Made by a program: the position numbers and the translations under genes. A stretch of 64,000 nucleotides of DNA from an uncultured Acidobacteriota bacterium (GTDB lineage: Bacteria; Acidobacteriota; UBA6911; RPQK01; JAPXNP01), in the NCBI GenBank assembly GCA_963777605.1, contig CAVZRV010000027.1, positions 512,001-576,000 on the forward strand. Direction: 5' to 3'. The stretch's first letter is position 1. Every line of letters begins with the position of its first letter. Below, one piece after another: positions 1 through 64,000 of this stretch. The notes under the pieces were generated by a model, which saw only the letters and a list, made by a program, of their open reading frames with translations, did not search any database and had not been told where the DNA came from.

Positions 1-927
1 CACCGATCTTCCGGCCGCCGCGAATTCCTTCCAGATGAAGACGCCCCAAATCGCTGCGATCATCGTGGCCCCCTGTCCGAGACCGTAAGAGATAGCGAAC
101 CCGGCCTGACCCGAAGCGATGATGTTCAGCATCATGCCGACGCCCCAGATAGCGCCACCGAGGATACCGTAGAAATGAACTCCGGCACCGCCCTTCCGGT
201 AGCCATCAAAGCTGACCGGTTCTCCCGCGAAGGGCTTCTTCATGATGAGAGTATTGAAAACGAGGTTACTCACCAGCAGGCCGACCGAGAACAGAAAGAC
301 GGCCGAATATGGCCCCAGTTTCCCTGCCTCCAGGTTCTGAAAGTCAAGGGACATCGACTGGGCCACGAACCGGTAGAAGAACCCCATCAGGATGCCGCAG
401 GAAAGAGAGAGCATCAAGCCCCGCGTGGTGACGCCCCCAGAGTCACTCGAAACTCGCCTGTACGCCAACGCATCGAGAATGATGGCTGCCGCCACCAGCC
501 CGACTCCAAGAAACAATATGAATGCGTTTCCCACCGGGGCGGCGAGATAGTTCACCAGGACCCCGAGGACGAGGGCGATACCGATCCCGACCGGGAACGC
601 TACGGCCATCCCGGCGATCGCGATGGCTGCGACCAGGAGGATGTTCGCCGCATTGAAGACCACTCCGCCCAGAACTGCCGATCCCACGCTGGACCAGGCA
701 GCCTGGCCCAGATCGTCCAGGAACGGACGACCCGCTGTCCCGGCACTACCAAAGGTCAGCGCGGCGACCAGACTCAGCAGGAACACGCCAAACACGTAGT
801 CCCAGTAAAAGAGTTCAAAACGCCACTGCTTCCCGGTCAGTTTCTGGGTATTGGCCCAGGATCCCCAGCACAGCATGGTGACGACACAGCAGATCAGTGC
901 CACCCCATAGCTCTGGACTATGACCAT
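1..927 (-). CDS. GRP/DMT-family sugar transporter (RusT-like), truncated at window start
   Basis: Not in the ORF track because it runs off the window. The reverse strand from ATG at 927 (GGGGAG RBS) reads MVIVQSYGVALICCVVTMLCWGSWANTQKLTGKQWRFELFYWDY..., which carries the CWGSWANTQK..WRFELFYWDY signature, followed by many TM helices. Confidence 0.85.
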   Translation of the reverse strand, partial: MVIVQSYGVALICCVVTMLCWGSWANTQKLTGKQWRFELFYWDYVFGVFLLSLVAALTFGSAGTAGRPFLDDLGQAAWSSVGSAVLGGVVFNAANILLVAAIAIAGMAVAFPVGIGIALVLGVLVNYLAAPVGNAFILFLGVGLVAAAIILDALAYRRVSSDSGGVTTRGLMLSLSCGILMGFFYRFVAQSMSLDFQNLEAGKLGPYSAVFLFSVGLLVSNLVFNTLIMKKPFAGEPVSFDGYRKGGAGVHFYGILGGAIWGVGMMLNIIASGQAGFAISYGLGQGATMIAAIWGVFIWKEFAAAGRSV

Positions 928-942
928 AAGACCGCTCCCCTC

Positions 943-2511
943 TCACCGGAATACAACGAGATCGTTGAGCACAACCCGACTCCCCGCCGAGTCTCCATAC
1001 GGCTCACCCAGGACCTCGATTCTCACCGTGTGGGCGCCCAACGGAAGCCCAAACATGTGCCAGACCGATTCCCCACCCTTGGACGCCTCTTCATCAGAGT
1101 AAACGTCAACCGTACTGTCCAGCGCCCCGTCCAGGTAGACATTCACCTGTCCACCGTCGGGCAGATAGGGCCCCACTACGATCACTCCCGTCCCTTCGAA
1201 CGCGATCTCGCCCGCGGCTCCCTGGTTGTCCGACTCGCGCTGCGGAGCCGATTCCCCCTTTGGGTCCTTCTTCATTCGAGACCACTTGCCCGACCACTTC
1301 CAACGTTTGTCGGTCACAGGGATCCGCTCGACCGGAGAACCGTAGTCGTCCCAGACCGCGAGCGGCGCCGCCTGCGGATACTGCTTCTGAATCAGAAGGT
1401 TGTCGTCCTCCAGGCGTCCTCCATTGCGTTCTACCTGTTTCACGACCCGGTTCAAGGTGCTGTGAACGATGTCTTCAAAAGAATAGTCCGTGTAAGAAAA
1501 CTTTTGGTCGCCGATTTGGCTGAGCCCGCGCTTCCACTTCTCGGGGATCTGGTCGAATCCCACCATCACACCCAGAATTCCCGCTGCATTCGACGGATTG
1601 CAGTCTGAATCCTGACCAGAACGGGTAGCAATCTCCATCGTCCGCCCAAAGTCACTCTCCCCGTGAAGCAAACCCAGGGCGATATACGCACCATTGAGTT
1701 TGGCGTCGATGTTGAACGGCGTCAGAGCGCCTGAGGGACAAGGATCGCGTCGATCCCACTTGTCTTCGACCAGTCGCCAGACTCGCTGCCAATCACCCTG
1801 ATACTGTTCGGACCAGGAGAGGACATCAGCGATCACCTGGGCGTAAGGGCTTTCCGGCGGCAAACAGGCGAGGCCGGCCTCCACGACCCTTCCCGGGTCA
1901 TCATCAAAGAAGGCCGCGGCATACATCCCGGACACAAACATGCCGCCGTATATACCGTCGCCAAAGTTCATCACCCTGCCCACCCGTTCGCAGAGTTCGT
2001 TGGAAGCGACCGGCATTCCTGGACTCATCAGGCCGATAAAGTCCGCCTCGATCTGGAAATCGATGTCATTGGCGTGTGCATTGTGGGCAGGAGTGCCGGA
2101 CGCCTCCGCAGATACACCTCGCCGGAGGGCACGTCTCGCACCCAGATTGGCATGCCATAGGGCGTATCTGGAATCCCGGAACATTGCCCCAAAGTCCGCA
2201 GTTGTCGCGTCCAGACCTTTCTCATCGAGCACCTGGGCAAATGTCATCTCCACGTAAAGGTCATCCTGGTGTATCGAATTACGAAGTCGTTCATCCGACC
2301 AGGCAGGCAGTTCATCATCGGGAATGATCTTTCCCTGGTAACGAAACTCAGTGGGAGCTCCGTAGCTGACACCGATCATCTGACCTGCCCAGCCTCCCCT
2401 AACCCGGTTCTCCAGGTCTGCCATCGAAATCTCGGTCAGGCCGGACGGGCGGCTGCAGGCCCCCCAGCCCAGGCCCAACAGCAACAGGCCCACAGCAATC
2501 CTTTTGTCCAT
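943..2511 (-). CDS. ADP-ribosylglycohydrolase-family lipoprotein (RusGH-like) with a C-terminal beta-sandwich
   Basis: ORF 943..2526; start at 2511 (MDKRIAVGLLLLGLGWGAC, lipoprotein-like signal). Motifs GGWAGQMIGVSYGAPTEF, QDDLYVE, DIDFQIEADFIG and GQDSDCNPSNAAG. Confidence 0.85.
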   Translation of the reverse strand: MDKRIAVGLLLLGLGWGACSRPSGLTEISMADLENRVRGGWAGQMIGVSYGAPTEFRYQGKIIPDDELPAWSDERLRNSIHQDDLYVEMTFAQVLDEKGLDATTADFGAMFRDSRYALWHANLGARRALRRGVSAEASGTPAHNAHANDIDFQIEADFIGLMSPGMPVASNELCERVGRVMNFGDGIYGGMFVSGMYAAAFFDDDPGRVVEAGLACLPPESPYAQVIADVLSWSEQYQGDWQRVWRLVEDKWDRRDPCPSGALTPFNIDAKLNGAYIALGLLHGESDFGRTMEIATRSGQDSDCNPSNAAGILGVMVGFDQIPEKWKRGLSQIGDQKFSYTDYSFEDIVHSTLNRVVKQVERNGGRLEDDNLLIQKQYPQAAPLAVWDDYGSPVERIPVTDKRWKWSGKWSRMKKDPKGESAPQRESDNQGAAGEIAFEGTGVIVVGPYLPDGGQVNVYLDGALDSTVDVYSDEEASKGGESVWHMFGLPLGAHTVRIEVLGEPYGDSAGSRVVLNDLVVFR

Positions 2512-2603
2512 CAGGCTCCCTTTCACGTGTATGGGGTTTATAGCACACCCACTTCAGCGCCGAAAGCGGTTCAGCAACCGGCAAATTCAGCCTTCTGCAC
2601 CTC

Positions 2604-3503
2604 TCAGTCGCCGAAGAAACCGTCTGCGTCGAGACGGGCGAATCCGATCACCACACAACCGGTAGCAAAGGCCCAGAAGAGGATCGTGATGGAAACAAAG
2701 AACGGTCCGTATATCGCCTCCATGGACCAGGATCCCGCCAACCTTCGAAAGAACTCGTTTATCCCCAGCCAGAAGAAAGAGGCAACGATGCTGGTCCGAA
2801 AGACGCTGCGAAAGGGCCGCCGGCTGGAAGGCAGCCACAAGTAGACATTGCCGAAAAGGGCCAGGGCCAACAAATATGAAATCAGGTAGGCAGTGCCGCC
2901 GCCAACCCACTCTGCGGGGACTCGGGCGAGTTGGAGAGAGCCCGCAGACCGGAGCCAGTTCGACAGGGAAATTGACCCCAGAGCGAGTGCCCCAACAAGG
3001 AAAACCATGCCGATTCCGAGCAGTTGTGATCGAAGGAAACTGCGCGGGCGCCGCGCTCGAAATGCCGAGTCGAGAGAGGCTTGCAGCGAGAAAAAGAAGG
3101 CAGAGCCGGTCCAGGCAAAAAGCAGGAGCGAAATCACTTGGGGACGCCCAAGCTCACTCGTGTAAATGCGCATGTTGCGGACGATGAAATCCTGTGAAAT
3201 CGGGAAGAACTTCTGCAGCGACAGGAGGACCGCCTCCCGGAGGTTGGTCCAGTCAAGATAGTTCGCTGCACTCAGCAGAAGAACGATAATCGGAAACACC
3301 GACAGAAAGAAGTTGAACGTGATGGAGGAAACCAGGACCGCCCCTTCACGTCCGAAAAGGTAGATCAGCGCGTCGGCAAAAGTCCGCAACTTGCAGCCCC
3401 ACCAGTCAACCGAAAAAATACGGAGTTTGCTCGTGCGCGGCACTACCCTGCGGTGACGTCCGGAAAGATTCAGAAACTGGCTGTTCAACTTGGTACGTTT
3501 CAT
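2604..3503 (-). CDS. YihY/virulence factor BrkB-family membrane protein
   Basis: SITFNFFLSVFP, LFAWTGSAFFFSLQASLD, YLWLP and IYGPFFVSITILFW motifs; about 6 TM helices. Start uncertain (ORF extends to 3626). Confidence 0.75.
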   Translation of the reverse strand: MKRTKLNSQFLNLSGRHRRVVPRTSKLRIFSVDWWGCKLRTFADALIYLFGREGAVLVSSITFNFFLSVFPIIVLLLSAANYLDWTNLREAVLLSLQKFFPISQDFIVRNMRIYTSELGRPQVISLLLFAWTGSAFFFSLQASLDSAFRARRPRSFLRSQLLGIGMVFLVGALALGSISLSNWLRSAGSLQLARVPAEWVGGGTAYLISYLLALALFGNVYLWLPSSRRPFRSVFRTSIVASFFWLGINEFFRRLAGSWSMEAIYGPFFVSITILFWAFATGCVVIGFARLDADGFFGD

Positions 3504-3631
3504 ATCCACAGTTCGCGATGAGAATCGGCATCGCGGGTGAGGCCCGTCACCTCCTAATGTTCCCATCCAAAAGCATAATGCAATCGCTCTGGAAAAAAAC
3601 CCAACCGGGGCGGATGTTGAGGACACATTTG

Positions 3632-3985
3632 ATGAAAACTATCCTGTTGATTGAAGGCGACGATTCGCTTCGCCGTCGCTTCCGCAAGTTCCTTGAGTTC
3701 GAAGGCTTCCGTGTCATTGCTCAGCAAAGCACGCAGGCTGCACGAGACTTTCTCCAGGACCAACCGACCGAAATCGATCTGGTAATCGTCGGACTCGGAC
3801 AAAACAACTCTGGTAACCTGGATATTCTCCTCGACCAACTCGAGAATACGAGGGTCCTCCTGACTGCGACAGGCGAATGCCCGGTCTTGGAAGCCCCCTA
3901 TCCTTGCCTTTCCAAGCCGGTACCGCCGGAACGGCTGGTGTCGAAGGCTCATCAATTGCTCTTTCACCGAGACGAACCAGACTAG
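3632..3985 (+). CDS. Stand-alone receiver-like (pseudo-receiver) protein
   Basis: MKTILLIEGDDSLRRRFRKFLEFEGFRV...IDLVIVG...VLLTATG...LSKPV matches the receiver fold, but Gly sits at the phosphoacceptor Asp position. Confidence 0.7.
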   Translation: MKTILLIEGDDSLRRRFRKFLEFEGFRVIAQQSTQAARDFLQDQPTEIDLVIVGLGQNNSGNLDILLDQLENTRVLLTATGECPVLEAPYPCLSKPVPPERLVSKAHQLLFHRDEPD

Positions 3986-4104
3986 TGTCATGTTCCTTAA
4001 TTCTCCCCACCCGTGTCATACTTTGGAGCAACGAGGTATGGGAACCGGCTCCGGGCGGAACAAATCCGGCCATCCGGTGTCTCTTATAAGTAGACAACAG
4101 GGTC

Positions 4105-4365
4105 ATGGCAGATTACTTGTTCCGTTTTGCAGCGCTTTTTTGTTTTTCTGCGGCTTCGTTCGGGTTTATCTACTTCAAGTGGCGGTACTCCCGTCGCTCC
4201 AGGGTTCGCGTTTGGGGTATTCGTATCTGCCATGGACTCGGTTTCATCGGACTGCTCATGCAGGCCCTCTGGGCTGGAGGGCCCAACCAGATTACCTGGT
4301 CGATTCTGATCGCGCTCTCGGTCTCCCTCTTCGGCTTCGAACTTTCTGAACGGCTACTTGACTGA
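4105..4365 (+). CDS. Small hypothetical membrane protein (3 TM)
   Basis: 86-aa ORF with three hydrophobic segments, filling the gap between neighbours. Confidence 0.55.
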   Translation: MADYLFRFAALFCFSAASFGFIYFKWRYSRRSRVRVWGIRICHGLGFIGLLMQALWAGGPNQITWSILIALSVSLFGFELSERLLD

Positions 4366-4397
4366 ACCTCCCTTTCTTCACGCCTGAAGAGGGGGTT
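4365..4397 (+). terminator. Stem-loop directly after the small membrane gene (possible terminator)
   Basis: aacctccctttcttca-cgcc-tgaagagggggtt imperfect hairpin; no clear U-tract. Confidence 0.35.
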
Positions 4398-4451
4398 GGT
4401 TGCCGGATTGTTGTGGTAACATCGACCCGGCCTTTCGGAGAGGAACAAACC

Positions 4452-5927
4452 ATGAGTGAAGACCAGGTTCTGACCGGGTTGTCGAGACTGAGACGAGAAC
4501 TTGCGCAGCTCAAGTCGCACCTCCTGGAGATTGAAGAGTACGTAGAAAGACTGGAAGCTGAGCCCCCTGTCCAGGAGGCGGCCCCTTCTGTTCCTGCTCC
4601 CACTCCGCTTTCCTTGAACGGCGTCGCGGAGTTCGCCGCCAAGGCGGAGCAGGCTACCAATCAGGAGGGCATTCTTGCCTCTCTGCTGGAGGCGGCCGGA
4701 GGACTGTGCGGAAACGCCCTCCTGTTCGCAGAGAACGAAGTCGGCGGATACTCCCCGTGGAATTCCTGCGGATTTGACTCAACTGGCTGGCAGAAGGTAC
4801 TGATCCGCCAAGACGATCCCGTCGCCCATGGAGCCCGTGACCAGCGCATACTCACCTTCGATCGGGAGCGGGAAGACTTGCCCGATTCCCTCGGCGCACT
4901 CGACGGTGGCGGAAAAGCGGCGTCCATTCCGTTGGTTTTTGGAGATCGCGTTCCTGTAATTCTGTATGTCGCGTCGCCCGCCGAGTTGGACCTGGATTCC
5001 CTGCGGCTGCTGGTGGAACTCGCCCGCCTCTACATCCAAAATCAGTTTCTGAGTAACCTGGAAGGTGACGAACTGGCCACTGCTCAATTCACGTCGCGCT
5101 GGCCGACTCTCGAGTCACTGACTCCCACGGCCGCCAAGTCGGAAGAGCAGCTTCCCGAGCCCAAACCGACAGGTGCAGAAACCCTGCCAGAGCTGACTGA
5201 TGCGCCTGCCCCGGCCATGGGATTGGAAACCATCCCGTCCGAGGGGATGACTTCACCTTCAACAGTTGAGACCGGGGCGACGGAAGCCGACGCAGAACCA
5301 GTTCCGGAAGGTGTCTTCAAACCGTCGGAGCCCCCTCCGGCCCCGGAGGTCGAAAGCCAGGACCAGCCGGCAGAGGCTTCCGCCGAAGACACCTACCAAT
5401 TGGATGACTTCCCGGAAGTGAGACCTGAAGAACTGGGGATGTCGAACGCGGAATTTTCCCGCCTCATGGGAAAGGCTTCGAGCGCCTGGAACTCTTCCGA
5501 GGAACCGTCCCAGGCTGAAGCACTGCACGACCAGGAAGTTTCCATCACTGAGCAGGTCTCGGAACAGGCCGAGGAAAGCGGCGAAGATCAAGCCGTTCCC
5601 GAAACGCACGAGTTGCCCCCTCACACTCCCGTTCAGGAGGAGGAGGTCATGCACGCCGAGGCACGCCGGTTCGCCCGCTTGCTGGTTGCGGAGATCAAGC
5701 TCTACAACGAAGATGGAGTCCAGGAAGGTCGTGTTTCGTCCGACCTCTATCGCCGACTTAAAGCCGATATCGATCGCAGCCGGGAGATGTACGAGAAACG
5801 GGTTGCCCCCACCGTCCGCGATTCAGAGGACTACTTCCATTCCGAGATGATTCGCGTCTTGGCTCAGGAAGATCCCCAACTGATGGGAATCGACTATCCC
5901 GGACCCCGGATTGGCCCGGCATCCTGA
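4452..5927 (+). CDS. Coiled coil + GAF-like domain + acidic linker + conserved C-terminal helical domain
   Basis: ATG at 4452 after GAGGA. GAF-like segment SIPLVFGDRVPVILYV; Glu/Pro-rich linker; C-terminal HAEARRFARLLVAEIKLYNE...DIDRSREMYEKRV...DYFHSE. Confidence 0.75.
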   Translation: MSEDQVLTGLSRLRRELAQLKSHLLEIEEYVERLEAEPPVQEAAPSVPAPTPLSLNGVAEFAAKAEQATNQEGILASLLEAAGGLCGNALLFAENEVGGYSPWNSCGFDSTGWQKVLIRQDDPVAHGARDQRILTFDREREDLPDSLGALDGGGKAASIPLVFGDRVPVILYVASPAELDLDSLRLLVELARLYIQNQFLSNLEGDELATAQFTSRWPTLESLTPTAAKSEEQLPEPKPTGAETLPELTDAPAPAMGLETIPSEGMTSPSTVETGATEADAEPVPEGVFKPSEPPPAPEVESQDQPAEASAEDTYQLDDFPEVRPEELGMSNAEFSRLMGKASSAWNSSEEPSQAEALHDQEVSITEQVSEQAEESGEDQAVPETHELPPHTPVQEEEVMHAEARRFARLLVAEIKLYNEDGVQEGRVSSDLYRRLKADIDRSREMYEKRVAPTVRDSEDYFHSEMIRVLAQEDPQLMGIDYPGPRIGPAS

Positions 5928-5992
5928 TCGCGGGATTCCCGGGCGTCAGCATCTCCACATCTTGAGCTCCCAAGATTGCGAGGAATATAGAA

Positions 5993-7186
5993 TTGCAGCA
6001 GCGGCGCATTTCCTCAAAAGCGTTACGATTTACCGAGTCGGTGATCCGGGAAATGACCCGCCTGGCCGACCAACACGGGGCTATCAATCTCGCCCAGGGG
6101 TTCCCGAACTTCCCTGCCCCAGGATTCGTCAAGGAAGCCGCAGTCCAAGCGATCGAAGGGGACTTCAATCAGTATGCGGTGACTTGGGGCTCTCCACGCC
6201 TTCGCCGGGCGATCGCCCGCAAGTACCGCCGCCACTATGGATGGGAGATCGATCCCGATCGTCATGTGACGGTCTGTTGCGGGGCTACCGAATGCATGGT
6301 GGCGTCCATCCTGGCGGTCGTCGATTCCGGTGAACAGGTTCTCGTATTCGAACCGTTCTACGAAAACTACGGGCCCGACACGATTATCGCCGGGGCCTCC
6401 CCGGTCTTCGTGCCGCTCCATCCGGAACGCGACTGGGCGTTCGACCCGGCCGAACTCGAACGCGCAGTCGTCGATGCCGAGGCCCGGGGCGGGATCAGGG
6501 CGTTAATTCTGAATTCTCCCAACAACCCAACCGGCCGTGTTCTGAGTGTTGAAGAACTGGATTGTATTGCCGGCCTCGCCCGAAAGCACAATTTTTACGT
6601 AATCACGGACGAAATCTACGAGCATATAGTCTATGACGGCCGTCGCCACGAACCGATCGCCCGGCAGCCTGGAATGGCGGATCGGACCATTACGATCAGC
6701 GGGATGTCGAAGACATTCAGCGTGACCGGCTGGAGAATCGGCTATGTGATCGCCCCCCCGGATCTTTCCGATGCCATCCGCAAAATGCACGATTTCCTCA
6801 CTGTAGGGGCAGCAGCGCCCTTGCAGGAAGCCGCCGCGGCGATCCTCGACTGCCCGGACTCCTACTACGCGGAACTGGCCGAGAACTACCGCAGCCGGAG
6901 GGATTACCTGCTTCGGGTGCTGTCAGAGGCAGGATTCAAGCCCTGGAAGCCTTCCGGTGCCTACTACATCATTGCCGACATTTCCGGCCTGACCAGCGAA
7001 TCGGATGTCCACTTCGTGAGCCGGTTGATAAAGGAAGCCGGGATCGCGGTCGTGCCAGGAAGCAGTTTCTTCAGCCGGCCCGAAAAGGGCCGGCACCTGG
7101 TTCGCTTCGCCTTCTGCAAGACGCTCGATCTGCTGGAATCTGCCGGAGAACGCCTGCTTCGTTTCACGTCCGGCTTAAAGGGGTAA
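5993..7186 (+). CDS. PLP-dependent class I/II aminotransferase
   Basis: INLAQGFP, NSPNNPTG, DEIYEH, SKTFSVTGWRIGY (PLP Lys) and VRFAFCK. Confidence 0.93.
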   Translation: MQQRRISSKALRFTESVIREMTRLADQHGAINLAQGFPNFPAPGFVKEAAVQAIEGDFNQYAVTWGSPRLRRAIARKYRRHYGWEIDPDRHVTVCCGATECMVASILAVVDSGEQVLVFEPFYENYGPDTIIAGASPVFVPLHPERDWAFDPAELERAVVDAEARGGIRALILNSPNNPTGRVLSVEELDCIAGLARKHNFYVITDEIYEHIVYDGRRHEPIARQPGMADRTITISGMSKTFSVTGWRIGYVIAPPDLSDAIRKMHDFLTVGAAAPLQEAAAAILDCPDSYYAELAENYRSRRDYLLRVLSEAGFKPWKPSGAYYIIADISGLTSESDVHFVSRLIKEAGIAVVPGSSFFSRPEKGRHLVRFAFCKTLDLLESAGERLLRFTSGLKG

Positions 7187-7241
7187 AACCCGACCCGAAT
7201 CGCCAGATTGCAGGTCGTCGCCCGAACGGTTCTCGTCCGTC

Positions 7242-8279
7242 TCAGTCTCCAAGCGACTTCCAGTAAACGGAGAATTGTCGCCGGGCCCGGGCGACATACA
7301 AATCGAAGTCACCAAGGTTGTTGGGTTCGAACGGGATCTCCTTCGGGGCCAGGGCTGCGTTGATCGAAGCCTGCACGCTCCCGGAAAGGGCTTCGAGGTC
7401 GTATCCCCCTTCCAGGCAGAACAGGATCCTGCCCCGGCACACTTCCAGCGCCACCGAAACCAGCGCCGAACTCAACGCCCCGAACCCGGACTCGGTCATC
7501 TTCATTCCCGCCAGTGGATCCCGGGCATGGGCATCGTATCCGGCCGAGACAATAACCAGGTGCGGCTCGTATTCTTCCAGGATCGGAATCACCAGTTCCT
7601 GATAGAGGGCAACCATGAAGGAATCGTCCCGCCCGGGAGGAAGAGGCAGGTTTACCGTGTAACCCTCTCCCGGACCGGCGCCGACTTCCTCCATCCGGCC
7701 GGTTCCCGGGAAAAGGGGGTGCTGATGACTCGAAATGTAGAGAACGTCGCCACTTCGCCAGAAGATGTCCTGGGTTCCATTCCCGTGGTGGACGTCAAAA
7801 TCAACGATTGCCACTCGTTCCGCCATCCCCGAATCCCGCGCCCACTGGGCGGCTACGGCAACGTTGTTGAACAGGCAGAATCCCATGGCGCGACTCCGCT
7901 CGGCGTGGTGACCGGGCGGCCGAACGAGGGCGAAACCCGACCGAATCCGGCCTCCCCTCATCTCGCTGAGTATGCCGACCCCGGTGCCTGCCGCGACGCA
8001 GGCCGTATCGAACGATCTCGGTCCCGCGTAGGTGTCCGGGTCCAGCATGGTGAGTTCTTGACCGCGTGTCGCTTGAATCAACCGGTAGTGGGCCTGATCG
8101 TGAACCCGCTCAATCCACTCCTGCTCTGCTCTCAGAGTGGGGAGGCGGAATACACCCATGGGTTCGGCGGCGAGCGTCTTCTGCAATGCCTGAAGTCGCT
8201 CGATCCTCTCCGGGTGGCCGGGGGGATTTTGGTGTTCCAGGAAGACCTCGTCAAGAACGAGCCCAATCCCTTCAGCCAT
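7242..8279 (-). CDS. Histone deacetylase-family (Zn-dependent) deacetylase
   Basis: HPERIERL, RPPGHHA, GFCLFNNVA, DFDVHHGNGTQ, SAGYDAH and LEGGY. Confidence 0.95.
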   Translation of the reverse strand: MAEGIGLVLDEVFLEHQNPPGHPERIERLQALQKTLAAEPMGVFRLPTLRAEQEWIERVHDQAHYRLIQATRGQELTMLDPDTYAGPRSFDTACVAAGTGVGILSEMRGGRIRSGFALVRPPGHHAERSRAMGFCLFNNVAVAAQWARDSGMAERVAIVDFDVHHGNGTQDIFWRSGDVLYISSHQHPLFPGTGRMEEVGAGPGEGYTVNLPLPPGRDDSFMVALYQELVIPILEEYEPHLVIVSAGYDAHARDPLAGMKMTESGFGALSSALVSVALEVCRGRILFCLEGGYDLEALSGSVQASINAALAPKEIPFEPNNLGDFDLYVARARRQFSVYWKSLGD

Positions 8280-8299
8280 GGCGCATCTCCTGTCGTTTG

Positions 8300-9781
8300 T
8301 CAGGGAAGCGAAGTGGTGCCCATCAGGAAACGGTCACATTCCCGGGCGGCTTCCCGGCCCTCTCGAATTGCCCAGACAATCAGGCTTTGCCCGCGACGGG
8401 CATCTCCCGCCGCAAAAACGCCGGGCACGGAGGTCTGGTATTGTCCGAATTCGGCCGCAACGTTACTCCTCTGGTCAACATTGACGTTGAGACTCTCGAG
8501 CAGTCCCTGTTCGGGCCCGAGGAATCCCATCGCCAGCAGGACCAATTGGGCGGGGAACACTCTCTCGGTCCCGGGCACTGGCCGGGGAATCATCCGACCA
8601 TTGTCCCGTACCCACTCGATACCAATAGTATGCAGTGCTTTGACCCGACCGTCCTGGTCTTCCACTAACTTCTGCGTCATCACCGCAAATTCTCTCGGAT
8701 CCTTCCCGAAGAGGGCGCGGGCTTCCTCCTGGCCATAATCGACTCGGAAGATCCGGGGCCATTGCGGCCAGGGATTGTCCGGCACGCGGGAATCGGGTGG
8801 GCGAGAGAGAATCTCCAATTGAACAATGCTTCGGCACCCGTGACGAATCGAAGTCCCCACGCAATCGGTGCCGGTGTCCCCTCCCCCGATAACGATCACA
8901 TCCTTGCCTTGCGCCGAAATGAAATTGCCGTCTTCGTGGCCGGAGTGGAGCAGGCTACGGGTATTCGCCGAGAGAAACTCCATCGCGAAGTGGATTCCAT
9001 GGAGGTTCCGACCTTCAATCGGAAGATCTCGTGGGCGAGTGGCACCGGTACAGAGAATCACGGCGTCGAATTCCTTCGCCAACCGGGCAGACGAGTAATC
9101 GGTTCCGACCGAGACCCCGGTCCTGAATTCGACTCCTTCGTCTGCCATCAGATCGACCCGTCTCTGGACAAAACGCTTGTCCAGTTTCATGTTCGGAATC
9201 CCGTAAACGAGCAATCCACCGATCCGGTCATCCCGCTCGAAAACCGTCACCTGATGGCCCACCTTGTTCAACTGATCGGCTGCGGCCAGACCGGCCGGTC
9301 CGGAACCGACTACCGCAACCCGCTTTCCCGTCCGAGTTGCCGGAGGATTCGGCTTGATCCAGCCCTCCTCGAACGCCCGGTCAACGATGGCACATTCAAT
9401 CATCTTGATCGTGACCGGTGGCTCGTTGATTCCCAGGACACAGGAAGCTTCACAGGGCGCCGGGCAGACTCTCCCGGTGAACTCGGGAAAATTGTTCGTC
9501 TTGCTGAGGCGATCGTATGCCTCTTTCCAGAGTCCTCTATAGACGAGGTCATTCCACTCCGGGATCAGGTTGTTGACGGGGCATCCCGTGGACTGCCCAT
9601 CAATGTCGCCTCCCACATGACAGAAGGGGACTCCGCAGTCCATGCAGCGGGCCCCTTGCCGCTGGAGCCTGTCGTCTCCCGGCCATGTATAGTACTCGTT
9701 CCAGTCCGTGGCACGCTCTTTGGGAGCACGGGAAGGTCCCGATTCGCGTTCAAACTCCATGAAACCTGTTGGTTTCGCCAT
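8300..9781 (-). CDS. gltD: Glutamate synthase small subunit
   Basis: [43 protein letters not shown] and [18 protein letters not shown]; adjacent to gltB. Confidence 0.97.
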
Positions 9782-9809
9782 ACCTCTATTCCTCTAAAAC
9801 CCGGCCGGG

Positions 9810-12800
9810 TCAGTTTCCTCCGACCCGCATGCGATCTTCCAGGTTTTCCTGGAACGCCAGCATGAGGACCTCTTCTTCACTTCGTCCTGCTTTTCGATTT
9901 CGCTCCTGCGCTTCGAGAACGCGTCCAAAGTCGTTCGGGAAGACTTTCACGAACTGCTTCACCGACTGCTTCCAGTCGGCAAGAACGCGGTGAGCGAGTT
10001 TACTGCCAGTGAAGTCCAGGTGTCGCTGGATCAGATCCTTCACGAAGCGGACCTCTCTGGCGCCCTCAAGACCGAAAAGCTTGACCAACTCCAGGTTGCA
10101 GAGCCCGGGGAATGCCTGTTCGGGATCGAACACATAGGCTATTCCTCCCGACATCCCCGCCGCGAAGTTCCGCCCAGTCGGGCCGAGAATGACGACCCGC
10201 CCCCCGGTCATGTACTCGCAGCCGTGGTCTCCGACGCCCTCGACAACCGAATTCACACCGCTGTTTCGGACGCAGAATCTTTCTCCGGCAACACCGGAGA
10301 TGAAGGCCTCTCCTCCGGTCGCTCCATAGAAAGCCACATTGCCGACAATGACGTTTTCTTCAGCGCTGTACTGGGCCTTCCGGGGAGGATAGACAATGAT
10401 ACGGCCTCCCGAGAGCCCTTTGGCAAGATAGTCGTTGGCATCACCCTCCAGGGTCATCGTAATCCCAGGAGGCAAGAAAGCGCCGAAGCTCTGTCCGGCC
10501 GAGCCCTTGAAGAGCAGGTTGATCGTTCCGTCGGCCAACCCGGAGGCGCCGTAGCGACGGGTCACCTCGCTTCCCAGGATCGTTCCCACGACCCGGTCAG
10601 TGTTGTGGATTGGCAGGCTGACCGAGACCGGAAACCGCCGTTCCAGGGCCGGCTTGCACAGCTTCAGCAGATGAGTGTTGTCCAACGCGTCCTCGAGCCC
10701 GTGATCCTGCTCGATCTTCTTACGCTGCCCCACATAGCGGGGGACCTTTGGCCGGAACAGGATCGATGACAGGTCGAGCTGATTTGCTTTCCAGTGAGCT
10801 GCAGACGGTTCAAACGTCAGACAGTCGCTGCGCCCCACCATCTCATCGAACGTCCGGAAACCGAGTTCGGCCATCAACTCGCGGACTTCCTGGGCGATGA
10901 AACGCATCAGGTTTACGACGTATTCGGGCCGCCCGGCGAACTTTTTGCGCAACTCCGGATTCTGGGTAGCCACCCCCACCGGACAAGTGTTGAGGTGACA
11001 AACGCGCATCATGACACAGCCCAGTGCAACCAGCGGAAGAGTCCCAAACCCGAACTCCTCGGCGCCAAGAAGCGCACCGATCACGACGTCACGCCCGGTC
11101 TTCAGCTGGCCATCGACCTCCAGCACGACCCGGCTTCGAAGGTCATTGAGCAACAGCGTCTGTTGGGTTTCGGACAAACCCAGCTCCCACGGGATTCCGG
11201 CGTGCTTGATGCTCGTCAGAGGGGAGGCTCCCGTTCCCCCGTCATACCCGCTGATCAGGATGACGTCGGCGTGGGCCTTGGCGACACCTGCCGCGATCGT
11301 GCCGACCCCAACCTCGGAAACCAGCTTGACGCTGACGCGGGCCTGGGTATTGGCATTCTTCAAGTCGTGAATGAGCTGGGCCAGGTCTTCAATCGAATAG
11401 ATGTCATGGTGGGGAGGGGGCGAGATCAGCCCCACTCCGGGCGTCGAATGGCGAACTTTGGCGATCTCCGGGTAGACCTTGTGCCCGGGCAACTGACCGC
11501 CCTCTCCCGGCTTGGCACCCTGGGCCATCTTGATCTGAATTTCCCGCGAGTTGACGAGATACTCACTGGTCACCCCGAACCGACCCGATGCCACCTGCTT
11601 GATGGCACTGCTGCGCGAGTCTCCGTTCTCGTCCGGGATGTAGCGGGCGGGGTCTTCTCCCCCCTCACCCGTGTTGCTCCGCCCTCCCAAGCGGTTCATT
11701 GCGATCGCCAGGGTTTCGTGAGCTTCACGACTGATCGACCCATACGACATTGCCCCACCCTTGAACCGGTGGACAATCGAATCGACCGACTCGACTTCTT
11801 CGAGAGGCACCGGCCCATCAACCGAACGCATTTTGAAAAGCGAGCGGAGCGTCGCCAAGTGGTCGTCCCGATCGTTGACCTCACGCGTGTAGCGGCGAAA
11901 CTGTTCGTAGTCTCCGATCCGACAGGCCGCTTGCAGCATGTGAATCGTTTTCGGGTTGAAAAGGTGAAACTCGCCGTCCTTGCGCCACTTATAGGAGCCA
12001 CCCGAATCGAGTTGGCGAATTCCAGCAGGACGTTCGGGAAAAGCCGCTGTGTGACGTCGCCGGGTCTCCTCCGCAATGGTGTCCAGGTCGATTCCGCCGA
12101 TCCGGGAGACTGTGCCGGTGAAGTATTGCGCCACAACGCTCGGATTGATCCCGATACATTCGAAGATCTGGGCGCCGTGGTAGCTCTGGACCGTCGAGAT
12201 GCCCATCTTGGACATGGCTTTGACCACTCCTTTGATCGCAGCCTTGATGTAGTTCTTGACGGCAGTCTTATGGTCAACTCCAGGAAGCAAGCCCTGTCCG
12301 ATCATGTCGTCCAGGCTTTCAAACGCCAGGTAGGGATTGATCGCACTGGCTCCGTAACCGATCAGAAGCGCGAAATGATGGACTTCCCTGGGTTCGCCGC
12401 TCTCAACCAGGAGGGCCACACGCGTGCGCGTCTGCTCCCGGATCAAGTGGTGGTGGACGGCGGAAAGTGCCAGGAGAGACGGGATGGGAGCCTGCTCACG
12501 ATCAATCCCTCGATCGGAAAGAATCAGAATCTCACAGCCGGCTTTAATCGCTTCACTGGCTTCAAGGCAAAGTCGATTCAGGGCGCTCGAAAGGCCGTCG
12601 CCGCCCTCGGAAACCGAAAAGAGCGTGGGGAGTGTTCGGCTCTTGAAGCCGTGTACCCCGCCGGGCCCATCGATATCACCATCCAGCTGGCGGAGCTTCT
12701 CCAGCGCTTCATTACTCAGAATCGGGGCACCCAGCAGGATCTGGCGAGCCGATTCAGGCTCAATCTCAAGGAGGTTTCGCTCTGGTCCGATCGTCACATC

Positions 12801-14438
12801 GTGGGAAACAATGATCTCCTCACGAATCGAGTCGATCGGAGGGTTGGTGACCTGGGCAAAGAGCTGCTTGAAGTAATTGAACAGCAATTGTGGCCGCTCC
12901 GACAAGACTGCCAGGGAGGCGTCATTGCCCATCGACCCAATCGGCTCCGTGCCGTTTTTCGCCATCGGCGTCAGCAGGAGCCCAAGCTCTTCGGATGTGT
13001 ATCCGAAAGCCTGCTGCCGGAGCCTCACGGTGTCGTGGTCGACCGAGTGAACAAAATCGGGATCGGGCAGTTCGTCCAGACTCAACTGATACTTCTGAAT
13101 CCACTCCCCGTAAGGATGTTCCGAAGCGATCTGTTCCTTGAGTTCCTCGTCGGAAATGATCCGCCCAGCCTCGGTGTCGACGAGCAGCATCCGTCCCGGC
13201 TGGAGCCGGCCCTTGAACTCGATCTGCTCGGGCGCGATGTCGAGCACGCCTACTTCGGACGCCATCACAACGAGGCCGTCGATCGTCACATAGTATCGAG
13301 ACGGACGAAGACCATTGCGGTCGAGCACGGCTCCGATCCGGGTACCATCAGTGAAGGTCACGGAAGCCGGTCCGTCCCAGGGCTCCATCAGGCAGGAATG
13401 AAAGCGGTAGAAGCTCCGCTTGCTCTCACTCATGGATTCATGATGCTCCCAGGGCTCGGGAATCATCATCATCATGGCGTGCGGCAACGACCGTCCAGAC
13501 AGGTGTAGCAACTCGAGAGCGTTGTCGAAGATCGCAGAGTCACTTCCGGTCTCATCCAGAACAGGGAGAATCTTCGCAACATCCTCTCCGAGCACGCTCG
13601 ATGAGAACATGCTCTGACGGGCCCGCATCCAGTTGACGTTGCCACGCAGGGTGTTGATTTCGCCGTTATGGCTCAGGTAGCGGTACGGATGAGCCCTTGC
13701 CCAGGTCGGAAATGTGTTGGTGCTGAACCGCGAATGGACCATGGCCAGGGCGGTGTCCAGGGCCGGGTTCTGAAGATCGGGATAGAAGGGAAGGAGCTGG
13801 TCCGACTTGAGCATTCCCTTGTACACGATGGTCCGATGGGAGAGCGAGCAAACGTAGAAACCGCTGCACTCAGGAATCCCCAACTCGTGCACCTCGTTCT
13901 CGATCCGCCGCCGGATCACGTAGAGCTTCCGCTCAAAGCTCATGGCATCAGGCAACTGCTCGCTCCGTCCGATGAAGACCTGGCGGATCACCGGCTCGCT
14001 CGCCTTTGCACTCAACCCCAGCATGGTGCTGACGGTGGGCACCGTGCGCCAGCCCAATACGGTCTGGCCTTCCTGTTCGATGACCTGTTCGAACATCCAC
14101 TCAAACTGGTAACGGGCTTCCGGATCGGTCGGCAAAAATACCAGCCCGGCTCCGTACCAACCCGGTCTGGGAAGTCGAAACGAAAGATTCGTCCGGAAAT
14201 CCTGGAAGAACCGGTGGGGCATCTGAATCAGGATTCCGGCGCCATCACCGGTGTCGGCTTCACACCCGCAGGCGCCGCGGTGGTGCAGTTTGTTCAGCAC
14301 CTCGATCGCCTGCTTCAGGATGGCGTGGGATCGGCGTCCTTTCATGTCGGCCACGAACCCGACACCACAGGCGTCATGTTCAAACTTCGGGTTGTAGAGC
14401 CCCTGCTCAGGAGGCATTCCTGTCATCGCCATATTCAT
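9810..14438 (-). CDS. gltB: Glutamate synthase large subunit
   Basis: HDACGVGF (Ntn Cys), [44 protein letters not shown] (3Fe-4S) and GXGXG domain. Start at about 14438 (ORF extends to 14474). Confidence 0.98.
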
Positions 14439-14481
14439 ACCTTCCGGGTTCATCTTCGCCCAGCGAGCGACCAAGATATCA

Positions 14482-14504
14482 TGAGCTTTGCAAATAACAG
14501 CTCA
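14482..14504. promoter_or_regulatory. Inverted repeat upstream of gltB (possible regulator site)
   Basis: TGAGCT-N11-AGCTCA about 45-65 bp upstream of the gltB start. Confidence 0.3.
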
Positions 14505-14650
14505 AAGCGTCATAGAAAAAACTCATGGGGCGCCGAACAAATTTCGATTTCAGAGTCACCGGCCGTCTCGGGGGTGGGGCTGAATCCTCATAATTATACA
14601 ACGTCAGCCCATCGTTTCCCGTCGCCGGGCCGACGACAATGCGAAAATGC

Positions 14651-14666
14651 CGGCCGGAATCTTGCA
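14651..14666 (+). promoter_or_regulatory. Possible sigma54 -24/-12 promoter
   Basis: CGGCCGGAATCTTGCA has the GG-N10-GC spacing and TTGCA, upstream of the CDS at 14862; imperfect at -24. Confidence 0.25.
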
Positions 14667-14861
14667 TCCGGGAGCGATAGAACCGAAACTGGAGAGCGTA
14701 CTGCCGCGCCCGGGCCATTCAAGGTCCGTCGCTCAAGACTTCATTTAGATGAATTGGACTGACTGGATGACTTGGATAGCCGGAGATACCGTTTCTGCCC
14801 CTGAACAAACTTCAAATCATCCACACCCGGCGTGCGGCAACGCTAACCATGGAAACAGAGG

Positions 14862-16355
14862 ATGCTCATGAGAATTCTAGCTGGATTCGTGACCGTCTGG
14901 ACCCTGATTACATTCAGCGGTGTCCTGGCGGCTGCGGATGACTCCAAGCCATCAGTTGACATTTTCCTTTGGTTTGACACTGAAGACTACATCCTTCCCG
15001 AGGCCGACGACGCTCTTCTTCGAATTGCCACGTTCCTCGAGTCCGAGGGAGTGTCGGCGACGTTCAAGCTGGTCGGCGAAAAGGCGCGCGTTCTCGAGAA
15101 GCGGGGACGCACCGACATCTTGCGGGTCCTGGCTTCGCATGACGTGGGCTACCACACCAACTTCCACAGCGTTCATCCCACCCCAGCAGAGTTTCTTTCC
15201 AACCTGGGCTGGTTCGAAGGAGTCCGCGAGTTCGAGCGGAGAGAGGAAGCAGGCGTTCGCGACGTCCGGAGAATCACCGGGCGGATGCCTTCCTGTTACG
15301 GGCAGCCTGGCACGTCCTGGGCACCGCAGGTGTACGGGGCCCTCCAGGACTGGGGCATTGGAGTGTACCTGGACGATACTCGACACATCGACGTTTCCGG
15401 CCGACCTTACTACTATGGCGGCGTCCTCAATCTCCTTTCACTGAAACATACTCTGCGTACCGAACTGGGCGGGAACGCGGACCTCGCCGCCGGTAAAAGA
15501 GCCTTTGAGGAGGCATACCGGGAAATTGAACAGGCCGGAGGGGGCGTTGTCAGTATCTACTACCATCCATGTGAATTCGTTCACGCCGAGTTCTGGGACG
15601 GGGTCAACTTCGCCCACGGGGCTAATCCCGGAAGGGACGAGTGGAAGCTCCCCCCGGTGAAGACGCCGGAGCAGATTGAAACCGGGTTTCGAACCTTCGA
15701 GGCCTTCATCCGTTACATCAAGGACTTCCCGGGCGTGCATTTCCGAACCTCGCGGGTTGCGGCCTCCCTTTACCCGGACGGAGCCTATGAGCGCACCTGG
15801 TCTCCAGAGGAGCTCCGACAGTTGGCCCAGCGGGTCAGCCAGAACGATGTCGACTTCTTCGAGGCCCCCAGCTATACGTTGTCCGCAGCCGAGATCTTCC
15901 GCCTTCTGGTCTCATTCGGAAATGACATGGCCCATGGACAGGTAGCCAACTCCTATAGGCTTGGCTCCCGAACAATCATGGGTCCGGTTCGACCGGCTGC
16001 CCAGCCCCGGGTGCAAACCACAGGCGATCAGTTTCTCCGGACGCTGGCTGACGTGGAGGCCTTCATGAAAGCCAATTCCAGGGTGCCCGATGATGTCTGG
16101 CTGGGAAGCGTCTCGGTCAGCCCGGAGAGCTTCCTGCGAACGCTTGCCAACAAAATCCCGTCTCTGGCCGGAATCGATGGGGAAACCGTTACATTTGAAA
16201 CGGCCCGCCTGGCAGCGGCCGACAACGTCCGGACCGATGAGTCGATTTGGGACTGGCCTATCTTCCCAACCGATTTCAAGGCACCGGAGATGATGGAGCT
16301 GGCGCAGCGTCAAGCCTGGACGCTGAAGCCGGCGCTCAGGCTGGGCTCGCGGTAG
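14862..16355 (+). CDS. Secreted polysaccharide-deacetylase-like (NodB-fold) protein
   Basis: Signal peptide; FLWFDTED motif, YHTNFHSVHP His pair and IYYHP. Confidence 0.65.
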   Translation: MLMRILAGFVTVWTLITFSGVLAAADDSKPSVDIFLWFDTEDYILPEADDALLRIATFLESEGVSATFKLVGEKARVLEKRGRTDILRVLASHDVGYHTNFHSVHPTPAEFLSNLGWFEGVREFERREEAGVRDVRRITGRMPSCYGQPGTSWAPQVYGALQDWGIGVYLDDTRHIDVSGRPYYYGGVLNLLSLKHTLRTELGGNADLAAGKRAFEEAYREIEQAGGGVVSIYYHPCEFVHAEFWDGVNFAHGANPGRDEWKLPPVKTPEQIETGFRTFEAFIRYIKDFPGVHFRTSRVAASLYPDGAYERTWSPEELRQLAQRVSQNDVDFFEAPSYTLSAAEIFRLLVSFGNDMAHGQVANSYRLGSRTIMGPVRPAAQPRVQTTGDQFLRTLADVEAFMKANSRVPDDVWLGSVSVSPESFLRTLANKIPSLAGIDGETVTFETARLAAADNVRTDESIWDWPIFPTDFKAPEMMELAQRQAWTLKPALRLGSR

Positions 16356-16578
16356 GCTCCCCTCAGGTGCAGAGCACCGGCATTTGTGATTGGGTGGGTC
16401 GCTTCGCACTTTTTCCCGCACGTTCGTTATTAGTAGATGGGGTTTGGGGTTTGGCCTCCGCCAGAAGCTTTGCCCGGGGGTTTCGTGCGCCCGCCGACGG
16501 ATTGCGTAAGGAGAGACGAGTCAGATTTGGCTCCGATGGCGATTTCGGCAACACAACTCAAACGTCGCGAATCGCAGA

Positions 16579-17220
16579 TCAATCAGACTTGACCCTGATG
16601 TTGCGGACCCTTGCCGTGGTCAACCAGGTTGCAACGCCGAACGGCCGCGAAAGGCGCACCTCGGAACGGACCGTGAACCGATGATCGTCCCGCTCGACAT
16701 CCACGATACGGCTCCCGTCCAGCCAGGCCCTGATCTCCCGATCGGTCACCTGGACCCTGACGGCGTACCACTGGCCACGCTTGAAACCCATGAAACGGGT
16801 CGTTTCGTTCTCTGAGGCGTCATGTCCGTCGATTGAACTCAGGCCGACCAACCCGCCTCCCCAACCACCAAGGATCAGGGAACAGAATTCGTCGCCCACC
16901 GGGAAAGTGAGCCCGCAGAAGAAATCGTTGCCGACTTCACGCATCGCCTCGAGGGTCACTTCGTAGGAATTCTTCGGAAATTCCCCGGTCCATGTGATCC
17001 CCGTCATCGGCTCACCCATCCCCAGAACAATGCTTCCCTGGTCCACGAAGACTTTCCCCTGTCCACCGAACTGGGTGATCGTCCACCGGTCCAGGCTTTT
17101 GCCGTCGAAAAGGTCTTTCCAACCCGCCTCACCGGGTCCAGCCAAAGCCGCACCCGGCGAAGCCTCGCGAGCGAACCCACAACCCAACAAAAGGACCAGA
17201 CTGAGCGCAATTCTGAACAT
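16579..17220 (-). CDS. DUF1080 (3-ketoglycoside lyase/hydrolase-like) protein
   Basis: Signal peptide; WKDLFDGKSLDRW, GNDFFCGLTFPV, LILGGWGG and ARVRNIRV. Confidence 0.85.
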   Translation of the reverse strand: MFRIALSLVLLLGCGFAREASPGAALAGPGEAGWKDLFDGKSLDRWTITQFGGQGKVFVDQGSIVLGMGEPMTGITWTGEFPKNSYEVTLEAMREVGNDFFCGLTFPVGDEFCSLILGGWGGGLVGLSSIDGHDASENETTRFMGFKRGQWYAVRVQVTDREIRAWLDGSRIVDVERDDHRFTVRSEVRLSRPFGVATWLTTARVRNIRVKSD

Positions 17221-17228
17221 CAAGCTCG

Positions 17229-18242
17229 TTACCCTCCCGAACCCGGGTCGCGTTCCCGGTAGTTCCACAGCAATTCAATGGTCACGCCCCCGATTGCATC
17301 GGTATCCACATAGGCGAATCGTCCCGATCCCGACTTGCCCGGACTGCCCCAACTACCCGATTGGGAAATCTCGTATCCAGCCTGGCGAAAGAAGGCGATG
17401 GCGTCGTCCATGTCATCGACGTTGAAGGCGAAATGATGGAATCCCTCGCCGTGGGCCTTCATGGCATCCTCGTAAACCGTCGGTCCCCGCAGCGGCTCGA
17501 TCCACTCGTAGGTAATATCCCCGTGCCGCTGCCAGCCCAAACGCTGATCAAACTGACCTGGCCGGCCACGATAGAGGAGATCGGACAATGGCCCGTGGGT
17601 AATCTCCATCGAGGGGAGTCCAAGGGAAGACCAATACCGCGAGGGCGACTCAAGATCACGAACAATGAAGGCGTACTGGGACGGAACAAGAGAGATGGGG
17701 GTTTTGGATGCCGGGAGAACCGGCCGGTTGGAGTGCCCCACCAGGGAAATCGCAATCCGTCCCTGAGACCGGGTGTTCAGGACTACTGAATGCCGTACGT
17801 AGCCCCCCACCGCAAGCATGATCTCATCCGACGGAACCGCCCCCTTCCCGCCAAGTCGGCCAAGTTCCCGGTGCAGTGTCTCCTGGTCGGGAACGGCATG
17901 ATTGAGACAGAAGACACCCTCGCCTCGTTCCTGCAAGAACGAACTGTAGGCAGTCTCCCCCGCAACCGGTTCAATCCAGACCACTCGAAAACCGGCCAGA
18001 TTGCCTTCTGCAATTCGGACACGGCCCTCCGATGTCCCGGACGGCTCACCGTCTTGAATCCGGGCCACCCCACGATCTACGACTCCGAATCCGAGCCTTT
18101 CCCAACTGGAAATCACCCGGTCGAGGTCCCTGACAACCCAATCCACGCTGTCAACGTGCCGGTAAAACTCGGCAGGATCGACAGCGGAAAGAACTGCCAT
18201 CAAAGAAAATACGGAAATCAGCAAGGCGAATGTCCGGCTCAT
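17229..18242 (-). CDS. Secreted tandem VOC/glyoxalase-family (methylmalonyl-CoA epimerase-like) protein
   Basis: Two repeats of (W/F)xVRDL..WIEP..Y..GEG(V/F); second repeat has GEGFHHFAF and FAYVDT...TIEL; N-terminal signal peptide. Confidence 0.75.
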   Translation of the reverse strand: MSRTFALLISVFSLMAVLSAVDPAEFYRHVDSVDWVVRDLDRVISSWERLGFGVVDRGVARIQDGEPSGTSEGRVRIAEGNLAGFRVVWIEPVAGETAYSSFLQERGEGVFCLNHAVPDQETLHRELGRLGGKGAVPSDEIMLAVGGYVRHSVVLNTRSQGRIAISLVGHSNRPVLPASKTPISLVPSQYAFIVRDLESPSRYWSSLGLPSMEITHGPLSDLLYRGRPGQFDQRLGWQRHGDITYEWIEPLRGPTVYEDAMKAHGEGFHHFAFNVDDMDDAIAFFRQAGYEISQSGSWGSPGKSGSGRFAYVDTDAIGGVTIELLWNYRERDPGSGG

Positions 18243-18312
18243 CACCATCCTCCACTGCATCGACAGCTTCCGGGAGTCTCCACCCTGGAGATCTCACCAA
18301 GCGTCTCCGCGA

Positions 18313-19323
18313 TTATGGTTCCAAAACGACCTTGAGTCCGTCCCGTCTCGAGGCCACCTCGAAGGCCTCATCAAATGAATCCAGGGGAAAACGATGAGTG
18401 ACAATCGAGGAGACGTCGATCGCCCCCTGTTCGACCAGACGAATCGCCCTCGGGTAGGTGTGTTTCATCCGGCGAACCAGCTTGATTGTCAAACCTTTAC
18501 GCCTGGAGACTGATGCCGAGAATTGGATCGCATCCCCCGAAGGGATCCCCGCCAGAATCACTTTTCCACCCGGCTTGACCAGGTCGAACGCTGCCCGGAT
18601 CGCCGCGTCGTCGCCGGCCGCCTCGAACACTACATCCAGCTCACGCCCTCCGGGCGAACGCTCAATTTCGGCCACTTCCCCACCCTGGCCGTCCGCAAGC
18701 CAGGCCCCGGTGGCCCCCATCTCCCGGGCGGCATCGACGCGATGTTTGAGACGATCCGTCGCTACCAGAACGCTCGCTCCCGCCAGCCGTGCCAGTTGCA
18801 GGATCAGTAACCCAATGGGACCGCTGCCGAGAACGCCGATTCTCATCCCCACCCTGAGATGGGCAAGGTCTACGGTATGGATGGCCACACCGAGAGGTTC
18901 GAGCATTGCCCCTGCTGCCGCGTCGAATCTTCCCGGCAGTGGGAACATCATTCGGGCCGGCCAGGAAAGGAGATCTCGAAAGGCACCATCGTCCTCTCCA
19001 TGCCCGGCGAATCGAAGGTCCCGACAAAAATTCGGGTTCCCTTCCTGGCAAAAATCACAAACCTGGCAGTTGATCGCAGGCTCAACTGCGACCAGCCGGC
19101 CCGACAACTCGCCTGTTGTCACGGTCCCGGCAAACTCGTGTCCCAGGACAAGGGGACGGGAGAGGGAAGCATCACCGATGGCACCATCTTCGACCCAGTG
19201 CAGATCGGAGCCGCAGATCCCCACTGCTTCCACTCGCATCGCCGACTCCCCCGCTACCGGAATCGGATCGGCTTCCTCGGAGAGTCTCAGGTCACCGGCA
19301 CCGTAAAGTCTCAAAGCGCGCAT
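18313..19323 (-). CDS. Zn-dependent polyol (sorbitol/iditol-type) dehydrogenase
   Basis: GICGSDLH, GHEFAG, CxxCxxC-x7-C, EPLGVA and GSGPIG. Confidence 0.9.
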   Translation of the reverse strand: MRALRLYGAGDLRLSEEADPIPVAGESAMRVEAVGICGSDLHWVEDGAIGDASLSRPLVLGHEFAGTVTTGELSGRLVAVEPAINCQVCDFCQEGNPNFCRDLRFAGHGEDDGAFRDLLSWPARMMFPLPGRFDAAAGAMLEPLGVAIHTVDLAHLRVGMRIGVLGSGPIGLLILQLARLAGASVLVATDRLKHRVDAAREMGATGAWLADGQGGEVAEIERSPGGRELDVVFEAAGDDAAIRAAFDLVKPGGKVILAGIPSGDAIQFSASVSRRKGLTIKLVRRMKHTYPRAIRLVEQGAIDVSSIVTHRFPLDSFDEAFEVASRRDGLKVVLEP

Positions 19324-19470
19324 CCATCACTCCACTTCCCGGCAACAGCCGTCGTCACCTTGATTCTAGCGACAAAGCACGGGAAGTGACACAGGTGGGT
19401 TGAAGTCTGCACCGAATTGGCCGAGGATGAGAGCGCGTCCAGAACCGGGGTTCCCAGGGGAGATTCGAAG

Positions 19471-20169
19471 ATGTCAACGCGTCTGAAAGATTTGAAGGAG
19501 CAGGTCCTGGAAGCGAATCTCGAACTCGTTCGAGAGGGTCTTGTGATCTCCACTTTTGGAAACGCGAGCGGGATTCTGCGGGGCGAGGACCTCGTCGCAA
19601 TCAAACCGAGCGGCGTCAACTACCATCAGCTTCGCTCGCAGGACCTGATTGTGACGAACCTGAAGGGGGACATTATTGAAGGGACATTGCGACCGTCATC
19701 GGATCTTCCGACTCACCTCGAACTCTACCGTTCCTTCCCCGTGATCGGCGGCGTCACGCACACCCATTCCCGATTCGCCACCGCCTGGGCGCAGGCACGC
19801 CGGGAGATCCCCTGCCTGGGGACAACCCACGCCGACTACTTTTTCGGCCCGGTCCCGATTACTCCTTCGATAACATCCGAGGAGATTGAATCAGACTACG
19901 AGGCCAATACCGGGAAGGTCATCGCGCGGCGATTTGAAGGACTTGACCCGGCTCACTTTCCGGGCGTGCTGGTCGCATCCCACGGACCTTTTTCCTGGGG
20001 ATCCGACTCCCTCGGAGCATCCCACAACGCTGTTCTGCTGGAAGAAATCGCACGCATCGCCTGGTACACCCTGACTCTGAATCCCGGGACCGAGCCAGTC
20101 AGCCGGAGCCTGCTCGAAAAGCACTTCCAGCGCAAGCATGGTCCGGAAGCCTACTACGGGCAAAAGTGA
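19471..20169 (+). CDS. araD: L-ribulose-5-phosphate 4-epimerase
   Basis: TFGNAS, IKPSGV, PSSDLPTH, HTHS, GTTHADYFFG, SHGPFSWG and KHGPEAYYGQ. Confidence 0.93.
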   Translation: MSTRLKDLKEQVLEANLELVREGLVISTFGNASGILRGEDLVAIKPSGVNYHQLRSQDLIVTNLKGDIIEGTLRPSSDLPTHLELYRSFPVIGGVTHTHSRFATAWAQARREIPCLGTTHADYFFGPVPITPSITSEEIESDYEANTGKVIARRFEGLDPAHFPGVLVASHGPFSWGSDSLGASHNAVLLEEIARIAWYTLTLNPGTEPVSRSLLEKHFQRKHGPEAYYGQK

Positions 20170-20345
20170 TCGAGGGCGGCCGTGTGCGGTCGGTCCCTCG
20201 ACTCGTCCAACAGTAGCTGAGAGACGGCGGTTGACTTTTCAGCTTGCCCGCTGATCCGGGATCGTCAATAATCCGCCTGAGCTGAGCTGTCAGGGCGTCG
20301 ATCCAGCGTTACGACCCCTTGCCGGCAATGTGAAAGGGGGCAGTC

Positions 20346-21689
20346 ATGGCCACTGAAGACAGGAAACCCGCGAGTTCGAGGCGCGAATTTCTGGGGACGT
20401 CAGGAAGGATCGCGGCGGCCGCTAGTATCCTTGGCGGAAGCTGGCCTGGAATCTACGCCGCCGAGAACAACACTATCAAGGTCGCCCTTGTCGGTTGCGG
20501 TGGTCGGGGCACCGGGGCGGCGGCAAACGCCCTTGCAACCGAGGGCCCGACGCGACTCGTTGCCATGGCCGACGTCTTCGAAAACCGGATTGGGATCAGC
20601 AGGAAGGCACTGTTTGACGAATTTCCCAACCAGATCGACGTCCCTCCCGATCGCCAATTCGTCGGATTTGAGGCCTACAAGTCGGCGATTGACTGCCTTG
20701 ACAAGGTGGATGTGGTCATTCTCGCTACGCCTCCCGCCTTTCGCCCACTCCATCTCGAATATGCCGTCAACAAAGGTTGCAATGTCTTCATGGAAAAGTC
20801 GTTCGCGGTTGACGGGCCTGGAATTCGACGGGTACTGGCCGCCGGCAAGAAAGCAGAGAGCAAGAACCTCAAGATAGCCGGGGGTTTGATGAGTCGTCAC
20901 TCCCCTCCCCTGGAACAGGCGGTCGAACAGATTCATCAGGGTGTGATTGGTGACGTTATCACCTGTTGGGCCTACCGCGAACACGAACCGGTTGGTTTTT
21001 CACAGCGCCCACCAGACGTTACTGAAATGGGCCACCAGGTTCGAAACTACAGTTGCTATACCTGGCTCAACGGCAGCTTCATCCTGGACTGGCTGATTCA
21101 CAATCTTGACGTCTGCTGCTGGGTCAAGGGCGCATGGCCGGTGTCCGCCCAGGGACAAGGCGGGCGGCAGGTCAGGACGGTCCCGGATCAACTGTTCGAT
21201 CACTATGCTGTCGAATACCGGTTCGAGGACGGAACCCGACTCTTCGCCCAGGGTCGGCACATGGAGAACTGCTGGGGCTTTTTCGGAGACAACATCCACG
21301 GAGCCAGCGGCTCTGCCGTTCTCGGCGAAGGGATCAAAGACCCGCGTCTTTATCGGGGACACGTCGGGGAGCCCAGCCGGCTAATTTGGGAATACAAGGG
21401 CCCCATGACTAATGCTTACCAGATCGAGCATGACCGGTTGTTTGCCGCAATCCGTGCCGATCGACCCTACAACGAAACCGAACGTTCTGCGTACGCCGCA
21501 TTGACCGGCATACTCGGCAGAATGGCCGCCGAATCTGGCAAGCAGGTCGGCTGGAAGGAAGCGATGGCATCGGACGTTGCCCTGGCGCCTGGAATTGAAC
21601 AGTTTACTATGGAGTCTGTACCCCCGGTCACCCCTGACGAAGAAGGGCGCTACCCTGTCGCGATGCCGGGAATATCCGCGGGTTTCTAG
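20346..21689 (+). CDS. Tat-exported Gfo/Idh/MocA oxidoreductase
   Basis: SRREFL Tat motif; VGCGGRGTGAA, ATPPAFRP, FMEK and DWLIHNLDV. Confidence 0.9.
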   Translation: MATEDRKPASSRREFLGTSGRIAAAASILGGSWPGIYAAENNTIKVALVGCGGRGTGAAANALATEGPTRLVAMADVFENRIGISRKALFDEFPNQIDVPPDRQFVGFEAYKSAIDCLDKVDVVILATPPAFRPLHLEYAVNKGCNVFMEKSFAVDGPGIRRVLAAGKKAESKNLKIAGGLMSRHSPPLEQAVEQIHQGVIGDVITCWAYREHEPVGFSQRPPDVTEMGHQVRNYSCYTWLNGSFILDWLIHNLDVCCWVKGAWPVSAQGQGGRQVRTVPDQLFDHYAVEYRFEDGTRLFAQGRHMENCWGFFGDNIHGASGSAVLGEGIKDPRLYRGHVGEPSRLIWEYKGPMTNAYQIEHDRLFAAIRADRPYNETERSAYAALTGILGRMAAESGKQVGWKEAMASDVALAPGIEQFTMESVPPVTPDEEGRYPVAMPGISAGF

Positions 21690-22673
21690 ATGCAAATCGG
21701 ATGGACACTGATGAATCTCGTCGCCCTCAAACGGCTGCCTGTACTCCTCCTCTCAACGCTTGTCTGCACATCGGCAACTGCGACTCTTTCCAACGATCCG
21801 AGCCTGCCGGCCCACTACACGGAGCAGGTCAAGGTATCCAGCACTGAAACCCTGTCCTTTGACATGGTTCTGATCCGTAGCGGGAGTTTTTCCATGGGCA
21901 GCCCGGATAGCGAAGCCGACCGCAAGGAGAACGAAGGCCCGGTCCGCCAGGTGTCCCTATCACCGTTTTACCTGGCCTCCAAGGAGACGACCATGGAGCT
22001 CTTCCTGGTCTTCTACCGTGAAACCGTGACCGCTGCGCGACCCGAAACCTACGGCTCGACTTCGGATGACGAAGTTGACGCCGTTTCGGGGCCAACTCCG
22101 GTTTACGGCGACATGACCATGGGACGAAATACGCGCCATCCTGCCATCGGGATGACGTGGAAGAACGCCGTTCGGTTCTGCCGATGGCTAAGCGAAAAGA
22201 CGGGTAAGAACTATCGTCTGCCGACTGAGGCCGAATGGGAGTACGCGTGCCGCGCCGGCACCTCCTCGAGTTACGGCCCGGCCGGTGACTCACCTGGGCT
22301 CGTGAAAACCGCCTGGTTCACCCAGAATTCTCAGGGAAGGCCTCACGAGGTTGGTTCCAGGGAACCCAATCCGTGGGGACTCTTCGACATGCAGGGCAAT
22401 GTGAGAGAGTGGGTTCAAGACAGCTACAGCGCCGATGCCTATTCCGAGACTCCTGCGGGCGGGCAGTGGAAGGACCCGAAAGGCCCGGAAGGCGGCCGCG
22501 TGCATGTTGCCCGCGGCGGTGATTACCGGAGCCTGGCGCCGGCTCTTCGCTGTGCGGCCAGAGACTACGAACAGCGCTGGTGGCGCTCGGGAGACCCCCA
22601 GATGCCAAAGAGTCGCTGGTGGTTGCCCAACATGGACATCATCGGATTCCGAGTCGCTCGCTCCGTGGACTAG
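21690..22673 (+). CDS. FGE-sulfatase (SUMF1-like) domain protein, non-catalytic type
   Basis: FSMGS, RLPTEAEWEYACRAG, PNPWGLFDMQGNVREW, RGG and IGFRVAR; lacks the CxxxxC catalytic pair. Confidence 0.88.
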   Translation: MQIGWTLMNLVALKRLPVLLLSTLVCTSATATLSNDPSLPAHYTEQVKVSSTETLSFDMVLIRSGSFSMGSPDSEADRKENEGPVRQVSLSPFYLASKETTMELFLVFYRETVTAARPETYGSTSDDEVDAVSGPTPVYGDMTMGRNTRHPAIGMTWKNAVRFCRWLSEKTGKNYRLPTEAEWEYACRAGTSSSYGPAGDSPGLVKTAWFTQNSQGRPHEVGSREPNPWGLFDMQGNVREWVQDSYSADAYSETPAGGQWKDPKGPEGGRVHVARGGDYRSLAPALRCAARDYEQRWWRSGDPQMPKSRWWLPNMDIIGFRVARSVD

Positions 22674-22790
22674 ACCACGATCCTGTGCTGCGAGTCTCCA
22701 CGGAAGGAGCAGTGTCCCTGGCTATCCCTTGCGTGGAGCTTCGGCCTGCCTCAGAATCAGATTCTGGCACACTGCGAAAGGGAAAAGCTG

Positions 22791-23711
22791 ATGAAACCGC
22801 ATGTCATATTTTTGGGGTTTATTGTCCTGGTTCTCGCTCTTGGTGGAGCGTTGGCGGCCCAATCTGGCCCTGGCGTACTCCCTGCCGCCTGCAATACCGG
22901 CCAGGTGTTAGAAGGGCTCTCACTCGAAAGTACCCTCCTGGGAAGAGGGGTCAACTACGCCGTCTACCTGCCCCCCGACTATAAGTGTTCAACGCGTCGC
23001 TACCCGGTAGTGTACCTGCTTCACGGGTACACGGACGACGAATCGGGTTGGATCCAGTTTGGCGAGGTTAACGTGGCGGCTGACGACGGAATCCGCGCCG
23101 GAGAAGTGCCGGCGATGATCATCGTCATGCCGGATGGAGGAGTAACCTGGTACGTCAATGACTATTCCGGCAAAGTTCCCTACGAGGACATGCTGCTCAA
23201 AGAACTAATCCCCGAGATCGACCGGAAGTACAGGACCCGGCCGAAACGGGAGTTTCGGGCTGTGTCGGGACTCTCGATGGGGGGCTATGGATCCCTGATG
23301 CTGGCGATGCGACACCCCGATGTGTTCGCTTCCTGCGTCGCATTCAGCGCCGGAATAATCCCTGATGAAGACGTTGTCGCCATGGCTGATGCTCGATGGA
23401 ACGCTGTCTTCGGCGCACCGTTCGGCCCCGGTCTCAAGGGTTCTGCACGGCTCACCGGACACTACCAGTCGTTCAACCCTCTCCATCTGGCCAAGACGGT
23501 TTCGGCCGACGAACTCAAGAAAGTTCGCTGGTACATAGACTGCGGCGACGATGACCATCTTTCGAAGGGGAACGGCCTGCTCCACATTGAACTCCAGGAA
23601 CGGGAGATTCCCCACGAGTATCGCGTCCGGGACGGGCGACACTCATGGGTCTACTGGAGAACCGGAATCCGGACCGGACTCCGGTTCATCGGAGAAGGAT
23701 TCCACCGCTAG
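22791..23711 (+). CDS. Secreted esterase (alpha/beta hydrolase, CE1-like)
   Basis: YPVVYLLHG, GLSMGG, DCGDDD and GRHSW. Confidence 0.88.
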   Translation: MKPHVIFLGFIVLVLALGGALAAQSGPGVLPAACNTGQVLEGLSLESTLLGRGVNYAVYLPPDYKCSTRRYPVVYLLHGYTDDESGWIQFGEVNVAADDGIRAGEVPAMIIVMPDGGVTWYVNDYSGKVPYEDMLLKELIPEIDRKYRTRPKREFRAVSGLSMGGYGSLMLAMRHPDVFASCVAFSAGIIPDEDVVAMADARWNAVFGAPFGPGLKGSARLTGHYQSFNPLHLAKTVSADELKKVRWYIDCGDDDHLSKGNGLLHIELQEREIPHEYRVRDGRHSWVYWRTGIRTGLRFIGEGFHR

Positions 23712-24919
23712 CCCAACTGGTCCATCGTAACGACGGGTACGTCCTTGGCGGACGGTTTCTTGAGGGGCAGGAGTGAGCTCTTGTCGAACTGGTATCCCAC
23801 CGAGTCGGCCAGTGGCCAGACCATCGGCGCAAGGCAGAGAACGGCTGCCTTGAAGCCCTGGATCGTGGCCCCGAGGTTGCCGGTGTGTGCCGAATTGTCG
23901 GCCTCGTTCTCGATCACGAATGGACCGTTGAAGCCCCTGCTCATCAAGGTTGCCAGGAACTCTCTCCAGTCCATGCTGTCGTTGCCGCCAAAACCGGGAA
24001 GCATAGGCTCATAATGGTGCCGGTCCCACTCATGGGCCGGAATGGGAACCCCGGCCTTCTCGGCGAGGCTCCGGTCAACACTCTGCATCGGGTAAAGGGC
24101 TCCCCAGTGGATCCTCCCGGGATTATCGAGATTCCGGGTTCCCTTGACGTGAACCCGGTGGATCCGGGACATGTCACTGGCATTGATAACATCCACGGGA
24201 TCGATATTCTGCCATACGTCGTGGGAGGGATCGTAGGTTTCTCCGTGTGCACGGCTGGGAATCAGCGTGTACATCAACTTCCGTGCCGCCAGGGTTGCGG
24301 GAAGGTTGTTGTACGTCGTCGGTGAGGAAGCGGGCCGCCATCCTTCCATCGGACAGTTCTCGTAGATGATCGTAACGCCAAGATCCTCGGCATACTTGAC
24401 TATTCGAGAGAACACCCGCACATACTCATCCAGGTTGCGCTGGAACCCGCCGTCCTGACACCCCAACTCGGCGTCATATCCAACGAACGTGCCCACCTTG
24501 ACGTCGTTTTCATCTCCCCCGAGCAGATGCGCGATCCGGATCAGGCGCAGGATGTGATTCTGGTTTCGCGGCCGTTCGGCTGGATCGCCGCCAATGAGAT
24601 TGTCATAGGCTCCGACGGAGAACCGGAGATCCTTCCGGTTACAGAGTTCGAGGACCCGCCTGGCGTCGTCCGGACCGAATTCCTCGTAGTCCAGATGCGT
24701 CGCGACGTGGTCTTTGCGGGTTCCATCCCTGCGGAATACGCAAATTTCCATGCCCTGCGCATTGATCTCCCCGGTCCTCGCGATGATCTCTTCGAGCGAC
24801 AACGACTTAAATGCAGAGGTCATGACCCAAATTGGATTGTTCACGGCGCTGATCCTTTTCTTTTGATCCGGTTCCGGCTTCGATTTCCCTGACGCAAACC
24901 AGTTTACCCATCGGAACAC
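23708..24919 (-). CDS. Sugar phosphate isomerase/epimerase (AP endonuclease 2 TIM barrel)
   Basis: YENCPMEGW, YDPSH, RVHVK, LPGFG and VIENE metal motifs. Confidence 0.85.
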   Translation of the reverse strand: MFRWVNWFASGKSKPEPDQKKRISAVNNPIWVMTSAFKSLSLEEIIARTGEINAQGMEICVFRRDGTRKDHVATHLDYEEFGPDDARRVLELCNRKDLRFSVGAYDNLIGGDPAERPRNQNHILRLIRIAHLLGGDENDVKVGTFVGYDAELGCQDGGFQRNLDEYVRVFSRIVKYAEDLGVTIIYENCPMEGWRPASSPTTYNNLPATLAARKLMYTLIPSRAHGETYDPSHDVWQNIDPVDVINASDMSRIHRVHVKGTRNLDNPGRIHWGALYPMQSVDRSLAEKAGVPIPAHEWDRHHYEPMLPGFGGNDSMDWREFLATLMSRGFNGPFVIENEADNSAHTGNLGATIQGFKAAVLCLAPMVWPLADSVGYQFDKSSLLPLKKPSAKDVPVVTMDQLG

Positions 24920-25028
24920 AGCAAATCCATGGATGGAGCGTTTCTCGACTACTAAACTGAAATGCTAAGGTCGAGCGCAAGAAGCTCAACTAGAGTTATC
25001 CTGTCGATTTACTATACAATGATCAGCG

Positions 25029-25802
25029 ATGCCTATCTCAAACCAGAGCTGCACATCAGACCGCAACGCCGGCCACCGGCTCGAAACCCTTTTCGAGCAG
25101 GCAGAAGAGCTGACTGCATCAGACCTGGTCCGGGAGTCTGCAAAGTGTTTTGGAGATGGACTGGTCATGACGACCAGCTTTGGAGCCCAGTCAGCGGTGA
25201 TGCTTCATATGGTGACCTGCGTCGTTCCGGAAATTCCGGTGATCTGGATCGACACCGGCTACCTCTTCCCCGAGACCTACCGCTTTGCCGACGAACTGAC
25301 GAACCGGCTCGAGCTCAACCTCCACGTCTTCCAGTCTCCGGTCAGCCCGGCCCGGATGGAAGCCCTCCACGGCAAGCTTTGGCAATCGGACGAACCGGAA
25401 GTCCTCGACCACTACGACCAACTCCGCAAAGTCGAGCCGATGCATCGGGCGATTCGTGATTTCGGGGTTCGCGGCTGGCTGGCCGGACTAAGGAGAGATC
25501 AGACCGAGTTCCGGCGGTCACTGCCCCGGGTCCAGACTCAGCGCGACTTCCACAAGATCTTTCCTATCCTCAACTGGAGCAACCGCGACCTGCACGCATA
25601 CCTTGTCGAACACGACCTGCCCTATCATCCACTCTTCGACCGGGGCTACGTGTCAATCGGGGACTGGCACGCCTCGGAGCCCCTCACCTCCGAACACGTC
25701 AGTGAGCGCGACACGCGGTACCGCGGGATCAAACAGGAATGCGGGCTCCATCTCGAACTATCCGACGAGGCAGACGAGAGCCTGCGGTCGAGTCGTCTCT
25801 GA
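25029..25802 (+). CDS. cysH: Phosphoadenylyl-sulfate (PAPS) reductase, thioredoxin-dependent
   Basis: TTSFG, IDTGYLFPETY, RKVEP, GLRRDQ, GYVSIGDWH and KQECGLH; no Fe-S Cys motifs. Confidence 0.93.
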   Translation: MPISNQSCTSDRNAGHRLETLFEQAEELTASDLVRESAKCFGDGLVMTTSFGAQSAVMLHMVTCVVPEIPVIWIDTGYLFPETYRFADELTNRLELNLHVFQSPVSPARMEALHGKLWQSDEPEVLDHYDQLRKVEPMHRAIRDFGVRGWLAGLRRDQTEFRRSLPRVQTQRDFHKIFPILNWSNRDLHAYLVEHDLPYHPLFDRGYVSIGDWHASEPLTSEHVSERDTRYRGIKQECGLHLELSDEADESLRSSRL

Positions 25803-25811
25803 TCGAGAAAT

Positions 25812-26229
25812 TCAATCACTCCCGCAGAACGATTCGGCGCCGCCTCTCGTGCCGGACCGCAATGCAACAAGGACGGCTCCCAACATCGCCGGCGTCCCCC
25901 GCAGCCGCCAGCCAGATTGAGAGAGGGACCCCGAGAAACACCCCAAAAGTTACCAGGAAGACTACGGCGGAAGCTTTTGAGATCAAGAGTACCAGGATGA
26001 ACTGGGGCATTCGCAGCGACGCGAAATAACAGCCGCTGAGGATCATCAGAAACAGGCCCGTTTGAGCTGGAAAAAAGGGCGGTCTTTGCTGTTCAAATCC
26101 GCACGCGGGCAGCATCGAATTCGGAACGAAGAGCATCAGACACCCCAAAATAAGACTGTGTGTCGCGATCAGGAGGATCAGCCAGCGGGCGGGCCCAGTC
26201 AAGCGGATTCGGTCCAGGCTCAGCTTCAC
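25812..26229 (-). CDS. Small 4-TM membrane protein, coupled to the upstream FHA-GAF-AAA+-FeS gene (frameshift near the 3' end)
   Basis: GTG at 26229 overlaps the upstream TGA (GTGA). Hydrophobic helices with FFPAQTGLFL and SKASAVVFL. Removing one base at about 25890 restores DAAMLGAVLVAL, ending at TGA 25812. Confidence 0.6.
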
Positions 26230-29200
26230 CTCGGCACCACCAGCAGGACGATCAGAAGAGCCCAATAGCCGGCAGCGCCCAAAGCACTGATTCGATGACC
26301 TGCCGGCCAGACACCCGACTTGGACGGCCTGCAGCCTGCCTTCAGTTTCCAGAGCGTTACCAGCGTCAAGGCCAGTCCCAGGCTCAAGATCGCCACCTGA
26401 AGCAGCGAAAGCATCGGCAGCGAGATCCAGGATACCGAGGCTTCTCGACCGCCAAACTCAAGGGATGCGCGCAACCATTCCAGTCCAGGAATCGCTCCCA
26501 GGTGGTACGCAATCAAGCCGCAGGTCAAAAGAGGCACGAACGCCCTGATCCTCCGAACGAACTGGTCAGGGTAACCGCCGGAGAAAGAAGCTCCTTCGGA
26601 AGCTCGCTCCCGAAGGGTCAGAAGAAGCACCGGAACGAATGCCGTCACAATCATCACCAGAGTCACCAGCAACGCCCGATGACCCTCGAGTTCGGCCGAC
26701 AATATCCCGGAAGGGCCCTGATCCAGATACTGGATCAGACTCATCCCGGCCAGCAGGCCCAACAGAAGAACAACCAGCTTTCCGATTTCCGGTTGAACCT
26801 GCCCGGTCGACCAGAGTTCGCGGCCGGGCATCCTCAGGCTTAATTGGGGGGACGAATTGGGGCAGTTCTGCACGCAGTTCATGCAAAGTACGCAGTGGCG
26901 ATTCGAATCCACAAACATCAGGTGGTTGAACAGGGGACAACCGGGCACCTTGTCAGTTCCCTTGAAGCAATCATGCCCCTCGCATTTCGCCGCACAGACG
27001 TCGAATGTCGGCCGCAGTTGCACCATGGATGATGAGGCGCAAACCCCGGCCAAACCGCCCAACGGACAGGCGTAGCGGCACCAGGCTCGCCGTGGGAACA
27101 GCAACCCGAAGGCAACCGCGCCGGCCAGAATCGCCAGGAGCAGGAGGCCAGTCGCGATCGGAGAATCGCGCATCCTGGTCGTCTCTTCGACCCAGACAAT
27201 GGCGCTGAAGCCTCCCATGACCATGAAAGTGTCGTTCCGCTTCAGCCAGCCAGGGATTTTCAGCTTCCGCTTCCACAGGGGTTGCACCAGAGTGCTGGCC
27301 TGCCCCATGGGACACGCCGCGCACCAGATTCTGCCGGCGGCCAGGAAAGAGACAGCCAAAAATGGCCACCAAACGGACCAGACCAGGATCGTTCCAAGGT
27401 TCGTCTCTTCGAACGAGGGCCCGAAAAAGCATTCAAAAAGGATAAGAACGATAACTACCGCTGCTGCTGTCTGAAGAACCCGGGGAAGGATTCGCACGCC
27501 GAAACCGACGATGGGCTTGGGAAGGTTCAGCCAATTGTATCCTTGAGGAGCGGTAGGCGGAGGCCCGAGGAAGATGGCCTCACTGTGAATCATGTCGTTT
27601 TCCGTGAGGATCACGGCTCTCCTGATCGCATCCTCCAGTTCGCGAACGTTTCCAACGTGGTAGTCGTAAGAGACAAGTTTCGTGACCGCATCATCCGTGA
27701 TGGCCCGAACCGGTTTACCCAGACGCTCGCTGTACTTCCTGAGAAAGTACGCGGCCAAATCGGGGATATCTTTCTTTCGTTCACGAAGAGGCGCAATCGG
27801 GAGGACATTCTCGCGCAGGATCTGAGCCAGCTCCCCCATGATTCGGCCCGCCGCGGTCAACTCCTCGAAGTCTCCCCGACAAGCCACCATGACTCTCACA
27901 TCGCGAAAGGCCGCCTTCCCCTGCTGACTCTGGTTCAGAAACCCGGCCAGACGCTCCTGAATTGAGAGGGGCAGGTTCTCAATGTTTCTGAGCAGTATGC
28001 TGCCTCCCTGGCAGAGTTCCAGGTAGCAGAATGGCCCGGTCGGGGCATCCTCATAGCCATCACGGTGGTGGATGCCAAAGAGCTTGTCCCCCCAGTCGTT
28101 TTCCGAAATCTCCGAGCAATCCACACTGAAGAAGACAGCGGCCTTTCGTTCGCTCCCCAGGTGAATGAGCCGGGCCGCCAGTTCCTTGCCGGTCCCGGTT
28201 TCACCCTGAAGAAGGAGTGGTTCAGATGATCCGGCCTGCTCCTGGATCTTCCGTCCCAATTTCTTGACCACGGGGCTTTTCCCGACCAATTCGTCCGGCA
28301 CTTCGGACTGCTGGGTCTCCAGGAACTGGGCCACTCGCTCCAGTCGCTGCCGAATGATTCCTTCTGCCCTGAGTTTTTCGGTCAGTTGCCATCGCTGCAC
28401 GGCCGTGGCGACGAGGTTGGCAAGGGACGAGAAAAAGACCAGGTCTTCTGAGCCGCTCTTCTCCCACCGGCCGGAATGGATATGCGCGTCAGCATAGAAC
28501 ACTCCGACTACCTTATCCTCGTTCCACAAGGGAACTGCCATTGCACTCCGAATTCCCTTGAAGAAAAGACTCTCCGCCCCTCCGAAACGCTGATCACTCT
28601 GGGCATCCGCAGTCTGAATCGCCAGCCGTTCCTCGAATGCCTTCTGGCAGATGCTCCGGCTGATCCAATCGCCACCTTCAGCATCTACCGGCTGAATTCC
28701 CTTTTCTCGCAGAGCTGAGTTGAGCAGGGTCAATTCGCCGTCTCCCTCAACATCAACCAGCAGAGCAAGGCGCTCCACGTCACGAAGGTACCGAAACACA
28801 ACTTCGCGGGCGCGGTCAAAGATCGCTTCGATGGAGACCGCCAAATTCAGTCCTTTGGCGATTTCCACCAGATCCCGGAGTCTCCCGACAGTCGGGCTTT
28901 GAAGATCAGTCGACACGACGCCTCTGGCGGCCCAGCTCTTGCTCAAGTCGACGATGCTTCTCATGATCGTCTGAGGCGCACCGCTGGGCAGGATTATGGA
29001 ATCGGGCAATTGAATCTCTATGGAGAACACTTCCAAGAACCAGTACTCCGCCGTGAGTCATCGCCGCCGGTTCCTTAACCCGAGACCCGTTCAGATATGT
29101 CCCGTTCGTGCTCTGCAGGTCCTCAACCAGCCACTCACCGGCGCCATCCTTTAACAGTCGTGCGTGAATTCGGGAAACTCCCGTAAATGGAAGGACAAGG

Positions 29201-29319
29201 TCACACGAAGGCGAGCGCCCGAGTGTGAAGGGCGCCTGCTCGACGGCGGTGGCAGCCCTCGAACCATCGTGATCCCGGTACTGAAGAACGAGCCTGGAGG
29301 AAAATTGCTCCGTGTCCAT
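26226..29319 (-). CDS. FHA-GAF-sigma54-type AAA+ (degenerate)-membrane 4Fe-4S (NapH/CcoG-like) fusion protein; one frameshift at about 29030
   Basis: FHA (LGRSPSCD..VSRIHA..DLQSTNGTYLN) is in ORF 28906..29340. ORF 26226..29036 has GAF (IRSAMAVPL), Walker A GETGTGKE, GNVREL, TM helices, GRIWCAACPMG, RRAWCRYACPLGG and CVLCMNCVQNCP. Confidence 0.85.
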
Positions 29320-29418
29320 ACCTGGCCCACCCAAAACCAAGCTTGCAGACTACATCACTGAGAACCCCTGCGGTCTCGTATATTGCATCCTTTATACAGG
29401 ATCGAATCCCAGTTGTCA

Positions 29419-29434
29419 TTGACTTCTGCGTCAA
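29419..29434. promoter_or_regulatory. Palindrome in the divergent promoter region
   Basis: TTGAC-TTCTGC-GTCAA, a perfect 5-bp inverted repeat with a 6-bp spacer, between the FHA gene and the kinase. Confidence 0.35.
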
Positions 29435-29569
29435 GTCCCTTTCACCTTGACCCTGCCGGTACCAGCCCATAGAATTCGACTCAAGCTCCACTCATTCCGC
29501 ATCTTGCGGGATTTTCAGTCGGATGCGAAGCACCAGGGTTCCGGGCATCAGATCCCCGGCGAGGCACAG

Positions 29570-32500
29570 ATGATTTGCCCAAATTGCGGCCGTCAAAACC
29601 CGGACGAGTCGAAAGTCTGTGAATGGTGCTCTCAGTCTCTCTCCCGGAAGGCTGACAGGAGCGCACTCCGAACCGCACGCCGAAGGAAGCGATAGAAACC
29701 ACGGTCATTGTCCCGCCGCCGGACTCGGAAAAGACCTGGGGGCAATGCGCGAAGCTCGGGTGCTTTGCCTGGCGGCAGCGATGTTGGCCCCCGCTACCGG
29801 ATAATCCGGCTCCTCGGCCAGGGTGGGATGGGTACCGTTTACCTGGCAGAGGATCGGGAACTGGAACGGAAAGTCGCCCTCAAACTGATCCGACCGGATC
29901 TGGTCTCCGACCCGAATATATTGGCTCGATTCAAGCGGGAAATCCAACTGTCGAGTGAAATAACTCATCCCAACGTGCTGCGGGTCTTCGATCTCGGTGA
30001 GACAGCGACTACCCGATTTGTCACGATGCAATACGTTGAGGGCCAGGATTTGGCAACGCTCCTCAAGAATGAGGGCCGCCTCCCTCTGGACCAGCGTACT
30101 GGATATCTTTCGGCAGATTACCGAGGGGCTTGCGGCCGCCCACCGCAAGGGAGTCACCCACAGAGATCTCAAGCCTCAGAATGTCATGGTCGAAAACACC
30201 GGCCAAGTCTATCTGACCGATTTCGGCTTGGCACAGTCGGTCAAGCTGACCGCATTAACCGAGACCGGGGCCCTCCTCGGAACGCCGTTCTACATGTCCC
30301 CGGAACAGGTTAAAGGGGAGAAGGTTGACGCCCGCTCGGACATCTTTTCGCTGGGCGTACTTCTGTACGAGCTGCTGACAGGCCACGTCCCTTACGACGG
30401 GGACTCAGCTTACCAGGTCATGTTTCAACGCTTGCAGCGGCCTCCGACACCGGTCCGGAAACTGAATCCCGACCTCCCCGACTACCTCGTGAAGTTGCTC
30501 GACAAGTGCCTCGAAACGGACCCATCACTCGCGCTACCGGGACGCCTCCGAAGTCATTCCGGATCTGGAACGGGAGGAGGTCGAGACTTCCGTCCTCTAC
30601 CAACTGCGACGGAGAAGATGGCTCCGCCCGCTCACCCTCTCCATCATCGCCCTGCTGCTGGCGGTTGCAGCGCTCTGGACCTTCCTCCCGAAAGCGGGGG
30701 ATGCTACCAGTACTGTCGTCGAGGAGCAGCTTCTGCCCGCTGTCGGTGTCCTGCCATTCCAGAACCGGACTGGAGATTCGACCCTCGACTGGTTCGGCGA
30801 AGGGGTGGCCCGGCTCGTCACCGACTCTCTGTCGACCTCACGGCATCTGAGAGTAGTCTCGATGGCCCGCATGGGCGCATTGCTCAAGGAAAATCCCGCT
30901 GAAGAAGCTCTGCAAGCCGCTGCGGCTGCGGCCGGGATCGAGTTTCTGCTTTCCGGCGAACTTCTCCCGACCGGTGAATCGATGACCCTGGCCTCCCGAT
31001 TGGTCGCGACGAAGTCGGGAGAACAGATCTCCTCAAAACGCATCGACGGTCTTTCCCGTCAAAATGTTCTGGCCAGCAGCGATGACGTGGCCATGACCGT
31101 CCGGCAGGGCCTGAATCTGCCTTTGACTCGTGACGTGGACGTATTCGCAGCCGACTTCGCCACCCGAAATCCCGCTTCATACGAAGCTTACGTACGCGGC
31201 TTGCAGGCCCTGACCGACTACCACAACGATGAGGCCGAAAAGAGCTTTCGGACTGCGCTCGACCTGGCTCCCGACTTCACGATGGCCCGTTACCGCCTGG
31301 CCACCGTTCTGGCCACCACCGGACAAATGGAGGCTGCACTGAAGGAAATCGGCCGCGCGGCGTCGGAAGCCGACTCGCCTCCCTGACCGAGAATCCCGCT
31401 ACGTCCGGGCCGCAGAGGCCTGGTACAATCGCCGTTACGACGAAGCGCTGAAAGCTTATCAGGATCTTGTTGACGCCTACCCATACGAGAGTGAAGCCCG
31501 CCTGTTCCTCGCTTACGTCTATTCCGACCTCGGCGATTATGAGCAGGAGGCCGCGCAACTGAAGGTCCTCACCGAACTGGAGCCCCAGATGCACACCAGT
31601 TGGGTCGCGCTGGGGGGAGCGTACCTGCGCCTGGGAGAGTTCAATCAGGCGGTGACCGCCCTGATGCAGTATTTGACGCTGCAGCCCGACAACCCGAATG
31701 CCTACGAGATGCTGGGAAACGCCTATCGGGCCCAGGGGGAGTTTGACCTGGCCTGTGACGAATACCGGAAGGCTCTCGAATACGACCCTGCCTTTCACTT
31801 CGCCAGCCACCAGATGGCGGTGACCCAGGCTCTGCAGGGAAAGCTCGATGATGCGGAATCCGGCCTTGCCAAGCTGATTGCAGACGCGAGCGTCCCTCCC
31901 AGCCTGCGGATTGACTCCGCGTTCGACCTGACCTCTCTGCGCCGGGCGCGGGGCCGGTTCTCCAGAGCGAGCCAACCTCTCGAGGCCCTCGAAGAGCCGA
32001 TTCGGGAAGAGAAGGTCCGGGAAGCCATGGCGCTCAGCGTTCAAGGTACGAATCTGCTGGAACTGGGTCGGCTGAAAGAATCGAAGCAGCTCATTGACCG
32101 GGCGATCGAGCGGTCGCCGGGCGTACCCACGCGCTACCTGTTCGCCCGGGGCCTGCTCGAATTGAAACAGGGAGAACTGGCTAAGGTCCGGCAGACGGCG
32201 TCAAAGATCCTCGAAGGATCTCTTCCACCGGATAATCCCGATCGGACCGAGGATAAGGCGGCCGCCTGCCTGACCGGCCTTGCGCTGCTCAAAGAGGGGA
32301 AGGCGCAGGAGTCCGTCGAGCAACTGACCCGTTCAGTCGCGCTGTCCGGCTACGAGTACGCCATCTATCGCCTCGCACTCGCTGAGGCTTACCTGCAGGC
32401 GGGTCGCCTCCAGGAAGCACTGGCCGCCGCGCGCCAGGCATCGGCTCCGCTGGACCCGGTCGAACCCCGACTGGACCTCATGCTGGATCAGGCGAGGGCC

Positions 32501-32644
32501 GCTCTCGTCCTGGCCCGGGTCCAGGCCGAACTGGGCCGGAGGGAGGAAGCGTCATCCCTGGCCTCGAGCTTCCTTCACAAGTGGTCGCACGCCGACCCGG
32601 GCCTGCCTGAGACCCGGGCGGCGCAGAACCTCACGGGGAAGTGA
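29570..32644 (+). CDS. Membrane Hanks-type Ser/Thr kinase: zinc ribbon-kinase-TM-TolB-like-TPR; about 5 frameshifts (sequencing error or pseudogene)
   Basis: MICPNCG..CEWC at 29570. LGQGGMGTVY/VALKLI in ORF 29708; HRDLKPQN, DFGLA, GTPFYMSPEQ and SDIFSLG in ORF 29997. TM and VGVLPFQNRTGD are in frame with ORF 30805; TPRs are in ORFs 30805 and 31589. Confidence 0.85.
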
Positions 32645-32646
32645 CC

Positions 32647-34465
32647 CTATCGCGGCACCGGCGTAATCCGTCCCGCGCCCCCCGGTGTGACCTCTCCATA
32701 GGAGGCGAAGCCGTTTCCATCCAGGTCGTAGAAGAAGTAACAGAAAACGTCCTCCAGCCCATCGTAATAGTGCTTGAAATGGGCTACCGCTTCGTTGGAG
32801 ATCAACTCATACTCCGGAGGGAGATCCGAGGCGTCAATCACCCCGTCATCGTTTCGATCCTCCATCACGGCGGGAGCCCGGCCGTTGACCACGAATGCCC
32901 GTACCGTGATGACCAGGACCTCCTCCGGGAGAGCAATTCCGTAGCCATTGAAGCCAACTTCCGTCACCGGGCCGCCGTCGACCCGGATTAAGCTCGTGAT
33001 CGGATTACCCCCTTCCCCCTGTCGAGGGATATTCTCGGGAGCTTCGTCTCCGAGCGAAGGGTCGCTGACCATCTGATCGAGCAGAACCGTCGGCCTGAAC
33101 AGCAATCTGGGAGACATCAGGTTGGCTTCCACCCTGACCCGATCACTACCGTCAACCAGGACGTAGGAAACCGTGTTCAAGAACCCGGAAAGATTCCTCG
33201 CACCCACTGCATCCTTGCTCTCGTCATCCAGAATCAGCCCAAATCCCGCGTCGGCGAGCAGTACCAGGCCCGGCAAATCATCGTTGGCCCCGGGACCATA
33301 ACCGTCAAGGACGGGCAACCCGTCGGATGTGCCCAGGTCCGGGCCGATCTCAACTGGAAGATCGTTCGCGCCTGATTGTTGATAAGGACCATACCTGGAC
33401 TTGGCGAATACGTGAAGTAGCGGGTTCTCGGAGCAGAGCCCGTTGGCCGGATCTTCCCTTATCGGAGCGTTGCCTGCCAAATCGACGACCCCGGCAAGAT
33501 CGACATCCGGAGTGAATTCAAGGTAGGTCTCGTTCGCCTCGCAGGGTGGCCCAGTGAAAAAATAGTTGACGTTGAGCCGCGTATATCGCTCGACGCAGAC
33601 CCAAGAGGAATTACAGTCACTGTTCCCAATGCAATCCTGACTGTAAGCGTCGCAATTCGCTGAGTTGGCCTCTTCACAGCAAAACTTGTAGGGACCGTAC
33701 CGCGGTTCCCAGGACAGGCACCCGTAGTAGGGATCGGAAGGGTCACGAAAGTAATCCGGGTCGTCAAACACGATCCGTCCGGTTGCGCCTTCCTGAGGAA
33801 ATTGCATCCCGGAACCCGGTCCGGCGATCCCGATTTCGCCGTTCGCCACCATCTCGATCGTGAGGGGAAAGCCGCTTGTCGGGACCAAGGGTAACTCGCT
33901 CATGTCCTTCGACGGAGAGAGGATCGACAGCTCAATGGGTAATCGAGCAGTGGCGATCTCGCCATTCGGGTACATCTGAGTCTCGACAACTGCGAAAGCC
34001 TGACCAATTTCGAGCATCTCCAGGAGCACTTCCAGGCTCGGCACTGTAGGCTGGAGATCTCCCGGCGTCAAACCTCCCTCGGCGAGGGTCCCCTGACCGG
34101 TCCAGGCATCGGATTGAAAGAGCACCGCGACGATCCGATCGTCCGAAGCCCTTCTGATGTAGGCCCCCGTGACTCCCTCGAGGTTCGCCACGTTGAGCTT
34201 GAACCAGAGTTGGTCTCCGGTCCTTATTCATTTTCAGAGTCATCTGGCCCACGCCCTGCGTCTCGACGGGTGGCCGCACGTTCCGCCCCGACAGGTGAAG
34301 TGAGAGGTTCTTCGAAAACCCTGGCGTGACGAGAACGACAGCCGTCAGGATCATCAACGTCAGATAGCAGCGAGGCAAGCATCGGGCCGTCGGCCTCACG
34401 CATCCTTTCGTGAAATGACCCGTTGAGGACTTGACCAACAGTCGGCAGGATCCCAGGCGTTCCAT
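32647..34465 (-). CDS. Secreted CHRD-domain protein with a Cys-rich segment and Ca-binding-like DxDxDG motifs; frameshift at about 34215
   Basis: GGAGG RBS before ATG 34465. LSGRNVRPPVETQGVG (ORF 33932) continues after the shift as LWFKLNVANLEGVTGAYI...VETQMYPNGEI (CHRD pattern). C-terminal DRNDDGVIDASD and DLDGNG. Confidence 0.65.
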
Positions 34466-34858
34466 CGCGTACCTCCATCACGGCCGATAAGGCAGACCAG
34501 TCAATATAGACGCGCACAAACTTGACTTCCATATTAATCTGGTCTGATTCGATCCGCAATCATTAAGTCAAATTCCTGCAATAAATTTGCCGGGTTTCTT
34601 CAATCTGAAAGTGCAGTGGACGGAGGCATCCAAATGGAGGGCCATCTTGGATATGGCCAAGACAAAAAGAGTCGAGCTTCCCGATCGTCGGCAGTTTCCG
34701 GGCATGAGTGCCGCAACGGCAGGATCCGCGATCTCCGGACCCGGAGGTGAAGTCCGTGCTCTTTCCGGTCAACGTCAAATCTTGAAATCTGAATCCAGCC
34801 GCAGTAATCTCGCTCGGTTTATACAGAGATTGCGGTTTCAGACTCCCGAGGTGTTCCA

Positions 34859-35687
34859 ATGAAAAGACTGACTGTGGCCCTTCTCCCCGTTGCCGGGCTC
34901 TTCCTCCTGCTGGCTTTCGGCGGCGCAAGCCGACTCAATTGCCGCCCTGAAAAAACTGGGCATATCCGAAGACGAAGCTCGCCAGAGTGTCTGGTACAGC
35001 CTGAGCGGGGGCTACTTTTCATACCCGGCCAAACCATCCCTCAAGCAGGTTCCCCCGGCCCAACGCGCGGCGCTGGTCACGCTGATTGGAAAGTTCGCTC
35101 GAGCCTATGCGGAATCGGACTCCTTTCTGGAGAACTACCGGAAGTACCGCGAAGAGAGAAAGCCAACTCCTCCCGATGCTCCCACCACCGCGGAGCAGGA
35201 TCGCCAGGCCATGAAGGAACAGTACCAGCGCAGTATCAAAGAGACTGAAGAGGTGATGAGTTCCATGCCCCTCGAGCAGAAGAGGGCCATGGAAGAGACT
35301 TTGAACATGATGAAGGAGCAGCTCAAAGCCCTGGACAACCCGGACAATCCGATGTTCAGCAAAGAGGTGAATTCCATCAAACAGCAGGGGTACCAGGCAG
35401 AACGCCAGGATTACAACAGCCGCCTTGCGGTATGGATCAAGAGCTATCCCGAGTCCCCGAACCAGATGATTCAGCTGCGCCTGAAGCAGTTCCTCTCGGA
35501 ATCGGCGGGAGTCGACTTCGACGCGAAACTCAAGCGAAGGGCAGACGGCAAGATGATTTTCGAGAACCCGGCCTACGAGAGCAAGCCCCCACAGTGGAAA
35601 CTCTGCTATCGACTCGGGCGGGAGACTGTTGAAGCAGCCCGATCGTTTGCGAACCAGTGGCTGAACGATATTGAGGGGACTTTCTAG
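34859..35687 (+). CDS. Secreted hypothetical helical protein; frameshift at about 34920
   Basis: Signal peptide MKRLTVALLPVAGLFLLLAF is in one frame; the mature coiled-coil protein (…VDFDAKL..FENPAYESKPPQWKLCYRLG) is in ORF 34890..35687. Confidence 0.65.
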
Positions 35688-36145
35688 GAGAACGGGATCT
35701 CGTGCATCTCCAGCCAGTTCCTTGCGATGCGCTCAACACCGACTTTCTGAAACTCCGACCAGGACTGCTCGAGGGAGTGCCGATAGAGGAGGGCCTGAAA
35801 TGCGCGAAACGGATCTGCTCCGTGGGCAGACTCGAGCAGTTCATCCCGCAACTGAAGATTCGGCTGACGATAGGCAAACTGCTCCATCAAATCAGTTTCG
35901 TGGAGCCGCAGCCGATTCGGCAGAGGCAGACAGGAAGACGACCCGATCGCCTCTCTAACCTTGGGCAGGAGACGCTGCTGCCACTCGGGGAGGTAAGCCG
36001 GGTCCACTTCCGCCTTGACGTAATCTCGCATCTCGTCAGAAACCGAAATAATTTCGCCGGTGTCCCGATTCAGGCAGGCAACCCAGCCGTCTCCCGTGAG
36101 AGCGATAAAATCCACAATCAGCTGCAATGAGACAACGACCGCCAC
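35684..36145 (-). CDS. UPF0158-family protein
   Basis: GTG at 36145 with GGAG RBS; LNRDTGEI, LPLP..HETDLMEQFA, LRDELL..GADPFRAF and ARNWLE pattern. Confidence 0.75.
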   Translation of the reverse strand: MAVVVSLQLIVDFIALTGDGWVACLNRDTGEIISVSDEMRDYVKAEVDPAYLPEWQQRLLPKVREAIGSSSCLPLPNRLRLHETDLMEQFAYRQPNLQLRDELLESAHGADPFRAFQALLYRHSLEQSWSEFQKVGVERIARNWLEMHEIPFS

Positions 36146-36413
36146 GAGGCGCTCCCAACCAGCAGGCATTCCCCCAGCCTGCCTTAAGTGAACCCGTTCT
36201 ACTTCAGACAAGGCCCTGCCAACGCAACATCCAAGTCTTGTCACCGGGATTCTAACCACTCCGATTGGAGATTGCCAGGAGCGAGAGAAGGGGAGGCAGA
36301 TGAACGGTCGATCACGAATCCCTTGATTCACGCACTTCAATGTGAGAGAAGGACTGCGTCCGCAGCTGCACTGTGGTCCATTGTCGGACCCGGTAAGTCA
36401 AGGAGCAGGATCA

Positions 36414-37428
36414 ATGCGAGAGATGGCGGGAATTGCACTGATAATTGCCTTGGTCTCGACCTCAACCGTCATTCGAGGCCAAACCCTGGTGTTCGAAGGA
36501 GAGGAAGGCCCTGGCACGGGCAAGCAGGTCGTCCTCATTTCAGGTGACGAGGAATATCGCTCTGAAGAAGCCCTTCCTGCCCTGGCGAAAATCCTCGCCG
36601 CACACCACGGATATCGCTGCACCGTCCTGTTCGCCATGAGCGGGGAATACATCGATCCTGACAACGTGTCGAACATTCCCGGCCTGGAGGCGCTCGGAAC
36701 GGCCGACCTGATGATCATAGCCACCCGTTTTCGCAACCTGCCGGACCATCAGATGCGCTGGATCGACCGCTACCTGCGCCGGGGAGGCCCCGTCATCGGA
36801 CTGAGAACGGCAACTCATGCCTTTCAAATCCCGTCGGGTCGTCGGTATGCCCACTACGGTAACGGCTACTCGGGGGAAAAGACCCTCTGGACCGGGGGCT
36901 TCGGACGCCTGGTGCTGGGAGAAAAGTGGATTGACCACCACGGAAACCACGGCAAGGAGGCCACCAGAGGCATCATCCCCGACAACGTCAAGGAGCTTCC
37001 CATTCTCAAGGGATGCGCAGACATTTTTGGAACCACTGATGTTTACGAGGTGCGACTTCCGCTGCCCGGTGACAGCCGCCCACTGGTTCTGGGTGCGGTA
37101 TTGGAGGGGATGACACCTGATTCAAAACCCGTTCACGATGAACGCAATAATCCCATGATGCCGGTTGCCTGGACGAAGACCTACCAAATGGACGAAGGTC
37201 AACCGGGCCGGGTGTTCACGACAACGATGGGGGCGGCCGTCAGATCTTCTCAGCGAAGGGCTGCGCAGGCTCATCGTCAACGCCGCCTACTGGTGCACCG
37301 GCCTCGAAGACAAAATCCCGGAGCGCGCGAATGTTGATTTCGTGGGCCCATACGAGCCCTCCCCGTTCGGCTTCAGGGACGAGGCATACTGGCGGGACCG
37401 CCAGCTCACACCGGCTCAGTTCAAGTAG
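36414..37428 (+). CDS. ThuA-like (class I glutamine amidotransferase-like) secreted protein; frameshift at about 37245
   Basis: VLISGDEEYRSEEALP, TRFRNLP, GLRTATHAF, MPVAWT and RVFTTTMG; the C-terminus DLLSEGLRRLIVNAAYW is in ORF 37165..37428. Confidence 0.8.
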
Positions 37429-37484
37429 GATCGCCAAAACCCTATTCGTCCAGGTTCTCCAATTCATCCAGAACGCAGTTCAAA

Positions 37485-39028
37485 TCAGAAGTACTTGTCG
37501 ACGATCCACTGAGGCTGCCATTTGTCGGGCGTACGGGACCGGCCGGTCAGGTCGACCTCCCGCGGTTGAGGATCGCTCACCTGCAGAGGTTGTTGATCCT
37601 CAAGGCAAGCTTGCCACTGTGCGACAAGCGCTGTCATCGCCCGGATCCGCTCTTCCTGCGAGGGGTCGGCGGCCAGGTTCTCCAACTCATCCGGATCATT
37701 CCGCAGATCGAAAAGCTGGAGGAAATCAATCTGGGGATATCGGATTAACTTGTAGCGCTCGTCTCGAACCGCACGGATCTCTTTAGCAAAGGCCAGAAAC
37801 AGGCTGTCCCGAACCTTCGAACCGGCACCCGTCCAGATCGCGGACAAGTCCTTTCCGTCCAACTCGGGCGGCACCCCGACGCCCGCCACGGAAAGCACCG
37901 TGGCCGGTATATCCAGCAGATACGTAAGCGCCCCGGTGCTCCCATTCGGAATTCCGGGGCCGGCGAAGATCAAGGGAGACTTCTGACTGTGCTCGTAAAG
38001 GCTCTGTTTTCCGAGCAGGCCGTGGCTGCCGAGAGCCAGGCCATGATCGGCGGAAAACACAATAATCGTGTTCTCAGCCTTACCCGCCGATTCCAGCTTC
38101 TCGAGAACTCGGCCGATCTGATAGTCCAACCCCGAGATCATCGCGTAGTACTCCGCCAGTTGCTCACGGATGACCTGTTCCGTCCGGGGCCAGGGAGCCA
38201 GATTCTCGTCCCGAACGGTCAGCCATTGCCCGAGGTTGAACGGGTGCTGCGGCATAAAGTTGGCCGGGGCCGGAGGCCGATGCTCGTAGTAATAGCGTGC
38301 GAAGGGTTCGGGAGGCTGGCGGGGGTCGTGCGGGACCGTGAAAGCCACGTACATGTAGAAATGGTGCCTCGTCCGAGTAGTTGGTCGAGAAACTGGATGG
38401 CGGAATCGGCAAAGAGCTCGGTTGAGAATTTCTCCCCGTCCCGTTCGTTGACAAACTCCCGGTCCTCGTTGAGGTCAACGACAGGGACTTTCGTGTGATC
38501 CGACATTCCGCCGAAGAACACCGCCTGTCCGCGGTCAAAGCTTCGCAGCCAGGACTCGCGTCCGTTGTGCCACTTCCCTGTCGAGAAGGTCGTATACCCC
38601 GCCCGCCGGAGCCTTTCCCCCAGCGTAACCACTCCACCCAGATCATCGGGAATCCGAAAATAGGCCAGTCCCGAATTGACCATCGCCCGGCTCGGCACGC
38701 AGACGGCACCGCCGGAAGCACCGAGATTGTAGTTCGCCCGGAAGCTGAATCCCCGTTCGACCAGCCGGTCAAGGTTGGGAGTCTGAATGTGCCGGTTGCC
38801 CCATGCGGCGATCGTATCGGCCCGTTGATCATCCGCGAACAGAAACAGGATGTTCGGACGATTCTCAGGCGTCGGCTGCGAAACCGCTGCTTGGCGGGAG
38901 GCCGGCATCCTCGACGCACTCTTGACGAGCGGGTTCACTCCGGATGCCAATTCGGGAACTGCCAAAACAATCCCCGCTCCTCCCAACAGGATTATCCAAA
39001 GCCAGCGAACAGTCGAAGAGATCGTCAT
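37485..39028 (-). CDS. Sulfatase (choline-sulfatase-like); frameshift at about 38370
   Basis: RPNILFLFADDQ, CVPSRAM (FGly Cys) and GKWH are in ORF 38219..39028; PHDP, ADHG, GKQSLYE and LFDLRNDPDE are in ORF 37485..38354. Confidence 0.88.
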
Positions 39029-39097
39029 CGTCTCAGTCTTGCCCCGGGAAGCGCGGCCGTCAAGCCTGGGACGGGATTTACCACAACAGTAGGCCGA

Positions 39098-40864
39098 TCA
39101 GCGGGTCAACTCCAACGCTGTTTCGGGCTTCGAGCGGACGATCCCGACGACGCAATGGAGGCCGCCGTTGAAGAGAAGGGTCCGCCGAGCGTAGACGGGG
39201 ACCACCTGGTAACCCCTGGGCAGCCGCTCTTCAAGTTCGTCGTAAATCAGGTCTTCACCGGGCCCCAGGCCAAACTGGGGGACGAAAAGGGTCTTGTCGA
39301 TCAGCAGACTGTTGACATAGCTGATCCCGGACCAGGGGACTCCAAGATCGGGATCACCCGCGATCCGGGGAACCTTGATCACTTGGAAGCCGAGCCCTTC
39401 AAGGATCTTCCGCTTCGCCTCCAGATTTCTCCCAATACGGGAACGGAATCCCTCCAACTGGCTTTCCACCACCGAGAGCATCCGTCCTGGCAAACGCTCA
39501 TCCCCCCGGGCTTCGAGGGACGCCGTCACCCAATCGCTGAAAAGAACCCTGTCGTCCCTGGCGAGTTTCTCGCGCCCTTCTTCGGAGAAGCAGTCTTTGG
39601 GATCATTCGGACAGTGCTCGGAGAGGTACGAATTCATCTTCCGGTAAAGCTCAGGATCTTCCCTGAGCGGCCAGTTGGAACGCTTTGCCGCTGCCAACTC
39701 TTGGGCCAGTTCTTTCTTCGATTTCCTGAAATCGGCAGCCGACATTGCCCTCAACGACTGGAAATTGAGCGACGTCCACCCCTCCCAAGTCGGGAATCGC
39801 TCTTTGAGCGCGCGGAAGGCACCCTGGGCCACCTGAAAATCGTCCAGCAACGGCTCGCCGAGCAGGACGATGTTGTCTTTGGGAAGGAAAGCCACGAGGT
39901 AGTCTACGTGCGAAACCAGATCGGTGAAATCGATGGCCTCATCGGCCCCGAACTCCACCTGCAACACGTAGGCATACTCGTGCGGCGTCAGGTTCATGGC
40001 CCAGTACTGCTTGGCCCCGCTTCCGTAGAACATCAGCAGGCGGGAACGGTCCCTCGGATCGAGCACGAACTGAAGGTCGCCGCCCTCCCACGACAGGTTG
40101 GAGCGAACGAACTCGGACTTGCTGAACGACGACAGCAGTGGCTGGAAAAGGCCGGACGAACCGACATCTCCTTCGATCAACTCGCGGGTGAGCAGTACCC
40201 TTCGAAAACTCCCCACCCTCCCGCTCTTCAGGTAGTCCTGCACCCAAGGATTGGACATTTCAGCCAGGTTCCGATGAAAGAGGACCCGGTGGCTCGGGTT
40301 TGGAAAATTAAACTCTCTTGCCGAGTCAAGCCACTCGGGGGAGTAGTCGGACGACAGCGACAGATTGAATGTCAGCCCACCTTCGGATAGAGACCCTATG
40401 GCCTTTGCAATATCGAGCGAATCTCCCAGGGCCACGGACCGGCGAGCGATGAAGCTCGCCGCATCAATGTCAAAATAGAGCTCGGACACCGGGAAATTGT
40501 CGGGATCTGCACGAAACCCCCGAATCGTTGGCTCGTAGTAGAGATGACACCGACCCAGCTTGGGAACTTTCGTAACCAGGGCACGCCGGAACGGCAGGGC
40601 CTTTCTCTTGAAGAAGGCCTCGAGTGTGGTCTCATCCGGGGCACAGGCCCGTTTGATGGAATCCGCCACCGCGGCACCGGGAGCGACGAGACCCGGATCG
40701 ATTGGCACCAGCGTAACTTTCTGATCGAGAGCCTCGGTGTCAGTGCCCGGCGGACGCGCCCCAAGACAGGGATCGAGAAACCCGAAGAGAAACACCATAA
40801 ACAGGGAAAAAATCGCGGACCGGCCGCCGTGGCTTTGCAGACTCCGAGAGGCGCACTCGAGCAT
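39098..40864 (-). CDS. Pentein-superfamily deiminase, protein-arginine deiminase (PAD)-like, with a signal peptide
   Basis: NPWVQD, WEGGDL, SHVDYL, SYVNSL and GGLHC motifs in catalytic order. Confidence 0.7.
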   Translation of the reverse strand: MLECASRSLQSHGGRSAIFSLFMVFLFGFLDPCLGARPPGTDTEALDQKVTLVPIDPGLVAPGAAVADSIKRACAPDETTLEAFFKRKALPFRRALVTKVPKLGRCHLYYEPTIRGFRADPDNFPVSELYFDIDAASFIARRSVALGDSLDIAKAIGSLSEGGLTFNLSLSSDYSPEWLDSAREFNFPNPSHRVLFHRNLAEMSNPWVQDYLKSGRVGSFRRVLLTRELIEGDVGSSGLFQPLLSSFSKSEFVRSNLSWEGGDLQFVLDPRDRSRLLMFYGSGAKQYWAMNLTPHEYAYVLQVEFGADEAIDFTDLVSHVDYLVAFLPKDNIVLLGEPLLDDFQVAQGAFRALKERFPTWEGWTSLNFQSLRAMSAADFRKSKKELAQELAAAKRSNWPLREDPELYRKMNSYLSEHCPNDPKDCFSEEGREKLARDDRVLFSDWVTASLEARGDERLPGRMLSVVESQLEGFRSRIGRNLEAKRKILEGLGFQVIKVPRIAGDPDLGVPWSGISYVNSLLIDKTLFVPQFGLGPGEDLIYDELEERLPRGYQVVPVYARRTLLFNGGLHCVVGIVRSKPETALELTR

Positions 40865-41184
40865 CAGTCGTCGCTTTCGCCCGGGAAGGCCAGGGCTCTC
40901 CTCGTTACCCCATTCACTTCAGTTTCCAGCTGAAGGACGCATTTGCCGGTCCTGGACTAATTCCCGCCGGCCTATTCGGAGAACGTTTCCGAATCGTCAA
41001 TTGTTACGCTGGATTTCATACAGAGAGGCCGGTGACAGCCCATTGCGTCATACGGAAAGAAATGAAGACGAGAACCGAACCGCCCCCGAAGGAAATTCGA
41101 CGGTCGATATCCGGACTTCAACAAGACCCAGCTTCGCCGAGCCCCCTTCGTGGTCATGCCGAGCCGGAGCGTTGTTCAACCGAC

Positions 41185-42033
41185 TCAGCGCATGTTGAAC
41201 AGGCGCCACGCCTCCATGAAGTTGGAACCGGCGAAACGGAGGGTGCGTGGGCCAATCCGGTCGATTCCCTTCGGAAGATCGGATTGAGGGTTCAGCGTGT
41301 TCCGGGTTGTATATTCAACCTCGAAAGTGACCGGTCCCTTGACCTCGTAAGGAGGAACCTCGGCAAGCCGGGAAAAGGCCGCCGCCGCCTGCTTTTCAAT
41401 CAGATCCTGTGCCGCCTTCGCCGAAAGAGAGAGGCAGGAGTAGTAGGCCAGTCCCTCTTTGACGACCGCCACCTCGGCCTGGGGGACGATCGCTTTCAGG
41501 TTGTCGGCCGCGGCCTGGTCCCCGGACAGAAAGATCACGGGCACTCCGAAAGCTCCGGCCAGCGCCGCACGGGTTTCGATTTCCCCGACTTCCTGGCCGT
41601 TCATCAGGATCCGCTGGATTCCCAGGGAACTGTAGCTGTGAGCCATCACAGCTGCCGACGAATTGGCCCGGGCATGTTGACCGACGAAGGCGACTGCGGC
41701 AAACCCCCGATCCATCAGCATCTCAGCGCCAAGTGATCCAATCACCAGCCTGGCCTGAGGGTGAATCGTTCGCACCGAAAGGGTTCTGCTTCCGTCATGG
41801 CCGTCCCATACCAAGACTTCGTCGGCGCCGGCCGAGAGGAACCCTCGGACTGCGGCGTTCGTCTCTGCTGTAAGCAGTTCCTGCAGTTCCGGATTGGTAG
41901 GCTCGACCTGCTCCTGTCGGCAAAGTCCGGCCACACCTTCGGCATCGGTGATCACGAAAACAGTCTTTGCCGCCTCCGCCGAAAATGTCAGCAAGGCAAC
42001 CACGGCGAACGAGATGAAAGCGAAGATCCTCAT
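41185..42033 (-). CDS. M55-family D-aminopeptidase (DppA-like), secreted
   Basis: ITDAEGVAG, WDGHD, GQHAR, AHSY, GEI and FLSGD motifs. Confidence 0.88.
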   Translation of the reverse strand: MRIFAFISFAVVALLTFSAEAAKTVFVITDAEGVAGLCRQEQVEPTNPELQELLTAETNAAVRGFLSAGADEVLVWDGHDGSRTLSVRTIHPQARLVIGSLGAEMLMDRGFAAVAFVGQHARANSSAAVMAHSYSSLGIQRILMNGQEVGEIETRAALAGAFGVPVIFLSGDQAAADNLKAIVPQAEVAVVKEGLAYYSCLSLSAKAAQDLIEKQAAAAFSRLAEVPPYEVKGPVTFEVEYTTRNTLNPQSDLPKGIDRIGPRTLRFAGSNFMEAWRLFNMR

Positions 42034-42114
42034 ACCCTGGAGCTTAACCTACCCGGGGCACGGGCACCAGTCCCCAAGAACGAGCGCATTCGGGGGAAAG
42101 TCCCTGGAGGCCGA

Positions 42115-44442
42115 TCAACGCTCAGGCCATCGGAGATGCTTGCGGAGAAACCTGAAGCTGGCTTCCCCGTTAATGCTGTGCCCTCCCTGAAAGAATTCAA
42201 TCTCGGTTCGGTCGGCAAGACCAAACTGAGCGTACAGCCAGCGGACCTTGGCGTACTCGTGGGCGACCCACTGGTCACGGCCCACCAGGTCGAGGTGCCC
42301 CCGTTCCACCATGAAGGGTCGCGGCAACATCAGGTAGGCCATTTCGGCGTAGTCGAATGTTTGACCCAGGTTCCAGTAGGGCATCTCCCACTCGATCGTC
42401 CGCATAAAACTGAACGGTTGGTCGGTTGACGCCACCTTGCGCGTCCACTGATTGAAATCACCCGACACGATGGACAGGCAGTAGCCTTCCAGGATCGGAG
42501 GCACTCGAACCCCGGTTTCTCCTCCATAACTCAAGCCGTAGAACGCGATTCGCTCCGAATCAACGAAGGGGAGTGTCCCCAGCCACCGAAGGATCTGGTC
42601 GTGCTGGGCAATAATGAATGAGAATAGCGTCGCCCCTACCGAGTTGGCTTTGCGATCGAGCCAGCGATAGCGATCTTCCCCCCGATACAGGTTGTAGGGG
42701 GCAAAAGTCACGAAGCCTTCTTCTGCCAATCGCGCCGCGAAGTTGTTATAGGCCGAGTCGTTGCCATCAATCGTGTCGCGGGGAAGCCCATTGCGGCCAT
42801 GCTGGCAGACGACGAGAGGGCGCCTCTCCCCCGGCTGGAGGTCCTTGGGCACCACCAGGACGCCCCAGGCAAACAGATCGGGCCAGACGTCCAGCACCAC
42901 ATCGTAAGCCACCCAGTCCTTCGTCTCGAGGATCTTCCGGCTGCGGGGATCCGGAGCCAGGAAAGGGATGTCGAACCGCCCCATGGCTTCATCGTAGAAA
43001 CGTGTCCGAAATGCCCGGGCTCCCTCGATGAACTTCGCGGCCGAATGGATCGGCAGACTTTTTTCGGTGGTCCAATGCAGATCGGTCAGTTCGGGCATTA
43101 CCGCATTCAGGAAGAACCGATCTCTCACGTGTTCAGAGGCCCGGACCAAACCCTGCACATGGCGCTCGAGCTGGCCGATCGCCCGACGATGCCGCACGGC
43201 GGGATCGAAACGTTGCCTCAAGTCGGTCGGCCTGGATTCCGAAGCAGGCGGTGGCACATTGATCGAGAGGGATCGGGCAAAGGCTTTCAACGCCGCCGGG
43301 GATCCGGGCCCAACAGGATCTCCGTCCTCGCCGATGATCAATTCCGGACCCGGGACGTCGGGCAGACGAGCGATCCGGGAGAACTCGACCTCTACGGAAT
43401 GTCCGTCAGGAGTACCCCACTCTCCTTTCTGATCCGTGATTCGAGGCACCGGACTGTGCTCAATGACGAGCCCACGAGGACAGATCATCGAGGCGATCTC
43501 GGCATCACCGAACCGGCGCAACAGGCTCCAGACGTTGCGGTAGATCGGTTCGGCCCAGACCCGCTGCCGTGAATCGAAGTATCCACTGACCAAAGCACTG
43601 TCGATCCGGGGATCGAGGGCAGCCGCGTAAAAGGCGATCAGGCCCCCTTCAGCATACCCACAGACACCGATCCTGGCTTCGTCGCCATACTTTTGATGGA
43701 ACCAGTCCACCGCCCCGAGAACCTTCTGGACCTCGTACCCGATCGGGTGACGCCCCATGTGAAAGGCCTGCCGGTAGATCCATTCCCTCCAAGTCTGGTG
43801 GGTTTCCCGAATTTGAGGGTCGCCGGTCTCGACAAGTCCCCGGGAGACCAGGACGGGAATCACGACTTCGATCCCGCTTTGCGCCAGCAATCGAGCGTAC
43901 TGTCGTTCAGGAGGCAAACCCGCCCCAAGGCCCAGGATCTGTTCGGGCGTCAGGTCGGCATCAGGGACGGCAACGACATGGGCTCGCGCAGTTGTAACCG
44001 GCTGGACCAGCAAGCCCTCACCGTCTACCCCGTCGAGGACTGGCCAGCGCACCTGGAACACTCGATAGAGTGCGGTTTCAGCAACAAGTGCAGGGTTGGA
44101 ATCGTCCCCGAAGCGTTCCATCCCGGGAGTCGAGCGGCGGTCCACGCAGCCGATGATCTCGGCCAGCCGCTTCCGATTGGATTCGACGAACTGGTTGTGT
44201 TCCGCGACTGCCTTACCGTCACTTTCCCAGTATCTGGAGCGTTGGCGGGCCGCTTCGGCAATTCGTTCTTCGACGAAACGGTGCGCGCCATCCATCAGGC
44301 GGCCGGAAAAATCCTCACCCTCCCACTCCAGGGCCCGAGTTCCGGGCAGGACGTCGCTCCCGGACCCGGACACCTGACTTGCGGAGACCGCCGGCAACGC
44401 CAGCAGTAGCAAAACGAACGATCGAAGGAGTCTCGCCAGCAC
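42115..44442 (-). CDS. Secreted tandem alpha/beta hydrolase (dienelactone hydrolase-like)
   Basis: Two alpha/beta hydrolase domains (GYAEGG and GLSYGG elbows), VCQHG and GGHSING. Confidence 0.8.
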   Translation of the reverse strand: MLARLLRSFVLLLLALPAVSASQVSGSGSDVLPGTRALEWEGEDFSGRLMDGAHRFVEERIAEAARQRSRYWESDGKAVAEHNQFVESNRKRLAEIIGCVDRRSTPGMERFGDDSNPALVAETALYRVFQVRWPVLDGVDGEGLLVQPVTTARAHVVAVPDADLTPEQILGLGAGLPPERQYARLLAQSGIEVVIPVLVSRGLVETGDPQIRETHQTWREWIYRQAFHMGRHPIGYEVQKVLGAVDWFHQKYGDEARIGVCGYAEGGLIAFYAAALDPRIDSALVSGYFDSRQRVWAEPIYRNVWSLLRRFGDAEIASMICPRGLVIEHSPVPRITDQKGEWGTPDGHSVEVEFSRIARLPDVPGPELIIGEDGDPVGPGSPAALKAFARSLSINVPPPASESRPTDLRQRFDPAVRHRRAIGQLERHVQGLVRASEHVRDRFFLNAVMPELTDLHWTTEKSLPIHSAAKFIEGARAFRTRFYDEAMGRFDIPFLAPDPRSRKILETKDWVAYDVVLDVWPDLFAWGVLVVPKDLQPGERRPLVVCQHGRNGLPRDTIDGNDSAYNNFAARLAEEGFVTFAPYNLYRGEDRYRWLDRKANSVGATLFSFIIAQHDQILRWLGTLPFVDSERIAFYGLSYGGETGVRVPPILEGYCLSIVSGDFNQWTRKVASTDQPFSFMRTIEWEMPYWNLGQTFDYAEMAYLMLPRPFMVERGHLDLVGRDQWVAHEYAKVRWLYAQFGLADRTEIEFFQGGHSINGEASFRFLRKHLRWPER

Positions 44443-44464
44443 CCTGTCCCCTCTCTGCGACGAA

Positions 44465-45217
44465 TCAGAGACCCGTCACTCTGCGCCAGGTTTGGGCCAT
44501 CAATGCGTGCCCCGCAACCGTTGGATGAACCCCGTCGGAAGCCCAGTATTCGGGTGGCGCCTGTCTGACAGCCTCGTCAAACATGGATTGAAAGGGAACC
44601 CAGATCAAATTCAGTTCCTGCGCCAGCTTGGCAGCGACGGCACGCCGCTGGTCGAACTCCGGAAACCAGCGATCGTTGACGGCTCCACAGCGCAGAACGA
44701 ACGGTTCACAGATCACGATCCGAACTTGGGGCAGCGCAGTAAGCGTGGACAACAGGAGATCCCTGTAACCGCTTTCGTAGTCTTCGACGGTGCCGTCATA
44801 CTGCCCGTTCAGCTTGTGCCAAATGTCATTCACCCCGACCAGGATGCTGAGCACGGCAGGATTCAGATCCAAAGCGTCCGATTCCCACCGAGCCGCCAGA
44901 TCCGGAACCTTGTTCCCGCTGATCCCTCGGTTGTAGACCTTCAGGTGCAGGCTCGCGTGGTCCGCCAGCAGGTCCCCTGCCAACAACAACGGATACCCTC
45001 CACCGAGTGCAGCCCGATCGTTGGCATCCGACTTTTCCCGGTTCCTGCCGGCATCGGTGATCGAGTCACCCTGAAACAGCACGGTAGCGTCGGCAGACAG
45101 CGTAATTGCCGCCGATTTCTTTCCGGCACAGCCCGACAACGCAATCGCACTTCCGGCAGCCAGTGATGCTCCGACAAACACTCGACGGTTCAACTTCAAG
45201 TTCAGCGATTCAGCCAC
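44465..45217 (-). CDS. Tat-exported SGNH/GDSL hydrolase
   Basis: NRRVFV Tat-like motif; GDSITD, NRGISG, GVND and DGVHP. Confidence 0.92.
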   Translation of the reverse strand: MAESLNLKLNRRVFVGASLAAGSAIALSGCAGKKSAAITLSADATVLFQGDSITDAGRNREKSDANDRAALGGGYPLLLAGDLLADHASLHLKVYNRGISGNKVPDLAARWESDALDLNPAVLSILVGVNDIWHKLNGQYDGTVEDYESGYRDLLLSTLTALPQVRIVICEPFVLRCGAVNDRWFPEFDQRRAVAAKLAQELNLIWVPFQSMFDEAVRQAPPEYWASDGVHPTVAGHALMAQTWRRVTGL

Positions 45218-45542
45218 GGTTCACCCCCAATCACACTTTAATGACGACATCCTAACAGGACGCAGTCGTTCCGTCCTGCCTCAACCAGCCAAAATCTCAC
45301 TCGAGGAAGCACACTCTGGCTCCAAACGCAGGGACATTTGCCCGGATCGAGTCGATTTGGGTCTCCGAAATTGCAGCAGCGGTTCTTAACATTTTCGATA
45401 AATCGCATGTGCCATTAATGTGACTTTCGGCCTAAAGGAAGTATCTCGTTGCGTCGATATTGAGTCCGTAGCGAGGTCCAATTCTGGGTCAGCCAGGATC
45501 TGGACAACCTTCATAGATCACGATCTTGCAAGAGGAGAGGAA

Positions 45543-46532
45543 ATGGCACCGAAGCCTAAACTGAGTGTGTACTGGGCTGCGTCTTGCGGTGGGTGTGAGA
45601 TCGCGGTCGTGAACCTTCACGAGCGAATTCTCGACCTTGATGCCGCCTTCGACTTCTTCTTCTGCCCCTGCCTGCTTGACACGAAGGTCGCCGAAGTAGA
45701 ATCGCTGCCCGACCAGGGGATCGCCGTGACTTTGTTCAACGGGGCCATTCGCAGCAGCGACAACGAGGAAATGGCCCAACTGATGCGCCGCAAATCGGAA
45801 ATTCTGATTGCCTTCGGTTCCTGCGCCTGTGATGGCTGCATTCCGGGTCTCAGCAATCTCCATGACCCGGAGGCAACCTTCCGAACGGTCTATCTCGAAA
45901 ACCCATCCGTCGACAATCCGGAACGCCTTGTGCCCCAACCGAGCGTCACCGTCCCGGAAGGAACGCTCGAACTTCCGGTGTTCTACCCGAGGGTCAAGAC
46001 TCTCGCGGACGTGGTGCCGGTCGACTACTTCATTCCCGGCTGCCCACCCGAGTCCTTTCAGATCTGGAACGCCCTGGAAACGCTCCTTTCCGGCCAGGAT
46101 CTCCCTCCCAGAGGGAGTACGCTCGGAGCAGGGGATTCGACCGTTTGTAACGAATGTCGGCGGACGAAGGGAGACAAGGAGATCACCCGCCTGCGCCGAC
46201 CGTATGAATTCGAACCGGATCCCGAACTATGCCTCCTCGAACAGGGACTGGTCTGCATGGGCATCGCCACAGCCGACGGATGTGGTGCCCTCTGCCCCGA
46301 CGTAAACATGCCCTGTACGGGCTGCTACGGTCCCCCGAAGGGGACCTCCGACCAGGGAGCGGCAATGATCGGTGCCCTGGGTGGAATGCTGAACATCGAG
46401 ACTGGAAAGCGCTTGAGCGAGGCTGAACTGGCGAGGAGGATCGATGGCATTCTCGAGGCCATTCCCGACTTCGCCGGCTCGTTCTACAAGTACAGCCTGC
46501 CGGGCTCAACGCTGAAGGGGAAACGCCAGTGA
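45543..46532 (+). CDS. mvhG: F420-non-reducing (group 3c) [NiFe] hydrogenase small subunit
   Basis: ATG at 45543 after GAGG; SCGGCE, FGSCA..GCIPGL, IPGCPP, VCNEC, CLLEQGLVCMG, CGALCP and PCTGCYG. Confidence 0.9.
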   Translation: MAPKPKLSVYWAASCGGCEIAVVNLHERILDLDAAFDFFFCPCLLDTKVAEVESLPDQGIAVTLFNGAIRSSDNEEMAQLMRRKSEILIAFGSCACDGCIPGLSNLHDPEATFRTVYLENPSVDNPERLVPQPSVTVPEGTLELPVFYPRVKTLADVVPVDYFIPGCPPESFQIWNALETLLSGQDLPPRGSTLGAGDSTVCNECRRTKGDKEITRLRRPYEFEPDPELCLLEQGLVCMGIATADGCGALCPDVNMPCTGCYGPPKGTSDQGAAMIGALGGMLNIETGKRLSEAELARRIDGILEAIPDFAGSFYKYSLPGSTLKGKRQ

Positions 46533-48013
46533 AACGCATCGTAATCAACCCGATCACCCGACTCGAAGGCCACGGAAAGATCGACATCTTCCTCGACGAC
46601 AATGGTGACGTCGCCAACGCCTACTTCCAGGTCCCGGAACTGAGGGGCTTCGAGCAATTCTGTGTCGGGCGCCATGCTGAAGAGATGCCGGTCATCACCA
46701 GTCGGATCTGTGGTGTCTGCCCCGAGGCGCATCATCTGGCCGCGGTAAAGGCACTCGATCAACTCTTTGGCGTGGAACCTCCCCCCGCCGCCCGGAAGAT
46801 CAGGGAACTCCTCTACTCGGCGTTCTTCGTAACGGACCACACGACCCACTTCTACGCTCTCGGCGGGCCAGACTTCATCGTCGGGCCGGACGCCCCTCCG
46901 CAGGAGCGGAATATCCTCGGCGTAGCCCGCAAAGTCGGACTCGAAGTCGCTGGCCAGGTCATCGGCTGTCGGTCCAGGAACCACGACGTCATCAAACGCC
47001 TCGGAGGGAGAAGCATCCATCCGACGGCCGGAGTCCCCGGGGGATGGAGCAAGCCGATTTCCGAAGAACTGCGCACCGATATCGTGCAAGTGGCGCGGGA
47101 AAATGTCGAGTTTGCACTCTTCAGCCTGCAGGTTTTCGAGTCGATCGTTCTCAAGAACCCGGCCTATCTCGAATTGATTTCGTCCGATCTTTACCTGCAC
47201 TGCACCTATTCGATGGGAACCGTCGACGATCAGAACCGCGCCAATTTCTACGACGGCAAGATTCGAGTGGTCGACCCGGATGGACGGGAGTTTGCGAAAT
47301 ATTATCCGCAGGACTATCGCGACCATATTGCCGAGCGCGTCGAACCCTGGACCTATCTGAAGTTCCCCTATCTGAAGAAGGTGGGATGGAAGGGCCTCGT
47401 GGACGGAATCGACAGCGGTGTCTACACGGCAACTCCACTTTCCCGCCTCAACGTTTCGGATGGCATGGCGACTCCAAGAGCCCAGGCGGAATTCGAAAAA
47501 TTCTACGAGGCCTTCGGCTCAAAGAAGAGCAACGGACGTTACCAGCCAGTCCATCACCGACTGGCAACCCACTGGGCCCGTCTAGTGGAACTGCTCTACG
47601 CTGCTGAACGAATGCTGGAACTGGCGGAAGATCCCGAAATCACCGATCCAAGGGTGCGGCAGATTCCCGAGGCGATCGTCGGAGAAGGAATCGGCAGCGT
47701 TGAGGCCCCTCGCGGGACGCTGACCCACCACTATGTCTCCGACGAACGCGGCATTCTCAAGATGGTGAACCTGGTGGTCGGAACGACCAACAACTACGCC
47801 CCCATCGCAATGTCGATTAAACGCGCCGCGCAAGGCCTGATCCGAAATGGAACAGTGATCGAAGAAGGGATTCTCAACCGAATTGAGATGGCCTTTCGAC
47901 TCTACGATCCCTGCCTTTCGTGTGCCACGCATGCACTTCCGGGCAAGATGCCCCTCTCGGTCACGCTGCGCACTCCTGACGGAGAAACCGTTCGGAGCTT
48001 CCGAAGGAACTGA
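46529..48013 (+). CDS. mvhA: Group 3c [NiFe] hydrogenase large subunit
   Basis: PITRLEGH, L1 SRICGVCPEAH, EAPRGTL and L2 DPCLSCATH with a cleavable C-terminal tail. Confidence 0.93.
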   Translation: MKRIVINPITRLEGHGKIDIFLDDNGDVANAYFQVPELRGFEQFCVGRHAEEMPVITSRICGVCPEAHHLAAVKALDQLFGVEPPPAARKIRELLYSAFFVTDHTTHFYALGGPDFIVGPDAPPQERNILGVARKVGLEVAGQVIGCRSRNHDVIKRLGGRSIHPTAGVPGGWSKPISEELRTDIVQVARENVEFALFSLQVFESIVLKNPAYLELISSDLYLHCTYSMGTVDDQNRANFYDGKIRVVDPDGREFAKYYPQDYRDHIAERVEPWTYLKFPYLKKVGWKGLVDGIDSGVYTATPLSRLNVSDGMATPRAQAEFEKFYEAFGSKKSNGRYQPVHHRLATHWARLVELLYAAERMLELAEDPEITDPRVRQIPEAIVGEGIGSVEAPRGTLTHHYVSDERGILKMVNLVVGTTNNYAPIAMSIKRAAQGLIRNGTVIEEGILNRIEMAFRLYDPCLSCATHALPGKMPLSVTLRTPDGETVRSFRRN

Positions 48014-48020
48014 TAAGACG

Positions 48021-48521
48021 ATGCCAACCGTGGTGATCGGACTCGGAAACTCTCTACTCTCCGACGATGGTCTAGGACCGCACGTCGTCTCCCAACTGAG
48101 GCGTGAAGTTCCGGAGACCGAGGATCGAGTCTACAAGACGGTCTCAGTGGGCGGGATCGAACTGATGACGGAACTGATCGGTTTCGATCGCGCGATCATC
48201 GTCGACGCCATGGTGACCGGTTGCGCTCAACCCGGAACCGTTACGCGGATCGAACTCAGTTCGCTGATATCAACCTGCAACCTCAACTCCACCCACGACG
48301 CCAATCTCGGAACCGCCCTGGAAATGGGTGGCCTGCTCGGACTCTCACTACCCTCGGATGTCGAGGTGTGGGGTGTTGAGGCCAACGACGTGGAAACCTT
48401 TAGTGAAACCCTCTCGCCGGAAGTCGATTCGGCTCTACCCGAACTGGTTTCGGAAATCCGGAATTTCCTCAGTCGACCCCAGGATTCCGGAGTGAGAGTT
48501 CAGGCAAAGAGGAAAATATGA
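48021..48521 (+). CDS. Hydrogenase maturation endopeptidase (HycI/HybD family)
   Basis: VIGLGNSLLSDDGLG, IIVDA, STHD and LSPEV. Confidence 0.92.
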   Translation: MPTVVIGLGNSLLSDDGLGPHVVSQLRREVPETEDRVYKTVSVGGIELMTELIGFDRAIIVDAMVTGCAQPGTVTRIELSSLISTCNLNSTHDANLGTALEMGGLLGLSLPSDVEVWGVEANDVETFSETLSPEVDSALPELVSEIRNFLSRPQDSGVRVQAKRKI

Positions 48522-50503
48522 AATCAACCCAAGCTCAGTGCCAGGGGACGGCAGTCTACCTGTGCCAGTGTGGAACGATCATTCCCGAACGGGTCGACCT
48601 CGAGAAGGTCCGGTCGGCCGCTGAAACTCTTCCGGAAGTCGCTTACGTTGAGACCGTTGAATTCCTCTGTTCCGAAGAAGGCAAAGACCAACTGCGGCAA
48701 GATCTGCAGACACGCAAACCCGCGCGGGTCGTTCTGGCCGCATGCTCGCCGAGAGACCACGAGGGGACGTTTCGCAAGGTTCTCGCTGAGGCAGACATCA
48801 ATCCCTACCTGCTGCAGATCGCGAACGTAAGGGAACAGATTGCCTGGGTGACCGAAGATTCGGAGCAGGCAACCCAAAAGACCTTCCAGTACGTGCGAGC
48901 CGCAGTCTCACGGGTTCAACTTCACGAACCGCTGGAAGACGAGGTCATCGACGCCAACTCGAATGTTCTCGTGCTGGGAGCCGGGCCGGCCGGGCTCAAG
49001 GCCGCCGTCACGGCCGCCCAGGCGGGAAGGGACGTGGTCCTGGTCGAAAAGTCATCCCATATCGGCGGACTCCCGGTTCTCTACGAGGAGGTCTTTCCGG
49101 CCATGGAGTGCGGCCCCTGCATGTTGGAGCCTCTCGAAGACGAACTCCTTCATGGAGCCGCTTCGACCCACATCGAGATCCTCACCGAATCTGAACTCGA
49201 GGGCGTCGAGGGTTTTTACGGGAATTTCATTGCCCATATCCGGAAGGCGCCCGCATTTGTGAACCCTGCCGAGTGCATCGGGTGCGGGATGTGCATCGAA
49301 GTGTGTCCGGTTGCGGAATCCGAGCAGACACCCCTGGGAGAGTTCGAGAGGGCGGCGATATCTTTCTCCTTCCCCGGTTCTCTGCCGGCAATTCCAGTTC
49401 TGAATCCCGCTGTCTGCCTGCGATGGAGTGGCGGCGAGTGCGACGAGTGCCAGACCTCCTGTCCGATCCCCGGAGTCATCGACTTCGACGCCCAGGCCCG
49501 AACACTCGATCGCTCGGTGGGAGCCGTCATCGTCGCCGTTGGATCTCGGCTTTTCGACTGCAGCGAGATACCGAACCTGGCGTACGGGATCCTGAAAGAC
49601 GTCTACACGAACCTGGACTTCGAACGGATGCTGGCGTCGAACGGGCCCACCGCCGGTGAGATCAGCACCTCGCAGGGTGACCCACCCTCGTCGGTCGCCT
49701 TCATTCACTGCGTCGGCAGCCTCGACGCCGAACGCCGGGAGTACTGTTCGGGGATCTGCTGTCAGGAAGCCCTCAAGCTCAACCACATGCTCAGAAAACG
49801 CATGCCGGATGTCCGGCTGACTCACTTCTACAAGGAAATGGTGGCTCCCGGGAAGGAAGAATTCGCCCTCTGCAGTGAAGCGCACAGCGACCCGAACACC
49901 CGATTCGTCCGTTACGAAGAAATCGAAAAAATCCAGGTCTCCGACGGCAGCAACGGCAGAACGATAACCGTTTCCGGGAATGGCGCGGAAACGAAGCAAG
50001 TCGCAGCCGACATGGTCGTCCTCTGCCCCGCGGTGGTCCCCGGGGAGTCGGCCCGAAACCTGAGCGAACTCCTTGGAGTCAAACAGGACCGTTGGGGCTT
50101 CTTTGATTCGCTGCACAGCCGAATGAGTTCGAGCAGCAGCAGTATTCGAGGAGTCTATCTGGCCGGCTCCTGCCAGGCGCCAATGAATATTACTCAGGCC
50201 ATTAACCAGGGGATGGCCGCAACCGCCCAGTTTCTCTCCGGACTCGCTCCCGGAAAGCAACTCGAGGTCAGCCCTGTCGTGGCCTCTGTGCATGAGGAGT
50301 TTTGCTCGGGTTGTCGCATCTGCGTTTCCGTCTGCCCTTACAGGGCGATCCGATTGGCGGAAGATTCGGGTAAAGCCCGGGTCAACAAAGTGCTTTGCAT
50401 GGGTTGCGGGACCTGCGTTGCGTCGTGTCCCTCGGGGGCGATGCAGGGGAATCACTTTACCGGCGATCAAATACTCGCGGAGATTCAGGGGGTGTTGGGA
50501 TGA
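48518..50503 (+). CDS. hdrA: Heterodisulfide reductase subunit A-like flavo-FeS protein
   Basis: CQCG, AACSP, ANVREQIAWV, GAGPAG, two ferredoxin inserts (CIGCGMC..CP; CSGCRIC..CP; CMGCGTC..CP), FERML and HCVGS..YCSGICC..ALK. Confidence 0.92.
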   Translation: MKSTQAQCQGTAVYLCQCGTIIPERVDLEKVRSAAETLPEVAYVETVEFLCSEEGKDQLRQDLQTRKPARVVLAACSPRDHEGTFRKVLAEADINPYLLQIANVREQIAWVTEDSEQATQKTFQYVRAAVSRVQLHEPLEDEVIDANSNVLVLGAGPAGLKAAVTAAQAGRDVVLVEKSSHIGGLPVLYEEVFPAMECGPCMLEPLEDELLHGAASTHIEILTESELEGVEGFYGNFIAHIRKAPAFVNPAECIGCGMCIEVCPVAESEQTPLGEFERAAISFSFPGSLPAIPVLNPAVCLRWSGGECDECQTSCPIPGVIDFDAQARTLDRSVGAVIVAVGSRLFDCSEIPNLAYGILKDVYTNLDFERMLASNGPTAGEISTSQGDPPSSVAFIHCVGSLDAERREYCSGICCQEALKLNHMLRKRMPDVRLTHFYKEMVAPGKEEFALCSEAHSDPNTRFVRYEEIEKIQVSDGSNGRTITVSGNGAETKQVAADMVVLCPAVVPGESARNLSELLGVKQDRWGFFDSLHSRMSSSSSSIRGVYLAGSCQAPMNITQAINQGMAATAQFLSGLAPGKQLEVSPVVASVHEEFCSGCRICVSVCPYRAIRLAEDSGKARVNKVLCMGCGTCVASCPSGAMQGNHFTGDQILAEIQGVLG

Positions 50504-50940
50504 GTCGTTTCAGGCCAAGAATCGTGGGCTTTTTGTGCAATTGGTGTTCATACGCTGCAGCCGATTCAGCTGGGAGCGCGCAGAATCCCTATCCCCCCAA
50601 CGTCAGCATGATTCGCGTCATGTGCAGCGGCCGGGTCGAGCCGGAATTCATACTCGAGTCCCTGCGCAAGGGAGCCGACGGCGTCCTGATTCTCGCCTGT
50701 CACCCCGGGGATTGCCACTACAAAGAAGGCAATTTTCGAGCGGTCCAGCGCCACCGCATCCTGCTGAAACTGCTTCAGCAATTTGGGATCGACGAGCGGC
50801 GCTGTCGATTTGACTACGCTTCTGCTGGTGAGGGGGACAAATTTGTGCGGATAATCTCCGAAATGGTTGAGACTGTGCGGGAACTTGGTCCCCTGCACCA
50901 GTCGTCAGACAACTCCCCGGCCGAGACAATCGCGCTCTGA
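50500..50940 (+). CDS. mvhD: Hydrogenase 2Fe-2S delta subunit
   Basis: ATG at 50500 overlaps the hdrA stop; IVGFLCNWCSY, RVMCSGRV, GADGV, CHPGDCHY and SAGEG. Confidence 0.94.
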   Translation: MSRFRPRIVGFLCNWCSYAAADSAGSAQNPYPPNVSMIRVMCSGRVEPEFILESLRKGADGVLILACHPGDCHYKEGNFRAVQRHRILLKLLQQFGIDERRCRFDYASAGEGDKFVRIISEMVETVRELGPLHQSSDNSPAETIAL

Positions 50941-50990
50941 TAGCGCCTCAGTCCAGTAGGGTTCTAAAGACGGAAGGAGTAATTTTAACA

Positions 50991-51212
50991 ATGGCTTTGG
51001 TTAAATTGGACTTTCGAGGTTTGAAATGCCCGTTGCCCACGCTCAAAATGACGGGTGCAGTGATAAAGCTCTCCAAGGGTGACATTATGGAAGTTTCCGC
51101 AGACTGCCCCTCATTTGAGAACGACCTCAAAGGCTTCACTGCGAGAACTCACACGACAATGCTCTGGCTTCGCGACCAGGGAACCTTCAAGGTTTGCCAG
51201 ATCCGGAAGTAA
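50991..51212 (+). CDS. tusA: TusA/SirA-family sulfur carrier
   Basis: AAGGAG RBS; LDFRGLKCPLP (CPxP), GDIMEVSADCPSF and C-terminal IRK. Confidence 0.85.
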   Translation: MALVKLDFRGLKCPLPTLKMTGAVIKLSKGDIMEVSADCPSFENDLKGFTARTHTTMLWLRDQGTFKVCQIRK

Positions 51213-51218
51213 ACACCC

Positions 51219-52799
51219 TCAGCCTCGCGACGATTCCGACTGGATTCGCCGGAGACCGGGCAGGATCGTTCCCAGCGAGACCGGCCCGGAGTCCGGACGT
51301 CCCAAGCCGAAGTAGAGTTTCCGAAAGTAGCCGTACAATTCATCATAGACCGGCCGGGCCGAACTGTCCGGCTCAATCACGCGGTAGTCGGGACAGAGGG
51401 CGTCCTGGGCTTCTTCGATAGTCTGAAACGTCCCGGCCGCCAGGAACGCGAAGATGGCCGAACCCAGGCTGGTCACTTCCTGCCTGGGAACGAGAACCGG
51501 TTTCTGGAGCACATTTGCGTAGACCTGGTTCAAGACCTCGTTCTTCTGGGGAATACCCCCTCCGTTAATTACCCGGTTGATGGCCACGCCGTGTTTCGCC
51601 ATCCGTTCCAGGATGACGCGGGTATGCATCGCGGTGCCTTCGATTGCGGCGAACAGTTCATCCTGCGCCGTGTGAGTGAGATTCCAACCCAGCGTTACTC
51701 CACCGAGTTCCGCGTTGACCAGAACGGTACGGTCGCCGTTGTCCCAGCTCATGCGCAGGAGGCCGCTCTGACCGGGCCGGTATTTCTCCAGCCCCTTCGA
51801 CAACTCCGCAACCGAGGTCCCGGCCCTGCGGGCGATAGCATCAAAGATGTCACCCGTCGCAGAGAGCCCCGCTTCGATGCCGTAATAATCAGGATGGATC
51901 GATCCTTTCACAACGCCGCAGACCCCGGGTATCAGATCCACCTCGCGGGCAATCGCCATGATGCAGGTTGAAGTGCCCACTACGTTAACGACGTCCCCTT
52001 CCCGGACGCCGGCACCGATGGCGTCCCAGTGGGCATCGAAAGCCCCCACCGGAACGGGAATCCCGGCCTTGAGTCCGAGCTTTCCGGCCCACTCCTCGCT
52101 TAAGGAACCGGCAATGAGATCGGAGGTCGAATAGCGGCCGCCCAGTTTCTCTCTGACCCCGTCCAGGAGCGGATCGACCGCAGCCAGAAATTCCCCGGAG
52201 GGAAATCCGCCAAGACTCTCGTTCCACATCCACTTGTGCCCCATGGCACAAATGCTTCTCGGAAGATCTTCCGGCTCGCGAATCCCGCAGAGAACTGCCG
52301 CGACCATGTCGCAGTGTTCGATAGCCGTGACCATCTCCTGTCGCCGTCCGGGGTTGTTTCTGAGCCAGTGCAGCAACTTCGCAAATCCCCACTCGGAGGA
52401 ATAGACCCCGCCATACCAGCGAATCGCCTCGAGTTCCTGCTCGTTCGCCAGCGCCGTGATCTCACCGGCTTCCCGGCTGGCACGGTGGTCGCACCAGAGG
52501 TAGTAGTCATCGAGCGGTTCGAGGCTCGCACCGAGAGGGAGGACGGTAGAACCGGTCGTGTCGATCGCGATCGCCGCGACACGTTCCCCAGGGACACCGG
52601 CAGCGGTAAGAGCCTTCCGGGTAGCACGGATCAGGGCGTCCATGTGATCGCTGTGGCGCTGGGTGGCATGATCCGGGTCCTCTCTCCTGCGTAGCAACGG
52701 GAACTCGGCGGTCGCCGACCCGATGCGCCCCTTCTCGCTGTCCACGATCGACACGCGAACGCTCAGCGTCCCAAAGTCCACTCCCGCAACAATGGCCAT
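51219..52799 (-). CDS. araB: Ribulokinase (FGGY family)
   Basis: GVDFGTLSVR, DTTGST, LWCDH, YSSEW, AMGHK, DAH, GTSTC, EAGLSA and WDNGDR. Confidence 0.9.
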   Translation of the reverse strand: MAIVAGVDFGTLSVRVSIVDSEKGRIGSATAEFPLLRRREDPDHATQRHSDHMDALIRATRKALTAAGVPGERVAAIAIDTTGSTVLPLGASLEPLDDYYLWCDHRASREAGEITALANEQELEAIRWYGGVYSSEWGFAKLLHWLRNNPGRRQEMVTAIEHCDMVAAVLCGIREPEDLPRSICAMGHKWMWNESLGGFPSGEFLAAVDPLLDGVREKLGGRYSTSDLIAGSLSEEWAGKLGLKAGIPVPVGAFDAHWDAIGAGVREGDVVNVVGTSTCIMAIAREVDLIPGVCGVVKGSIHPDYYGIEAGLSATGDIFDAIARRAGTSVAELSKGLEKYRPGQSGLLRMSWDNGDRTVLVNAELGGVTLGWNLTHTAQDELFAAIEGTAMHTRVILERMAKHGVAINRVINGGGIPQKNEVLNQVYANVLQKPVLVPRQEVTSLGSAIFAFLAAGTFQTIEEAQDALCPDYRVIEPDSSARPVYDELYGYFRKLYFGLGRPDSGPVSLGTILPGLRRIQSESSRG

Positions 52800-52818
52800 G
52801 GTTCAGCTCTCCTGAAGG

Positions 52819-54232
52819 TTATTCGTGGAAGTAGATGTCCCATCCCAGGTATTTCGTCGTCGCCTCGTAGAACACACGCGAAACCGAAGAGAGGTTGGCA
52901 GCGACATGGTGTTCGAAACCGTTTTCGCAGATGAAGTGGAGCAATTCCTGGAGGCCCGGAATCTCGGCCACGCCGTAACCACCGAAAGTCTTAAGGGAGT
53001 CGTCGGTGAAGCGACCCTCGCCGACATATCCGCAGATCATTCCGTTCAGGTCGTCCGTCGAGACTCGGGCAAAGGTCATCGGGGCCGCCTTGACACGGCC
53101 CACAACGGTCCCGAAGGTGGATTCCTTCCCCACCGAGCCGGCGATGATTTCCTGGTAATCCATCACCACGTCCTCGAAGAAGTGCTTCGGAAGGTTCGAG
53201 CAGTGGAAGCAGACTGCCTTGTCGGGGTCGTCACCGTAATTGTTGTTCCAATCGAGCAATGCACTCGGTGTCCCCGAAGCGAGCTGGAGTCCGTACATCG
53301 CGACGACGCCACACACATCGACTTCGCAGGCCGACGGGATGAGGGAGTCGCTCATCATGCTCATCATGGTGCACGGAACGACGCCGTAGTAAGTCTCAAT
53401 CGCCGTCCAGCACTGGACCGCACTCATCACCACCTCGACTTCTTCCATCCACTCTTCAACGACCGCGGAAAGCTTGGCCATCCGCATGAGCGCCTCGGAA
53501 GGCACCCCCGCCGTCGAAACGTAGTCCTGAATCTGCTGCAGCTTCCGCTGGACGGCGCCGTCCGAGTCGGGACGCTTCTGGATGCGCCCCATGATTTCCG
53601 AGAGATCGACCGTTTCAACCGCGATCCCGGCATTCTCAAGGAGTTTCTCACTGTAGCGAACGGTGTTGAACGCGGCCGGACGGGCACCGATTGCACCGAT
53701 CCGCGCACCCTTCAATCCCCCCGCAACGCGGCACACTCCACTAAACCAATCCAGATCGCGCGCAAACTCGCCGGAGTCGAGATCGACGGTGTGCGAGTGA
53801 GTCAGCGAGAACGGGATGCCATATTGCCGCAAGTTGTTACAGGCCGACATCTTCCCGCAGAAACTGTCACGGCGCGCCTTGATCGACATATCCGAAGTTG
53901 AGTCGGGGCTGGCCTGAATCGAGCACCGGGACGTCCAACCCGGCCATCCTCAGGGTCTCAGCAACGGCCTTCTCATCCCCAAAGTTGGGAAGAGTCACGA
54001 GGACCCCGTCAATCTCCTCCCGGTGCTTCTTGAACAGATCGGCACACTTCCGGGCCTCTGCACGGGTCTCAACAGCTCCAAACTTGGTCTCTTCCGGAGT
54101 GACACAAACCGCGCGGATACCTGCCTTCTCCAAAACCTTCAGCACCTGCTCTCGGCCTTCACGAGCCAATTCATCCGGGAAGAACCCACGATTTCCGACA
54201 ATGACACCCATCGTCATCTGTTTATTCATCAT
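52819..54232 (-). CDS. L-fucose/L-arabinose isomerase-family protein; frameshift at about 53905
   Basis: N-part GNRGFFP..LPNFGDE (ORF 53867..54241) joins RRDSFCGKMS, QCW, ACEVD, FHCSN and GFEHH (ORF 52819..53889). Confidence 0.85.
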
Positions 54233-54336
54233 TTCCTCCAATCAGCTAAAGGCTAGTGTCCCGTCACACATCATATGGCACTTTCAGCGAGGCGAGAAGC
54301 GGTCAACTGCCGGAAATCCCGATCAAAACGGTCGCT

Positions 54337-54760
54337 TCAAAGGTCCTGGAGAACGAGGTCAATGGCAACGCGGTTCGCCTCGGGAACCCGACGTTGATTC
54401 AACTGGTCGGCGGCGACCCATTCTCCACGAGCAGGCATTTGCTCACTTCTGAGCTCAATGGCGAAGAAGTGGATCCGGACCTTCCGATCCACATACTCAT
54501 GGCTGACCGTGACGAGTGACCGCAAATCCTGCTCCGACACGCAAACACCGGTCTCTTCCTGCAACTCGCGCCGGGCTCGCCGACAAGGGTGACTCTCCCG
54601 GCCGGATCTTTCCTCCGGGAAACTCCCACGTGCCATCCAGGCTGCCGGTCTCCCGGCGCTGCTGGATCCACAAGTCTCCGCAACAGACCGGAATAACAAC
54701 CGCAATCTCCAGCCGTCCTTCGCCGCCCGTCGGGCCACCTGCGCTGGATCTTCCGGTCAC
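54337..54760 (-). CDS. Nudix hydrolase (MutT-like); frameshift at about 54575
   Basis: WEFPGGKIRPGES (ORF 54497) and ARRELQEETG (ORF 54337) together make the Nudix box; HEY..V.IHFF and PEAN tail. Confidence 0.82.
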
Positions 54761-55669
54761 CCTGCAACCTCCTCCACAGGTCCCCTGACCCCCTTCCTCG
54801 ATACCAGCACAATTCCTGCGGCCACCAGTGCGCCGCCAATCAGGACCAGGTGGCCGACTCCTTCACCCAGAATCCACCAGGCCAAAACGGTCGCCAGAAA
54901 GGGTTCCGCCAGGATCAGGGTTGAAACGGTGGTGGCCGGCAGAAAGCGCAGGGCCCAATTGTATGCAGTGTGTCCCAGGCACTGGGGTACCAGGCCCGAG
55001 AAGCGCGAGGGAGAGATTGGTTTGAAGCGAGAATCCGGTCAGCGGGCCACCCGAGAAGACAGCTACCGGCAGAAGGGTCAGGGCAGCGATAACATAGGTA
55101 GGATAGACGTAACCGAGCAGGTCGTAGCCCTGCCTGAGCCGTCGGCCAAAGACAAGATAGAGGCCGAGGGCAGCCGCGCCTGCAATGGCCAGGACCGGCC
55201 CCCGCCAGTCTCCCAGTTCCGAAAGGTCGTGGAAGACCAGTACCGTGCTCCCGAGCAGGCTGAGGGCAAGCCCGAACATCCCCCGCCGGGTGAGCCGCTC
55301 ACCGAGAAAGAGGTACCCCAGCAAAGCGACCATGACCGGTGAGGTGTTCACCAGCACAACCGAAACAGCCACGCTGGTGTACCGCAGCGAAGCGATCCAG
55401 AAAGCAAAATGAAGGGCGAGGGCGATGCCGGAACAGAGGTGCATCCACTCGATGGAGAATCCCGCCCTAACTACCCGGCGGACAAAAAACGGGAACAGAA
55501 AAAGCGACGCCCAGCCCATGCGGTAGAGTGCGATCGTCAGGGAGGGCGCGCCCTGGCTGAACCGAACCAGGATGCTGCCCATCGCGACACAGACCAGGCC
55601 CAGGGTGAGGATACCGCCAAGCTGCAACGTCCCGGGTTTGTCGTGCCGAGCGGCTGCGAGTCCGTTCAT
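54757..55669 (-). CDS. DMT/EamA-family transporter; frameshift at about 54995
   Basis: LALHFAFWIASLRYTSVA and LGERL; after the shift PQCLGHTAYNWALR..EPFLATVLAWWILGE, ending at TGA 54757, which overlaps the Nudix start. Confidence 0.85.
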
Positions 55670-55768
55670 TCAGCGTGGGATTCTACGGGATAAACAACCC
55701 ACAGCGAAAGATCCCCTCCTGCACACCTGTTGAAGGGCGGGGGCCGTACAGCCCCCAGAAGTCCCAGA

Positions 55769-56215
55769 TCACAACAACAGTTTGACCGTGACCATGACAA
55801 CGATGATGATCAGCATGATCGCCGCAAGCACGAGAAAAAGGCCCGGCCGGACTCCCTGCTCCGGTTCATCCCAGTCGTCATAAGGCATTTTGTACGAAAA
55901 ATCCTCCGGACCCGCTCCTCCGGCGATCGGAATCTTGTTCGGATCAATCTCCATGCGAACGAACCGGGGCAGGAATCCCAGAAACGAGATCAGCAGGATC
56001 AGGAACAGGACGATCGGCCAGAAATACCGACTGGACCAGTCGATGACGAACAGCGAGCAAACTACCACAAAGAGCACCAGGAGGATCTGAAAGTAGGCCA
56101 GTGGCACGGTGGGACGAAACTCGGCACCACAGCGAGGACAGCGCACTTTTCCGGGCAGCCCTGTCTTATAGAGCCGCGCTTTGCAGACAGGGCATTTTTG
56201 AGTCAAAGGAATCAT
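55769..56215 (-). CDS. Small membrane protein with an N-terminal zinc-ribbon
   Basis: CPVC-x12-CPRC followed by 3 TM helices; abuts the upstream gene. Confidence 0.6.
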   Translation of the reverse strand: MIPLTQKCPVCKARLYKTGLPGKVRCPRCGAEFRPTVPLAYFQILLVLFVVVCSLFVIDWSSRYFWPIVLFLILLISFLGFLPRFVRMEIDPNKIPIAGGAGPEDFSYKMPYDDWDEPEQGVRPGLFLVLAAIMLIIIVVMVTVKLLL

Positions 56216-57430
56216 CTAATAACCCAGGTAATAATGGCTCCGATCGATTTTGAAATCCAGGATGGAGGCCGCCACCGCCGAGGACACTTTACTCCTGAGC
56301 GGCACCACGTCTCCTTCACCCTTCGGATGCAGCCGACTCGTGAACATCACCACGATCGTCTCAGAGAACGGATCGATCCAGACCGAAGTGCCGGTATACC
56401 CGGTGTGCCCGAAGGACCCGACCGGGAACAGATCGCCTCCGACAGTTGAGAACCGTGTCGCGATATCAAACCCAAAGCCCCGCCAGTCGGGGCTGGAACG
56501 GGGACCTTGCGGGGTAGTCATCTTGAGAACGGAGAGCGGAGAGAGTATCCGGACGTCGTCCAGAGTTCCCCCGTTCAGGATCATCTGGGCCCAAACCATC
56601 GCGTCGTCGGCCGTTGCATAAAGCCCGGCATGGCCGGCCACACCGCCCATCCGGTCGGACGTCGGGTCATTCACTCTTCCCCTGAGCAGTTTCTTGTCCC
56701 TCGAGTCGGTGGGTACGACGCGGTCGAGCTTATCCGCGGGCGGGTGAAACCCGGTATCCGTCATGCCCAGCGGAAGGTAGATGCGCTGCCTCGCAAACTC
56801 GTCGAGCGGCATTCCAGACACTCGGGCAACGATTTCTCCCAGCAGAATGTAGTTGATGTCGCTGTAGATAAAGACCGTTCCCGGTTCGGCCACCAGGCGC
56901 TCCCGGCAGGCCAGGTCAATCGCGGTCTGGTAACCCGTCCATGGATCGTCAAGGTCGAGATCCGGCCTCAATCCCGAGTGATGGGTCAGCAACTGGGTTA
57001 CGGTCACCTTCGATTTGCCCCGCTTCGCGAACTCCGGAATGTATTCAGTTACCGGCCGGGAAAGTACGATCTTCCCCTCTTCCACCAGCATCATCACCGA
57101 GGTCGCCGTCGCCATCACCTTGGTCAGCGAGGCCACGTCAAAAATGGAATCGAGTGACATGGGCTCGACTTCCGGCTCGACTGCCCGCGAGCCGAACGAC
57201 TTCCGGTAGACCACCACGCCTTTCCGGGCAACCAGAAGAACCGCACCAGGAGCGGCACCTTCAGTCACGCCGTCCTGGACAATCTGATCCAACCGCATTA
57301 GCCGAGCCCCCGACAGCCCGACGTCCTCAGGCCTTCCGAATCGAAGGTCAGCGGCCCATAAAGAGCCGGCGCACAGCAGGACGCAGAAACCCACCGAAAA
57401 CACTCGAAGCCAGCGTGGAAATGGAACCAT
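56216..57430 (-). CDS. Serine hydrolase, beta-lactamase family (AmiE-like)
   Basis: FDVASLTK (SxxK), LLTHHSG, YSDINY, GVAGHAGL and GHTGYTG; signal peptide. Confidence 0.9.
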   Translation of the reverse strand: MVPFPRWLRVFSVGFCVLLCAGSLWAADLRFGRPEDVGLSGARLMRLDQIVQDGVTEGAAPGAVLLVARKGVVVYRKSFGSRAVEPEVEPMSLDSIFDVASLTKVMATATSVMMLVEEGKIVLSRPVTEYIPEFAKRGKSKVTVTQLLTHHSGLRPDLDLDDPWTGYQTAIDLACRERLVAEPGTVFIYSDINYILLGEIVARVSGMPLDEFARQRIYLPLGMTDTGFHPPADKLDRVVPTDSRDKKLLRGRVNDPTSDRMGGVAGHAGLYATADDAMVWAQMILNGGTLDDVRILSPLSVLKMTTPQGPRSSPDWRGFGFDIATRFSTVGGDLFPVGSFGHTGYTGTSVWIDPFSETIVVMFTSRLHPKGEGDVVPLRSKVSSAVAASILDFKIDRSHYYLGY

Positions 57431-57491
57431 AGTGCCTAACCAATCTTCAGTCTTTGGTCGATGCCCCAACTCCGGGCTGGATACCGGTGGA

Positions 57492-58559
57492 TCAGTCTGA
57501 CTTCGCCGCGGGAACCCGGATGTAAGCCATCCCGTCTGGTTCCTTCCCGGTTTGGAAGCGATCGACGATATTCCATGTTTTAGTATCGATTACCGTGACA
57601 ATGTCCGCATTGCTGTTCGCCACGAATGCCCGAGTTCCTTCGGGATTGGTCACAATCCCGATTGGAACGGGGCTCAACTCGAAGTCCAGAAGGCGATTCT
57701 CTCTCTCAACCGCCGTGATTTCCATCGGGATTCTGGTCTCCAGCCGATAATCTTCCGCAGAAAAAACGGCCAGATCTCCCGTACGGGCATTAGACACCAT
57801 CACCCTGGATCCGTCCGGGAGGAAACGCACCCGAATCGGGAACTCTCCACACTCCATTTTCCGAGTTACTTCGAGGGATTCCGTGTCAACAACGGCGACC
57901 TGGTCTTCGGCGCGACACGCGATCCAGAGTTCACTCCCATCCGGGGAGAGGTCGAGCCCTTCCGCGCCCTGGCCCACAGACAACTTCTTGAGGAAGCGAC
58001 TCTCCGCGACATCCAGCACCGAGAGTGTCCCGCTTCGGATGTTGGTTACGTATGCCCGGGTCTCGTCCGGGCTCAGCACAACCATGTGCGACACCTTTCC
58101 CATGGTGGGAATGGCACGTAGAACCCTGCCGCGAATTGTATCCACTACGAGCAGCGCATCCCCTTCCTCCGTCGTTACAGCCACCCGCTCTCCGTCCTTG
58201 AAGAACTGGATCCCGTGAGGGCGTCGGAACCGCCCAAGCGGGATCGTCCGCGCGACTCGAAAACGCCGCAGATCCAACACCGTCAGACTGAAACCCGGGT
58301 TCTCGACCGAACCGTAGTTGGTCCCTACAACGATTGCCTGGTCCGAACTGCCCGCGGCCTCGTGGGGAGCAACTCCGGTTGCGATGGTGGCCCTGACCGA
58401 GCCAGAAGCCGGGTCGAGAACGACAGCATTGTGAGCGCCCTTGTCGAGAACCACCAGCCAGTCCTGAAATGCAGGTTTCGGCGCCTGGCAGCCCCAGGAC
58501 GCAAAAAGGAGTAGCATTGGGATGATTCGACCTGCGATCAAGGTGAATTGGCGCGACAT
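57492..58559 (-). CDS. YVTN/YncE-type beta-propeller lipoprotein
   Basis: Lipobox-like SWGC; repeats SPD..RAYVTN, AFVAN, V.V.D and G..P.G. Confidence 0.82.
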   Translation of the reverse strand: MSRQFTLIAGRIIPMLLLFASWGCQAPKPAFQDWLVVLDKGAHNAVVLDPASGSVRATIATGVAPHEAAGSSDQAIVVGTNYGSVENPGFSLTVLDLRRFRVARTIPLGRFRRPHGIQFFKDGERVAVTTEEGDALLVVDTIRGRVLRAIPTMGKVSHMVVLSPDETRAYVTNIRSGTLSVLDVAESRFLKKLSVGQGAEGLDLSPDGSELWIACRAEDQVAVVDTESLEVTRKMECGEFPIRVRFLPDGSRVMVSNARTGDLAVFSAEDYRLETRIPMEITAVERENRLLDFELSPVPIGIVTNPEGTRAFVANSNADIVTVIDTKTWNIVDRFQTGKEPDGMAYIRVPAAKSD

Positions 58560-58676
58560 CTCGAAAGACTTTACAGCATCTTGCAGTTCTGGGGCAGATT
58601 GCAAAGGAGATGAGTGCTAATCTCTGTTCTATTTGCGCCTTCCCTCAGGGCGCTGTTAACCGGAAGGACGAAGCAG

Positions 58677-59871
58677 TTGAACCCAAGGAGTATTACTCCT
58701 CCCCCTGTTATTCCTCGTCGCGGGCTGTCAGGAGGTCGGATTTGAAACTTTTCAGACCGGTGCCGACCAGATCCTCGATGAACCCTACTTCTCCTGGATC
58801 CGAGGGAAGCGCATCGGACTGATCACCAACCAGACGGGCATCCAGAGTAACTTCACCCCGGTTGCCACCGTGCTCAAAGAGAACTCCGAGGTCCAACTGA
58901 CGGCGTTGTTCGGACCGGAGCACGGAATCGAGGGTGCAGCCGAAGCCGGCGAGATGGTCACCAGCACAACACGGGTGTACAGTCTGTATGGCGGCACGCG
59001 CGCACCAACGCCCGAGATGCTCGAAAACGTCGATGTCCTCGTCTACGACATCCAGGACGTGGGCGCACGTTTCTACACCTTTATTTCGACCATGTTCGAG
59101 TCCATGTCCGCCGCCGCGGAAAAGGGCATCCCCTTTCTCGTCCTTGATCGGCCTGACCCGATTGACGGATCCCGGGTAGAGGGCCCTGTTCTCGAGGAAG
59201 ATCACTATTCCTTCGTCGGGATCCACCACATCCCGATCCGCTACGGGATGACCCCGGGAGAACTGGCGCGTCTCTTCCAGGGGGAGCGCATCCCGGACCT
59301 GGTGCTCTGGGTCGTCCCCCTCAAGGGCTGGTGGAGGACTATGCCATTTTCGGCAACCGGCCTGCCCTGGATCTCGCCCTCCCCCAATATGCCAAGTGTG
59401 CTCACCGCCGAACTCTACCCCGGAACCTGCCTGATCGAGGGAACGAACCTTTCAGAGGGCCGGGGCACGACACGCCCCTTCGAGCTGATCGGAGCTCCCT
59501 GGTTCAACTCCAATATGGTGGCGACCCTGCTCAACAATCAGCAACTGCCTGGGGTTCACTTCCGAAGCCAGTCATTCAAGCCGAGCTTCTCAAAGTACAA
59601 AGGGGAGACCTGCGCGGGGATCCAGATTCACATCACGGATGAGAAGCAGTTCTTGCCGATTCGGACGACCCTGTACCTCCTCCGGGAGACGCTCAACGTG
59701 CATCCGGACAAGCTGGTCTTCCGAGAAGCGGCATTCGACCGGCTGATCGGCAACAGCTGGGTTCGCCGCATGCTTATCGAAAGCCGGGCGGTAGACGCCA
59801 TCGAGGCCCGCTGGAAACCGGAACTTGACCAGTTCCTGGCGCGCCGTGAAAAGTACCTCCTTTACGACTGA
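58677..59871 (+). CDS. namZ: DUF1343 / NamZ exo-beta-N-acetylmuramidase, probable lipoprotein; start affected by an indel at about 58682
   Basis: The frame of ORF 58870 is open back to 58681 (LLFLVAGC lipobox, GKRIGLITNQTG). FGPEHG, DIQDVGARFYT, LDRP, SPSPN and SEGRGTTRPFE. Confidence 0.85.
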
Positions 59872-59872
59872 T

Positions 59873-61279
59873 TCAGGGACTGGGAGATTTCACTGAAGCA
59901 TATTTGTTCATGAGTTCCTGGAAGGCGCCCAGGTAGCGAATCGGATCCAGTTGGGAGTGCACCGTCTTGAGTTGCTCCCGGACGATCGGGACGTACTTTT
60001 CGGGTTCCCGTTCGAAGGCAGCCGCAAGGTGTTTGAGGGCTTCGTCCGTTTCCGCCTGAATGGAGAAGAGGATGGCCAGGCGGAAATGCAGCCTGGCACT
60101 CTGGAACCCGCAATCGAGTGCCTTGAGATACTCGGCCTGGGCCTGATCAGACCGCTCCATCCGCTCTAACTCAATGCCGAGTGCGAAATGGGCCTCACCC
60201 GAGCTGGGTCTAAGCACCATAGCCGCGCGCAAGTTCTTTTCCGCCTCCTCGGAATTTCCGTCATTGGCCTGCAGAGTCCCCAGATTGAGCAGTGAGTCGA
60301 AATCGTCCGGGTCGAACTGCAAGGCTTTAGAATAGGCAGCCTCAGCGTCTCCGTTCTGGCCGAGCTCGGCCAGAACGTCACCAAGATGCCCCCAAATCAG
60401 AGGGTTCTCCGGATCAAGCTGAAGGGCCTTTGTAAAGTACTCCGCTGCTTCCTGCGGACGACCCGCCCGTTTGGCTACTACCCCCAGATTCGCGAGCTTT
60501 TGGGGCCGATCGCCGCCGGCCCGCTCAAGCCTCGCGCGAGCTGACTCGAGTTGCCCCCGGTCAAGGTAAAGGTTTCCCAACGCCTGGGCGAGGTCGGGAT
60601 TGTCCGGCTCAATCTGCTCTGCCAGCAGGAACTCCTGGACCGCCTCCTCTTGGTCACCCTTCTGCCGGTACAACAACCCCAGGTTGAAGTGTCCCCGGAA
60701 ATTCTTCGGGTCAGCGTCGAGGAACTTTTGATAACTGGAAATGGCTTCGTCGGTCCGGCCCAGGCTCTGCTGGGCGAGTGCGATGTTGAAATAGACTTCG
60801 GCGTCCAAAGGCCTGAGCTTGAGCACTTGCTGGAGAGCGTCGATGGTCTTCTCGAACTGCTTAGTTCGGTAGTACAGGTCGCCAAGATCGGACCAGTAAT
60901 AGTCGTTGTCGGGGGCCAGTTGGACCGCCTTCTCCAACATCGGGACGGCTTCATGGGGATTGTTCATCTCCAGCAAAAGGCGCCCTGCGAACCCATACCC
61001 CCGGTCGTCGGACGGGTCAATCTCAATGATCTTTCTCGCGTGAGCCAGCGCCTCTTCGAGTTCTCCACGATGCCGGTAGACAACGGCCAGGTTGTACTGG
61101 GCTGCGTCGAATCCCGGGAATAACTCAGCCGCCTTCAGAAAATACTCGAGCTGCTGGTCGGAAAACTCCTGGGGCGTCCCAATCAGGGATTCCCCCTTCT
61201 GGAACAACTCGACGGCTTCAGGGGGCGGATCCTGCGCCAACCCAAGCAGCAGAAGGCTGCAAAGAAACGCGGTCAGCAC
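59873..61279 (-). CDS. Secreted TPR-repeat protein
   Basis: More than 10 TPR motifs (e.g. YFNIALAQQSLG, HFNLGLLYRQKG); signal peptide. Confidence 0.9.
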   Translation of the reverse strand: MLTAFLCSLLLLGLAQDPPPEAVELFQKGESLIGTPQEFSDQQLEYFLKAAELFPGFDAAQYNLAVVYRHRGELEEALAHARKIIEIDPSDDRGYGFAGRLLLEMNNPHEAVPMLEKAVQLAPDNDYYWSDLGDLYYRTKQFEKTIDALQQVLKLRPLDAEVYFNIALAQQSLGRTDEAISSYQKFLDADPKNFRGHFNLGLLYRQKGDQEEAVQEFLLAEQIEPDNPDLAQALGNLYLDRGQLESARARLERAGGDRPQKLANLGVVAKRAGRPQEAAEYFTKALQLDPENPLIWGHLGDVLAELGQNGDAEAAYSKALQFDPDDFDSLLNLGTLQANDGNSEEAEKNLRAAMVLRPSSGEAHFALGIELERMERSDQAQAEYLKALDCGFQSARLHFRLAILFSIQAETDEALKHLAAAFEREPEKYVPIVREQLKTVHSQLDPIRYLGAFQELMNKYASVKSPSP

Positions 61280-61283
61280 GGCA

Positions 61284-61985
61284 CTATTCCGACTTGTTCT
61301 TGGGCGACCGCTTCTGCAGCAGCTTGTCCAGTGCCTGGGCCTCCGGCGGAGTCTTCACCTTGCCCTCCAGAACGATCTCCTTGGCAGAAACGTCCGTGCC
61401 GTAGAGGTCCTTGTTCGCACCATTGTCTTCGCGAAGAGTCGATCCCTCGAGCGAAACGCCGGCGAAAAGCCCCTTGGAACGGGAATAGGAAAGGATTTCG
61501 GCACTCATCAACGCATCCGTTTCGGCCGTCGCAGTCCGGCCCTTGGGGCCGGCGGCGATGCTGGCGTCGGCTCCCAACTTGACTTTGCTGCTCAGCAGAG
61601 ACTTGGCGCCGGTTGGATTCATTACAAGCAGGATGAAGTCGGTCGCCGAACCTCCAATCTGGAGTCCGAAGCTACCACCTTCCAAGCGCATCATCGCTGG
61701 GGCTCCCCAGGGTCCGTCGAAAGCGACGCCGGTTCGGCACACCATGGCGCCCTTGCCGTAGCTTCCCCCGATCCCCAGGGCGAACTTCTTCACCGACGGG
61801 ACCACAATGATGCACTCGGCCTTGTCGAGGAGGTCCTGAGGCATACCCTCCGGGATATCGAGTACCTCCTTCGCAACCCGGGCACAGTCAGCCAATCTCT
61901 CCCGCTCTTCCTTGGTGTTGCCCCAAGCGAAAGCAGAAAGGAGAAGCAGGATCACACCGGCAGAGACACCGAACCGGATTTTCAT
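61284..61985 (-). CDS. Lipid-binding SYLF (Ysc84) domain protein
   Basis: GGSYGKG, GGSFGLQIGG, LGADASIAAGPKGR and YSRSKGLFAGVSLEG. Confidence 0.92.
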   Translation of the reverse strand: MKIRFGVSAGVILLLLSAFAWGNTKEERERLADCARVAKEVLDIPEGMPQDLLDKAECIIVVPSVKKFALGIGGSYGKGAMVCRTGVAFDGPWGAPAMMRLEGGSFGLQIGGSATDFILLVMNPTGAKSLLSSKVKLGADASIAAGPKGRTATAETDALMSAEILSYSRSKGLFAGVSLEGSTLREDNGANKDLYGTDVSAKEIVLEGKVKTPPEAQALDKLLQKRSPKNKSE

Positions 61986-62135
61986 CGAAACCTCCTATCG
62001 CGGAACCAGCAAACCAGACCGGGAAGTCCCTTCCCTAATCGCATACTAGCATAGCCCCAATGCGACAACGACCAGCTTCAGGCAGACATACCAGGCCGGG
62101 CTCCGACAACCTCGACCCGCCCATGCTGCGACCCT

Positions 62136-63080
62136 TCAATCGACCGCTTGCTGGTCAAAGACCACCGGCTCGAAATCGGTCAGTTCCTGGAACTCCCGGA
62201 ACCGCAACTGTACCTCGGTAAAGGTCAGTTCCTTGAGTCGATTCATCGAGAAACTCTCGACGTTGTAGCTGGCCATCACGGAACCGAACACGACGGCCTG
62301 GCGAAGGGCAGCGGCATCAGTGCGACCCGACCCGGCCAGGTAGCCCATGAACCCGCCGGCAAACGTGTCGCCGGCTCCCGTCGGATCGACCACCGATTCC
62401 ACAGGATAAGCCGGTACTCCGAATGTCTTCAGTTCCGAACCGTCCCGGTAGACCATCAGGACGCCAAACTCACCGCGCTTGATGACCACCGTCTTCGGCC
62501 CCCAATCCATGATCTTCCTGGTGGCCCTGAGCAGCGACGCCTCCCCGGCCAGCATTCGCGTCTCGGCATCGTTGATGATCAGCACGTCGACGTGTCGGAG
62601 CGTCTCAACGAGCGCTTCGAATTGCCCCTGGATCCAGAAGTTCATGGTGTCACAGGAAACCAGTCGGGGAGCGGTGACCTGGGAGAGTACCTGACGCTGC
62701 AGGGTTGGATCGATGTTGCCCAGGAACACAAAGTCGGCCCCGCGGAACCGCTGCGGTATTTGCGGCTTGAAGCTGGCGAATACATTGAGTTGCGTCTCGA
62801 GGGTCTCCGCCTCGTTCAGATCTCGAAGATAATTGCCTTTCCACCGGAAGGTCAGCCCATCAAGGGATTCGAGCCCTTCCAGATCGACGTTGTGCGATTC
62901 GAGCAGGAAACGATCCTCCGCTCGAAAGTCGCGACCGACACAGGCCACCAGGTAAACCGGAGCGAAGAAGCTGGCTGAAATGCTGAAATATGTCGCCGAC
63001 CCGCCGAGTGCTTCATCCACTTTCCCGGCAGGAGTTTCCACCGAATCATACGCAACCGATCCCACTACCAACAACGCCAT
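62136..63080 (-). CDS. PfkB-family carbohydrate/nucleoside kinase
   Basis: VGSVAYD, LGGSATY, DTMNFWI, KRGEFG and DPTGAGDTFAGGF. Confidence 0.92.
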   Translation of the reverse strand: MALLVVGSVAYDSVETPAGKVDEALGGSATYFSISASFFAPVYLVACVGRDFRAEDRFLLESHNVDLEGLESLDGLTFRWKGNYLRDLNEAETLETQLNVFASFKPQIPQRFRGADFVFLGNIDPTLQRQVLSQVTAPRLVSCDTMNFWIQGQFEALVETLRHVDVLIINDAETRMLAGEASLLRATRKIMDWGPKTVVIKRGEFGVLMVYRDGSELKTFGVPAYPVESVVDPTGAGDTFAGGFMGYLAGSGRTDAAALRQAVVFGSVMASYNVESFSMNRLKELTFTEVQLRFREFQELTDFEPVVFDQQAVD

Positions 63081-63084
63081 CTGC

Positions 63085-63981
63085 TTACCTCCCATCCTGA
63101 CCCGGCTGCGAGTTCAGGTACTTTCCTACAATTGGTTCCAGTTTCTGAGCGGTTTCTCCGGGAATAGCGGAAGGGTCGGTGATCAACGCAGTCTGCAGAG
63201 CGTGCCGGCAAGCGCAGTCAGTTTCCGGTTCGGCCAGCCGGATTGCTTCTCCGATCAGTTGTTTGGCGTTCTCGCTGTTCTTTCGCAGGTACTCGAGGAG
63301 CATCTCTACCGAGACATCCTCCTCCTCATCGTGCCAGCAGTCGTAGTCGGTCACCATTGCAATGGTCGCGTAGCAGATCTCGGCTTCCCGGGCCAGCTTG
63401 GCCTCCTGTAAGTTGGTCATGCCAATCAGGTCGGCTCCCCAACTGCGATAGAGGTTCGATTCCGCGCGGGTCGAAAATGCGGGCCCTTCCATGCACACGT
63501 AAGTTCCTCCCCTCTTCAACGGGACTCCAAGTCCCTTGCCGGCCTTCTCAAGAAGATCTCCCAGGCAGCCACAGACGGGATCGGCGAAACTCACGTGCGC
63601 GACGAGGCCTTCCCCAAAGAACGTCGATACCCGATTTCGGGTCCGATCGATGAACTGGTCGGGAAGGATGAAATCCATTGGCTTGTGTTCCACGCGCAGC
63701 GAACCCACGGCGCTCGCCGAGAGAATCATTTTCACGCCCAACACCTTCATGGCGTAAATGTTGGCCCGGAAGTTAATCTCCGTCGGCATTAAACAGTGGC
63801 CCCTGCCATGCCGGGCGAGGAATGCCACCCGCGTGCCGTGCAAGTCTCCGACGACAAGGGCGTCACTCGGACTTCCAAAGGGGGTTTCTATTGACACTTC
63901 AGTCCGGTCCGACAGCCCAGGCATATCGTACAGGCCACTGCCGCCAATGATCCCAATGTCTGCTTTCGGCTCAACCGGCAT
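63085..63981 (-). CDS. mtnP: S-methyl-5'-thioadenosine phosphorylase
   Basis: [42 protein letters not shown] and VTDYDCW. Confidence 0.93.
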
Positions 63982-64000
63982 AGTCACTTCCTTTCCGCGG

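Follow-up and report, generated by a model that had tools for sequence, protein, structure and literature searches.

An Mvh-HdrA hydrogenase operon with a two-cysteine TusA-like protein and without HdrB and HdrC

Where would electrons from H2 go in an Mvh-HdrA system that has no HdrB and HdrC? The question is raised by an operon in a window of 64,000 nucleotides (the whole stretch of DNA analysed) from an uncultured Acidobacteriota bacterium. In MvhAGD-HdrABC the route of electrons from the hydrogenase via MvhD to the HdrA flavin is established. A preliminary description of the window had proposed a six-gene operon of this type that ends with a gene of the TusA family, and the family and profile matches confirmed the genes and their positions.

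The operon and the missing HdrB and HdrC

The six plus-strand genes (45543-51212) lie in the order mvhG, mvhA, maturation protease, hdrA, mvhD and tusA-like, which differs from the canonical hdrCBA-mvhDGA order. The features of the locus are as follows.

44465-45217, minus strand: GDSL/SGNH gene, divergent flank of the operon
45543..46532, plus strand: mvhG, [NiFe]-hydrogenase small subunit, group 3c-like (Oxidored_q6 PF01058, 78 bits; VhuG NF045875, 200 bits)
46529..48013, plus strand: mvhA, [NiFe]-hydrogenase large subunit (NiFeSe_Hases PF00374, 114 bits; VhuA NF041785, 370 bits)
48021..48521, plus strand: hydrogenase maturation endopeptidase (HycI PF01750; TIGR00072, 105 bits)
48518..50503, plus strand: hdrA of the tusA-linked subfamily, FAD and six [4Fe-4S] motifs (HdrA2 NF040770, 558 bits)
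49109..49120, plus strand: HdrA Cys198-Gly-Pro-Cys201 motif, a thioredoxin-like C-x-P-C pair
50024..50026, plus strand: HdrA Cys503 codon, the extra Cys of the tusA-linked subfamily
50500..50940, plus strand: mvhD, [2Fe-2S] connector subunit (FlpD PF02662, 168 bits)
50972..50979, plus strand: Shine-Dalgarno sequence of tusA, GGAAGGAG, read directly in the mvhD-tusA gap
50991..51212, plus strand: tusA-like gene of the two-Cys subfamily, 73 aa (PF01206, 43 bits)
51027..51029, plus strand: TusA Cys13 codon (GLKCPLP), canonical CPxP active-site Cys, invariant in alignments A1, A2 and A4
51105..51107, plus strand: TusA Cys39 codon (ADCPSFEND), invariant in alignments A1, A2 and A4
51219-52799, minus strand: FGGY-family kinase gene, convergent flank of the operon

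The ATG of mvhG is preceded by GGAGAGG, the GTG start of mvhA overlaps the mvhG stop, and the protease gene follows mvhA after 7 nt. All three start/stop overlaps claimed earlier were found (GTGA at 46529-46532, ATGA at 48518-48521 and ATGA at 50500-50503). Separate transcription of tusA, which the preliminary description had named as an argument against its reading, left no sign: the 50-nt gap between mvhD and tusA contains neither a terminator-like nor a promoter-like site, and tusA has its own ribosome-binding site. Regarding the flanks, the divergent SGNH gene stood, while the convergent gene, described as araB, was borne out to the level of the FGGY family.

The MvhA translation contains the N- and C-terminal metal-binding cysteine motifs, RICGVC and DPCLSCATH, and a C-terminal extension beyond the latter. 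Its score of 370 bits is below the equivalog cut-off of the VhuA model (800 bits), and it is 70-76% identical to the MvhAs of tusA-linked loci. The genome has a single FlpD-family gene, mvhD. Maturation of the hydrogenase seems possible, since HypD is encoded in the genome and the protease in the operon.

The operon locus has neither hdrB nor hdrC, as had been noted, and the searches of the 96.7%-complete genome extended this absence beyond the locus. In the canonical complex the ferredoxin-like HdrC connects the FAD with HdrB, whose two CCG domains form the site of heterodisulfide reduction. Here the CCG domain (PF02754) matched just two proteins, LutA, encoded in a lutABC operon, and a fusion protein, DUF3683-FAD-oxidase. 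A genome-wide tblastn with three HdrBs of the same phylum gave zero matches, and with two HdrCs of the same phylum it gave only weak matches to ferredoxin motifs (best E-value 3e-4).

HdrA, the TusA-like protein and their linkage

The window HdrA aligned over its full length with 5odc_A (440 bits), and the FAD site, the four cluster-binding regions, the inserted ferredoxin domain and every cysteine motif were present. The cluster cysteine motifs are invariant in 24 tusA-linked HdrAs. The alignment also bore out the earlier claim on HdrA, in which the Glu of FERML, the Lys of CCQEALK and the two ferredoxin-type domains are all retained. The closest known system is the methanogen enzyme MvhAGD-HdrABC (PDB 5odc, 8rvu), which is an H2:CoB-CoM heterodisulfide, ferredoxin reductase. 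Common to the two are both hydrogenase subunits, MvhD and an FAD-containing HdrA with six [4Fe-4S] cysteine motifs, Glu and Lys at the aligned positions, and two ferredoxin domains, one inserted and one C-terminal; the window system differs in that its genome lacks HdrB and HdrC and in having a TusA-like partner.

By phylogeny, the HdrA of tusA-linked loci is a subfamily distinct from the hdrBC-linked one. The hdrBC-linked rows of the tree formed one clan with a support of 100, and 33 of the 34 tusA- and Mvh-linked rows clustered (SH-aLRT 90), with the window HdrA among them. The window HdrA is 33-40% identical to hdrBC-linked HdrAs, from which it is set apart by C-x-P-C, GSLD and Cys503. Both tusA-linked HdrA groups, with Mvh or with a ferredoxin, have C-(G/A)-P-C, GSLD and Cys503-Pro, while hdrBC-linked HdrAs have C-(S/A)-x-C, GSRD and Ala. 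Position 503 is Cys in 97% of the 34 tusA- and Mvh-linked rows and in all seven ferredoxin-HdrA-tusA rows, whereas it is Ala in 81% of the 26 hdrBC-linked rows. The features common to the two tusA-linked groups may have been inherited from a single ancestor and do not count as independent correlations. Cys201 aligns with Cys197 of 5odc_A and, in 7/7 selenoprotein HdrAs checked, with an in-frame TGA (Sec). The accessible part of a 2026 cryo-EM study describes a Cys-Sec197 pair by the FAD and proposes it as a redox-active bridge (PMC13518236).

The AF2 model of the TusA-like protein (pLDDT 84) superimposed on E. coli TusA (3lvj_C) with a TM score of 0.88 and an rmsd of 1.3 Å. The predicted fold is β-α-β-α-β-β with the CPxP cysteine (GLKCPLP) at the start of helix 1, and in the model Cys13 and Cys39 are each placed just ahead of one of the two helices. 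The position of Cys39 is occupied by Asp in E. coli TusA (ADD vs ADC) and by Cys in E. coli YedF. Both cysteines were present in 120 out of 120 TusA profile matches listed, and the alignments place the protein in a large subfamily in which a second Cys is invariant. It is encoded by the only TusA-family gene of the genome.

Three known systems were considered and rejected. The first was a classical E. coli-type TusA (NF001423), for which the score of 27.6 bits fell short of the cut-off (78), with Cys in place of Asp and no DsrC/TusE match in the genome. The second was YedF (NF008242; 31.1 bits, cut-off 79), which is the best NCBIfam match; E. coli YedF (PDB 1je3) has the TusA fold and the same second Cys (SDCPQS vs ADCPSF), but is paired with YedE, and no Sulf_transp (YedE/YeeE) match was found in the window genome. 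The third was the sulfur-oxidising sHdr system of Hyphomicrobium and Aquifex (TusA, DsrE3, LbpA). As described in the accessible sections of PMC11094781, it likewise links an HdrA-type flavoprotein to the TusA family, with sulfur/thiol chemistry expected at the Hdr module, but it keeps HdrB1/B2/C1/C2, needs LbpA and DsrE3 and has neither hydrogenase nor MvhD. The window genome has no HdrB/C-type CCG proteins, no DsrC and no YeeE. The TusA classes named in those sections (TusA, YedF, YeeD, rDsr-linked and sHdr-linked) do not include an Mvh/HdrA-linked one (PMC11094781).

The linkage of tusA, which the preliminary description had made a test of its proposal, proved to be conserved, also in rearranged gene orders. 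All five related loci reached through HdrA (L008, L027, L028, L058 and L059) contain tusA, and HdrB/HdrC were found in none of these five, compared with 27 of 33 HdrA loci without tusA. Among 80 metagenome loci picked by the TusA ADC motif alone (out of 479 confirmed matches, near-duplicates included), tusA is linked to an HdrA-type gene in 56 and adjoins Mvh, HdrA or MvhD in 46. Ten have tusA directly downstream of an HdrA-like gene, with a small ferredoxin replacing the hydrogenase, and 24, several with short upstream flanks, have tusA without HdrA in the available DNA. Only two contain hdrBC, as part of a second, canonical cluster. A TusA profile search of 401 genomes of the same phylum found the two-Cys type in six, and in five of the six tusA adjoins mvhD or hdrA.

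A possible electron route from H2 to TusA

The best reading of these sequence data, to which we give a probability of about 0.5, is that electrons from H2 pass via the HdrA flavin to a TusA dithiol/disulfide or persulfide without HdrBC. The operon would encode a self-contained cytoplasmic complex of a group-3c-type [NiFe] hydrogenase (MvhA and MvhG), MvhD and HdrA, and the two-Cys TusA-like protein would be its dedicated thiol-side partner, replacing HdrC/HdrB and the heterodisulfide. MvhA would split H2, and the electrons would travel via the MvhG clusters and the [2Fe-2S] cluster of MvhD to the HdrA flavin, as suggested by the conserved motifs. From the flavin they may reach the adjacent Cys198-x-Pro-Cys201 pair and, by thiol-disulfide exchange, Cys13/Cys39 of TusA, as a disulfide or as a Cys13 persulfide. 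Because TusA belongs to the two-Cys subfamily, a persulfide is no more likely than a dithiol/disulfide couple. A persulfide-loading sulfur-trafficking route to TusA is not evident, since the genome gave no match to DsrC or YeeE/YedE and only one to the DsrE family.

The exchange step is modelled on thioredoxin reductase and thioredoxin, a likeness in the way of working only. Here too a flavoprotein of the thioredoxin-reductase fold has a flavin-adjacent C-x-x-C, in this case C-G-P-C, and its gene is linked to that of a small protein in which two Cys are invariant. The differences are the TusA fold, the distance of 26 residues between the paired Cys, and the supply of electrons from H2 via FeS clusters instead of NADPH. 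A second electron would perhaps go to ferredoxin, in a true bifurcation, which takes three redox partners and a ferredoxin reduction dependent on the high-potential acceptor; this branch is possible because the inserted ferredoxin domain is intact. Of the features of a bifurcating HdrA, the sequence shows the conserved Glu and Lys and the low-potential ferredoxin domain, and bifurcation is plausible, if on the doubtful side. The opposite direction of the whole reaction is conceivable too, and reduced TusA could serve as a metabolic sink, a thiol reductant or a signal. We found no paper describing an Mvh-HdrA-two-Cys-TusA module, and the tusA-linked Mvh-HdrA without HdrBC points to an undescribed route from H2 to a protein thiol switch.

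Sensing and other possible roles of the module

A tentative alternative is that Mvh-MvhD-HdrA-TusA is a new cytoplasmic H2/redox sensor, in which a catalytic-type group 3c hydrogenase sets the thiol state of TusA, and the redox or persulfide state of TusA, or its binding, is the output to signalling proteins. The sensory reading was absent from the preliminary description. It is a serious rival because signalling genes often lie immediately beside the module in related loci. By tblastn with Pfam-verified queries, a signalling gene was found within 300 bp of the module in 23 of the 52 Mvh/HdrA/MvhD-linked loci (MCPs in 11, Hpt-REC-GGDEF in 7, REC/CheA/CheW in the rest), and of the 20 loci of this kind that have 1 kb or more of DNA on each side, 12 had a directly adjacent one. 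By comparison, one of seven canonical hdrCBA-mvhDGA loci, taken as a control, had an adjacent signalling gene and none an MCP or CheW. This control is small, and the loci lack independence from one another.

The individual arrangements differ. In L089, a locus additional to the 23 that has the gene order of the window, a partner-switching set (STAS-STAS-kinase-PP2C-kinase) begins 62 nt past tusA, in L028 the tusA start is overlapped by an MCP stop, and in G296 a REC-GGDEF gene follows tusA. The MCPs upstream of the module consist of MCPsignal with or without HAMP and have no recognisable sensor domain; on the other hand, the adjacent MCPs share no conserved Cys. In 27 loci of another TusA subgroup, tusA leads directly into an operon of Peripla_BP_6, sCache-PAS kinase and response regulator, with an overlap where read, and in P0127 a PAS histidine kinase is fused to a C-terminal two-Cys TusA domain. 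An eight-gene bacterial Mvh cluster of Geobacter sulfurreducens, GSU2416-2423, also lists an MCP, MvhV, in the accessible descriptions (PMC7894505, PMC8691401). A close two-Cys TusA homologue, P0050, is named from Geobacter sp. OR-1, and the identity of GSU2416-2423, as described in those papers, with the present module is a lead. No MCP lies beside the window operon.

Were the sensor reading true, the HdrA flavin and the C-x-P-C pair would relay the hydrogenase input to the two-Cys TusA, and TusA in turn would control chemoreceptors without a sensor domain, histidine kinases, diguanylate cyclases or stressosome-like modules. One input device would thus have been coupled to differing outputs in different lineages, and the partner in the window genome would be unlinked. 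Several points speak against sensing. No signalling gene lies within 5 kb of the module in the window, L087, L146 or L195. An HdrA with the full six clusters is more elaborate than a sensor would need, and two-component genes beside a metabolic operon often merely regulate that operon.

The HupUV/HoxBC regulatory hydrogenases form group 2b and act with one dedicated histidine kinase. They too are cytoplasmic [NiFe] hydrogenases encoded beside signalling proteins, but the window enzyme belongs to another group and has the HdrA-MvhD-TusA relay, and near tusA-linked modules the outputs are MCP, GGDEF, STAS and kinases. To our knowledge, group 2b sensors have neither a maturation protease in the operon nor a C-terminal extension; both are found here, the extension being that of catalytic hydrogenases, which argues against sensing. 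At the molecular level sensing overlaps with electron transfer to TusA, since TusA would still be reducible by HdrA and only the purpose differs (a signal instead of a sink or energy). The frequent signalling neighbours in relatives suggest that the module may serve another end than energy conservation.

It is improbable that the TusA-like protein is an accessory for sulfur delivery, cluster repair, assembly or HdrA protection and that the enzyme uses another acceptor. TusA-family proteins are described in the accessible text of PMC11094781 as carriers that bring sulfur to cofactor and FeS-related pathways, and general duties are possible because the genome has no other gene of the family. Nevertheless, canonical Mvh-Hdr clusters have the same cofactors and manage without TusA, the second invariant Cys and the changes in tusA-linked HdrA point to a specific partnership and not to general sulfur supply, and the linkage persists in the ferredoxin-HdrA-tusA loci without hydrogenase. 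With an accessory TusA, the enzyme could work as H2:ferredoxin or ferredoxin:H+ without bifurcation, or with an unlinked soluble thiol/disulfide. Finally, an unlinked CCG protein could replace HdrB/HdrC, the candidates being the genome's only CCG-domain proteins, LutA and the 1199-aa DUF3683-FAD-oxidase-Fer4-CCG fusion, but this is highly improbable: each belongs to a well-known context of its own (the complete lutABC operon; a D-lactate/2-hydroxyacid dehydrogenase-like protein), the hdrBC near tusA in just two of the 80 loci come with their own HdrA, and the tree sets the window HdrA subfamily apart from that linked to hdrBC.

The operon and its genome

The six plus-strand genes of the preliminary description were confirmed by gene calls and by Pfam and NCBIfam matches, and are listed below.

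Genes of the operon (window positions, strand, assignment)
45543-46532, +, mvhG: Oxidored_q6, VhuG-like (200 bits)
46529-48013, +, mvhA: NiFeSe_Hases, VhuA-like (370 bits), with RICGVC and DPCLSCATH motifs
48021-48521, +, maturation endopeptidase of the HycI family
48518-50503, +, hdrA: top NCBIfam model HdrA2 (558 bits)
50500-50940, +, mvhD: FlpD (168 bits)
50991-51212, +, tusA-like: 73-aa TusA-family protein (PF01206, 43 bits)

The start/stop overlaps reported earlier were present as well (GTGA at 46529, ATGA at 48518 and ATGA at 50500). In the 50-nt gap between mvhD and tusA, GGAAGGAG lies 11 nt ahead of the tusA ATG, and a site scan found no terminator-like or promoter-like sites in this gap. 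Over 45000-51600 the scan returned three terminator-like sites vs. 6.9 expected and two promoter-like sites vs. 1.6 expected. The flanking genes agreed as well: a GDSL/SGNH gene diverges from the operon, and a kinase gene converges on it, ending 6 nt past the tusA stop; the latter, described earlier as araB, was confirmed to the level of the FGGY family. A GDSL gene likewise stands beside the module in genome G083; since the two GDSL genes are unrelated (E 2.9), this shared neighbour was dismissed as a coincidence. Further out, the minus strand encodes a 775-aa protein that weakly matches dienelactone hydrolase and peptidase S9 (42115-44442) and a protein with an L-fucose-isomerase C-domain (52819-53889), neighbours that would fit a polymer- or sugar-degrading lifestyle. 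A search of sequencing runs for the locus matched two soil DNA runs, with 6-7% of words, and no RNA run was among the matches.

The absence of HdrB and HdrC, previously noted for the locus, was found to extend to the whole genome (6.73 Mb in 53 contigs, 96.7% complete) by a CCG-domain search (PF02754) and tblastn. Queries from canonical clusters (hdrCBA-mvhDGA) of the same phylum detected no HdrB in the genome and, for HdrC, weak ferredoxin-motif matches only. Just two proteins of the genome carry a CCG domain. A second [NiFe] hydrogenase is encoded outside the window and looks like a Hox-type NAD-linked enzyme, judging from the sizes and order of its ORFs.

CCG-domain proteins and second hydrogenase of the window's genome
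Contig C35 (L005:9445-12494): LutA, CCG domain, in a complete lutABC lactate-utilisation operon
Contig C15 (L006:5422-9021): 1199-aa DUF3683-FAD_binding_4-FAD-oxidase_C-Fer4-CCG fusion
Contig C8:40319-44881: second [NiFe] hydrogenase of four genes, ORFs of 607, 238 and 207 aa followed by a 479-aa large subunit (PF00374)

The mvhD and tusA genes of the operon are the sole members of the FlpD and TusA families in the genome, which also encodes HypD and one DsrE-family match, while DsrC/TusE and YeeE/YedE were not found in it.

Conservation of the tusA linkage

The linkage of tusA to the module, central to the preliminary description, proved to be conserved in homologous loci whether these were reached via HdrA, via the TusA motif or via the TusA profile. 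In the genome-contig search, both loci with an HdrA more than 45% identical to that of the window carry the module, namely L027 of a Nitrospira MAG (51%, gene order as in the window) and L028 of a Solibacteraceae MAG (49%, tusA shifted ahead of mvhG). Within the window's phylum, HdrA was detected at E ≤ 1e-90 in 59 of 401 genomes, and the top two of 29 other phylum loci that were read, L058 (50%) and L059 (43%), are arranged as mvhA-protease-hdrA-mvhD-tusA. The best match among 40 relatives (L008, 39-40% identity), from the same order as the window's taxon, reads mvhD-hdrA-tusA. None of these five tusA loci has hdrB or hdrC nearby; among the remaining 33 HdrA loci, 27 have one or both of hdrB and hdrC no further than 1.5 kb from hdrA, in the order hdrC-hdrB-hdrA-mvhD-mvhG-mvhA.

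Scanning metagenome contigs with the TusA pattern ADC[PSA][ST]FExD gave 479 confirmed matches, of which the best 80 loci, selected by motif and including some near-copies and many short contigs, were read. In 46 of these 80, tusA adjoins Mvh, HdrA or MvhD genes (38 with MvhD plus HdrA or hydrogenase, 8 cut by the contig end). In ten, tusA lies directly downstream of an HdrA-like gene of about 600 aa that is preceded by a 75-84-aa 2x[4Fe-4S] ferredoxin, with neither MvhD nor hydrogenase (Fd-HdrA-tusA loci). No match to any query gene was obtained in 24, several of them with short upstream flanks. Only two of the 80 (L132 and L145) contain hdrB/hdrC, as part of a second, canonical cluster just downstream. 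This cluster, hdrC-hdrB-hdrA-mvhD-mvhA(-protease), directly follows the tusA-type module (L132:2967-7174, L145:3534-9533), and no mvhG was detected in the gap of about 140 nt between its mvhD and mvhA. The TusA-profile search of the 401 phylum genomes found this two-Cys TusA type in six; tusA adjoins mvhD/hdrA in five of them, two being ordered tusA-mvhD-hdrA, and is followed by REC-GGDEF in the sixth (G296). Altogether, at least 50 related loci share this widespread form without HdrBC, the two-Cys TusA-fold gene being the only conserved extra.

Cysteine sites of HdrA and the TusA-like protein

Full-length alignment of the window HdrA to that of M. thermolithotrophicus (5odc_A) scored 440 bits. 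As the preliminary description had stated, the window HdrA keeps the aligned Glu and Lys; the Cys motifs of its N-terminal, thioredoxin-reductase-like, inserted-ferredoxin and C-terminal ferredoxin parts are all retained; these residues are invariant in 24 tusA-linked HdrAs. In a quick LG+G4 tree of 67 HdrA sequences, whose groups were sampled in different ways, the hdrBC-linked HdrAs (26 rows) and the Fd-HdrA-tusA HdrAs (7 rows) each formed one clan with support 100. Of the 34 HdrAs linked to both tusA and Mvh, 33 grouped together (SH-aLRT 90) and that of L008 stood apart on a long branch; the window HdrA itself has a long end branch (0.57). Three sites separate both tusA-linked groups from the hdrBC-linked one.

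HdrA sites (window HdrA numbering; both tusA-linked groups, then hdrBC-linked)
198-201: C-(G/A)-P-C; C-(S/A)-x-C
400-403: GSLD; GSRD
502-505: L-C503-P-A; L-A-x-A

Seven canonical HdrAs of relatives (L009, L012, L068, L074, L078, L079 and L086) contain one in-frame TGA each. In all seven it aligns with Cys201, the second Cys of the flavin-side CxxC, so these proteins are probably selenoproteins at that position. By the alignment offset, Cys201 corresponds to Cys197 of 5odc_A. A cryo-EM study of 2026 on the super-assembly of M. maripaludis (PMC13518236) reports a density that lies between cluster A3 and the FAD and links a Cys to Sec197, for which a redox-active disulfide or selenenylsulfide, as in thioredoxin reductases, is proposed and the question left open. 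The thioredoxin-like C-x-P-C of the tusA-linked HdrAs falls at exactly this flavin-side site and ties into that proposal.

In the TusA-like protein, Cys13 (GLKCPxP) and Cys39 (ADCxxFExD) are common to all six proteins first collected, and C13, P14, P16, A37, D38, C39, F42, E43 and D45 are invariant across 24 Mvh-linked members. A profile search gave 1958 clusters at E ≤ 1e-5; each of the 120 matches listed has both Cys and 118 are of 73 aa, with source names including Thermodesulfovibrio, Dissulfurispiraceae, Geobacter sp. OR-1, Nitrospirae, Bacteroidota and Desulfobacteraceae. In alignments to solved structures, E. coli TusA has ADDPAT where the window family reads ADCPSF, whereas E. coli YedF, with SDCPQS at the same site, shares the second Cys. 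The later Cys of E. coli TusA, the 'WC' of most family members, is missing from the window protein; it is described as dispensable for sulfur transfer in PMC11094781, and the window type falls outside the TusA classes drawn there. By NCBIfam cut-offs the protein is neither a classical TusA nor a YedF.

The AF2 model (pLDDT 84) superimposes on E. coli TusA with a TM of 0.88 and an rmsd of 1.3 Å. Cys13 is placed just ahead of helix 15-25 and Cys39 between strand 32-37 and helix 42-53, and from the fold the two would be near enough for a disulfide. A prediction of the HdrA-TusA-FAD complex from the window sequences without alignments scored 0.00, which is no answer and evidence neither way. No TusA-HdrA or TusA-MvhD fusions were found among longer proteins, which is weak evidence; the matches were one kinase fusion and multi-TusA repeat proteins with ADDP. 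Two such proteins, P0121 (742 aa) and P0122 (824 aa, by name from a Myxococcales MAG), consist of six or seven TusA domains in a row; most of these carry CPxP and the ordinary ADDP, and none has the ADC Cys.

Electron acceptor or signal carrier

To our knowledge, bacterial group 3c hydrogenases are usually annotated as 'heterodisulfide reductase-linked', and we know of no acceptor in these bacteria, which do not have CoM-S-S-CoB. The hydrogenase part of the window system is ordinary group 3c, its MvhA sharing 58-72% identity with the MvhAs of canonical clusters and 70-76% with tusA-linked ones. The system differs from MvhAGD-HdrABC in missing two defining features, HdrB and HdrC, and it is not an sHdr system. 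Our full-text literature search found no description of an Mvh-HdrA-TusA module, although key reviews could still mention one; the published cases of HdrA with TusA that it returned concern sHdr sulfur oxidation or unrelated loci.

By homology, electrons from H2 would pass via MvhG and MvhD to the HdrA flavin. With HdrC and HdrB absent, no thiol-side candidate other than TusA is conserved. The flavin-side C-x-P-C pair, possibly also Cys503, might pass reducing equivalents to Cys13/Cys39 of TusA, either through thiol-disulfide exchange or by reductive release of H2S from a Cys13 persulfide. Judging by the Fd-HdrA-tusA loci, HdrA and TusA may constitute a conserved core with an exchangeable donor (hydrogenase via MvhD, or ferredoxin). 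We put at about 0.5 the probability that this HdrBC-less Mvh-HdrA has the TusA-like protein as its functional partner on the thiol side; the protein provides a bacterial HdrA with a specific candidate, open to testing, for an acceptor or a signal carrier. True bifurcation to ferredoxin may be possible as the low-potential branch is intact in sequence, with a chance of about one in three. Whether it would be favourable depends on where the TusA couple lies in potential; PMC12054007 notes a revision of the CoM-S-S-CoB value to -281 mV, so a low-potential disulfide would have a precedent. If H2 does reduce TusA and ferredoxin is co-reduced, no smaller Hdr-type bifurcating system would be known.

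Alternatively, the module could serve a sensory role, for H2 or the cellular redox state, which we regard as a serious rival, if the less likely one; feeding chemoreceptors and kinases would be a new route of H2 or redox-state sensing. When Pfam-verified queries were tallied by tblastn, a signalling gene was directly adjacent in 23 of 52 Mvh/HdrA/MvhD-linked loci, plus L089, and in 12 of the 20 loci whose flanks on each side reach at least 1 kb. MCPs lacking a sensor domain lie directly upstream of the module in 11 loci, including L027 and L028, and no conserved Cys was found in these MCPs. Hpt-REC-GGDEF directly follows tusA in seven loci, and CheW lies within 5 kb of the module in six, some of these clusters also having CheA-type and CheB-like genes. 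One of seven canonical loci, a small control, had an adjacent signalling gene, and none had an MCP or CheW. With these queries no signalling genes were found within 5 kb in five loci, namely the window, L087, L146, L195 and L089. In L089 (8673-11643, genome G040, same order as the window; mvhD-hdrA-tusA, hydrogenase genes absent from the 11.8-kb contig), a stressosome-like set was later recognised right after tusA: STAS, STAS, HATPase_c_2 kinase, PP2C/SpoIIE phosphatase and a second kinase.

In 27 loci of the other TusA subgroup, tusA is directly followed by a Peripla_BP_6/sCache-PAS kinase/response-regulator operon, overlapping tusA where read. Eight low-GC metagenome contigs (L128, L137, L139, L140, L143, L147, L150 and L158) have a conserved apparent operon with overlapping stops and starts, in the order 2x[4Fe-4S] ferredoxin, 600-aa HdrA-like gene, tusA, Peripla_BP_6, sCache/HAMP/PAS histidine kinase and response regulator. 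In the metagenomic protein P0127 (714 aa), a PAS-PAS-HisKA-HATPase sensor kinase ends in a two-Cys TusA domain (TADCPTFERD). Papers on G. sulfurreducens (PMC7894505, PMC8691401) list an MCP, MvhV, in its Mvh cluster GSU2416-2423. MCPs and a CheA are encoded in the window's genome, though not near the module; the best CheA-like match adjoins a receiver-domain gene at contig C27:501636-505122, some 52 kb ahead of the operon and just outside the window.
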